A program made the translations under genes and the position numbers. A stretch of 64,000 nt of DNA from Eledone cirrhosa. Its lineage: Eukaryota. Below, in pieces: positions 1 to 64,000 of this stretch. Every line of letters begins with the position of its first letter. The stretch's first letter is position 1. The stretch is from assembly GCA_964016885.1 (NCBI GenBank), contig OZ024742.1, forward strand, positions 80,538,001 through 80,602,000. The letters are read 5' to 3'. Below the pieces are notes generated by a model that worked only from the letters and a program-made list of their open reading frames with translations, was not told where the DNA came from and ran no database searches.

Positions 1-97
1 TTTTGATGTTCTTTTGGGAGAATCGTTTTTTGCAAATTACTGAAAATATCGAAAAATGTACACCATTTGTACCAGTATCACAAAAATACTGGTCCAT

Positions 98-138
<41 letters not shown>

Positions 139-592
139 CACACACACGCACACATACACACATATACACACACACACATACACACGCGTGCACTAACATA
201 CAAACAGACATACACACACCCACGCACACACACATACACTTCTCCGTATAAGACAAGAGCTGAAAAATATCTTTCAACATGTTAAAATATCCCCCTACTC
301 ATACACACACATTCCTACTGACCGAATTTATTCCCTGCTACACACACACACACACACACATATTTCTCTTAATAGACACCTGAACTGTTGACCTTTCAAC
401 ATGACTGCAATTCACACACACATCCCTACTGACCATTATCACAACAATGAACTTCTTTACTACACACACACACACACATATTTGTCTTAAAAGACTTATT
501 TTTCAGTGACTTCTCAATCAGGTGAAAAAGGACACTCTTCGACAAACCTACATTTGGCGCAAAATCATTTTTGCTCCAAATTCCTATTACTA

Positions 593-624
<32 letters not shown>

Positions 625-668
625 ATATATATATATTTAATTAGAAAGTGAACGAAAAAATATTGCTA

Positions 669-736
669 CTCCATTACCAAAGGTTTCTGGATCCCAGAAA
701 ATAGTAATATACGTCTGGAACAGTTATCAGACAGAG
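669..736 (-). ncRNA. Degenerate type I hammerhead motif in Naiad-like pLTR (related copies near 1380-1446 minus and 2246-2313 plus)
   Basis: Minus strand reads ctctgt CTGATAA [ttccaga...tctggga] GAAAC CTTTG GTA atggag. Stem I pairs, but core position 8 is not G in any copy. Confidence 0.45.
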
Positions 737-849
737 ATGTTATGGATAAAAAATATGAAATGAGATTTATAATGTGTTAAAAATTGTAAGTGAGGCTTGA
801 AAAATAACGGGAAATACACATAAGAAAATAACACCCTTTATAATATAAA

Positions 850-921
850 TAATTGTTTCTAGTTTTGGCACAAGGCCAGCAATTAACCAGTGTATTACTG
901 GTACTTTATTTGATCAACCCC
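850..921 (-). mobile_element. SINE 3' fragment
   Basis: Matches the 3' end of the SINE at 8068-8257. Confidence 0.7.
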
Positions 922-1133
922 ATAAATAAATTAAAAATTGATAATAGAATTGTTTTGACTACAAGCATTTCTGCAACACGAATTGGCGCGAAATTTATAG
1001 TACTCATTCACGTGACATTCAACAACCAACCAAATCTTAATACCTCTGGAGCCACTTTTTTCACATAAAACAGGAAGAATTTCCAAAAGTGATCAGATTA
1101 GAGCAAACATCACCAGCGCTCTATCTCAAACTT

Positions 1134-1170
1134 ATTTTTGAAAAGCATTAGAAATGCGCAACCGGTAAAT
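1134..1170 (+). ncRNA. Variant minimal hammerhead motif (UUGAAAA core, GCAA instead of GAAA)
   Basis: TTGAAAA GCATT AGA AATGC GCAAC CG GTA. Same motif at 5948-5984 (-) and 35055-35091 (+). Confidence 0.45.
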
Positions 1171-1287
1171 ACTTAAATCTAAAACTGAATACTAACGAAT
1201 ACTTATTACTAATTTAAACTTATTCCTAATTAAACTATTTTTCACTGAGAAAAATTTGTCAGCATATTCTTTTCCGTTTACCTTTCA

Positions 1288-1353
<66 letters not shown>

Positions 1354-1357
<4 letters not shown>

Positions 1358-2348
1358 ATTAGAAAGTAAATATAGCTACTCATTAGCAAAGGTTTCTGGA
1401 TACCAGAAAATAGTAATATACGTCTGGATTGGTGATCAGACAGAGATGTTATGGATAAAAAATATGAAATGAGATTTATAATCTGTTAAAAATTGTAAGT
1501 GAGGCTGGAAAAATAACGGGAAATACACATAAGAAAATAACACCCTTTATAATATAAATAATGAAGCAAAAGACATTGCAAATAACTTAAACATTGATAA
1601 TAGAACTGAAAGCCTAGCTAAACGTAAAGCCTATATGACACTGAAAGACCACAACATAGATTTTAATAAGGGACCTAGTTGTAGACTCATTAATCCTGCT
1701 AAATGAGAAATTAGTCTTGCCAGTAAAAAAATATTAAGAAATATAATATTAAAAATAACAATTAAAACAGAACTTTATCAATGGCTTAATACATCTTCAG
1801 TAGTTTCATGGTTTAATATTATACCTGAATGAAATAGATCTAGATTCACTCAATTCGATATAGTAGACTTCTAACTCTCTATTGCTCAATCCTTATTAGC
1901 CAAAGCATTAGAATTCGCTAAAAATTACACTAATATATTTGATTTAGAAGAGGAAGTAATTTTACATGCCCGGCAAACTCTACTTTTTGCCAAAAATGAA
2001 TCTTGGGTAAAACATTGAAACGCAGAAAACCCTATGGGTTGCTTTGACAGTGCCGATGTGTGTGATTGTGTCGGTTTGTTCCTTCTATACACAATAAGGG
2101 GAAACACTCCCAGGTCACACTATCGGGTTATATCGAGACGGCGGACTAGCAGTCTCACATACCACCAATGCCATGACCTCGACACTTACAATTTTTAACA
2201 GATTTTAAATCTCATCTCTCATATCATATTTTTTAACCATAACATCTCTGTGTGACTACCGATCCAGACGTATATTCTTATTGTCTGGGATCCAGAAACA
2301 TTTGGTAATGGCGTAGTTATATTTTGTGTTGTTCACTTTCTAATTAAA
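1354..2348 (+). mobile_element. Internally deleted Naiad-like PLE: RT pseudogene (about 1508-2182) between inverted pLTRs (1354-1505 and 2183-2348)
   Basis: Translates to TLKDH..FNKGPSCRLINPAK*EI..QWLNTSSVVSWF..FTQFDIVDF*..MGCFDSADVCDCVG..IGLYRDGGL, with stops and a frameshift. Flanks are reverse complements of each other. 637-852 duplicates the left junction. Confidence 0.8.
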
Positions 2349-2759
2349 TAGCTCTGTTCTATACATAGAGCACTCTTTTTTCTTTTGCTTTCCTTCGGAA
2401 TTACCTAACACACACACACATACACACACACACACATACACATACACACACACACATATATATATATAGGTATTAGGGTGTAAATTAATTGCGTGCACAG
2501 GGTGTGTGCCGAATGAGCACTCGATGCTCTTGGGGAGCAGAGTATCAATAGTATTAATATATAAGGTAACACACAATAAGTGTTGCATCATATATATATT
2601 TATTTACATTTGTCATATGTTTCACTCGAGGAACGATCTATTAATGATCGAACCTGACTTTTGAATCGGAAGCTCCTCATGTATGTTTTAACATGTTGAC
2701 TCGCGTCAGAGAGTGTTTGAATATTATCCCGATACCTTCTTATATGCTAACACAAATTA

Positions 2760-2850
2760 TGCCTTTCATCATTACGGGGTCGATAAAATAAAGTACCAGT
2801 AATGCACTGGGTCATTTCTGGCCTCGTGCCAAAAGTAGAAACAATTATTA
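2760..2850 (+). mobile_element. SINE 3' half
   Basis: gcctttcatc..ggggtcgataaaataaagtaccagt..gtgccaaaagtagaaacaattatt. Confidence 0.75.
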
Positions 2851-2855
2851 ACTTG

Positions 2856-2933
<78 letters not shown>

Positions 2934-2970
2934 AAAGTTAATAATAGTATATAATACATATATATATATA

Positions 2971-3206
2971 TATTAAAATAACAGATTAAAGTTTAAGCAA
3001 AGAATCGCTGCTTTCACCCTTAACGGGATCTTTTGAAACTAACAAAGTAGTTTCAGAAGATCCCGTTAAGGGTGAAAGCAGCGATTCTTTGCTTAAACTT
3101 TAATCTGTTATTTTAATAAATATTTGCTCTACGGTTCTTATATATTTTATATATATTTATCCTTATCGAGCCCTCTTTGGATTTTAGTCTTCAAATTTAT
3201 TATTAT

Positions 3207-3210
<4 letters not shown>
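2971..3210. mobile_element. Fold-back element family F1 (inverted pLTR-like arms 2971-3041 and 3048-3118)
   Basis: Near-perfect inverted repeat with a 6-nt spacer, flanked by (TA)n. Family recurs at 5310-5620, 26612-26848, 26128-26183 and 58255-58366. Confidence 0.8.
3049..3099 (+). ncRNA. Type I hammerhead motif with CAGAAGA (U4A) core; mirror copy at 2990-3040 (-) has a further core mutation
   Basis: agttt CAGAAGA tCCC gttaa GGGt GAA AGCA gcgattctt TGCT T aaact. All three stems pair; predicted triplet CUU. Confidence 0.6.
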
Positions 3211-3250
<40 letters not shown>

Positions 3251-3559
3251 TCGGGTCGCAAATAGTAGGAGGGGGAGGAATAAGCGAGGTCTTGGATATT
3301 TCCTTATATTCTTATAAGAAGTGGTGGGGAAGGTAATTATTTATTGTACGTTCGTCAATATTGTATTTCTTATAATATTCTATTTTATTATATATAATGT
3401 CTTTTTTTATTTTAAAATAAAATTACCATTAGATTCTACAGCTGCTGTATCGATATGAATTACAATAAAATTTCGCCGAGAAATTATTGTAAAATTTAAT
3501 CAGATGGGGATATCTGAAAAATGAATAAGCGTGGGAGGGACGATTATTCAAGTCCTGAG

Positions 3560-4670
3560 AGTAATTGATAGAGAAAGGCGGATTGGGAGAGATTGTTGTA
3601 TCGTAGATATAATTAGGGAGAGAGTTTAGTGATAATTGATTCAGAGAGGAGGATTAGAAGTGAGTACCGTGTAGTAGATATATAGAGAGGGAGAGTATAG
3701 TGGTAATTGATATAAAGGGGGGTGTTAAAAGAGGGTGCTTTGTATGGTAGATATAGAGAGTTGCACAGTGTAGTAGTAAATAATATAGTTGGGGGGGGGG
3801 GGGTTCGAGTGAGTGCGGTGTGGTGGATATAGTGATGGGGAGAATGTAGTATTGACTCATATAGAGAGAGTGTTGTATTTTAGGTACAGGCAGGGGAGAG
3901 TTTGGTGGTTGTAGATATTGGGAGGGGGATAATAAGACAGTGGTTTAGTAGATATATAGAGGATAGGAGTTTATTGTTGACATATATAGAGGAGGTTATT
4001 GGAAGAGAAGGGGAAGGTAGATATACACGGGGGAGGTTTAATGGTGATTGGGAGAGATAGATAGAAATAGATAGAGAGAGGGGAGAGTTTGGTGGTAGTA
4101 AATATAGTGAGGGGGATAATATGAGAGTGCCGTGTAGTAAATAGAGATCAGTGGAGGGTTTGGTGGTAGTGGATATATAGAGAGTGCGTGTTGTAGCTAT
4201 AGAGGGAAGGAGTGTCTAGTGGTAATTGATATAGAGAGGGGAATTAAAAGAGTGTGTTGTATGGTAGATATAGAAAGGGGGATAGTGTGTTGGTAATGTT
4301 TATAAAAGGTGGATTGAGAGAGAGATATGTATGAGAGATATAGAAAGTTAGACAGCGTAGTGGTAATTAATATAGTGAGGGGAATTTCGAGTGAGTGCCG
4401 TGTGGTGGATGTAAAGAGGGTGAGGTTTTGGTAGTAATGGATATAGAGAAATGGGTTGGGATAGTGTGTTTTATATTAAATATAGAGATGATAGATTGAT
4501 TTTTATTGAAATAGAGAGGCGTAATGTGAGTCTGCCGTTTTGTAGATATAGTGGAGCGGAGAATTTGGTGGTGAGGGGTATTGGTATAAATATATAGAGA
4601 GAGTGGGAGTTTTCGGTGTTAACTGATGTAGAGAGGGGATTGGAAGAGTGTTCTGTGTAGTAAATATTAA
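3560..4670. repeat. Degenerate G/A-rich, C-poor minisatellite-like tract
   Basis: Recurring gtagtagatatatagagagggg / gagtttggtggtag modules. Confidence 0.55.
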
Positions 4671-5309
4671 ATAGCTATTCATAGATATTTAATCCTGGGC
4701 CTATGGCGAAGGAGGGGATTGACCTATTTATGATTGCACAGCTAAAGCAAATCCAGGAGTGACGAGAAAACGCACATGAAGTTTGGAAAAAAATATCGTG
4801 CCCTTTCATTTTCCCGGTGACGTGAATAGGTTTATCAACAGCTAGAATTAGCAGCCGAAACAATTCAACAGTAAAAGTTCTACTAATAATATATTTATGA
4901 GCACATTTACAATACTAACAGTATTATAGATGTCATGATTGATAAAATGACAAGCATGCGCCATACCACTTGGATAAGAAGCTCAAAGATTGTAAAGAAT
5001 ATATCCGAGCATTTATTAAAAATTAAAGGTCGATTGACATATGTATAAAGTAAACAACAAATGTTGTCAGGGCATGATGTCTAAAGAGTGTAAACATAGG
5101 TAGCATATTAAAATATAAAGAATATTTCAATAATGACAATAATGATTATTCTTCTCCACCATATTTAGAAATATTAGAAATATGTTTCACCTTTAAATAG
5201 CGAACCATAGATACTTAATCCTGGAAGGTTATACAGATGGTATGGAGCACATTTCTGATTTTCTCAGATATGACATCTATATACATAAAGATATTATAGA
5301 AATAATAAT

Positions 5310-5620
5310 AAATGTGAAGACTAAAATTCAAAGAGTGATTGATAAGGAGAAATATATATCAAATATATAAGGTCCCTGAAGCAAATATTTATTAAAATAA
5401 CAGATTAATGTTTAAGCAAAGAATCGCTGCTTTCACTCTTAAAGGGATCTTCTGAAACGAAAAACAAAAATCTGTGAACGCAGAGGTAAATATTTCGAAA
5501 AAGGTTTTTCAAAATATTTACTTCTGCGTTGACAGATATATATTTTTAGTTTCAGAAGATCCCGTTAAGGTTGAAACAGCGATTCTCCGCTTAAACTTTA
5601 ATCTATTATTTTAATAAATA
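5310..5620. mobile_element. Fold-back family F1 copy with self-complementary spacer; HHR motifs at 5410-5458 (-) and 5548-5597 (+, decayed)
   Basis: Arms match 2971-3118. The spacer 5470-5537 is itself a hairpin. Confidence 0.75.
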
Positions 5621-5720
5621 TAAATGTACATGCATGTATACATAAAAAATATACATATATATATATATATAAATATACATATATATATAAATATACATAT
5701 ATATAAATAAATATAAATAA

Positions 5721-7225
<1,505 letters not shown>

Positions 7226-8067
7226 CCGGCCTATCTTCCTGTCCCCGAGTATACACCTGTCCAAGACAACCGTGACGATATCAAATGCAAGCCTACATTC
7301 AGGAGGTTCGAATGTGGCTTGGACCAACACCGCCTCGCAGCCAAACAAAGGTGCGGGTCTCAAATCAGTGCTCTCCACATAAACCGGTTCCCTTCTTCAT
7401 GAAGATGGCACTCTCACCGAAATAGCTGAAGGCCTCGACCTTCACGGTTTTGAAACATATAAATGCCGATGTCGTCGATGAGTTCGACCTGCACCAATTA
7501 TCATGCTGCTAGTGTGCATACCAGTTTCTCTGACATGCCACTATGAACGACATAATAAGAAAGAACCTCGACACTGCCGGCTTCCCGTCAAAACTGGAGT
7601 CATAAGCCTCGACCGTGATTACAGATACCATCCCGTCTGAATTACACTCTTACCATTCGAAGGATCTAAATCCCTCATTTGGAACATGACATAATGTGAC
7701 ACGTTCTCCTCTTCCAACTTAATCGTCTCAGCCACAAACCTCTCTACCACGGCTCACATTGTAGGAGACAGGAAGACAAGCAAATACCGGGGCTTCCTTT
7801 TTGCACCGCTTGCCCTCGATAACTCTTCCTTCGTCGGAGCGAAGGCAACTGACAACCTCCATCAAATGGGATCGATCGCAGCCTGTGTTACACGTTAATG
7901 TCCGCGGAAACCCCTTTGCCATGTTGTCTGTGCCGCAAAGCCTAACCTCGCTGTACAGGCTTTCAGCCTCTGCTCTTTCCACTTTCTTTCTTCCTTTATC
8001 TAGTAGTATCTGCTCATCCCCTTTTCTGCTCGTGTTTATGACATTTATAAACCTTTGCAATTTATAA

Positions 8068-8257
8068 ATAATTGTTGCTACTATTGGCACAAGGCCAGCA
8101 ATTACCCAGTACATTACTGGTACTTTATTGTATCGACCCCGTAAGGATGAAAGGCAGAGTTAACCTCGCCGGGATTTGAACTCAGAATGGCAAGGGCCGT
8201 AACTCTATGCGTCAAAGCATGCCTCTGACCCTCTACCGATACTGCCAATTCACCGCC
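8068..8257 (-). mobile_element. Full-length tRNA-derived SINE (resembles octopus SINEs)
   Basis: A-box TGGCAGTATCGG, B-box GAGTTCAAATCC, central gcctttcatccttacggggtcgata segment. Six copies in the window. Confidence 0.85.
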
Positions 8258-8543
8258 CACATGGTGGTATTTATAAATAATACCACCATGTTCAGTGATC
8301 TGGTAAGATTTGTTAGAATCATATTGGGAAGATTATAATATATAGACTACCGTCAAAGAAGAGGGATTTATAGTACTTATTCAAATGTTTCATTGAATAT
8401 TCCTTTGATTAGAAAAAACTCAATTAAAATAAAATAAAAAATTCACTTCGTCCATCAACATATTTCATTTTACAATGAAGTAGGTCAATAACAATAGATT
8501 TTCCCTCAGTTTCGTTCTCCTAAATTGTGATGACAGTTCCATC

Positions 8544-8672
<129 letters not shown>

Positions 8673-9171
8673 CTCCCTATCTTCGAACTGCAATTGAGAT
8701 TTGGGCTTAGCTCTCCATTAGTAAACTGCCAATGTTTTATTTTAATTTTAATTTTAATTTTAACTTTAATTTTGTCCTTTAATATGACTGTAATCTTTTT
8801 ATGTAAATTACCATGCTATATTATTATAATGGATGTCAACCCACTGTGGGTCAATATATACATATGTTTCTATATGTCTCTTGTGTTGAAAAGGAGGTCA
8901 AGTATGTTAAAAATCACTGAATAATTGCTCCGAGACTTCAAATCTCGGTTTGGAAGAAACAATTGTAAGCAAATAAATGATTTAAACAGAACTTTGATTC
9001 ATGTAATCTCTATATAACTGCTCTGTAAAACAACTGATGTTGTTACATTGAGCTATTTATCTTACTGGTAATAAGATAGTAATAAATTACTGTCTTTCAC
9101 TATTTAGGGTATAAACTATATATAACTATAAAAGGTTTTAGTATATACATAACCATAAATAGTATCCGTAA

Positions 9172-9207
<36 letters not shown>

Positions 9208-9210
<3 letters not shown>

Positions 9211-9727
9211 TTAAACAATCTTTTAAATAAATTAAAATACGATTCAAATATTTACCTCTTCTCGTGCCATGACCGACGGTTTCGCTTATCAAAAGATTGG
9301 TAATTCAGAGAATTTCCAATGAAAAAGATATAGCTCTTCAGATGGCTTTTCCAAACCTACTAGATATAAATCCACGTAGATATGTATGTGTCACTTTCTG
9401 CACGGTCAATGAATCAAGCCGTTAAAATGATCACCACACTAATGGGCCGTTAGAAAGAGCGGGAATAATAGACTAGTTAATATTCCATGTTACTAGAAAT
9501 AGCAGCATGATACAACATTTTCTTCTGAACATTTAGGAGAATTCAGATAAATGATATAGATATTCCAGTTGGTACTAAGTACCCATGGAAATATATAAGG
9601 TGTCTATAAGAGTGGTTGTTCCATGGTACTAATTTGAGATACCAGAACTGTAAATATGAGCGGAACGAGTAAACATTAAACAATCTTTTAAATAAAGTAA
9701 AATACGATTTAAATATTTACCTCTTCT
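9208..9727 (-). mobile_element. Non-coding HHR element: 465-bp unit plus about 55-bp terminal direct repeat (retrozyme/pLTR-like)
   Basis: acattaaacaatcttttaaataaa..tttacctcttct at 9208 and 9673. Flanked by (TA)n. Contains the HHR at 9266-9346. Confidence 0.7.
9266..9346 (-). ncRNA. Type I hammerhead ribozyme with extended stem II
   Basis: gccat CTGAAGA gct.tatc [hairpin insert] gata.agc GAAAC CG T CG GTC atggc. Canonical core, GUC triplet, 5-bp stem I. Confidence 0.85.
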
Positions 9728-9730
9728 AGT

Positions 9731-9764
<34 letters not shown>

Positions 9765-10302
9765 CTAGCATTAAAGCCCGGTGTTGCTCGGGGTCAGTAA
9801 GTTACCAAAGTTAGGTTGCACCACCCATTTTATGGCAGCACTTTTTTTGTCTGCCAGGCACTGGTTGAATGAATTGCAAACCTGCACTGCCGAAGCAGGA
9901 GCTGCGCCAGCAGTGACAATTGTAGTTTCGCCTATTTATATTATCTCTCTGCAAAGAAGTGTTCACATTTATTGTTTCACAGTACTTGCGCAACACGCTC
10001 GTAGACGATGCCAGCCGAACAACAGAGCTGCGATGGAGTTGTTCTGCATGACATGTTTTAACGGGGGATGGGGTGGATTGAGGGAACCGCAAACACGGGC
10101 CTGAAAACATTGTCGAATTATGACAACCAAAGAAGAGGAAGAGGGTTCATTGTATGGTTGGTGCATCATGTACGTCGGACGTAGCAGATGAGCATGCTGC
10201 TGTGCCGACGGAGGGAGGGAAATAGAGCTGAGCGGAGGCCAGGTGTTGGTGAAGTGTGAAGTAATTGAATAAATTGTTATAAAATTAGGAATCGAGGTAA
10301 TC

Positions 10303-13300
10303 CTATAAAACCTCCTTTGCACAATGTTTTTTTGTTTTTCCTTGCGGAACGAACGCGAAATCATCACTCTTGCTGCCGACACGCGAGCAGCCAACGTAAA
10401 GCTGACCATGAGAGAAACATGGCTCCCCCAAATGTATTCCTGCGACAGACAGTGTTTGCCCCTGAGCTTTGTTAATTGACATTGCGAAGCATGGCCTGAC
10501 CGGGAACTGGGACCTCCGAAATGTGAAAGTTAGGTCTGCTCCTGATGGGAAAAGATGCATCCTCGGTATGAGCACAATCTTGCCCCGACCGACCCCTGTG
10601 ATTATCGTGTCCGCAATCAGATTGGGAGCTAAGGTCGTAAAGACCAAGCGTGTGCCATTGCATTACTTAGGCGGAACCAAATTTCGAATGACCATTATAA
10701 GGGCACCAACTTTAAGTTTCAAAATGTGTGGGGGTAATCCGGGGGGCTCAAAGGAATTTAGTACCTCTATTGGATAGTTGATGACGTCCTCGGGGTCAGG
10801 AGTTCTATCGATATACTTATATACGTAGCCATCCCCTGGAATGAGTTTTAGCATTTGATCATTAATATGATTAACAATATTATTCCTCGGGTCCAGAATA
10901 GCCCTTTGGACAAGCCAATCCATATTCTGATAATTTGCTTGGAGATCTGGGAACACTGCATCCATGAGATCAGAAGGCGTACTAACAACGGTACAAAGTG
11001 AGTCGATGGCAATATTACCCTTTTCATCCCCGGGCGTTTTGCCTTCGCCAAGTGCAAGGAGGGTGTTAGAAAATGCTGCTGATGCGATATCACCTTGCAT
11101 ATGAGCACGCATGTTAATGTGAAGTTTCAGAGTCTTTACCAGAGGCCACAATGCGGATGACTTAAGACACGCACGTACTGCATCAGCTCTAGTCCCCTTG
11201 GGAATAACGGGATGCGTTTGCATGAAGTCGCCTGAAAGAAGAAGTGTTATGCCTCCCATTGGAGCCGTAGAGTCTTTGATGTCTCTCAGAGTTCTATCGA
11301 GCACCCCAAGAGCACCTCTGTGGGCCATCGTGCATTCGTCCCAAACGATAAGCTTGCATCGTCTGAACACTTCTGCCTGATCGGAGGTCTCACTGATGTT
11401 GTAAGTGGGTGTCTCAGTATTCGCTAAGTCAAGCGGGAGCTTGAAATAGGAGTGAGATGTCATGCTGCCCGACAACAAAGTAGCCGCAATTCCAGATGAT
11501 GCCATAGCTAAGGCAATGCCTTTGTTCGCCTAATCTCAGCTAATATTAATTTGGTGACAAAAGTTTTCCCAGTCCCCCCAGGAGCGTCCAGGAAAAACAT
11601 CGCCCCAGCTTTGCCTCGGAGTTGTAAGCGAATTTCTGTTCTGGAAGGAGCTTTGGCTCATTCTCCGCTATGTACTGGGCAAGCTCGTCAACATTATAAG
11701 ATGTCTCACGCAGCAAATCCGAAGACAGAGTGTCTGCGCCTTCCCGGTTTGTTGAAGGTAGGCCATACACAGCCAACGCATTACCGCCCATATCGAGAAG
11801 AGTATCTTCGATTTCAAGCAGCGCCCTGTTGTAAATGAGGTCGCTGTACCCGACCTCCATCGATGTGCTTAACAACTGAGCGTAACGCAGGAAATTTTCA
11901 GACATGTAATCTTTGTAGCTAAGCCATAAAGAGGCCGGAACACCCAAGTCGCACCATTGGAGTAGAATAGCGAAAAGCGATCTTACTCTTTTAGGAGATT
12001 TCAACAAAACGCCCTCTGTCATAGTGGCGCCCCATTGTGAATCATCCTCCAAAAGGCCACGCCTAAAGCAGGCTTCCCGGAAAGTATCATATAATTCACC
12101 GTCAACTGTTCTTATGTATCGAAAGCTTTGTGGGCCAAAAACCTCATGGAGGAGAAGGCGCAGTGAAAACACTCATGCTGGTTGGGAGGTACAGTGTACA
12201 CTCTTCCTAGACAACTGTCAAACTTGACACCAGGATGTCCTTCAACATTCTTGCCTGACTTCCTACGCACCCAAGTGTTGTTTGACCACACGTAGTAGGA
12301 CGGGACCTGAGGATATGAAAGTGTTTTTGCAAATGTGTCAAGTTGGCAAAGCGTAAAAAAACAGTCAAAGTTGTTTCTTTTGGATTGGCCGCCAAATGAG
12401 CAGCAGTCTGTTCAGTAAAGTAATCCCACTGGCCGTTTTCCAAATGAACCGCTATTTGTATGATGGCGAGGTGCCTTTGGTGAAGTAGAAACCCGAATAT
12501 CCGCCAAAAAGCTTCACCACTGCTGATATATCGACCTGCCAAGTGCTCCGAGACCTCGTTCCTGGTATTGTCGTTTTGAAGGCCAAACATGGCAGCGTCG
12601 GAACCCTTGTTAACATATTTACATATGTACTTTATCGACTCCACTGAATGACAGAACACCACATTACTATGAGCGTTGAAAGTTTTCATCAGAAATGGAC
12701 AGTACGGGACCACCCACCTATTATCAACTTGATGACCCCGTATCGTCATAGTGAATCCAACGTTCTCAGGCCGCCTTCGTCTGTACAGTGGGTATCCGTC
12801 GCTGCCGGTCTGGGTCTCCTCATCAAACCTCTTTGGGTATCGTTCAGTGCACACATGGTCCTTGTGACATGAAGAGAACTCTTGAAAACCGGGACCGCAC
12901 GGACCGTCCACCATGTGTTCCTTCACAATGTCCTACAGCTGCCGGTCAACAACGGGGTCCGGTATTTCCGCTGTGATGATGTCATCTAGAACTGTAAGGT
13001 CTATTTTGGTGACCAACCGCGTGTGGCAACCCTCTCTTATGCCACTCATCAGTATACATGTGGCACCTAACAGGCCCGAAAACCTTCCCTTTTTTTATTA
13101 GATCAATTAGCTTAGCCAGCTTCTGCCTGAAAACCCTAGCAATAATATCGGGCGGATGGCAGTACTGCTGCTCTGGGATAAGTTCCCGCGTAACCTCAAC
13201 CCATTTGGTGTTACACGTAAACTTGGTGTTGCCGAACGAACGTCATAGCGTCCTGTGTTCGCTCGTGCATGTACCCCACCCCCGTATAGGTTGAGGGGAG

Positions 13301-14997
13301 AATGCACATTATGCCGATGCTCCGGGGGTCAGTGTCATTCCTGATGCCGTCACACAAATGGATGTAGGAGTCTGAGCGCAGCTGCTTCTGATTCACTTTT
13401 ATGAAGCACAGTCTCTCCGACTCTATCTTTGCAGTCATGTCAACTGCAAACTGGTGAAACAGTTCCCGTGACATGTGCAGGGTGCTGAATGTTGTTAGGC
13501 CTCGTCATGAAGCGGTATGAGTATAAAGCCATGCATGAAACAGTTTTAGATTTCGCAGCAGTGGGCTCGTTTGGTTTGCGCTGAGGAATGCCGAAATGGT
13601 AGCCGTCTTCTCCGTATGCAATAAGAAGAGAATGCTGCAGGCCGTCGTATGAACGATGCGTCTCATTAATACGTCGAAGACCACTGTCACGACTTTGAAG
13701 AAGTATGTCTCGCTTATTGTGCTGATCACCATGGATAACTACGGCCACTTCATTGCACGAAGGACCGTTATAACGGCGTGCGTGCTCCCCAGAAGGTCTT
13801 TTGTCAGCATCGATTCAATGGTGAAGTTTGGTGAAGGATTTGTTTCCAATGCGTATTTGAAACTGCGAATATAACTGTTGTGCTCATGAAGCATGTTTTG
13901 AAGACCGAGCAGCACGTCCCTTTTAAAAGTGTCAGCATCAATATTTGCAGGTGTTGGAATAATGCCGAACCGCGCATCAACTTGCCTACTATAGTTAGAA
14001 ATGAAGTAAATTTGAAGGAACGAAGGCTAGTAATTATGTAGTGGCATCCAACCACTTTCTTTGAAAACGTTAGCCCCGAAAGAAGTCATTTGAAACGCAC
14101 AATTGTACTTCCTGATGAGTTGAAGGAATTCGGATGACCTTGAGGTAGAACCAGTAAGTAGTTCCTTCAAAGGCTCTGGTGGTTCCCCAAGCGGGGGCAA
14201 GCTGACCTTACCGTTTAAGCAGCCCATTGCAGGTGGCTCCCCAGCCCACTTTTTACAATTGCAGAATTTGCGATTGAAGCGCATTTCCCCTATATTTATG
14301 TCGGCACGCATCGAGTAGTTAACGTTGGGCTCATACTTGAAAGCCCGTAGGTGTCAGTATGAGTGTTGGGGCTCGTCACTCCGCGGGCAGCTTCTTGTCG
14401 TCGACTGTTCAACTCCAACGTAAAATGTTGCTCCTGTGGGTCGTGGGAAGCTCTCGCAGCAGTAGCAGAAGCTACCCTTACAATCCTAATGGAGCGACCG
14501 TCTGCATCTTTAGAAGCCATGGAAGCAGTCATAGCCGCAGCGTTCCTAGCAAGGCCATTCGTCCGCCGTTCCAAACCTTCCAAAGCCCTGGAAGCAGCAG
14601 TTGCCGCAGCGTTTCTAGTCAGTCGAGCCGCCCTTTGGTCCGGGCCCTCTGAAGCCCTGGAAGCAGCAGTAACAGCAACGTTTCTATTCAGGCGAGTCGA
14701 TCTTCCGGGCCCTCTGAAGCCCTGGAAGTAGCAGTAGAAGCATTTTTGGGGGGAATGACGTATCGACCGCTCTGAATCGCACATCGCAGCACGTCTCGAG
14801 GCGTCGTATGAAGCCATCTTGGCATGGCGTGCGGTGCGTTGTTGAAAACTTTCAGCAGCGCTGCATTCCGCTGAACGTAAGGCGCTCTGTGAAAGTCTTA
14901 AAGCAGTTTCCTCGGGGGACTCGTTTGCTGTAATCGCCCTCTGCGCCGCCGCTGACGCGGTATGGCAACCGAGGCAACTTCTCTTTATAGGTGGCAT
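10303..14997 (-). pseudogene. Helitron RepHel (HUH Rep + PIF1-family helicase), multiply frameshifted
   Basis: Motifs LPSTYTG, EWHKRGLPHA, IKYICKYVNKG, ASSGIAATLL, LIVWDECTM, GDFMQ, QFPVRPCFAMSINKAQGQT and HGQLYVGCSRV are spread over about nine ORF pieces. Confidence 0.92.
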
Positions 14998-15349
14998 TTT
15001 ATGTAAAAAAGAAAGGGTGAAAGTTACTTTTACAGCAACATTGACTTTCAAAGTGTAAGGCTGAAACCTGTCTGCGTTCCGCAGGGGGTAAAATGGGAGA
15101 ACGAACGGCAAATAAATAACTCATAGTTTGTTGAAAGCGCGCTTCTGTCGGCAATTTGAAGTTGTTTGGCCAAAAATCCCTATGTGTTTTTTTTTTTCAC
15201 TCAATAAACATGTAAATATGTTATACACAAACTGTAATTGTGTGTGAGTTGAATGATAGCTGTTTTAAAAAAAGATTTTAAGCGTATATAAGAGATTGTT
15301 GAATAAATTTATCTGTTGCTTTTGAATAATTGTAGTTTGGTATAAAATT

Positions 15350-15718
15350 TAAGCGTCATGTATTTAATGTTTGTCTCTGTCTCACTCTCTAGCTCACTCG
15401 TTTACTTTTTCTAACTCTCTCTAAAGGAAATTAGTAAGGAGTGGGTTTATAAGCGTCATGTATTTAACGTTTGTCTCTGTCTCTCACTCTCTAGCTCCCT
15501 CCTTTACTTTTGTTCTCTCTCTCTAAAGGAAATTATTAAGGAGTGGGTTTATAAGCGTCATGTATTTAACGTTTGTCTGTGGCTCCGTCCTTTATTTTTC
15601 TCTCTCTCTCAAAGAAATTAGTAAGGAGTGGGTTTATAAGCGTCACGTATTTAACGTTTATCTGTGGCTCACTCCTTCATTTTTCTCTCTCTCTCAAGGA
15701 AATTAGTAACGAGTGGGT
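15350..15718. repeat. Four tandem 85-102 bp units in the Helitron 5' region
   Basis: taagcgtcatgtatttaacg...aaattagtaaggagtggg starting near 15350, 15450, 15552 and 15637. Confidence 0.85.
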
Positions 15719-15999
15719 AGGTTGCAGCTTGTATTTTTTTTCCGAATTTTAAGGCGTGTTAGGCAGAGTAATCAGAAGGTATTGTAGGGGGTAAAGCCTC
15801 ATGTATTTAGTTTTATCGATTACTTCCGTAATTGTGGGTGACTTTGAATGAAATAAATAGTCGTTGACCTTAGTTAAACTATTCACAACATTCTTAAAGA
15901 CGTTGAGTCCAATCGGTTTGAAATTGTGCAAATGTATAAACATAGAACATGCACACACACATACACACACAACAACCATCTGCCTTTTATAGATAATGA

Positions 16000-16061
<62 letters not shown>

Positions 16062-16067
<6 letters not shown>

Positions 16068-18620
16068 ATACTTTGGGAGGGTCATGTTGCCAATAAGAAA
16101 AACACGCACCAGCTGCTTTCACTTCAATTTATTATAATAAATTTATAAATTTAGGAATTTATAAATAAATTTCCGGTTGGTTGGTTGGTTCCACAACCAG
16201 ATGTTTGTTTATATATTGTCAAAGTTCTTTCGTCACACATTATGTGACCTCTTCAGTGACTGGGGATTCTTTTCTTTGTTTTTGTGCCTCTCCTTTGTTC
16301 TTTCCTACGCCATCTTGTTTCTGTGTGTGTGTTCTGTGCTCAGTCTGCGCATGCGCCACATCCGGGTGTCTGTGTGTGTTCATATTCGTTTATTTATTTG
16401 TTTATTTACATGTTACAGGTTGGTTGTTTGTTCTATGTGCGTGTCTGTTTTCATTTTGTCCTTAATTGTAAGTTGTGATGTTGCTGTTCCACTCATGTTT
16501 TCTATTTAATTTTGGTTGTAATTCTTTTATGTTTATTGCCTCTGTGATTTGTCTAAACATTGCGTCTTTTCTGTGTGTAGATTCTATTTTTATTTCTATG
16601 TTCTCTAATTTACCCTTATGTTCTATTTTAGCATGTTGGTAGAGTACATATGATTCTTTACTATCTTGAAGGTCTCGCCCGTGTTCATTTATCCGTTCCC
16701 CTACACTACGATCTGTCTCAACTATGTACACTATATTTTTGTCTCTACATTGTCCTTCAGTACATCTTATGCTATATACTGCATTTCTAGTTTTACAGTT
16801 AATATGGGGGCTTAATTTACATGTTATACATTTCTTATCTATACAGGGTGTCTTTGAAAAGGGTATGTCTTGCTAATAAGTGTTTTACGGAGGTACCTGG
16901 TCTTTCTACTATCTTAATATTGAGATTATCTTTATCTAGGGCCCTTCTAAATTTGTAAGCTAATTCACCTCTAGCGGTTTTATCGATGAAATTTACACTC
17001 TGGTATTTATTGCTATCAAACCATGAATGTATTCTATTAGCCTTATTCCTAGTTCTTTCTATTCTATTCCAAAGTTTGCTCCTATACAAGGGGCAGGTCC
17101 CATTTGTGTCATTATTTAACATTTTTTCCCATTTGGTTCTGGCTCCTCTATACACTCTGATGTTATCTCTTTGATTGTAACCAGAGAACTGCATACGGTG
17201 GATGAAGTGGTGTATGTGTCTCTCTAGTTCTTCGGGGTTGCACATTCGTGACACGTTTCTCGTCACCCGTACCAAAGCCGCAATCAGTATGTTGATTTTG
17301 GTATGGTCCGAAACAGCTCAGTTTCGGAGGATCAGATCTTTGGAAGTCATGGGTTTGGCATAATGGGAATGGAGGATTTGTTTTTTGTTATTAATGGTAT
17401 CTAACCAGAGCTCTGTGTCTAGTACAGGTAATCGATGGTTGGGGTGTTTACTTGGGTAGTCTATAGTAACACTAATACTCTGGTGGATGGAGTTAGCTAT
17501 TTGCTGGATGCTTTCCATTGTGTTTTTCTCTAATTCCTGACTGTTCTCTAGTGGGCGTGTTTTAACTACGATGTTTATATCATCAACGTAGCGGGAGTAC
17601 ATTATCAGGGTTAAGGGTTCTTCTAATTGTTCTTTACGTTTAAGTTTAAGTCTACTGTCCCACCATACCATGAATAAGTTAGCTATGTCGCCTGCAATGC
17701 TAACACCAATGGCTGCTCCTTCCTCTTGGGCATATGTTTTTCCATTAAATTTGAACATATGTTCCTTAAGCGTTAATGTTATGCTTGCGCCCACCGTATG
17801 TGCAATCATTTTCTTTAGTTCATCGTGGTTTTCGGGTGTCGGTATGGCTCTGGTCCACCCGTTCCATCTATCTGTGTGGGTTTTCTTGGCCATTGAGGTA
17901 ATGGTAGCTGGTCTGCCTCTTGCTGGTCATGTAGGGTCACAGGTTGCTAAGGTCATATGTGTCTAGGTAATTATTACTATAGGTAAGTTTAAGTAGGAGT
18001 ACCAGCTCAGTGGTATCAATCCCACGGAACTCAACATTGTTTTCACTGATAATTTCTACGCATTTATCCACAGCAAAATCCTCGTCAATAGATGGATACA
18101 GGGACACAACATCCATACTACCTATTATGCAGTTTGTTAGGTCCCTAGATCGGTTACTCTCACCGATTCTGCCGAGGAGGTCCTCCGTGCTGTCACATAC
18201 ATCTGGGGACATTTCAATGATGGGGCGTATGATCAGGGAGAGGAAGTAGGACAGTCTGTAGTTACTAGCAATGTTAGTTCCACAGACTGGCCGTGTTGGT
18301 GGTCCCGTGACAGTGTCACTGCCCGTTTTATGGTCTTTTCGAAGACCATACAACGCTGGCACGTCATGGTTCCAGGCCTGGAAGTTGTTGGCAGTCCTTT
18401 TGTTGGGCTGCATTATATTTGTCCATATCACCATATGGGCAGACATTTCTGTTGGAAAGCATGCTATCTCTCCATTACGCGAGCGCATGAGCTTACGCAA
18501 GCCATTTGCAGATTTTTCTCCCAGTTGCTGGGCCTCCATTCTATTATGCTTCTTGCTATACTGTTCTATAATATTTCTAAGTTTAGATCTAGCTATACTA
18601 AATTGTGCTTCTGTTTTTCA
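16062..18620 (-). mobile_element. Penelope-like family B (Neptune-like), 5'-truncated, frameshifted RT + GIY-YIG + pLTR
   Basis: LYGLRKDHK, PTRPVC, GSMDVVSLYPSI, QEEGAAIG, YSRYVDDI, YIVETDRS..RINEH. Confidence 0.93.
16218..16260 (-). ncRNA. Minimal type I hammerhead in family B pLTR
   Basis: gtca CTGAAGA g GTCAC ataatgt GTGAC GAAAG aa CTT tgac. Confidence 0.85.
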
Positions 18621-18699
18621 TCGACCTGCGACGGCAATTGCGTGCGTTTGTTAAAAGGTAAAGTCGTGGCGTGGACTCGTCGCAGGTCGAACGACTTAT

Positions 18700-19965
18700 C
18701 GGATTTGGTACGGGTGATGAGAAACGTGTCCCGCATGTGCAACCCCGAAGAACTAGAGAGACACATACAACACTTTATCCATCGTATGCAGTTCTCTGGT
18801 TACAATCAGAGAGATAAAATCAGAGTGTATAGAGGAGCCAGAACCAAATGGGAAACAATGGTAAATAATGACACAAATAGGACCTGCCCCTTGTATAGGA
18901 GCAAATTCTGGAATAGAATAGAAAGAAGTAGGAATAAGGCTAATAGAATAAACTCATTGTATGATAGCAATAAATACCAGAGTATAATGTTCATCGATAC
19001 AACTCCTAGAGGTGAATTAGCTTAGACATTTAGAGGGGCCCTAGATAAACATAAACTCAATATTAAGATAGTAGACAGACCAGGTACCTCCGTAAAAACA
19101 CTTATTAGCAAGATATACCCTTTTCAAAGACCCCCCTGTATAGATAAGAAATGTATAACCTGTAAATTAAGCCCCTATATTAACTGTAAAACTAGAAATG
19201 CAGTATATAGCATAAGATGTACTAAAGGACAATGTAGAGAAAAAATATAGTGTACATAGGTGAGACAGCTCGTAGTATAGGGGAACGGATAAATGAACAC
19301 TGGCGAGACCTTCAAGATAGTAAAGAATCATCTGTACTCTACCAACATGCTAAAATAGAACATAAGGGTAAATTAGAGAACATAGAAATAAAAATAGAAT
19401 CTACACACAGAAAAGACGCAATGATTAGACAAATCACAGAGGCAATAAACATAAAAGAATTGCAACCAAATTAAATAGAAAACATGAGTGGAACCGCAAC
19501 ATCACAACTTACAATTAAGGACAACATGAAAACACACATTCACATAGAACAAACAACCAACCTGTAACATGTAAATAAACAAATAAATACACGAATATAA
19601 ACACACACAGGCACCGGGATGTGGCGCATGCGCAGACTGAGCACAGAACACACACACAGAAACAAGATGGCGTAGGACAGAAGAAAGGAGAGGCAAAAAA
19701 ACAAAAAAAGAATCCCCAGTCACTGAAGAGGTCACATAATGTGTGACGAAAGAACTTTGACAATATATAAACAACCATCTGGTTGTGGAACCAAGCAACC
19801 AACTGGGAATTTATTTATATATTCCTAAATTTATAAATGTATTATAAAAAATTGAAGTGAAAGCAACTGGTGCGTGTGTTTCTTATTGGCAACATGACCC
19901 TCCCACAGTACAACAATATCGGTTTCAACACACGTTTTCAGATAAAGAATCTTGCTAAACAAATT
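18700..19965 (+). mobile_element. Inverted partial copy of Penelope family B (thumb, GIY-YIG, pLTR)
   Basis: Reverse-complement match to 16062-17280, with YIGETARSIGERINEH. Confidence 0.92.
19719..19761 (+). ncRNA. Minimal type I hammerhead in family B pLTR
   Basis: gtcactgaagaggtcacataatgtgtgacgaaagaactttgac. Confidence 0.85.
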
Positions 19966-19985
19966 TATATATATATATATATATA

Positions 19986-20073
19986 TCATCATTATCTATA
20001 AAAGGCAGATTATTGTTGTTGTGTGTGTGTGTGTGCATGTTCCATGTTTATACATTTACAAAATTTCAAATCG
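19986..20073 (+). mobile_element. Isolated Helitron 5' end
   Basis: tcatcattatctataaaaggcagat... matches the reverse complement of 15915-16002. Confidence 0.8.
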
Positions 20074-20094
20074 AAATATATATATATATAAACT

Positions 20095-22281
20095 GAAACA
20101 CATTCAAGGTACGTCCAATGTTCTATTATATATCTCAACACACAACCCAAGAAATGCGGAAGCTTACAACACTATTCACAAGAACATCCCACTACTAAAA
20201 CAAAACCCAAGAATGAAAAAGCCTTTGAAACACACAAAATAATCAAAAGCAAAAGACAACCGAAATCACTGAAAACATTACTCACCAATGCCAAATTACC
20301 TACCACAAACCCACAACCAAGTGTCAAAAAATGTGGTCGCTCTAATTGTGGAACCTGCACTCACTTCATTGAAAGCAACACGTATACATTTAAATCAGGA
20401 CAACATTTTACTGTAAAAAATCACTTCACTTGCTCATCAAAAAATCTACTTTATGCCATTAAATGTAAAGGATGCAATGAAGATTATATAGGACAAACTA
20501 AACTCACACTCAGAAACAGAATGACAGTTCATCGCCAACAATTACGAGATCCAACCACGAGAGAGATACCACTAAGCGCACATCTAGACATATGCGCAAG
20601 TAATAAGACACCCACATTCCAAGTCTTCCCACTTTTCATTTGCGCTAACAATACAACAGAACAAATACGAATAAATAAGGAAAACATGTTTATTCAAAAA
20701 TATAGACCAGCATTAAATATGGTTTAATATATATTATGTCAACACCATAACATGTTAACCATCCAAACAGACACATACACACACACATAACACCTTCTAC
20801 TTTAGAAAATAAAAACCCGAACTAAATAAACCTTAACATACGTTTGCACTGACAATACAACAGAACAAATACGAATAAGTAAGGAAAATATGTTCATTCA
20901 AAAATATTCCTACTAAAGGAATCATTTCCCTACACACACAAACACACAATATATATATATATTCTCTTCATCTTAACATGCTAACCATACTCCCACACAC
21001 ATAACACCAATACACACACATAACAACCCCCACAGCCACACACACAACTCCCCTCCCCCATTTCTACTAATAGAATCACTTTCCTACACACATATATACA
21101 CACACACAAAATATATATTCTCTCCATCTTAACATACTCCCACACACACGCACACATAACACCCATATACACACAACACCCTCCCCCATTTCTACTAATA
21201 GAATCATCTTCCAATACACACACACTCGCACACACACACAAGCACACAAATAAACATACATATCTTTACTTTCTTTATTCAATAGAAAATCTGAATTCTG
21301 ACTCCCCAGCGAACTAACCCTATTCACTGAACGAGAACAATTCTCCCATCCCATTTCTCTTGACCATTATCTTTTGCTTGTCATAACATTCTCTAAATAG
21401 GCTACAGATTAGATTTCCAAATAAGGACGCGATAATGTAATGAAAACTTGTTCACGTGACAGCGATAATTTCAGTTATAACCAATCAAATTACGTTTATT
21501 TAAAAAAAGCCTACGTGAGCCCCCCCCCCTTTTTTAGGTAAAAATAAATTCAAACACACACACACAACACACACACACAAGCACTCACATAAACATACAT
21601 ATCTTTACTTTCTTTATTCAATAGAAAATCTGAATTCTGACACCCCAGCGAACTAACCATATTTACTGAACCAGAACAATTCTCCCATCCCATTTCTCTT
21701 GACCATTATCTTTTACTTATCATATAATTATCTGAAAAAGGCTACAGAATCGATTTCCAAATAAGGGCGCGAAAATTTAATGAAAACTTGTTCACGTGAC
21801 AGCCATAATTTCATTTATAACCAATCAAATTACGTTTATTAAAAAAAAGCCTTCGTGAGCCCCTTTTTTAAGTAAAAAGAAATTCAAACACTCATATATG
21901 AAAACAACAGCCTGTGCCCCCCCCCCCCCTCCCCCCTTGTTTGAAGAACTTTGTAACGCGAACTGGCGCGAAATTTATTATAATTATTGACCAACCAATC
22001 AAATTACTTCTCGAAAAACCTGGCATTTCGAGCCACTTTTTCCATACAAAACAAGTAACATTCAGAGACCAACCAGATGTGACAAAAACCACAGACCCTC
22101 CATCTCAACACTACTTTTGAAAAGCAGAAGAACTGCGAAACCGGTAAAGGAACCAAATAAATATATATATGTATTTTTAAATAAGACTCCAGTTGCTTTT
22201 TCGATTTCATCTTTATTTCTTTATACTTTCACTCGTGTAGGACACGTCGGTTATTTTTCATTTTGTAAAAAAAAACCTCAC

Positions 22282-22288
<7 letters not shown>
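20095..22288 (+). mobile_element. Neptune-like PLE 3' part: Zn-linker + GIY-YIG (to 20727) and long 3' UTR with an approximately 339-bp internal tandem duplication
   Basis: KKCGRSNCGTC..FTCSSKNLLYAIKCKGCNEDYIGQTKLTLRNRMTVHRQQ. Duplicate units start near 21250 and 21589. Confidence 0.85.
22114..22149 (+). ncRNA. Minimal hammerhead with U3:A8 core
   Basis: ctt TTGAAAA GCAG aagaa CTGC GAAAC CG GTA aag. Palindromic stem III. Sister copy at 35857-35892 (-). Confidence 0.65.
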
Positions 22289-22354
<66 letters not shown>

Positions 22355-22399
22355 ATGAAATACTGTTGGCTTCACGCTCACAATATTTTCTATACTTTC

Positions 22400-22587
<188 letters not shown>

Positions 22588-22659
22588 ATATATATATAAA
22601 GAATGAATAATAACAGGTGGACATCATAAAAAGGTAATTTATTCTGTGTGCTTACAAAT

Positions 22660-24180
22660 GTTTGCACGGTGGTTATACAGCCTAGTAATGCTATGTGCAA
22701 ATTTATAACTATTTGCAAAACTCAATTATCAAATGCTGTGACCCCTGTATCATCAGAGCAGTATGGTTAAAATGTACAATCTAAATACCCTTAAGTGAGG
22801 TTATTGGGGAAGATAGAGTAGAAAAGGAAGAGAGAAAAGAAGGGGAGAGGAAGAGAGAGAGAAATATATGCAGGGGTTAGAGAAATGGGAGAGAGTGGTT
22901 TGTAGATATCTTAATCAATATGTTGTGATAGGGGTTTTATTATACTGGTTACTCTTAAAGTGACCACCTTAAGCGATGCGTTGATAGACAAGGTTGGAAT
23001 TATTTATTGCCCCAGAGGGCAGCTTCATAGATCTGGAGAGGGAGGGAGGTAGGCCTAGGGTGAGAGAGAGAGAGTGGAATGGATCGATAGGGACAGAGAG
23101 ATAGAGAGGGACAGACGAAATCTATGGGGTAGGTGAACATTGGGTTCATAGTAGTAATCTGCGAATTGCACTAAGTTTCCATTTATAGTGATAAGCAGGA
23201 TATTGTCTTGTAGTGTGGGGGAAGAGAAAGTGGTTAGCTAGAAAGCAATGTTATAGTTACGGGTTCGAATGTTAAGTTATTTTATAGTGAGATAATTTAG
23301 CTTTTAGTTTGTGGTTGCAGTATAATGATCGTTCGATCCTATCGTTAAGTAATTTATTTTTGGATTTGAAGATGTAAAAGAGTTCAAGGTTACATAACCT
23401 ACAGTACTTCAATCCACTCCGATATGCACTTGCGCTGGAAAGTATATCCCATTTCAAGTGAACTGTTGGTTGCGTTCACGGAGTTGTTGGTCTTGTTGGC
23501 GAACGTGGTTACAAAACGGTGATCAGGATGTTTAATTGAGAATCGATGACGGTACCAGCGAGATTTAAACGAGGTGGTGGAAGACCCGGTGTAATACCAT
23601 TTCTGGTCGTTCGATTCAACCGTGCATTGGTAAACAATGTTGAACTTTAGGCATTTATTCTTTAATGGACATCTTTCAGGTAGGTGGCAATTACAGATTT
23701 TGTTGTGGGTAGCGGGTGTATCATGGATAGGTTGTGATAGCAGTACAGGTGGGTTGTGTAATACCTGTCTCCCATTTAGTGGTTGGGAGGCCGATATTAC
23801 GTTATGCTCATCTGTTATCAAAATATTTTTTTTTGTAGTGTTGTTTAATTGCTTTAAGTTAAGTTTTTTATGTATGCTTCAAGGTTTGGTGCAGTGGAGT
23901 ATGATAGTCTAACCGTTTTAGAGTTCAGAATTTTACTGTATTTATGGAAACTAGGGAAATGCTTGTTGATTAACTTAAAGAATGAAAGAGATAGTTTTGT
24001 ACTAATCGAAGCATTAAAAATAGGATTATACCAGATATACTTTCTACAACGTGATTTATTTGGTGATGATTTTCTATTATTAGTATGCCTGGTGGTACTG
24101 CGTGTGTGCTCTTGTATTTTAGTACACCGATTACGTATTCCTTGATTTCGTGTAGAGCTCTGTGTGTTATGGAGATTCTT
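22660..24180 (-). mobile_element. Naiad-like PLE 3' part (GIY-YIG pseudogene 23272-24180 + 3' UTR with a decayed HHR core near 22760)
   Basis: IWYNPIFN..KHFP..TVRLSYS..CNC..CPLKNKCL..IVYQCTV..YYTGS..FKSRWYRH..KWDIL..CRLCNLE. Confidence 0.85.
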
Positions 24181-24200
24181 ATCAATATATATATATATAT

Positions 24201-24828
24201 ACATATACAATCAAGGTTTAGCAAATAAGAAAAGGTTTTAAAATAAACTTTAAAAAGTTCACTCTACCTGCTGTAATTACCCTTACCGTACGGTTTCAAG
24301 TCACAAAATAAATGGATAATACTTGCGGAAATCCATTGAAAAGAAAGACTTTCGTCCGAGCGTTATTTTCGCTCGGAGAATATAAAGTTTCCGAGTTCAA
24401 ATAACGAACTGGCGCCATACAAAACTGTTCTCGAGATGAGAGTGTATGATGAAGAAGCAATTCTGTCTAGTGCCGTGTGTAAAGATATAAGGCAAGGGCG
24501 GAAAGGTCAATGTACTGCCACTAGAAATAGCAGTTAAAACGACCAACATGTTATCTCGACCAGGGGAGATTAATAATAAGAAAGTATGTTTCCCTACATG
24601 CAAAATGCATATAGGGACACATGTATTATCCAACCGTATGCCAATGTCAGGTTAATAAATTAACGAACCAGAACATATATAATCAAGGTTTAGCAAATAA
24701 GAATAAGTTTTAAAATAAATATTAAAAAGTTCATTGTACCTGCTGTAATTACCCTTACCGTGCAGTTTCAAGTGTCAAAATAAATGGATAATCCTTGCGG
24801 AAATGCATTGAAAAGAAAGACTTCCGTC

Positions 24829-24830
<2 letters not shown>
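24201..24830 (-). mobile_element. Non-coding HHR element: 472-bp unit plus about 150-bp direct repeat, with two HHR motifs (24280-24362, 24751-24830)
   Basis: Repeat starts at 24209 and 24681. Minus strand C(T/G)GACG(A/G) AAGTC [about 45-nt insert] GACTT GAAAC CGTACG GTA; the two copies together give the canonical CTGACGA. Confidence 0.72.
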
Positions 24831-24897
<67 letters not shown>

Positions 24898-25177
24898 CAT
24901 ACGCCGATAGGCGCAGGACGGACTGGTAGGTCAAGGTGATCAAGGTGATATATGTATATATATATATATATACATATATACATATATATATACACAGTTC
25001 AATAATAACCAATCTTAAAGAGAGTGATGGAGATATGAGAGGAGATAGGAGAGCAGAAAGAGATTGGTGAATTAGTTAGAAGTCAAAGCGTAAAGGAATG
25101 TGTTCAATGTGCAATATGCAGTGGAAGGCAGCAAGGTGGCTGGGTTCATGTAGAGGGTTAGGTGCACAGAGCTGGAA

Positions 25178-25647
25178 ATATTCATTAGTTAAGCAAAACA
25201 AGACAACAAATTTCACAAGGAAGACATTATTAAAATATTGTCAACATAGGCAGATCTCACACAATGCAGCCTCGACAGAAGAATACTGCTCAACTATGGC
25301 AGACAATATATATACCCAGGACACCATAGTGAAATACCATTATATGGAACCTTACATTCATGTAACATTCTTTCTTTATTTTATTTTATATTCCTTTTGA
25401 AGTTCGGATGAGCTGCTCTAATTGTACCTCAGTTAATTATTTTCAACTGAACCAGATCAATAATGATCTATCATTTGGTCCAGAAATATTATATGGAGTA
25501 GCGAAACAATTGTAAACGTACATTATTGTTATTAATATTATTATTATACTCTACATTCCTTACATTAAACTAAAACTATGTTGACAATGTTTTAATAACG
25601 TCTTCCTTGTTAAATTTGCGGTCTTGTTTTGCTTAACTAGTGAATAT
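25178..25647 (+). mobile_element. Element with about 70-bp terminal inverted repeats carrying a long-stem-II HHR motif (25402-25517); relative at about 46150-46470
   Basis: gtt CGGATGA GCTGCTC [about 75 nt] GAGTAGC GAAAC AATT GTA aac. Inverted repeats at 25178-25249 and 25577-25647. Confidence 0.6.
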
Positions 25648-25651
25648 ATAT

Positions 25652-25684
<33 letters not shown>

Positions 25685-25725
25685 CGATATTCATAAATGG
25701 AAACTATATTTGTAAAACCATATTT

Positions 25726-25788
25726 ATTTCATTATACATATTTCAGGGATACCAAATTAAATTATGGTATGCCTTCATCAGACAAAAT
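25726..25788 (-). ncRNA. Type I hammerhead ribozyme in an approximately 180-bp insert between (TA)n tracts
   Basis: attttgt CTGATGA AGG.ATACCA [loop] TGGTAT.CCT GAAA TA tg TATA atgaaat. Canonical core, 7-bp stem I with G-U pairs. Confidence 0.8.
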
Positions 25789-25864
25789 ATAATATATAAC
25801 AGTTTTACAAATAAGCTTTGACGTACCCTATTAAAATGCAACCAATGCTTTTGGAAGTCATCCG

Positions 25865-25921
<57 letters not shown>

Positions 25922-25980
25922 AAAACGAAGGAGTTGTGGTAGGAAAGAAACCAGATGGTTAGGGTAGTAGAGTGGGTAAT

Positions 25981-26090
25981 AGGAAAATGTATGACCCCGG
26001 CGACAGAGCTGAAGCCGTTTCGACGGCTATTTCTGTCCAGAAATTGCCGTCGTCACGGCTTGAGCTCTGCCGTCGGGTCATACATTTCCT
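25981..26090. repeat. GC-rich near-perfect hairpin, about 110 nt
   Basis: aggaaaatgtatgacc...tttctg tc cagaaa...ggtcatacatttcct. Confidence 0.8.
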
Positions 26091-26177
26091 TATATATATA
26101 CATAAATATATATATATATATATAATATTAAGGGTGAAAGCAGCGATTCTTTGCTTAAACTTTAATCTGTCATTTTA

Positions 26178-26212
<35 letters not shown>

Positions 26213-26215
<3 letters not shown>

Positions 26216-26590
26216 TGAAACAAAATGAAAACGAAATTTCATTTCTCACTCTTAGTATGGCACTTACTTAAATGTAAGTATGCATGTATACGTACATACA
26301 TATATGTATACAGACGTACAGTAGCATGCACATATATATATATATATACATATATACATACATATGCATACAGGTACACATACATATATGCACGTATCAG
26401 TTTAGCGGCGCTAACGTCGCTTTGTTCGTTTGTAAACAAACTGAACAGCCTGAATTTATGCCATACGGTGTTAAGGCAACCACGTCACCTTTTTGTTCAA
26501 CACTGACACAGGAACGATGTACTAGTTTCAAGCTTGCTACTGTACGTCTGTATACATATATGTATGTACGTATACATGCATACTTACATA
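26213..26590 (-). mobile_element. Truncated copy of the 464-bp HHR family with a short inversion
   Basis: Homologous to 50184-50755. Breaks inside HHR stem II (agcttGAAACTAGTAcatcgt on minus). 26537-26590 is the inverse of 26272-26325. Confidence 0.7.
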
Positions 26591-26611
26591 TATATATATA
26601 TATATATATAT

Positions 26612-26841
26612 AGTAATAATAATAAAATTGAAGACTAAAATCCAAAGAGGGCTCGATAAGGAAAATATATATCAAATATATAAGAACCGTAGAGCAAATA
26701 TTTATTAAAATAACAGATTAAAGTTTAAGCAAAGAATCGCTGCTTTCACCCTCAACGGGATCTTCTGAAACTCAGTTTCAGAAGATCCCGTTAAGGGTGA
26801 AAGCAGCGATTCTTTGCTTAAACTTTAATCTGTTATTTTAA

Positions 26842-26848
<7 letters not shown>
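26612..26848. mobile_element. Fold-back family F1 copy: two back-to-back HHR motifs, 26722-26772 (-) and 26774-26824 (+), 1-nt spacer
   Basis: ...ttctgaaact c agtttcagaa... Both arms carry the CAGAAGA core. Confidence 0.8.
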
Positions 26849-26904
<56 letters not shown>

Positions 26905-28001
26905 TAACATATTCGTGTGTGTGTGCGTGTGTGTGTGTATGTGTGTGTATATATATAATTCTATTATAACACCTAAAACTTCAACGTATTCCTTTGTTTT
27001 CATTTCTTGTTTTCATTAAACACCTTTTCATGTAAAGCTCAATGAATATGGCTCGGAGATATGTAATATGTTGAACATGAATATATGCATTTATAATGCA
27101 GTAGTAATTTTACTAAATATGTAAATTAGAATTTTTCGCATGCTTTAATTATTCACAATTTTTTCTGTTCTATTTTTCATTTCATCTATTTCGTTTTCTT
27201 TGCTCAATATTCATAAGTCAAATTAATATTTTGCAAACAAAGGTCTATTAAATATAATCTGGATTATTTGTAATACATAATTAATCACCTATTATATTTT
27301 TATATTGTAAATAATATAATCAGCTACACATCTACTTATAATTCTGTATATTACAACGTAAACAAATCTCCCGTTCACTTTCAATTAATGTGAAAATTAC
27401 AAATGTTATGTTTTTAAATTTCTAACACACCTTCGTTTAAACATTAATGCATTATAACATTTTGATAATATTTATATTAGAATTATATTTTAGCATATTT
27501 CCCTAAAATTCAATATTACTATTTTTCAATATATACACTATTCCATTAATTATTTAGAAATATTTTATAACAATAATACTCTTTTACTTATATTTCTGAT
27601 TATAATGTATTTAGAATATATTTATATTTGTATTACACCTATACATAATTTCTAATATAATATCTGATAAATTACTTTCATTTCTATTTAAACATTTTTT
27701 TGTTCATTTGGTCTCGCATAGTTCACACCATTGTATCAGGTAATAGGTTTTATATTTAATTATCTAGAACCTTGGTTTTTTCCTTTTCCTATTTATTTAA
27801 AAATAATGGTGTTGTCCTAATTTGAAAATTAGGGTAGGTTTTTAACAGGTTTTAATAGAAATATGTTGTTTTTAATATATCATATGTATACAGTGATTCA
27901 AAGGATTCTAATTTATGAACATTACTTCGTGTGTTGTAATTTCTATCGTCTCTATATAAATGAAGGGGACAACATTAATATTTAATATCTTAGGTCCTGA
28001 T

Positions 28002-28102
<101 letters not shown>

Positions 28103-30603
28103 TATATATATATATATTTATATATGTGTGTGTGTGTGTGTACTATATACTACTTAAAGATACATTGCAGCGTTCAATATGGAATATAATAGATGGACAT
28201 GCGGTGAAGCCTATTTATGGAAATGTAGCTTTTCTTTTGAATTCGGATGCATGTAAATTGTTTTGAACATGCTAGGTCGTGGAGACATGGTGCTGGTAAT
28301 ATGTAGACCAATTTCATTGCCAAAGGTGGGCAGGTGAAGTACATCCCTTTTCATATTTCAAATGCTGCGTGAACAAGAAAAATGTCACTAGAACTCATAA
28401 TCTGCCTCAACTCTGCCATTGAAGAAATTTTGCCTCACAATTTTATCATGATAGCCTATATTTATTACGATAATCTTTCATAAACGTTACGAATTTCCTA
28501 TTCCTCAGAGTTTGTCTCTTGAGCATAGCATTTGATCAGAGTAGTAGCATCTTCCGAGCTTATATTTGAATATCTTCAAACAATCATACATTATCCTTGG
28601 TAAAGACAACAATGTATCTGTTATCTTATTTCTAATATCAAATTTAAAGCATGTAGAACGTATTGCAACTTCTATCCATGGAGAGGAAAATCTGTAACTT
28701 TTCAGCTTTCAAGCTGCCCATAACCCGGACATCGAATGTGACTTTATGCGGCTGTGTCCATGTTTTATACAACTATGACACAGGCGTTGATTCTTTGCTA
28801 CTGAGTCTGCATAACCCTGATATATTCAGACATTCCAAGAATTAAAATATGACTTTATTTGTGTTCGTGTTTCAACTGAATCATTGTTTGCAACTTTTAG
28901 GGCTCCATTTCCCACCCATTTTTTCAACACATCTGCTTTGTTATTTAGGAAATGAAACGAGCTACATACTTTCCCGAATATCTGGTGCTAAATGGCGAAC
29001 CTGTGTGCAGATTACCAACAAAGGGGTAGAAGGAATCTCTCTCCAATTATTATCGTTGCTGTTACGCAGCACGAAATAATTTTCAGTAATATCTTGATAG
29101 AAAGCATAATTCATTCAAATATATTTAAGATAAAAGGCCAACTATATATATTTTTTATTATACCTTTGCAAAAGCGAACCTATTACAATCACTTCTCAAT
29201 GTGCTCAACGAATTTTCCCTAGACCTTCAAGCTAAAGTATGAAGTGTCATCTACGCACATAAACACGTAACTCAATCAGAGATATATATTTACACGAAAA
29301 CCAGATTGGGAAATTTCATAGCATTTCATTAACGTTACGGTAGTTCTTGATACTACGGGGCCTATCCATATAAAATGTACTCCTGACCAAATCATGAATT
29401 TCTACCATCACGTTTATAATTCAAAGCTTTTCATACCGTTTTAATAAAAAATTAAACATTCAATCCTGAATAAAGAATACAAAGAATGTGAAAATTATTA
29501 ATGAATGTAACACTGAATATTATATGCTCAAACAATGTTTGTTTCTACTTGTGGCTCAATGCCAGCATACTCACACAAAAATGACTGGTGTACCAGCAAC
29601 CTCTAGAACTATAGTACTTATCATATTGCTGTACTTGAAAATCTAATGAAAGACATTTTGTTTCTGTAAGAATTGTATCTAAGCAGAGTAATCATTATGG
29701 CATGTAATCATGTTTGCATTGCATAACATTACATACGATTTAATGAAAAAGCTGGGAATTAGAATTAGGAGAAATAAAATAGCAATTAATATATCTAAAA
29801 TCGGACTCAGAAGTTTTATAAATTAATGTAACATGGGTTAATGGGATTTTATACACAAATTTGATCATGGTTCTGCTTAATTATCGAAGGCTTGGATTTA
29901 CAAAACAACACGTTCTACAAATGTCCCACAAGAGTGCCTTATCATGTGAAGGGTACATTAAATAATGTATTGTAGAAAGATAGAAAGGGAGGAAACGAAT
30001 TGGAGGGCCATTGCACATAAATAAAGAGATTATATATTCCGTCATAGAATATTAATTATATATAGTAAACGCATTCAGTCGTTTACTAATACTAAAGCAA
30101 AGCAAGTCTTTGTGGTTGTTAATTTCATTCTAATTATTAATGATCATGTTTATTAAATTTAGTGCTAAAGAAAAAATAGTTATAAATTACTTTCATTACA
30201 AATGGAAATTCATTTGAATATAATTCTAATTATTTCAAAGTAACGGTGCCAACTTTCAACTTTTGACATTACGTTAAGCGAATGCCATTTATAAACAGTG
30301 CGTTAGTTTGGAGAAGAGATATATTTCATTTTACAATATTTGCAAGTGTGTGTATGTGCTTGTGTGTGAGAGAGAAAGAGAGCGAGAGACAGTCTATGTG
30401 TGTATGTGTGTGTGCGTGAGAGAGATATTGTGTTAATATGTTTATTCGCGTGCATCAGCTACTGCTTTGGGGACGCATTTAACCACTACATTTAACTGGT
30501 GAAATGTGCTTGCCCGGCACACGTGAGAAGTGAGGTTCGATTTCCCATTTCTTTCTGTGTCCAAGCGAACTTATCCCTATTTAACATCTGTTATTATGAG
30601 TTG

Positions 30604-30790
30604 GATTGGCAGTATCGGAAGAGAGTCGGACACCATGCTTTACAATGCAGAGTTATGGTTCTTTACAGTCTGAGTTTAAATCTCGCCAAGGTTAACGTTG
30701 CCTTTCATCCTTACGGGTTCGATAAGATAAAGCACCAGTAATGCACTGGGGTAATTTCTGGCCTTGTGCCAAAAGTAGAAACAGTTATTA
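30604..30790 (+). mobile_element. tRNA-derived SINE
   Basis: Homologous to 8068-8257. Confidence 0.8.
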
Positions 30791-30901
30791 TATTTATATG
30801 AATTATGGTAGCTTCGACACACACGTGCACACACACGCACACGCGTGCACCCACCCCACCAAACATAAACATATGTATATATAAATATATATATATATAT
30901 A

Positions 30902-30979
<78 letters not shown>

Positions 30980-33470
30980 GTTAAAAATTAGGACAGAGCA
31001 GATGAGACGGATACCATCATGGAAGGAACCTTACTCGATATCTCGGAAAGGTGTATGCTGAAATTCCATAAGGTACACATAGTATAATCTATGGGCGCAT
31101 TGATTATGTAAAGTTATTTGTGGTTCGTTAAAGGAGAAAATAGGCTTTGTATGTGACAAATGCATAGTAGAATTCTGGACTCAAAGCACATAAGAAATTA
31201 TGTTTACTTCTCCTGTGCAACTACAACATACATAGCTTATTTTCTTCGTTAACTTGCCTGGAATTGCTATACATTTCTTTATATAGCTGTCAAAATCTGA
31301 TAAAGAACCCCTCTGGTAATACTCAGTTAACAGAAAGATTCTTTCTAAATTTCTGTCAGCTATAAAAATAATTGTAAAGTTATCTCAGTGGTTAGGACCC
31401 GTTGAAAATGCCGATTCAGGAATCGCGAGAATTGGTGATGCCCTGTACTCGAGAAGACCCCACTTCCACCCATTAAATGTGACCTGACGCATCTCATTTC
31501 AGCCCACTCCATTAGCACTCCTTTGTAACTAATATTACCATTATTGTACACACCCATCCCCTCTATACCTCATCTAGTGTCACTCCTTACATATACTCTC
31601 CATCACTCCATTTGCCTCTAACGTCCTTAGTATCTATACTCCCTATCACACATTGATAGCTACTGTCTCCATCCCTGTGAAGCCGCCCCACATTCCATAA
31701 CTCCTCCACTATCACCTTACATCACAAAAATCAAGACTCATCCGTAAGAGCCCATGTACATGATCAAACAGCAGACCCATGGCCTCATATCTATCCCCTC
31801 TTAGCTATTCCATCTATCACTATATGCCCCCTCTAAAATCCTGTCACAGCTATGACTATTCCCTACGAGATCGTAAGTCACCAATTCTCCACTACTCATC
31901 ATGTGTCAAATTTTACCATAGTTACATACACCCATGAAGTCATAATTAAATTGATGCTGTATCTCACCCATTTCACACAAAGCAGAGAGGACTTTTCCGT
32001 CGCTGGTACCACAGAAATGCAACCAGTACACCAAATGTTTTTGGCGATGGAAAGAGACCCACTGTAGTCACTATGAATAAAAAGGTCGAGAGTCCCGCTT
32101 CTTTGTGTCAATGGCACGACACCCTCTCTAGTGTTGGTGATATACACACTAAATCTGCCAAGTACTCGTTAGGAATTGATTTAAGATAGAAAGAATATCA
32201 AGACATAGACAGCCTGGTTAAGAATATGATCCATCCGTAGAAAACCTGCCAAACGTATAATGAAGTTGATTCTTCATCTGTGTAAAAATTACAAAACAAT
32301 TCCTAATGAAAAATATTGTATCCCGCGCTTGAGTACTAACGATTAGAGAAAACGACGGTTAACTGATGTTTTATAAATATGTACGAGAAGAAGTATGTAC
32401 GTCTCTCTTTTGTGGTGATCAGCGTGTCACACGACCACACCGCTCCTCATTTCAGTCGGTTTATTGACGATGTTATGCCGTTCTTGGTATGAGCAGTGGG
32501 AATTGATATCAGCCCGGGAGATATTGCTACACTGGGATCGTTTCCAGAAATTGAAGCATTTCTCCACACGATGGAAGGAATTGAAGAACGTGTCTCGGAC
32601 AGTGAATTGTGTGGGTGATGGCTACAATCAAATGGTCGAATCCCTGGATCAACAACACGGCTATTGTTGCTTGGCAGCAGAGAGTTGCCGTAAACACTTT
32701 GCTTTGTCCGGTAAAGAAAACTTCGAAGTCCGTGCTTGTACGTATGAATATATGTTAAGGCAGTTTCTTCCCTTGAATGTGTTGCAACTGATTGTTTCAA
32801 TATTGCAGATATGGACAAATAAATGGTTTGGGTTTAAATGTAAGAAATGACAGCAGAAGTAAAAGTAGTTGCGATTTTTGACAGGCTATAACTTGGAGAT
32901 CTGCTTTAATTTTAACGCCTGCTAAATTTCAATAGGTTTAGTTTCTTGCTAAATATACTGATGAAGAGAATCACTGTCTTAAGAAGTTTACTAAATTGGT
33001 GATATATACTAATTACTGTGATCGATGGTAAACAATCTATTTTCTGAATTACAGAATCAGATATTTTAACACCTAAGTATATCTATTTAAATTTGTATTT
33101 GAATCCGCATATCAATTGCACTATATATATGTGTGCAAGATACTAGTTTGTTTTTCAATTGATATATGCAGAAAAAACCCAATTACACAGATATTATAGA
33201 AAGAAGTTTGTTTGACTATATATGTGTGTTTATATCTATACTATATCTGTATTTTTGAGCGTTGGTCAGTCAATAAAAAACATTGAGGACCAACTGAATT
33301 AACTGTGGAGATATAAAAGATACAGAAGCGAAAACCAGCGAAACAGTGAGTGTGTTCGGTTATTATTTCTGGTAATATTATTACAAAAATATGACCCTCC
33401 CCAAGTATAGCAATATTTGTTTCGACACACGATTTCATATAAGAAACCTCGCAATACAAATTCATCGCCG

Positions 33471-33644
<174 letters not shown>

Positions 33645-33649
33645 GGCAT

Positions 33650-34133
33650 GTTCGGAATTCTATTTCAAAGATGGACAACGTTTTATAGTAAAACACAATT
33701 TCACATGTGCGTCGGAAAATCTAATATATGTATTAACTTGCTCAGGTTGTCGAGAACAATACATAGACCAGACAAAAAACAGCCTCCACCAACGCATGAC
33801 TGTCCATAGATCCCAAATTAAAATACGGGTACAGGAAAATACCACTGAGTGAACACATTGATACCTGTGCCGCCCAAAATCATCCCAACTTCAGAATCTT
33901 TCCCCTCTACAAATTTAAAGATAATGCCACCCACACCCAGCGCATCAGCAAGGAATCTTACTTCATTAACAAATACGGACCCCGTCTAAACACTTCTCCC
34001 TAAGACGAACCCACAACATACACACGTTAACATACATACCTACATCAGCACACATCTCCACCCACATATAAACACAATGACATACGTAAACACACATGCT
34101 CTATGGTGCAACACAGAAAAATATATGTGTATA

Positions 34134-34197
<64 letters not shown>

Positions 34198-34579
34198 ATA
34201 TATGTAGTGTGTGTATATATATGTAGTGAATATCATTTCACACCTTTTATTGTTAAGATTTTTGATGTTCTATTAAGAGAGCCGATTTTACTGAAAGAAT
34301 CGAATAATGTACACCATTTTACCAGGGGGAAAAATACTGGTCCACCCACACACACATACACACACACACGCACACACACACACATATATACACACACACA
34401 TACACAGGCGTACATTAACATACAAAGAGACTTATACACACACACACACGCACTTCTCCGTATAAGACAAAAGCTGAAAAATATCTTTTGACATGCTAAA
34501 ATACCCCCCATTGCTTTCAGACACATTCTTACAGACCATCCCTGCTACCACGAATTACTCTGCTATACACACACACACA

Positions 34580-34618
<39 letters not shown>

Positions 34619-35209
34619 ATCTTAATAGCCATTTGACACACATCCCTGCTAACCATTATCACAACATCGAACACCTTACTACTAATACTACTACACACAC
34701 ACACACACACACACACACATATTTGTTGTGAAAGAGTCATTTCGCAATCTTGGCGCAAAACCAATTTTTTATTCACATGACCTCTACCGACTAATCAAAA
34801 TTGTTTTGACCACAAGAATTTTTGCAAACACCAAATAGCGCTGGAGCTACTTTTTTAACATAAAAACAGTCTTGGCGCAAAATCAATTGTTTACATTCAC
34901 ATGACCTCTACCGACCAATCAAAATTGTTTTCACCGCAAGAATTTCTGCAACACCAAAGTAACGCTGGAGCAACTTTTTTAACATGAAAACAGGTAGAAT
35001 TCCCAAAACTAATCAGATCAGAGCAAACAACACGGACACTCTATCTCAAAATTATTTTTGAAAAGCATTTAGAAATGCGCAACCGGTAAAAACTTAAAAA
35101 CTTAAAACCACAACTGAATACTAACCCATACAATCACTAATACTCTTTTTTTCCTAATTAAACCATTTTTCAACTGTGAACAATTTGTCAGCATTTTCTA
35201 TCCCGTTTA

Positions 35210-35212
<3 letters not shown>
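33650..35212 (+). mobile_element. Penelope-like family A 3' part (GIY-YIG remnant to about 34002, 3' UTR, HHR-like motif at 35055-35091)
   Basis: FTCASENLIYVLTCSGCREQYIDQTKNSLHQRMTVHRSQIK. Confidence 0.85.
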
Positions 35213-35255
<43 letters not shown>

Positions 35256-35766
35256 ACTGATGAATAGCTTATGTTAATTTTAACCCTTCTGCTAGGAACT
35301 CTATTCGATTTGTGATGTTTTTGCATTCTTGCAAATATATACACAACTGAATTCATTCGCCTGATATAGGGGTTGCCTCCCTTGCCGATCCCCACGTGGG
35401 GTCAGCAATAGTCACTCCTTATATTAACATTGGACTAAAACCTGTTGAGAAAGTGGCTTACTTGTTCAATCATCTTACCAGAAGCCTGACATTATTTATG
35501 TAAGCGCACGGTACTTGATTTAGGAGCCGCAGATACCCATATACTGGATTTTACCAACCTTCCAGGGGTGCGGGTAAATTTTCAATACCCGAATTACTTG
35601 ATCGTTTTTTTGGCTATGCGAATGATTGCTTAACCATCGTCTCAGTGTGTTTGGCCTTTAACGTTTGTTATAGCTCTGGCTCATCTGAATCATTGAGCAC
35701 TTGCGCACATCTCGGAGGTTGTTTTTCGTTATTTCGTGGGCCGAAATGCGAATCTCGATAATTTAT

Positions 35767-35802
<36 letters not shown>

Positions 35803-35806
<4 letters not shown>

Positions 35807-36640
35807 AAAAGAAATTGAAATGCAACTGGAGTCTTTTAAAGAATATTCTTTATTTACTTTACCGGTTTCACAGTTCTTATGCTTTTCAAAATTAAAATTG
35901 GGATGGAGGGTTTGTGGTTGGTATTCAAAAGTTATTTGTGTTACAAGCCGAACGAGTTTTTCAAAAAAAATTTGGTTGGTTGATGGGTGTCACGTGAATA
36001 TATATAATAAATTTCGCGTCCGTTCGCGTTACAAAGATCTTATTGTATTTACCTTTAAACATGTGGCTCAATTATATGCGTAATTTGGTTGGTTGATGAT
36101 TTTCACGTGAATAATACAATAAATTTCGTGCCATCTCCTGTTTGAAGGTTCTTTATTGCCATTTTAATTATTGGTCACAGTAACATGATTGGCCATATAA
36201 TGTAGGTGCCAGAAAATGATGGTTTGTCATAGAAAGTTATGTGCGAAACAAAAGATGGTGGTCAAGAAATGGGAGAAATAGTTCTGGTTCTGTGGGTAAA
36301 ACTGATGTCCTTCTGAGGTGTCAACATTTAGAATCTCTAGTGAAATAAATTGAATGTTTGTGTCGATAGTGGTGGCTGCAGTGATGGTGGTGGCAGAGAA
36401 GAAAAGGGGAATACAATATTTTATTTTTTTGCGCGTGTGTGTGCGGGTGTGTACCAAAACGGTGTATTGTCTTGATAATAGAAATACAAATGATTTCATT
36501 AGTAGAAATGGAGGAGGGTGTTATGTGTGTGTGTATATGTGTGTGGAATATGGTTAGCATGTTAAGAGGTTAACATATTAACGTATGTTGAAGTATATTT
36601 AGCCCTGGTCTTTTATTTTTTAATATAGAGAAGGGTGTTA
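35803..36640 (-). mobile_element. PLE 3' UTR/pLTR related to 20700-22230, with a U3:A8 HHR motif at 35857-35892
   Basis: Minus strand TTGAAAA GCAT aagaa CTGT GAAAC CG GTA; shares the gactccagttgc terminus. Confidence 0.7.
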
Positions 36641-36850
36641 CGTTTGTATATATCTATATAAGTTGTGTTGTGTGTGTCTGTATGTGTACAAGTGTGTGTG
36701 CCTATGTATGTGTGTATGCATGTGCTGAAAGATGGAGAATAAAGTGAACACAATTTCAGGAATCTCCGAATACATTGGAATGTATACGGTTTTCTCCCAC
36801 GTATTTTATACAATATCGTATTCCATTGTTCATTATAACCTACATTTAGG

Positions 36851-36986
<136 letters not shown>

Positions 36987-37189
36987 GAAAAAAACTTCAG
37001 AACCACGACGGCTGAGCTCGGCAAGAAGTTACCCGTCGGGGTCCCGAGTCTTTTTAATGTAGCCATAATCGACTACCCCAAGGATCGAGTACGCTGTTGA
37101 GTAGTGGTCTAACCAATTTCAAACTGCATCCATTCTGATATATATATATATCTTTTATTTGATTTGAAGTGAAATCATAAGTTTTAAAT

Positions 37190-38260
37190 GATATTAATAT
37201 ATGTTTCTAGGGTTATGTTTGCAGTGAAATCACCGCACTATTTGAATTTTACCTTTTGGAGTCATCGTCTCCAAAGATTAGTCGTCATGCAATAGATGAT
37301 TCATCTGGTAAACACACCAGTCTTAATTATCTCACAAGACAAGTCTAACATTTCTTAGCTTAAGTATTTGAAACAGTCACCATAATTGGCCAAGTCATTC
37401 ACAAATTGCTTCATCAGCCCACGTTTGATATGCAATGGGAAGCAAGTTTCATTGGATTAACAAGCCATTCTCTCCAATGTTGAAGTCCGTTCTGTCTGGC
37501 CATGTCTTTCGTATAAGATGATTACATTTGCTCGACCGTCCCAGACACAAAATCAAGGATAATTTATATAACCATCTTTTAGATGAAGAAGCAATCCAAT
37601 GAAGTCCAAGTCCCCTCATATATTTCAGTTGTACTCCTCATACCGTGTCTTTACAAGAATTCTTTTCATACAGTCATACTTTCCTTTAGCGTTACAGATT
37701 GTCCAATCTGTATAGAAGCAAACTCATTGCTGTACTACCGCACTACATACGATAGATTTTGAGATGTCTATACAAATGCGCCAGTCTTCTAGATTGTATT
37801 CACACTTCTTGGCAGGCATGAGCCCTTTAATATAATTGCAATAAACAAAATAATCATCTCTGCCGAGGAATGAGACACGTATTATGTAAAGGACCGCAAC
37901 AATGAGTTGTTTGTTAGCATCTAATTGTACACAGTAAAAGTCTACCATCATCACGGCAGTTAAAACTGGTTAGATTGGAAATATTGAACATTGCCCATAT
38001 TTGATGCTTTTTTTATTTACTGAAGATACTTAAATCATGACTTGATTTAATTTTTGTAGTTCCATTTACTTCATACGACATTGAAAACACACTGTTTCAA
38101 TGTTACTACTAGATCCATACACGGGTCTATGTTTTCTAAAGACAAAAATATCCTTAGAAACGTGACAATACCGGGGTTTGTGAAAAATGTTTTATGATAT
38201 AGCAAAATAGATTTCATTTTTTAAAATCATTCAGCACCCAAAGATTACTAGGAAATATTT
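37190..38260 (-). mobile_element. Chapaev (CMC superfamily) DNA transposon fossil
   Basis: Minus-strand remnants YNLEDWRICIDISK and LPLHIKRGLMKQFVNDLANYGDCFKYL resemble the Chapaev3 motifs WRLFIDSSK and LPPLHIKLGLMKQFVKAL. Confidence 0.75.
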
Positions 38261-38366
38261 CTCCAACACCAGGCAGAAAACCATGTTTCCCTAAAATGAA
38301 ACTTAATTGTGTGTGATTTATTGGCAGTATAACACTCAAAATGCCTATGTAGATCTCTCTCCCTGC

Positions 38367-38452
<86 letters not shown>

Positions 38453-38545
38453 CTCCCTATCTATCTATTTACACCCTCTATTTCTGTCTCTCTATCTCTC
38501 TGTCTCTGTATTTATATATACATTTATATATATACATACTTACAA

Positions 38546-38617
<72 letters not shown>

Positions 38618-39106
38618 ATGTCTGTTTGTTTGTGTGTGTGTATGTGTTCCCGTGTATAACTGCCTCCCATATGACTCGTAAAATATATCAATAATCGATA
38701 ATTTGTGGAGATAACCATTTCTGATATAAGTTTCACCTCCATTTACAGACTTACTTATGCAGTACATTTCAAAATGTCACATAATAGCTGACCAAAAATC
38801 AATTTTGTAAATGTCTAGCATGTGAGTTTTCTAATTGAGGTAATTCAAATTTATATTTCCTGTAAATTCTTGAACTATATCAATGAACATTTTTTCTTGT
38901 TGTACTGTGGTTGTTAATAAGAATGCATATTTGCAGGAAAATGAAAATGCTCTCAATGACAGAATGCTATTTTGAGGCCTATCGGAATGCTGTGTATGTG
39001 TTTAAATGGTGTGATACGTTGAACTAATATTATCGGCGCACAATGCTAAATGTTGAGAAACATTTCCTATGCACAATTCATCTCTAATAAACTCAGATTA
39101 ATAATA

Positions 39107-39298
39107 AATTGGCAGTATCGGTAGAGGGTCGGACGCTATAACTCTATGCTTTGACGAATAGAGTTATAGCCCTTGCCATTCTCAGTTCAAATCCCGCCGA
39201 GGTTAACTTTGCCTTTCATCCTTACGAGATTGATAAAATAAAGTACCAGTAATACACTGGTAATTGCTGGCCTTGTCCCAACAGTAGAAACAATTATT
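39107..39298 (+). mobile_element. tRNA-derived SINE
   Basis: A and B boxes; homologous to 8068-8257. Confidence 0.85.
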
Positions 39299-41030
39299 AA
39301 TAAATGTAAGGAAAACCACACAACATAAAGCACAATATGCATCATTTTCTAAAATGTCGATAAGTGAATTTTTCTTTCACTATCTTCGTATCTACATTAC
39401 ATGAACTCTCCATTCAAGCCTTTTCACCTTAGCGTTTGATGACATACACAATCAGCACAATATTTCTGTTTTCCAATGTCTATTGGCTATTCTTAGTTTA
39501 GTCAAACTTACTAAATAATTATGCACTGGCTAAGAGATATAGACAGATCGAAATCCATGTGGTCTATAGACATTATATTAAATTGTATCAGCAGGAACAT
39601 TCTCCCTTTATTGATCACCCCCACCGCATGGATACCATTAAAATGAGTTTCTATCTATAATTGGTAAGTATAGTCTCAGTTGGGTAAATCCGTCGCCAAG
39701 ACCAATGATCGTACTCAAAAAGGGAGACTATTCCTTTATATAGACTGTATGCAGAGGGCTGCTCGCTTTCACTTTTAACTATCCTAAGTTAAAACATATT
39801 CGTTCTATTTTCGTATATTTATATGGCATTCCTAATCTTGCCTGACGTGCTAAGCTACGTTGCCATGTTCGGTAGCTTGAATAAGATTTGAATTGGTGGC
39901 ATATAGACAGTATCATGTCACATAGTATGATTATAATCCGTTCGAGAAGACGTGAATCAGGCTATTGAATATCTCTCCCATCCTAACTTCTCAAGAAAGG
40001 CAGTGGAAATTGTTTCACATTATGTATATTCAGACTCCGAAACGTTTGTATATATACATTTCATTCAGATCTTTCCACCCAAATATTTTCTCTTCATTCT
40101 CTGTTCACATACACACACATACGTACACACACTCACGTACACATACAACCATACGAACGTACACTCACATGCATTCACATGCACTCACATTGTTTTCATA
40201 ATAGCAACATCGTCTACATAATTTAAATCTATTTAAACTCTACTGGAATGTTTTCAATTCACATATATTTGCATGGAGCCACTTCAACAGGATCCATTTA
40301 TAAGAACATACGTAACGAAACCCATTTATAAAAAGGCAAATAGAAATGTCAGCATGATTCATAAGAGTGTTATATGAAAGCAAGTTTCACGACCTTGTAA
40401 TAGTTAGCAATATCACTGATGTATCGTAATTAACAAATATATATATATATATATAGGAATATACAAACTGTTTAGGTATATTAAACATACGTAGGTCTCG
40501 CTATTCACATCTTACGCAGTAGTTGTGAGAGAACGCGAAACACTAGTATACAAGGATTTTATCTGTCTTAAATAACGATTATGCACTCTATTTTGAGGCA
40601 ATCTGTGTACAACTTTGAATCTGACTATGAAAATTGAATTAGCATATTGAACATCAAACAACTTATATATATGGAATATTATATCGATAAACAATTTGGA
40701 ACACAGTCATATTGGTTTATTGCACCATAAAGTATGATTTGCTATATGTGACTTGATAGGTTTGCGAAAACCTTGCGATTCATTTTGCAGTTTCGGGTAG
40801 ATCTTGTAAAAATATAATAAAATTGTTAAAAAATGCATGAAAACAACCAAAGAAAAGCAATAATATAGAATTAGAAGGGAAAGATATTAGTAATAAACAA
40901 TTATCGGGGAAAGTGAAACGGGCTTCAAGGACCACAAAGCACTAAAACAAATCTAAAGCAAAATGAAGAAGATCAATGTTTTCAATTTTCCGAAATTATT
41001 GATTAATTAATGAAGTGCAATGCCATGTTG

Positions 41031-41123
<93 letters not shown>

Positions 41124-41125
41124 GC

Positions 41126-41248
<123 letters not shown>

Positions 41249-43146
41249 TATATATGTATCGACCTATGTCTAACTGTGTTTATATTTGTATATGTCGCTT
41301 TATTTTTATCTAGTTTGAAATTATACTGACGTTATTAATGAACTATCATGGAAGACTGATCGAGTTCAGAGATAATTATGTCAGCCCAAATTTACATCTA
41401 ATTTGCAAATAATCAAAGGTCAAAGATTAATACGATGTTAAAACAATCATAATCACAAAAACATCGTAGTTACTCTAGCATCATAATCATTGAATGTATT
41501 AGAGCAACAAAAACAATGGCACTTCAGATTAAACGGTTTGTTCATTTCTCTCATTAGAATGTCAGAATTCCCTCAGTTCGATCATTATCTTTCCTTTATT
41601 CAAACAATGGGGCAATTAAATACTAACAATATAAAGTGTTCATTTTATCTACTTCTCATCACTCCGTCAATTGTACTTTTTAGGAAGGGCGAACAGTTTG
41701 AAGTATAATAATTTTAACTGATACCACAGCAGAAACCTTCGTCAGGATTTAGCAATATATAACTTTCATAGCTCTAATACCGCCAGTTTTGACGCAAAAT
41801 TTATCGTTATTTTCTGTACATAGCAACCATTGGTGATACTGAATCATATATGTGAAAAAGAGTCATGACCCAGTTCTAAATGATTGAAATCGTTACTATG
41901 TTAATAAGTTACTAATTCTGGATAGTAATACCACATTTACAAGACTGTATCGGAAAGGAATTTACGACGATTCACAGAAAAAAAGAAACTTTGCAATAAT
42001 CGAAACAAATAAGGAAAGCTAATTACTAGATCATCGATCGAACAAATGATTTATCGTTTCAGATTCATCACTGAATGTAGTCAATTTAGAATTTTGTTAG
42101 TTTTAGCATTTTTTCCCTAATCGAGTAGTCGATAAATTAAGAACCTGGCAACAGATTACTTTTCTTTAATTGAATGTAATTATCTGCATATTATCATGGG
42201 TTCATGCTAAAGAAAAACATTCCATGGATTACAATGTTACGTATGAAAATGAGGTGTAAATCAAGGATTAATGTATCCTCAATTTAAAGATTTAGTTCTA
42301 TGGAATTAATCAGAATTTTATTTAATATTATATTTTATATTTCGACGTAGTAAACAACATAGTTTTTGTTAGTCATCTTACACCATATATGTATGTTAAA
42401 AGTATGTCCTTGCGGCTGGCGAGGGAGAGCAGTTTAAGAACGGCTCCTCCACTATACAGAGGCGGCCATAACTTGACCCCGAAAACTAAACTCTCATTTC
42501 CACTATCTCTCCCAGTCATATGTGATCAGTTTTTGAATTATATATATATATAATATATATGCGTGTGTGTGTTTGTATGTTGGTTAATGTGAGTTTGGGT
42601 GTTTGTGTATTGTGAGCGTGTATATTACATTGTATTCAAATGAATATTCTATATTGACCACGCAAATTCTCTAATTATATTACAATTCATAACTGTGAAA
42701 GTTTCATTCATAAAATTCACTGTTGTGAGAACAGCAGATAAGGAATGGTCCATTCCAACGTCTGCAGACCAAATCCATTCTTCCAATCACTAAATTCCGT
42801 CATTAATAATAATGATTATTAGAATCTCATTACATACGTTTTGTTTTCTTTTAGCAAGTATATAGTTTAACAGACAAATGCCATACGTATACTTATATGA
42901 CTGGTGAAATTTCTTAACCGTACGCTAAACGTTAACAACATTGAAACGTATTACTTGGAGGTCAAATTCAAAATAACTCTAAGGATAAAGACATCCAAAA
43001 TAAATTGCATATGTGTGAAGGGCTTTGAAGCATGGATTTCAGTATAGTCAATCCATACGGATAAATTATAATAACCCTTTATATTATGTCTCAGTATTTA
43101 CAAAGAAATTCATTTCGTAATATCAGGTGATTTTTATTTCACCGAG

Positions 43147-43259
<113 letters not shown>

Positions 43260-44541
43260 GCTGTAACGTGCTGAGAATCAAAAATGTTATAGACTATTTA
43301 AAATTTATGCGAAAATTGGCGAAGAGCCTATTAAAAGTAAATCAATGTTTCTTTTTCTATAAATTCTCTTTACTGTTTGCTATCCACACAATCTTTTACA
43401 TTTTGTTAATTGAGCATATATACAAAAACAAAATAACTTATTATCTACTAGTACATATTTGGTGCGATGTTGTGACGTGGCTTAATATATCTAGAGATAA
43501 GATAGATGTGAGTCTTAATTGTATATTGGCAATATGGAAACTAAAGAAGAAAAGAAATGTCATTTTCGATTTTCAGTCGAAAGTAATTTTATGAAAACCA
43601 ACACTAGCTTACATTTGTTCCAGATCATTTCTAATAACTAAAGGTCTAGATAGTTATAAAATCCATTTGATATTTCTTGGAATGTATTAAATATTTATAG
43701 TACGTATTTGATTATGTATAATAATTATTATTTTCTGGGATAAGTAATAATATAAAAATATAACCGCGTTATATATAGAAGTGGAACTATTTTTCCTGTT
43801 ATAGGGAAGATTTGGAGACTTAGACATTTTAACAGAATAATTCAAACTTTTCAGGGTTGGCAATTGGCTAGTATTATAGAAATATTATAGACAGAAAGTT
43901 TGAAAAGCTAAACGTGCACGCGCACGCACACACACATATACACACGCACACTCATACACACGCACATACACACACATACACACACACGCACACGCACACA
44001 CTAAATACATACACACGCACATACATACACACACACATACATATATGTATGTATATATATATGAAAATTATAAAAAAAGAAGTCAACTTGCATAAAGACT
44101 TATTAATTCCCCATCAGTTGGAAAGGGCAAAGGAATGACTTACTTTGTTGCCGGTTAGGCCTTCTTCAACAGGCGTAACGTTATGAGAAAGAGGATGTTG
44201 GAAGGTGGAAGAAGATTGAAAATATATTTCTGAGGTAGGTTGATGTGAACGTTGTATATGTCTGTTGAATGATATGGGGTTAGGGTTTAATTCCTAATTG
44301 ATTGGATCTACCATTGGTACTATATTTATGCGAATGAGGCACACTTCGTGGGAGTTAATGTTGATTTTATTTTTAGTTAGGTGCGAGCATTTGTTTGAGT
44401 GTGCACTATAATGTGTGCTGGACTAGTCTTCAATGTTTTCGCGATTTTGTGTGTTGTCTGGGTTTATTGAGTGTGCCTGTGTATACGAGTGTGCCTTTAT
44501 ATACGTGTGTACTTTCTTCTTTGTGTTGCGTAAGAAAAATT

Positions 44542-45385
44542 AAATCCCCAAATCCATTATTCTGCCATTACCCCTCTCACACTATTTAAAAGCATGGAAT
44601 CAAGTTTTCCTGATAGTCACTTTTATGGGTAATAAAATGTATAACGTACATAACTCAGTAATAAACCGTTACCGATATTTCTAACCCTTAAAACACAATT
44701 TTAAATTAGACGTACATTTTGAGACAAGCAACAATTGAACAGTGTACAACATAACTTCACAATTTTGAATGTTTTCATTAAAATGATCATACACTATCAT
44801 CAAGCACTGTTTTCCCACAACTGTTCTTTCGTCAATTAAAGAATTTCTTAAGTAGTAAACTTTCGAACTGTTCCCCACCCTCCGTAACTGACGAGCTAAG
44901 GACACTCACGGAAAATAATACCACTCTTACCTTCAGGTAATATTTTGTTTAAATATACATTAGACGCAGTACCTAAAATTACAAGTTATCTCCTTAAGAA
45001 TACAACTCTTGAAAAGCCACAGAGTGGTTCCGACTTTTGTCCCATCAGCGTTGCACTACCGTCGGTTATTTTCCGTGAGTGTCCTTAGCTCGTCCGTTAC
45101 AAGCTTTTTGTATATATGCACTGTCCCAAAATGATAACCCTTCAACTTTGATGTCAACTTAGGTAAAAGCTATTTATGGACTGACGGAAGGGTGTGGAAG
45201 AGTAGCAAAGGTTACTACTTCAGATATTCTTTAATTGACGAATGAACAGTTGTGGGAAAATAGTGCTTGATGATTGTGTATGCTCATTTTAATGAAAACA
45301 GAATATTTACTATCAGGAAAACTTGAGTCTATGCTTTTACATATTGTGAGAGGGGGTAATGGCAGAATAATGGATTTGGAGATTT
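44542..45385. repeat. Old fold-back element with nested inverted repeats
   Basis: Inverted pairs 44542-44617/45309-45385, 44771-44889/45180-45300 and 44887-44918/45066-45097. Confidence 0.75.
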
Positions 45386-45388
45386 CAT

Positions 45389-45422
<34 letters not shown>

Positions 45423-46467
45423 ATACGAAAAATAAGAGTAACGTGGTTGGCTGTACCATAAGGGGTTTATTCACAGTGGTGCTGACAATTGTTTATTTGC
45501 TAATCACTTGATGTTGCGTCATTCGATTTCCAATACTTTGTTTATAACCACTCAATTCATCAGGGCAAGAGTGGGTGAGGATAATACGCAAGGCATGGCT
45601 TTTATAGCGGAGTGGTATTAGACCAGAACAATAATATCAATAACAAAATAAATAGATACTTAAAATAATAACAACAATATAAGTAATAAATAGAATATAA
45701 TGTTAGAATTAGCATGGACAACGAACTGATATGATACAGATGTATGAAATTGACATGTGGTGAGAACGACTACAGGGTACATTATATGTAGTATTTCAGG
45801 GACGAACGGATAACTGATAAAATGTACTTAGATTCAGATTTTGGGAACATACACTTTAAGCGCAATTAAGAGGGATCTAGATATAAGTGTGCTGTGGGTC
45901 TAAAAGCACACTAGCAATACACCGGAGATTGATTTATGGTTTGACAGATAAGTATTTTCGTTGTATCAACTTAGTGAGATTAATAGAGTGATTAGCAACT
46001 TCCTAGATGGGGCACCTTGGCACTGGAGAATTTAATGTGTGTGGTATAAATAAACATCAGATGTCTGTCGAGGCTGAAGGTAAGCACTGGCGCCTATCAC
46101 ATACCAACATCTAGGGAGTTGCTCATCTGATCTGAGGATTATTTACGGACACGTAACCCTCCCATTTTATTTTATTTTTATTTCATCTTTATTTTGATTT
46201 CTGCTTTATATATAGTAATAATCTCATTATCTTTCCCCAAGTTCCCAAGATCTGTTCCATAATATTATTCTATGTTACTTATATTTCTCTGCACCAACTC
46301 AATAACTCTCTTACCATTGATTGATCCAGAAACATTATATGGTGTCGTGAAACAATTGTAAACTGACATTACTATCCCCTTTTCCATATTAAATTGCACT
46401 TAATGTTGATACTCAGTGATTAATGTATTCTATGTGAACGTGTGGTCTTGTTTTGCTCAACTACTAA

Positions 46468-46498
<31 letters not shown>

Positions 46499-46732
46499 TT
46501 AGAAACACACAGATACATGCGGACACACACATATATACATGAATGCATCCGCACCCAACTGTGAGTTAAGGGTGCCAACTTCACCGATGTTGCTCAATGA
46601 ATGACTGGGACAGACCAATTCAGTTTGAACCAGACTGAACCAGTATCAGAGTTAAAAATACATTATGAAGAGAGAAGAAACATTTAGATATAATTAGTAA
46701 TAAAATGTATCATACCTAAACTGCTCCTAAAT

Positions 46733-46820
46733 TCCTCGACTACGTAGTTTCGTGGCATAAACAAAAACAATATATCAAAGATATAGAGTCCTTGCGAGGT
46801 CTGCCAACTTATCAAGAGGA
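46733..46820 (-). ncRNA. Type I hammerhead, U3:A8 core (inverted unit)
   Basis: Reverse complement of 47292-47379. Confidence 0.8.
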
Positions 46821-47291
46821 TACCTCATTTTACTAGTCTCAAGAACGCGTCTACACGACGTGAGAAAGAATCCCAAAAGGCGGAGGGGGAGATAGTCACG
46901 CGATATAACGGTCGAGAAACAGAGCTAAGCCTCTTATAACCACGAAGAAAATACCACGGAGGCGGAGGGGGTATTCATATCGAGGCCGTAGAAGAGGTAG
47001 TGAAGAAGGCGAGAAGTATGAGTAATGGAAGCTTTCCAGTTGTCCCCACACTTCAAAGATTGCTCGACCAGAGGGAGTTATTAATATATTTAGAAACACA
47101 CAGATACATGCGGACACACACATATATACATGAATGCATCCGCACCCCGCCTCCGTGGTATTTTCTTCGTGGTTATAAGAGGCTTAGCTCTGTTTCTCGA
47201 CCGTTATATCGCGTGACTATCTCCCCCTCCGCCTTTTGGGATTCTTTCTCACGTCGTGTAGACGCGTTCTTGAGACTAGTAAAATGAGGTA

Positions 47292-47379
47292 TCCTCTTGA
47301 TAAGTTGGCAGACCTCGCAAGGACTCTATATCTTTGATATATTGTTTTTGTTTATGCCACGAAACTACGTAGTCGAGGA
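47292..47379 (+). ncRNA. Type I hammerhead, U3:A8 core
   Basis: tcctc TTGATAA g.TGGCA [insert] TGCCA.c GAAAC TA CG TA GTC gagga. Confidence 0.8.
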
Positions 47380-47882
47380 ATTTAGGAGCAGTTTAGGTAT
47401 GATACATTTTATTACTAATTATATCTAAATGTTTCTTCTCTCTTCATAATGTATTTTTAACTCTGATACTGGTTCAGTCTGGTTCAAACTGAATTGGTCT
47501 GTCCCAGTCATTCATTGAGCAACATCGGTGAAGTTGGCACCCTTAACTCACAGTTGGGTGCGGATGCATTCATGTATATATGTGTGTGTCCGCATGTATC
47601 TGTGTGTTTCTAAATATATTAATAACTCCCTCTGGTCGAGCAATCTTTGAAGTGTGGGGACAACTGGAAAGCTTCCATTACTCATACTTCTCGCCTTCTT
47701 CACTACCTCTTCTACGGCCTCGATATGAATACCCCCTCCGCCTCCGTGGTATTTTCTTCGTGGTTATAAGAGGCTTAGCTCTGTTTCTCGACCGTTATAT
47801 CGCGTGACTATCTCCCCCTCCGCCTTTTGGGATTCTTTCTCACGTCGTGTAGACGCGTTCTTGAGACTAGTAAAATGAGGTA

Positions 47883-47970
47883 TCCTCTTGATAAGTTGGC
47901 AGACCTCGCAAGGACTCTATATCTTTGATATATTGTTTTTGTTTATGCCACGAAACTACGTAGTCGAGGA
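47883..47970 (+). ncRNA. Type I hammerhead, U3:A8 core
   Basis: Same sequence as 47292-47379. Confidence 0.8.
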
Positions 47971-48473
47971 ATTTAGGAGCAGTTTAGGTATGATACATTT
48001 TATTACTAATTATATCTAAATGTTTCTTCTCTCTTCATAATGTATTTTTAACTCTGATACTGGTTCAGTCTGGTTCAAACTGAATTGGTCTGTCCCAGTC
48101 ATTCATTGAGCAACATCGGTGAAGTTGGCACCCTTAACTCACAGTTGGGTGCGGATGCATTCATGTATATATGTGTGTGTCCGCATGTATCTGTGTGTTT
48201 CTAAATATATTAATAACTCCCTCTGGTCGAGCAATCTTTGAAGTGTGGGGACAACTGGAAAGCTTCCATTACTCATACTTCTCGCCTTCTTCACTACCTC
48301 TTCTACGGCCTCGATATGAATACCCCCTCCGCCTCCGTGGTATTTTCTTCGTGGTTATAAGAGGCTTAGCTCTGTTTCTCGACCGTTATATCGCGTGACT
48401 ATCTCCCCCTCCGCCTTTTGGGATTCTTTCTCACGTCGTGTAGACGCGTTCTTGAGACTAGTAAAATGAGGTA

Positions 48474-48561
48474 TCCTCTTGATAAGTTGGCAGACCTCGC
48501 AAGGACTCTATATCTTTGATATATTGTTTTTGTTTATGCCACGAAACTACGTAGTCGAGGA
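48474..48561 (+). ncRNA. Type I hammerhead, U3:A8 core
   Basis: Same sequence as 47292-47379. Confidence 0.8.
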
Positions 48562-48630
48562 ATTTAGGAGCAGTTTAGGTATGATACATTTTATTACTAA
48601 TTATATCTAAATGTTTCTTCTCTCTTCATA

Positions 48631-48705
<75 letters not shown>

Positions 48706-48993
48706 CAAATAACGAAACGAAATTAAATTTCGTTTCGTTTGTAACTCACTTTTGTATGACTGACGCTTAAACAATTAAGTTAAAAATGTACATCCACATA
48801 TGTATACTGAAATACTAGTATGCCTATGAATACACACACGTATACATATGTAGATGTACCGAGTTTTTCACTGGTCACTTTACTGTGAGTGTCCAGCTAT
48901 TCTGTATGTAAACACACAGACAAACCGGTTTTTAGAGTCATACTGGTTTTTAAGGAAACACCTTTCCTCTATTCTCCAGAAAGCCAGACAAGG

Positions 48994-49038
48994 AATATTG
49001 AACTAGTTTCGATGTTGTTACATCTCATCAGCAATATT
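48994..49038 (-). ncRNA. Canonical minimal type I hammerhead
   Basis: Reverse complement of 49181-49225. Confidence 0.88.
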
Positions 49039-49180
49039 TACCTATCTTCCGGCCTCTCTAGAGAATCGTAAAAGCACATATCGTTATATGCTTTTTCTAT
49101 GAAAATTAGTAGTGGGCAGACCAATTTGCATAGAGCGTGAGTACGTACCGGTTCAACGGAGAGAGGCCGGAAGATAGGTA

Positions 49181-49225
49181 AATATTGCTGATGAGATGTA
49201 ACAACATCGAAACTAGTTCAATATT
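49181..49225 (+). ncRNA. Canonical minimal type I hammerhead
   Basis: aatattg CTGATGA GATGT aaca ACATC GAAAC TA GTT caatatt. 7-bp stem I, palindromic stem III. Confidence 0.9.
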
Positions 49226-49528
49226 CCTTGTCTGGCTTTCTGGAGAATAGAGGAAAGGTGTTTCCTCAAAAACCAGTATGACTCCAAAAACCGGTTTGTC
49301 TGTGTGTTTACATACAGAATAGCTGGACAATCACAGTAAAGTGACCAGTGAAAAACTCGGTACATCTACATATGTATACGTGTGTGTATTCATATGCATA
49401 CTAGTATTTCAGTATACATATGTGGATGTACATTTTTAACTTAATTGTTTATATATATATATATATAAAAGAAAATTTCGCCATACATGGCTGAATACAA
49501 TACATGTAATCTGATGTTTTCGAATGTT

Positions 49529-49718
49529 AATAATTGTTTCTACTTTTGGCACGAGGCCAGCAAATATCCCAGTGTATAACTGGTACTTTATTTTATCGAC
49601 CCCGTAAGGATGAAAGGCAAGTTAACCTTGGGAGGATTTGAACTCAGATCATAAAGGGCCGTAATTCTTTGCTTCACAACATGGCCTCCGACCCTCTATC
49701 TATACTGTCAATCCACCA
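49529..49718 (-). mobile_element. tRNA-derived SINE
   Basis: Homologous to 8068-8257. Confidence 0.85.
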
Positions 49719-50117
49719 CTAATATTATTAATAAGATACGATCGGTTTGCAATTATGCAAACAAGCCTCAATTGTATAGCCATGTCAGTAGAAGGAACAC
49801 TTCATTCTTGCTCTTATGTTGGCATGCGAATCAGCCAGTCTGCTAATATACAAATCAGGCCGATCAGTCAGTGTGTATTTTTGAAAATAGCATACATTTT
49901 CACTAGCTCTGACAGTTTGGCAAGTAATCAGTGAGCTGTACTGATGAAGGTGAAGGGAGATACCCACAATCGTTAGTGTCTGCAGTTCTATTCGCATGCC
50001 AACATAAGAGCAAGAATAAAGTGTACATTCTACTAACATGGTTATACAATTGAGGCTTGTTTGCCTAATTGCAAACGAATCGAATGTTATAATAAATATT
50101 TGAAAAACTCAGAATGC

Positions 50118-50183
<66 letters not shown>

Positions 50184-50186
<3 letters not shown>

Positions 50187-50755
50187 TATTGTACGTCTGT
50201 ATACATATATGTATGTACGTGTACATACTTATATTCAAGTAACAGCCGTATTAAGAGTGAGAAATGAAATTTCGTTTCATTTTTTCCATTTATCGTTTTC
50301 GGTGCGCCCGGCCGATTAACTCACTCGATATGCAAATTAGGCTGCTCAGCCGTTAATATGTATAAGGAAAGTATATACTTTCAGACGTTCAACCGTCTGG
50401 CAGAAAGGTATACGGTGCTGACGATAGCTAATAAGCTTGAAACTACTACATCGTTCCTTTGTCAGTGTTGAACAAAAGGGCAACGATGGTTGCTAAACAC
50501 TGTATGGCTTAATTCGGGATGTTTGTTTACAAACAAACCGAGCATTATAACAAATGCTCGGTAAATCCATACGTACATATATATATATGTGTGCATGTAT
50601 GTATATATATATATACATACTACTGTATGTATGTATATATATATAAATACTACTGTATGTATGTATACATATATGTATGTACGTGAACATACTTATATAT
50701 AAGTAACAGCCGTATTAAGAGTGAGAAACGAATTTTCGTTTCATTTTTTCCATTT
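50184..50755 (+). mobile_element. Non-coding HHR element: 464-bp unit plus about 90-100-bp terminal direct repeat; HHR at 50412-50454
   Basis: Repeat starts at 50198 and 50662. acggtg CTGACGA tAGCT aata AGCTt GAAAC TA CTA catcgt; the sister copy near 26520 has GTA at the triplet. Confidence 0.75.
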
Positions 50756-50833
50756 GTATATATATATATATATATAAATATAAATTCAGCGAGAATCGAA
50801 TTTCGGCGGGTAGAAAAAGCGAAACGGAACGCA

Positions 50834-50864
<31 letters not shown>

Positions 50865-51815
50865 TAGCAAATCCGAGACGTAAATATAAGAAAGTTCCCA
50901 CTAAGTAGCCACATTGCAGATTGTTCCGGAATGACCTTACCCAACTTTAAAATCTTCCCCCTTTACAAGGACCCCGATTCTTTCATTCAACAACGAAGAA
51001 TAAATTAAAAAAAAACATTTATTAACAAATTTAAACCAAAATTAGATATCTAGTCACCCCATTAGATTCTCTCTCTCTCCTTCTCTCTCTCTCACACACA
51101 CGCATACACACACCACGAAATAAGAGAAAAAATTGCTCATAAACTTATTTTCCAAAAATTCCTCATAGAAAGCCACCACTGCTGCGTTGGTCGGTTTTCT
51201 TTAAATTTCCCACAACAAAGGGATCTGTGACCGACAGGCTGAAGCACACACATACACATACACACACACACACGCCACCCCCCTCTCCCCACACACATCT
51301 GTGTATTTTTATATATACACTCTAACACGTACACACACTCTCTGAAACAATATTCGCAAAATAGAATTTCTTTTAAAACCCTACTGTTGCCAATAGCATA
51401 TCATTTGTCTCTAGCTTACAATTCTCCCCTCGCCACCATCATCTGAACTCTTACCAGTCCAAAATTGAGATACACACATATTTTAAATAATTCTTTCGTT
51501 GCCCATAAAAACAATTTTGTTCTATGTGAAAAAACAAAACTACCACAAGTACTGCTGCTACTACTACCATGAATACCTCTCTCTCTATACACAAGTATTC
51601 ATTTTCCAGTTTTCTTCTCAACAAGGAAGATGAAAGAAACTTACCTCAACATTTAATTTTAAATCTTTAATTTTTAGTTTTTAATTCTATCAATTCTCTT
51701 TAATTGTAATACTCAATATTTGATAAGATGAATTTTACTAATACATAGAAACTTTATATACTTTATGTACATTATAAAACTTAAAAAAAAAATGTCAATC
51801 TCATCATTTCAATAA
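50865..51815 (+). mobile_element. Decayed PLE 3' end (GIY-YIG C-terminus + UTR)
   Basis: ..VPLSSHIADCS..PNFKIFPLYK.., similar to 20560-20727. Confidence 0.6.
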
Positions 51816-51839
51816 AGTATCTCTCTCTCTCTCTCTCTC

Positions 51840-51881
<42 letters not shown>

Positions 51882-51993
51882 AACACTCTCAAAGGCGTGA
51901 AACTAATAAAGTCATATATGTGCTACCTCTTTGATTTTGTTCCCGTCTAAGATTTAACTGTATATATATAGTATAAATATATATATAAATATT

Positions 51994-52037
<44 letters not shown>

Positions 52038-52965
52038 GATGTGGATGGTATGTAGTTGTGTGCGTGTGCACGTGAATTTATTCCTCTAAATCTATTTCTT
52101 CCTATTTCGAATTTAAGTAGATCAAAACATCTTATTTCAGTTTTATCAACCTTCCCAACCCAGTTTTAACAATAGAGGTTTTCTCTCCATTGCTTTATGA
52201 AGAAGAGAATTATTTTATTGAGATACTTATACGGCATCTAGTTTAGCTCAACCATTCAAAATATAATCCATGCTTTCTTCCATTGTTTGTATGATTGAAA
52301 TGATGTTTGTAACTTACATAAATCTATTGTATTGTAGAATCACCAACTATGGCCCAGATTGTATTGAGAAATGTTAGAAATGAATCTATTACATGCTCAG
52401 GTAATTACGTTTGGAGATTGAAATTTGAAGTTGCCAACGGCAAGCAATACAATATAACCACATTTTCTTCAATATCTAGTGTGTGGTTTATGTCAATTAT
52501 TGGTTATAAACTACAGTTCAAAATATATTTTATATGTTTTAGACAACTTAATCCACAAAACAATATTGTGGCACAATGCACACACGTCGATTTTTACAAA
52601 CCAAGAAAGTATCGTCTACGCTTTTAGTGAATATAGTAGGCATAGCAGACACATATCCCTAAAATGACATAATATCATCGTAAATAATGATATGGTACAG
52701 TAGAATTCAATATACGTCGAAACGAATGTGATAATAAATATTTGAACAATTTCTACAAGGTTCTTCAATCAGAGATAATTTGTAGCTTACTAAAACAAAA
52801 ATAAGATCATTCTCATTTCCTTACCGTTATAAAAAAATTGGAATTTTATATTTTACTCGAAATTTACTATCTGTACGCTTGGTAAATGTCTAGTAAATAC
52901 GATTTCTATGCTTAGATTTATCACTAAGAATTTACAACTACACCACGCTCCTATATTATAATAGA

Positions 52966-54820
52966 CTAGCAGACGTATCCGCTAATGACCACGATTTTAT
53001 GAAAGTTTCAGTGTATTTTAGCATATTTTACAAAATACTTGACCAATGAAATACGATTGCTGTACTTTAAAGCAGGAATAATAGCAGAATATTTATTGTC
53101 GTTTGTTCATAGCAAATCCTCTAGGTAAAAATATTATTACTTTTGTCTGTCCTGATGCGTTACAGCCAGCATATGTAATACTTCTCACCTAAATGAACCA
53201 TTCCGTTTTTTTTTTCACTTAAAAGGGCATGACAAAATATACATTAGGATTTCTTTTATTTATCTATCTTTTATTTGTTTGCACAATCAGACCCTCTGAA
53301 TTCCGAATAACACGTAAAGACTATTTTAAAAATCATAAATAGAATAATTGCTCTTGAGATTTATTTTGTCATAGCAAAATTGAGTGATATGAAATTGAAG
53401 CCTTTGAAATTCATATGGCAAGTCATTATTAGGTTGTGTGGAAGAATTCCTGCTACTTCAAGACTGTTCAAAAAATTTCAACCTGGTATTGGTGAATGTG
53501 TGAACTGATTTGTAGCATCTTTTCCCTCAGTGTTAGTATTGTTTGTTCACAGAGATATTTGATACCGCATTGTCTGACATGAATGTTTGGAAACACCCTG
53601 GCAATCAGTTTTTGTTCTGTTTCAATGTAAACTGAATCTGGTGTCTGGAGTCGGTTTCACGTAGACCATTTCCCAATTTAAGTAGTTGGAAATCAATCTC
53701 ACTGATACCTTCGTCACCAGTCGAGTGCAATCGAATATTGATTGTAAGGCACAGCCGTAGAAAATGGCTAGAAATACGATGTTTTCAGACGGGCATTGAT
53801 CTGATCAGTTTTGGTACCTCATAGATTTACAAGCAGAGCTTGTCTGATACAACCAGCACGAACCATTGTCACTCCTACCATCATGCAAGTATTTTCCCTC
53901 AGACCTCTTATTGTCCGGGCTAAATCTTCGATTGCGTGTTTATGACTCATGGTGGTTTCAACGTAAATTATCATTTTTAATATTTCCACAGGCTTGTCCT
54001 CCCGTGAGTTCTTGATGTTGCAAAAAGGTTGTTCATATCACGTGAGGCCTATGGGCGTCTTTAACATGGTGTGTGCAGTTCTTTCTCCATCCAGAAGTGT
54101 TGCTGCAATACCACATGAAACTTCATCGTGGGCAACATGTCGCTGTTGGTGAACGTTTGCAAGCCGGAGTTTTATGAGGAATGTCTTACTTGTGTCTGCA
54201 GAATCATCGATGAAGAAAGTCCTCCCCTGTCATTTTGAAAGTTTTCCATGATATTGTGGAAGGCGTATTTCTGCTCATCCACCTATCGAGTTTCATTTTC
54301 ATCCACACACTTCTGCAAGGCTTGTATATTGTAGTTTGTATCCTGAACATTTTCGTATGATATCTCTATTTTTTTCATCTGGCTTTGGCATCTCGCAGTT
54401 GGCTAATGTACTATTCATTGCATGAACGCGATGGAACAGGTCACAGACAGACAGCTTCATTATAAATCCTGGGGTTATATTCTATATACATATTGCCCTG
54501 ATGTCTTCGGGCTAGGTGTAGAGAGTCAACCGACATATTTTTTTGTACACCTGCCAGAGTAGATGAATTTCGTTAATTCCACATGCCGTGAGTAAAGTAG
54601 CAAACAACTGTCTTATTTGACTGGTTACTGGAGTGACTGCAGCTACTTCTATGCTCTTCTTCCAATGTCCTTCGTCCGACGCACTTGAGATCCTCAAATG
54701 ACGTTGGTCCTTCAACAATATGCAGAAATACCCATGAATAAAAACACTATCTGTTGTTCAGGTGGTCATTGTAAACAGGCTCAATAGCATCTCATGTTTG
54801 AAGCGGACGTATAGCATCGT
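52966..54820 (-). mobile_element. Ancient Helitron fossil (helicase part and 3' CTAG end)
   Basis: SCGIAATLLDGERTAHT near 54070-54120, SQIRQLFATLLTAC, and CTAG at 52966-52969. Confidence 0.75.
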
Positions 54821-55182
54821 AAGCGTGTATTTATATATATGTAGATATATATAGATATATTAGTGGAGAAAACTAGCGTTTATGTTTTATTCATGTTGTC
54901 AGGAATTGTTGGTCAAATAATGAGGGAAATCCCGTTTCACATATATGTTCACGTCGGATTCATCAACGGCAAAGGAAAGACATCGATGTGAAATGCGGAG
55001 GCGAATTATGTATAGCACACAATATATTTTGAGCTTGGAAATCAAAGCACATGATAAGTCACCTATGTACAAGATATAGGAAATTTGATATTCTTCTCTA
55101 GATATTCATTAGATATAATTAGCTTCCTATAATACGCTTCTTCAGGAAATATTCGCTAGAGAGATAAAGTGTAATTAATTGC

Positions 55183-55262
<80 letters not shown>

Positions 55263-55344
55263 GTTATTCCGGGTTGAATCGGAGGTAACCACAGTAAGTA
55301 AGGTACTCAATACATTGCAGAGTATAAAAGTTTTAATATAGATG

Positions 55345-55395
55345 AGATTCTACAGGACTAGAACTGTTTCATTCTTTAGAAATCATCAGGAATCT
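55345..55395 (-). ncRNA. Hammerhead-like motif in a pLTR-like insert (about 55262-55900)
   Basis: agattc CTGATGA tTTC taaa GAAt GAAAC agttcta GTC ctgta gaatct. Stem I is offset by a bulge. Confidence 0.5.
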
Positions 55396-56006
55396 GGGTA
55401 TCAAAAAATAAGTATGGTATTTATACAAGTGGTAGGAGAGGGTGGGAGTGGGATGGGTGTAGGTCATTGGTTGATAGAAAAGGGAATTCATTAAAAGCTA
55501 ATTCTACAAAGCTATAGTTTATTTTTATTTTTATTTATATTTATTTTTGTTTTTAGAGTAACAAAGGCAGACATAATTCTATAAACAGGTTCAGGATGGC
55601 ATGCCATTCCTTATTATTAAGTTTCTCTTAAGCTAACAGGTGTCTATAAGATCAGTGGGGGGGTCAGTCATGGTAGATAGAGTTAAAGGAAAGGGAGATT
55701 CTTTAAAAGCTAAAATCATTAAGGTTCTACTAAGTGACAAAGGTTTAGAGAATTCTGTAGACAAATTCAGAATATTAAGTGCATATCTTACAATTATCCT
55801 CAAATTACTCTTAAACTATTCAACTATATGCCAAAAAACAACAGTCACATTCACAAGACACACTCACTCACACACTCGCGCGGACCCATAAACACACATA
55901 CACAGACACACATATACACAGACACACATATAAATATATTTATATATATAAATATACAAATACATACATACACATACATACACACACATACATACACACA
56001 TATGTA

Positions 56007-56050
<44 letters not shown>

Positions 56051-56071
56051 TACATATATATACACATGTAC

Positions 56072-56118
<47 letters not shown>

Positions 56119-56123
56119 TATAT

Positions 56124-56170
<47 letters not shown>

Positions 56171-56333
56171 ATACTTTGGGAGGGTCATGTTGCCAATAAG
56201 AAACACACGCACCAAATGTTCACTTCAATTCATTATATATTTATAAATTTATAAATTTACAAATCTACAAACTTATAAATTATACATTTCTGGTTGGTTG
56301 GTTGGTTCCACAACCAGATAGTTGTTTATATAT

Positions 56334-56378
56334 AGTCATAGTCCTTTCGTCACACACTCTGTGACCTCTTCAGTGACT
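56334..56378 (-). ncRNA. Minimal type I hammerhead in family B pLTR
   Basis: agtca CTGAAGA g GTCAC agagtgt GTGAC GAAAG ga CTA tgact. Loops and N17 differ from the other copies while the stems are kept. Confidence 0.87.
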
Positions 56379-56747
56379 GGGGATTCCTTTCTTTGTTTCT
56401 GTGCCTTTCCTTTCTTCTGTCCTACGCCATTTTGTTTCTGTGTGTGTGTTGTGTGCTCAGTTTGCGCATGCGCCACATCCGGGTGTCTGTGTGTGTTTGT
56501 GTTCATTTATCTATTTGTTTATTTATTTACATGTTGTTGGTTGGTTGTTTGTTCTATGTGTGTGTGTGTTTTCATTTTGTCCTTAATTGTAAGTTGTGAT
56601 GTTGCTGTTCCACTCATATTTTCTATTTAATTTTGGTTGTAATTCTTTTATGCTTACTGCCTCTGTAATTTGCCTAAACATTGCATCTTTTCTGTGTGTG
56701 GATTCTATTTTTATTTCTATGTTCTCTAATTTACCCTTGTGTTCTAT

Positions 56748-58016
56748 CTAAGCATGTTGGTAGAGTACAGATGATTCTTTATTATCTTGAAGGTCTCGCC
56801 AGTGTTCATTTATCCGTTCCCCTATACTACGAGCTGTCTCACCTATGTACACTATATTTTTGTTTCTACATTGTCGTTCAGTACATCTTATGCTATACAC
56901 TACATTTCTAGTTTTACAGTTAATATGGGGGCTTATTTTACAGGTTATACATTTCTTATCTATACATGAGGGTCTTTGGAACGGGTATGTCTTGCTAATA
57001 AGTGTTTTTATGGAGGTACCTGGTCTTTCTACTATCTTAATATTGAGTTTATGTTTATTTAGGGCCCTTCTAAATTTGTAGGCTAGTTCGCCTCTAGGGG
57101 TTGTATTGATGAACATTACACTCTGGTATTTATTGCTATCATACCATGAGTTTATTCTATTGGCCTTGTTCCTAGTTCTTTCTATTCTATTCCAAAATTT
57201 GCTCCTATACAAGGGGCAGGTCCCATTTATGTCATTATTTACCATTTTTTGCCATTTGGTTCTGGCTCCTCTATACACTCTGATTCTATCTCTCTGATTG
57301 TAGCCAGAGAACTGCATACGGTGGATGAAGTGTTGTATGTGTCTCTCTAGTTCTTCGGGGTTGCACATGCGGGACACATTTCTCATCACCCGTACCAAAT
57401 CCGCAATCAGTATGTTGATTTTGGTATGGTCCGAAATGGCCGAGTTTCGGTGGATCAGATGTTTGGAAGTCATGTGTTTGGCATAATGGGAATGGAGGAT
57501 TTGTTTTTGGTTGTTAATGGTATCTAACCAGAGCTCTGTGTCTAGTACAGGTAATCGATGGTTGGGGTGTCTACTTGGGTAGTCTATAGTAACTCTAATG
57601 CTCTGGTGGATGGAGTTTGCTATTTGCTGGATGCTTTCCATTGTGTTTTTCTCTAGTTCCTGACTGTTTTCTAGTGGGGGTGTCTTAACTACGATGTTTA
57701 TATCATCTACGTAGCGGGAGTACATTATCAGGGTTAAGGGGTCTACTAATTGTTCTTTAAGTTTAAGTTTAAGTCTACTGTCCCACCATACCATGAATAA
57801 GTTAGCTATGTCGCCTGCAATGCTAACACCAATGGCTGCTCCTTCCTCTTGGGCATATGTTTTTCCATTAAATTTGAACATATGTTCCTTAAGGGTTAAT
57901 TTTATGCTGGCCCCTACCGCATGTGCAATCATTTTCTTCAGTTCATCGTGGTTTTCGGGTGTCCGTATGGCTCTGGTCCACCCGTTCCATCTATCTGTGT
58001 GGGTTTTCTTGGCCAT
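56748..58016 (-). pseudogene. PLE RT C-terminal half + Zn linker + GIY-YIG, 422 aa, ending at a premature stop
   Basis: YSRYVDDI, CIDKKCITC, VYSIRC..C..VYIGETARS. Homologous copies read through this stop. Confidence 0.9.
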
Positions 58017-58219
58017 AGAGGGAATGGTAGGTGGTCTGCCTCTTGCTGGTCTTGTAGGGCACAGATTGCTAAGGTCATATGTGTCTAGGTAATTATTACT
58101 ATAGGTAAGTTTAACTAGGAGTACAGTGTGGCCAGTGTTGTCACTGAAATATATATCACAGCATTGTTATTAAAGGACTTGAACATCTGAAACTACTTCG
58201 CTTTTCCTTATTCTCTCTA

Positions 58220-58266
<47 letters not shown>

Positions 58267-59699
58267 ATTTGAAGACTAAAATCCAAAGAGGGCTCGAAAC
58301 GGATAAATATATATAAAATATATAAGAACCGTAGTGCAAATATTTAATAAAATAACAGATTAAAGTTATATGTATATATATGCATGTGCGTGTGTGTGCG
58401 CGCGCGTGTGTGTGTATACATGCAGTATATCATGTGGTGAGGTGGAAGTTACATTTAGCTGATACTAAAATCTTGATACTAAAAAAGACAAAAGAGATGT
58501 GCAAAATATTATTGATAATGGTTTGTGAATTAATTATTAAGAAAGAGTGTTATCTCATTGTGTTGCATCTGCGTTGCTAGTACTCTATCTATTTAATATT
58601 TATTTTTGTTTTGCTTCTTTGATTAACCCAATATTTTTCTTGATATGATATAAGCCCTTCTATATATTTTTGTACAAGTTATTCAATATAAACCCCTTAT
58701 TATTAAGTACAACACAATATGAATAAATAATCATATATGACGAAGAAATTCTTCAATATATCCTAAAAATAAACTAATCCGATTGGAAAGATTAGGTTCC
58801 TCTTCTCAAAACGCCATATCTCATGAAATTAAATGGATAATTTTTGGTGTTGTTTGGCAAGATCAGTATGTATTAATGCTACTTGCGATTCAATATCAAA
58901 TAACTCAAGTAACGTTATTTGTTTTTATATTGTGCAGTGAACGAAAATGAACTATTAGTCAAACACTTGTATGACGTGATTGACTGACGATATGGCATGG
59001 TGCCGGAGTGCATACATCTGGTTGGTGTGGTAAAGTACAAATGTGCAATTAAATTTGAGGTTAGAACCATAAGTGAAATGTCTCAGTTTTTGAATGTCAT
59101 TCCCGTCATGGCATTAACATCCTTCTCTAAACCCATATTTTACAGCCAACACATCACAACAGCGCTACACACATCCTGTGAATCATTCAGATACACACAT
59201 TCTCTCTCTCACAAAGAGGATCACATTCAAAGAGAAAATAAAAGATAATCATGAGATTCATTTAATCCTTTTTTTTATTTTTTTTTAGAATATAATCTTC
59301 GGTCAGTTAGCACCAATCGACTACAACATATATTACTGGTAATGTTGATAATAATATTTTCAAAATTTTGTGGCATGAAATTTACAAGGCCGTTTATTGT
59401 AAACTGATTTTGGACAGTTTCATTCGTGGAGATTGGTTCCCTCAAGATTAGTCATTATAATTAAACGACTTGATCAGTAATTAATTATTAGAACTTCGAT
59501 GAATCGGAATTCAAAATGTCATTGTCATCGATCAACATAATTATAATCTGTAAAAGTCACCGTATGGGGTTCATGATAATAAAGATTCGAAGAAAAACAT
59601 AAAGACTTATATATACTAACAATTTACAGTACACATGAGAAAGCAATAATATCATACAAACTCAATTCATTTTTTTTAAATTTAGGACAGTGCTAAAAG

Positions 59700-60100
59700 T
59701 ACACAAGCTTATAACTTTAGTATATGTATGAATCGGTTTCATTATGAGAGAGTTTTCCAAGTTTTCTTTTGATTTGTGCTTGTGTTGCATGTATTGTACA
59801 CCTGTTGCTGTGTACCACGTCAATATTTCTATATGCGTTTTAATATGCAGCTAATGACATTTCTGAACAAGTATTAGAACAGAATTTCTCAATTTTATCA
59901 CTATTATTTTCATATATGGCGCGAAACACTGGTGTAACTATGGATGTGATTAATTGTCGTATGTCAACGAATTTACCTAGAGTTTCCTCGTGTTGTGTAT
60001 CAATATATAAAGTACCATCCATTATTAACGTGTTATTTTACCGAATTTGAATATTAGGCTTTCATTATATGGGAAATATTTGGCAATTTTCGTCTTTCGG
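59700..60100 (-). mobile_element. Probable Mutator-like (MULE) transposase fossil
   Basis: LIMDGTLY...QLITS...SEMS..NAY...RCTIHATQAQIKRKL resembles the MULE DGTF / QLYT / DFE..A / CxxH..Q pattern. Confidence 0.45.
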
Positions 60101-60499
60101 TGATTTTTCTGGGATTAATTTCCCTTCAGTTTTGATGATGTACGGTCAGACATATATGACCTATACAGTGACCATGGCAACAGCTTCATACTACGATATA
60201 TATTAGAATATATGTCTCACTAGACGTCGTATTGATTTTTAAAAAATGACCCACTTTTAAGAGAAATCCGGGAGCTTCAAATAAGGAATTGGACACGCCT
60301 TTGTCTGCTCTAATTTTTTAACTTCTGGATCTTTAATTGCGGTATACAACTTTATATTAGTTTTATTAGTTATTTTGCGTGTCTTTTACTTTATATAATC
60401 CAATATTGTCTTTTACTTTTATAATTTGGTGGGTAATGCTTTTTAATATTTGATATTTCTTCAAGATATTTTTCATAATGTTGCCCTATAGTATAGGCT

Positions 60500-60830
60500 T
60501 CTTTAGATGTATGTGCATACACGTGTCAATGACCTTTGCATCAAAATACGTTCTTCTTTGTTTATATTTCCAGGAGCTCTTGGATATTAATTGTACTTGC
60601 CTTTTGAATATTGTTATTGATTAACTGCATAGGATATTTCTTCTTGATAATAATTGTTTAACATCTTCTAGACTGTGGTCTTTTGATGGTGTTGATATTA
60701 TTACGATGTTTCACTTAGATATATTAAAGGAAATGTTAGTTTCGATGTAATTTGGTTTGCACTTGATAGGTTTGATGCCAGGTACTACATAACCGAAATG
60801 AAAATTAGAGCAGCGAAAATTGAGACACTC
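60500..60830 (-). mobile_element. Decayed PLE RT-thumb fragment
   Basis: CLNFRCS..PNYIETNISFNISK.. resembles YLNF.SCHP..NIPFNLA. Confidence 0.4.
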
Positions 60831-60845
60831 ATCCTCTAAAGGAAA

Positions 60846-61462
60846 GCCGAGCGGTGCACAATGCATATTAATGGAATTCCACTGAAGCAGTTCAAGTGTA
60901 TCGGGACCAGATTCACGATTGATGGGAGGCAGGCTGCTGAGGTAGGTGCAAACATTGCTGGAGCTGACGCAGTAATGCGCCAGATTCAGCATTCAGTAAT
61001 CAGAAGGGAGATTGGTGCAAAAGCTAAACTCTATTTCTTCAATTCTGTATTCGTGCTAATTCTTACCTCTGCTCATGAATCTTAAGTAATGACCCAGACA
61101 ATAAGATCGCAAATACAAGCTCCGATACTATGGGCGTGTGGTTAGAATGACTCATGAAAGAATCTCTGGACAGAGTTTACGGGGAAAACCAAGAGGCAGT
61201 AGAGCCAGGTTAGAGCCCGAGCAAGATGGTTGGATAACATCCATGAGCTTGGCTGGTCTCGTTCGGGGATCCATCCGGAGAAGTTGAAAACGGTTGCTTC
61301 CGAAAAGTACCAGCTGGAAGGATTGTTTGAGGACTCTGCGTCCATGACCTTCCCATTGATAAGTGGTAGAAGAAGAAGAAGAAGAAGAAGAAGAAGAAGA
61401 AGAAGAAGAAGAAGAAGAAGAAGAAGAAGAAGAAGAAGAAGAAGAAGAAGAAGAAGAAGAAG

Positions 61463-61492
<30 letters not shown>
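60846..61492 (+). mobile_element. RTE-clade LINE 3' end with (AGA)n tail (61368-61492)
   Basis: INGIPLKQFKCIGTRFTIDG..IAGADAVMRQ..KAKLYFFNSVFVLILTSAHES*VMT..RSQIQA. Confidence 0.8.
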
Positions 61493-61493
<1 letters not shown>

Positions 61494-62826
61494 GTTTTGA
61501 ACAAAAGATGCAAAACGTATGCATTTCAAGTTTAGTATATATCATTTAGCTTTTTGTTATTTCACATGGAAAACAGGTAGATATTATTTACTAGACTCCA
61601 TAGTCAAAGAGATGTCCAGCCTTATGTTATTGATAAGATTTTCTTTATTGTGTAGTTACTGAAGTTAGGGAGTGCGTAACTGGGACTGCAACAATGTGTA
61701 TGAAAATATACATATATTTTAATATGTATAAATGCAAACATATGAACATATATGAATTTCTCTGTATATTGAAAAAATACAGATTTACGGACATAGTTTG
61801 CGACTTATCAGTTACAAGTTTATCGCAACCTTCGACTGGTAGTGCTTTTCTTAATACGTACACATATCTTAATTACAAACACATGCGCTAATTATATGCG
61901 TATATTTATTTCAGAATAATAATAAGAGCGAATGTGTATATAAGTCCAGGAAATACGCATTTCTTTGTTTGTTCTGATTTGATTCGCCAAGCGTTTGCTT
62001 GCGGCATATTTATTACTTTCATTGGTGTTAACATTTAATGAAGTCATACCGTTACCGGTTACAGTTGTAGTGATTGAATGACTGTTACATACTGGTGTTA
62101 TTGAAATATATATTATTCAATAAATACGATTTTGTTATGGCTTCCGTTATATTCCATCGATTTTGTTTGTCATTGTAATGCTGGTTATATATTACTGATG
62201 CAAAATTTTCACACCTGCTTATACCTGTTTATTAACGAGACGGTGCAACACAGCTCTTACGAATAAGCAACTCAGTAATTACAAATCATAATGTGTGTGT
62301 GTGCGTGTGTGCCTATTGTTGGTTGGTTCCCTTGTTCGCGGGCAGCGTCTCCGAATTGAAAGCTTGTTTACACACACACTCACACACATATATATATATA
62401 CACACACGCTCATACACGTTTATATATAATTATCTATATGTACATATATCTACAATCTATTTTCAATCCTCACAAATTCATGTCTGGTTATTTTATCATT
62501 TATATATTATTTTGCCATATGTGAATTGGATAATACCGGGTCTCAGCCAGTTGGTGTCATACATTGGTAGCAAGATACGCTGACAAAATGGTCTGCTGAC
62601 TGTGATCTCTCTGAATAGACATCCCTACTCGTCATTGTACTGTGACTGTACAAAAAGGAAACAGCTTCATCCCTTAGAAGTTACCTTATACCGTTATATA
62701 TATATAACGAAGGAAGAGTGGTAAGGAATCAGGTGTACCATAACGCACCAGAGTGCGCGATACTTTGGGTAGTAGAGTGGGTAATAGGAACTTAGTCAGA
62801 ACACAATAATATAAGAGTCAGAGCTC

Positions 62827-62880
<54 letters not shown>

Positions 62881-62881
<1 letters not shown>

Positions 62882-64000
62882 GAAATTTTAACAAACTATA
62901 AAGGACATAGAAATTTTAACAAACTATAAAGGACATAGAAATTTTAACAAACTATAAAGTAGGTGAACATGTTAAACAAACTAAACTTAGAAAATTGAAA
63001 AAAAAGTACAGTATAAGATCAACATGTGACATAGACATGCTGATAGAAACAATCAAGCAAAAAGTGTCGGCCAAAGCTGCTCGTATAAGGCGCTTTGAAA
63101 AACGATCTAGATTCTATAAGGACAATAATATGTTCAAAAACAACCAAAGAAACTTCTACAGAAAAATTGGTAAGTCAATAATAACTGCTAAATCAATACC
63201 ACCCAAGGAGGAAGTGCAAGAATTCTGGGAAAAGATCTGGGCCGAAGAAAAAGTTCATAACATACATGCCCCATGGATAGACAGACAAATGAAAGAAACA
63301 GCTCACCTTGAAGAACAAACATGGGAAAATATAACAGTTGAACAGCTGCGCTTGGCTCTAAGAAAAACCAGCAAATGGAAATCCCCAGGAAAAGACAAAA
63401 TACAAAACTTTTGGATAAATGCCTTCACAGAGTCTCATGAGCTGTTAGCCCAACTTTACAATGAAATAGTTAAGGAGCCAGAAAAGATACCATCATGGCT
63501 AGTTAACGGCATTACATTCCTGCTACCGAAGAATGATGAGACAAACAATCCCAAAAATTACAGACCGATAACCTGCTTGACCACAATGTATAAAATTTTA
63601 ACATCAGTCCTAACTGAATACACATATGACCACCTGATAACAAATGACCTATTTCCCATTGAGCAGAAAGGGTGTAAACGAGGCTCATATGGTTGTAAGG
63701 ATCAGCTTCTGGTTAACAAAATGATACTGGAAGATTGTCATAATAGACACAAAAATCTATCGATTGCTTGGATAGATTATAAAAAAGCATTTGATAGTTT
63801 GCCACACAGTTGGATTGAAAAATGTTTAGAGATTTTCAAAATATCCCCCGTTGTCAGGAGGTTTTTGTCATTCAGTATGAGGACATGGAGAACGACACTC
63901 CTTTTGAATAGTGAAACAAAATCACTGGAAGCTGGAGAAGTTAACATTAATTGTGGAATTTTTCAGGGTGACTCTTTATCACCGCTTTTATTCTGCATCG
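62881..64000 (+). mobile_element. 5'-truncated R4/Dong-clade non-LTR retrotransposon inserted after (AAT)n
   Basis: Directly follows the (AAT)n tract at 62827-62880. Dong elements are known to target TAA repeats. Confidence 0.85.
62929..64000 (+). CDS. Reverse transcriptase (partial; frame open to the window end)
   Basis: KQKVSAKAARIRRF..WKSPGKDKIQNFW..NYRPITCLTTMYK..EQKGC..GCKDQL..WIDYKKAFDSLPHSW..GIFQGDSLSPLLFC. No stop seen. Confidence 0.88.

Follow-up and report, generated by a model that had tools for sequence, protein, structure and literature searches.

The analysed window, 64,000 nucleotides of contig OZ024742.1 of the Eledone cirrhosa genome, contains an array of a non-coding repeat with a period of 591 bp, flanked by (TA)n on the left and on the right. 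The array consists of 1.11 inverted and 2.52 direct units without any mismatch between units or arms. The two arms lie head to head with outward 3′ ends and overlap by 1 nt where the orientation turns (at 47147). Unit position 1 was set at 47375, the first nucleotide after a predicted ribozyme cut, and the features are as follows.

46476..46492, no strand: (TA)n target, left flank
46493..47147, minus strand: inverted arm, 1.11 units (655 nt), with its outward 3′ end at start site B (unit position 245)
46733..46826, minus strand: hammerhead, exact mirror of 47877-47970, predicted cut 3′ of 46738
47147..48636, plus strand: direct arm, 2.52 units (1490 nt), with its 5′ end at unit position 364
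47286..47379, plus strand: type I hammerhead copy 1, predicted cut after 47374
47286-47290, plus strand: GAGGU bulge of hammerhead copy 1
47292-47296 with 47375-47379, plus strand: stem I of hammerhead copy 1
47297-47303, plus strand: core UUGAUAA of hammerhead copy 1
47361-47364, plus strand: GAAA of hammerhead copy 1
47375..47965, plus strand: predicted monomer 1, 591 nt from cut to cut
47441..47453, plus strand: segment at unit positions 67-79 with predicted pairing to the sequences flanking the cut site, which would block the ribozyme in the monomer
47455..47619, plus strand: 165-nt ‘tail’ from start site A (47454) to start site B (47619), repeated at 48046-48210
47626..47643, plus strand: CTCC-N5-GTCGAGCAA motif 3′ of site B, repeated at 48217-48234 (moderate confidence)
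47877..47970, plus strand: hammerhead copy 2, predicted cut after 47965
47966..48556, plus strand: predicted monomer 2, 591 nt
48468..48561, plus strand: hammerhead copy 3, predicted cut after 48556
48637..48701, no strand: (TA)n target, right flank

A preliminary description of this DNA had placed a tandem plus inverted array in (TA)n at 46494..48635, which is confirmed by the layout above, and the three predicted plus-strand cuts delimit two exact 591-nt monomers as it proposed. The inverted arm begins at unit position 182 and the direct arm terminates at site A (unit position 80). The outer ends of the array, previously taken as arbitrary, are instead fixed family-wide sites at unit positions of about 80 and 245. 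The unit has a GC content of 41.6%, and its longest ATG-started frame, with the unit read as a loop, is 75 aa; its ends are internal to the unit and no LTR is present, all of which agrees with the non-coding, LTR-free and GC-poor (<50%) character of non-LTR retrozymes. That the array is a collapse or chimera of the assembly is practically negligible as an explanation: although none of the listed pieces of public sequencing runs spans the whole locus, the layout and the end rule recur at more than 100 other loci, each with locus-specific haplotypes, the unit was matched in 6 of the listed runs from 3 studies, and contigs carrying 621 and 620 nt of it are present in two public runs.

Every tandem unit carries one type I hammerhead, as in metazoan non-LTR retrozymes, with the core boxes, three stems, an NUH triplet and a 3-8 pair in its U3:A8 variant; the core, stems and GAAAC side are present as first described. 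In copy 1, stem II has a single bulged base (47306) and a 46-nt loop containing ACCUC (47312-47316), and the short stem III is closed by a palindromic ACGU loop. An Rfam search of the unit's ribozymes returned no match at E ≤ 1. Among 247 ribozyme extracts the core reads UUGAUAA in 234 (10 were unparsed and 3 had another core), and it is the best-conserved part of the unit; older copies show one compensatory change in stem I. The GAGGU and ACCUC segments, whose complementarity suggested a possible pseudoknot contact of loop II, are conserved in old and young copies without any covariation. A cross-family argument for this pseudoknot, drawn from an unrelated 316-nt family, was dropped, since the loop of that family resembles an ordinary type I loop. 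The U3:A8 core, initially regarded as a novelty, has already been described in Penelope-type elements (PLEs) of Schistosoma and is common in the E. cirrhosa genome, where a short-loop U3:A8 hammerhead pattern gave 2,850 matches versus 115 for the control.

In the centroid fold of the local RNA, stems I and II form. The active hammerhead fold is predicted to be 1.6 kcal/mol less favourable than the minimum while the RNA is nascent. The gap widens to 7.4 kcal/mol when the transcript extends to about unit position 86, since the segment 67-79 then base-pairs with the sequences flanking the cut. The modelled order of folding may thus allow cutting first and protect the monomer afterwards. The 591-nt monomer is predicted to be stably self-paired, like those of metazoan non-LTR retrozymes (z-score of –6.7; none of 100 shuffles equally stable). 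Across 30 older loci, its pairs include 35 broken pair types against 57.5 expected at random (random minimum of 37) and 9 compensatory ones against 4.4 (random maximum of 12). Two long-range pairings suggested earlier were not borne out: GGTCGAG/CTCGACC has a pairing probability of 0 and no covariation, and TGCGGA/TCCGCA forms a local hairpin with partners 30 nt apart.

The genome (3.0 Gb) encodes a molluscan haemocyanin; one of its units matches the octopus structure 1JS8 (855 bits) better than the squid structure 4YD9_C (738 bits), which points to an octopod host. An exact 24-mer from the 3′ half of the ribozyme has 7,444 matches in the genome and its control has none. The first 100 matches listed fall into 50 loci, which suggests a dispersed family of about 3,700 loci. 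We sampled 40 best-match loci (L031-L070, which are therefore biased to near-identity), 49 position-ordered loci and 60 further ones; 3 of the latter 60 had no arm at ≥75% identity. The layout of the array recurs at many of these dispersed loci. Identity among copies ranges from 75 to 100%, and the subfamily of the 46493..48636 copy accounts for 746 ribozyme matches; consequently, the epithet ‘young’ holds for this subfamily, not for the family as a whole, and a recent insertion of this copy is supported. The term ‘large’ is inappropriate, since published retrozyme families span 51-972 bp, and ‘replicon’ is an overstatement, as nothing in the data requires RNA-to-RNA replication. At one locus, L083, a complete insertion is present twice within a local duplication (about 2.55 kb); this locus was left out of the mutation spectra and arm-end counts.

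Judged by its sequence, this is a dispersed non-coding family of the animal non-LTR retrozyme type, as originally proposed, with tandem hammerhead units and a monomer predicted to fold stably. The alternative that the unit is only the pseudo-LTR of a coding PLE was contradicted by the absence of a flanking reverse transcriptase frame in all 40 loci analysed; such frames were also absent from the 5′ flanks of further loci, about 150 of some thousands of loci having been examined. Two loci adjoin Hydra sequence, which we read as insertion or chimera. Searches for a parent element gave no genome match for a C3:G8 version of the family and 17 matches versus 7 in the control for a minimal same-stem ribozyme in a coding PLE, with no family emerging. 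A further ribozyme-pattern search returned variants and junctions of the 591-nt family itself, and a low-stringency search was dominated by microsatellites among the matches listed.

The 3′ ends of the arms are strongly constrained: site A (72-82) and site B (243-253) together account for 222 of 238, and in 219 of these 222 the sequence continues into (TA). Single-arm insertions end at either site, and head-to-head insertions combine one of each in 79 of 91 cases (47/52, with the L083 duplicate counted twice, and 32/39 in the new loci), A/A or B/B pairs being never found. The other 12 have one end elsewhere, and several of them are old or edge-cut loci. Few-base overlaps were found at 51 of 70 two-armed junctions. 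The A/B pair is a Penelope ‘tail’, 165 nt long and strictly with one of each end. Like those of non-autonomous PLEs, these are inverted plus tandem insertions with a two-site tail in a microsatellite target, where within (TA)n a target duplication is unreadable. PLE-type integration, suggested earlier from the layout of the array, is thus strengthened by the paired fixed ends, and priming at two sites in the PLE manner is highly probable. In L1 twin priming, two primers from one target break give rise to an inverted 5′ part; in contrast, both arms of the 591-nt family can exceed one unit and cover the same sequence, and both start sites are fixed.

Described PLE insertions likewise comprise partial tandems and an inverted 5′-truncated copy, with two internal starts, an AT-rich target and extension of both strands (PMC11167929, PMC8557442, PMC3846280). 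A PLE protein, modelled as a dimer, started cDNA at two internal RNA sites in vitro and extended both DNA strands (PMC11167929). The tails given in these publications are 30-40 nt and called ‘optional’, unlike the 165-nt tail with strict one-of-each pairing found here (PMC11167929, PMC8557442, PMC3846280). The starts of the 591-nt family lie in UA-rich RNA that could pair over 3-6 nt with a (TA)n primer, whereas the Anolis element as described starts without homology (PMC11167929). A further difference from coding PLEs is the lack of a reading frame.

To characterise the template, variants were compared between arms and between passes through the unit. For 21 position-ordered loci, the divergence between arms of one locus was 0.0053 versus 0.0366 between loci, and none of 5000 permutations gave a value as low; in 26 loci of the best-match set the corresponding values were 0.001 and 0.0034. 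Variants at sites read at least four times were present in all passes (54) or in one pass (53), with only one in all but one pass and five at intermediate frequency. The junction across the cut site was exact in 255 of 259 passes, the other four having single substitutions, with no indels. Unit position 1 is not the start of any of the 142 arms, and 5′ ends near the cut show a slight excess (12/142 versus 7.2 expected). These shared haplotypes and all-or-one variants support the repeated copying of a unit-length RNA inferred in the preliminary description, and the template was probably a circle copied round and round. Locus L050 has private variants in every pass of both arms (14/14), together with three unit-specific marks, each once per arm, and one mark recurring four units apart. 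As the unit-specific marks are found in both arms, multimers or conversion occur at least sometimes; in this single case the template may have been a multimer, or conversion may have followed.

The all-pass variants have a pronounced strand asymmetry. The mutation spectra, based on loci at ≥97% identity (n=108), comprise 69 distinct sites of this class, 29 with A>G and 10 with T>C (p = 5e-6, given 132 A and 213 T in the unit); one of the 29, site 576, was picked by the search pattern itself. Single-pass variants, by contrast, include 8 A>G and 16 T>C among 97. A G precedes only 1 of the 29 A>G sites versus 28 of 132 A overall (p = 0.009), and avoidance of an upstream G is a reported ADAR preference (PMC5625713). 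When variants are polarised with 30 older loci as the reference, the excess persists in each of the two subfamilies (11:5, p = 0.013; 18:4, p = 4e-5), with the same sites recurring in both. L114 carries seven A>G changes in all 7-8 passes of both arms. For strictly private all-pass variants the excess is modest, with an A>G to T>C ratio of 8:3 (p = 0.022), and 2:0 in the new set alone (p = 0.15). A>G sites show no preference for a downstream A, and 5 of 9 are unpaired in the monomer fold, so they are not confined to stems. Copies of a Hydra-type PLE, Hydra-A, have no such bias (7 versus 5, ratio 0.82), and the same test in ten loci of the 316-nt family gave an uninformative 4:2.

We consider an RNA-level origin of the A>G marks very probable, with ADAR as the presumed cause. 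An edit in a linear multimer would mark one pass only; therefore, the edited molecule appears to have been a monomer of the ribozyme strand that was read repeatedly. An A-to-I-edited monomer that was copied over and over, in the simplest case as a circle, would account for the pattern, and one molecule may have served both arms. The polarity also indicates a sense template, which counts against the idea of antisense self-priming put forward in PMC3846280.

Taken together, the family shares all testable features of animal non-LTR retrozymes and behaves like a non-autonomous PLE, cleavage and circles being predicted. It is likely that we are dealing with a PLE-dependent non-coding retrozyme whose edited circle is copied from two fixed starts, one per strand. 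Tandem transcripts would be cut by their predicted hammerheads into 591-nt monomers, which would then circularise, by analogy through ligation by host RtcB. A PLE-type enzyme, possibly Hydra-A, would cut both strands of (TA)n, and cDNA would be primed at sites A and B, 165 nt apart, one for each DNA strand. One circle, often apparently A-to-I-edited, would be copied repeatedly into both arms, and the two truncated cDNAs would be joined by short microhomology. A more specific version, in which a dimer of a Hydra-clade PLE primes both (TA)n strands on a single ADAR-edited circle, so that each insertion is a single-molecule fossil and editing a main source of heritable change, could equally prove right or wrong. 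With regard to cleavage, eight of nine Xenopus retrozymes were reported not to cleave in vitro (bioRxiv 10.64898/2026.07.22.740005).

The same element and enzyme might also operate without a covalent circle, on uncut linear multimers or by a 5′-to-3′ jump on a cut monomer with paired ends, the ribozyme being incidental. PLE insertion in vitro did proceed on unprocessed RNA, and ribozyme mutants had no effect on it (PMC11167929); the marks in L050, the weak excess of 5′ ends near the cut and a predicted helix across the cut site that could keep a nicked monomer closed would also be accommodated. We nevertheless regard this as unlikely, since edits in linear multimers would be single-pass, yet the A>G excess is restricted to all-pass variants, and since neither indels in the junction passes nor run-off at position 1 were observed and the ribozyme core is better conserved than the rest of the unit. 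Much less probable still is growth at the DNA level, in which one pseudo-LTR or monomer inserts and is then multiplied by unequal crossing-over and conversion, with A>G reflecting transcription-linked DNA mutation. A satellite route of this kind was proposed in the preprint by Li et al., a few intermediate patterns do occur in L050 and L097, and L083 is a segmental duplicate. However, this route would be expected to leave variants at intermediate frequency, seen at only 5 of 113 sites, and it does not account for the many scattered loci where arms of several units run in both orientations without a mismatch and stop at fixed outer ends, or for four to seven A>G changes clustered on single haplotypes; moreover, an arm continuing into a reading frame was found in none of 40 loci.

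Concerning the enzyme, Hydra-type PLEs with RWK, DKT and CxCX5C motifs and a (TA)n target are abundant in the genome. All 150 scored protein matches of Hydra-A were at 100% over 247 aa, many of them in 785-codon frames, and its DNA identity is at least 99.1% (31 copies). Hydra-A has RWK, DKT, CxCX5C and a C-terminal nuclease region, is inserted in (TA)n, and has two ends 118 nt apart; its assignment to the Hydra clade (PMC8557442) is by motifs. The CTCC and GTCGAGCAA elements are common to the sequences following site B and the second end of Hydra-A, and the similarity of site B to Hydra-A site 2 takes rank 6 among 591 windows and rank 29 among 3,697. An older Hydra relative (L111) retains the CTCC-N5-GTCGAGCAA motif, which also occurs in an unrelated repeat. 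A similarity between site A and Hydra-A site 1 was rejected (rank 212/591).

On balance we lean towards the Hydra-A lineage as the helper. A different PLE lineage, either another U3:A8 Hydra family or a Neptune, Poseidon or Naiad type, with the rest of the mechanism unchanged, is conceivable to a lesser degree. Many PLE families here target (TA)n, the U3:A8 ribozymes detected belong to other Hydra families (L120-L126) and not to Hydra-A, and the unit has no extended homology to Hydra-A, their best exact match being 10 nt. On the other hand, Hydra-A is intact, is as young as the subfamily of the array and has a 118-nt tail of its own, and the motif after the start is shared with L111, a comparison that covers Hydra families. 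The literature search, which covered main texts in part, found no non-autonomous partners of Hydra PLEs.

In L144 (minus strand) and L198:2105-3242, arms of the 591-nt family directly abut Hydra sequence of like orientation, with no (TA) between them; either insertion or a template switch would fit. Neither was accepted as proof of a template switch: L144 ends exactly at the end of Hydra-A itself, so that insertion into its flank fits equally, and L198 is one old case. Two Hydra-type PLE families, represented by loci L120-L126, bear terminal U3:A8 hammerheads and have tails that measure about 108 and 197 nt; Hydra-clade hammerheads have been reported as canonical (PMC8557442). An intact Hydra-type PLE with a 785-codon frame has expanded very recently, as seen in L129, L138 and L215-L244; its copies are often arranged head to head, and its 5′ region contains at most a doubtful minimal hammerhead.

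Metazoan non-LTR retrozymes likewise consist of non-coding tandem units with one type I hammerhead each and a GC content below 50% (PMC7229834), reach thousands of copies and fold stably; a PLE helper and rolling-circle reverse transcription have been proposed for them (PMC7229834, bioRxiv 10.64898/2026.07.22.740005). As far as their published descriptions go, the 591-nt family differs in its U3:A8 core with a 46-nt loop II, its inverted two-armed insertions with paired fixed ends and its genomic A>G marks. Self-pairing of the monomer that would block the ribozyme, as predicted here, has been reported for plant retrozymes and not for most animal ones (PMC7229834). Circles, described for metazoan retrozymes, are predicted for this family. 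Cercyon PLEs of Schistosoma also show covariation of the U3-A8 core and a palindromic helix III; their hammerheads are minimal, heterogeneous and mostly single, in contrast to the full-size, homogeneous tandem hammerheads of the 591-nt family, and circular templates have been proposed for their more-than-unit copying (PMC4209133). Ribozyme-made circles have been discussed as PLE templates since 2014, and rolling-circle copying is proposed in both PMC4209133 and PMC7229834; how the tandem and inverted insertions of PLEs arise is still called open in the literature.

The element class, the U3:A8 core variant and the PLE tail are therefore already known. What appears to be new is the pairing of two fixed starts in insertions and the likely RNA-editing marks repeated in every unit; we found no publication of such genomic evidence or of a cephalopod retrozyme, while the supplements of PMC8557442, PMC7229834, PMC11167929 and the preprint may bear on this. 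The family provides countable genomic evidence on how PLEs make tandem plus inverted insertions, and offers a test pair of a 591-nt substrate with mapped starts and a naturally intact candidate enzyme. In addition, it suggests that RNA edits have likely entered the heritable DNA of animals whose group is noted for extensive editing.

Other hammerhead families were observed in the genome. All eight two-armed loci of the unrelated 316-nt U3:A8 tandem family (L087:518-2168 and L130-L138) obey the one-of-each end rule, and its tail measures 23-33 nt. Its stem II covaries between subfamilies. Of 19 intermediate variant patterns noted, eight come from an older copy that lies alongside in L135, and period-2 marks in L134 could stem from a dimeric template. 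In L127-L129 and L139 there are additional, diverged hammerhead-like motifs of the U3:A8 kind whose stem III is palindromic.

Within the window, a hammerhead repeat that is unrelated to the array, lies head to head and has the canonical core CUGAUGA occupies 48701-49451; it is also present in L038 and L087 and shares the right (TA)n run of the array. Its ends appear to lie about 70 nt apart, and its hammerheads match Rfam HH9 (E = 1.6e-6) at 48978-49049 on the minus strand and 49170-49241 on the plus strand. A 464-nt spaced repeat lies in (TA)n at 50120-50755; the motif at its end is similar to the one in the adjacent canonical-hammerhead family, and hammerhead scans of this repeat found none. 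The minus strand at 56751-58166 carries a PLE fragment with weak reverse transcriptase and GIY-YIG matches and a CUGAAGA hammerhead-like motif downstream (56378), and head-to-head pieces related to this fragment are located at about 16000-20000. Broken frames at 10663-15120 on the minus strand presumably resemble a Helitron Rep/helicase.
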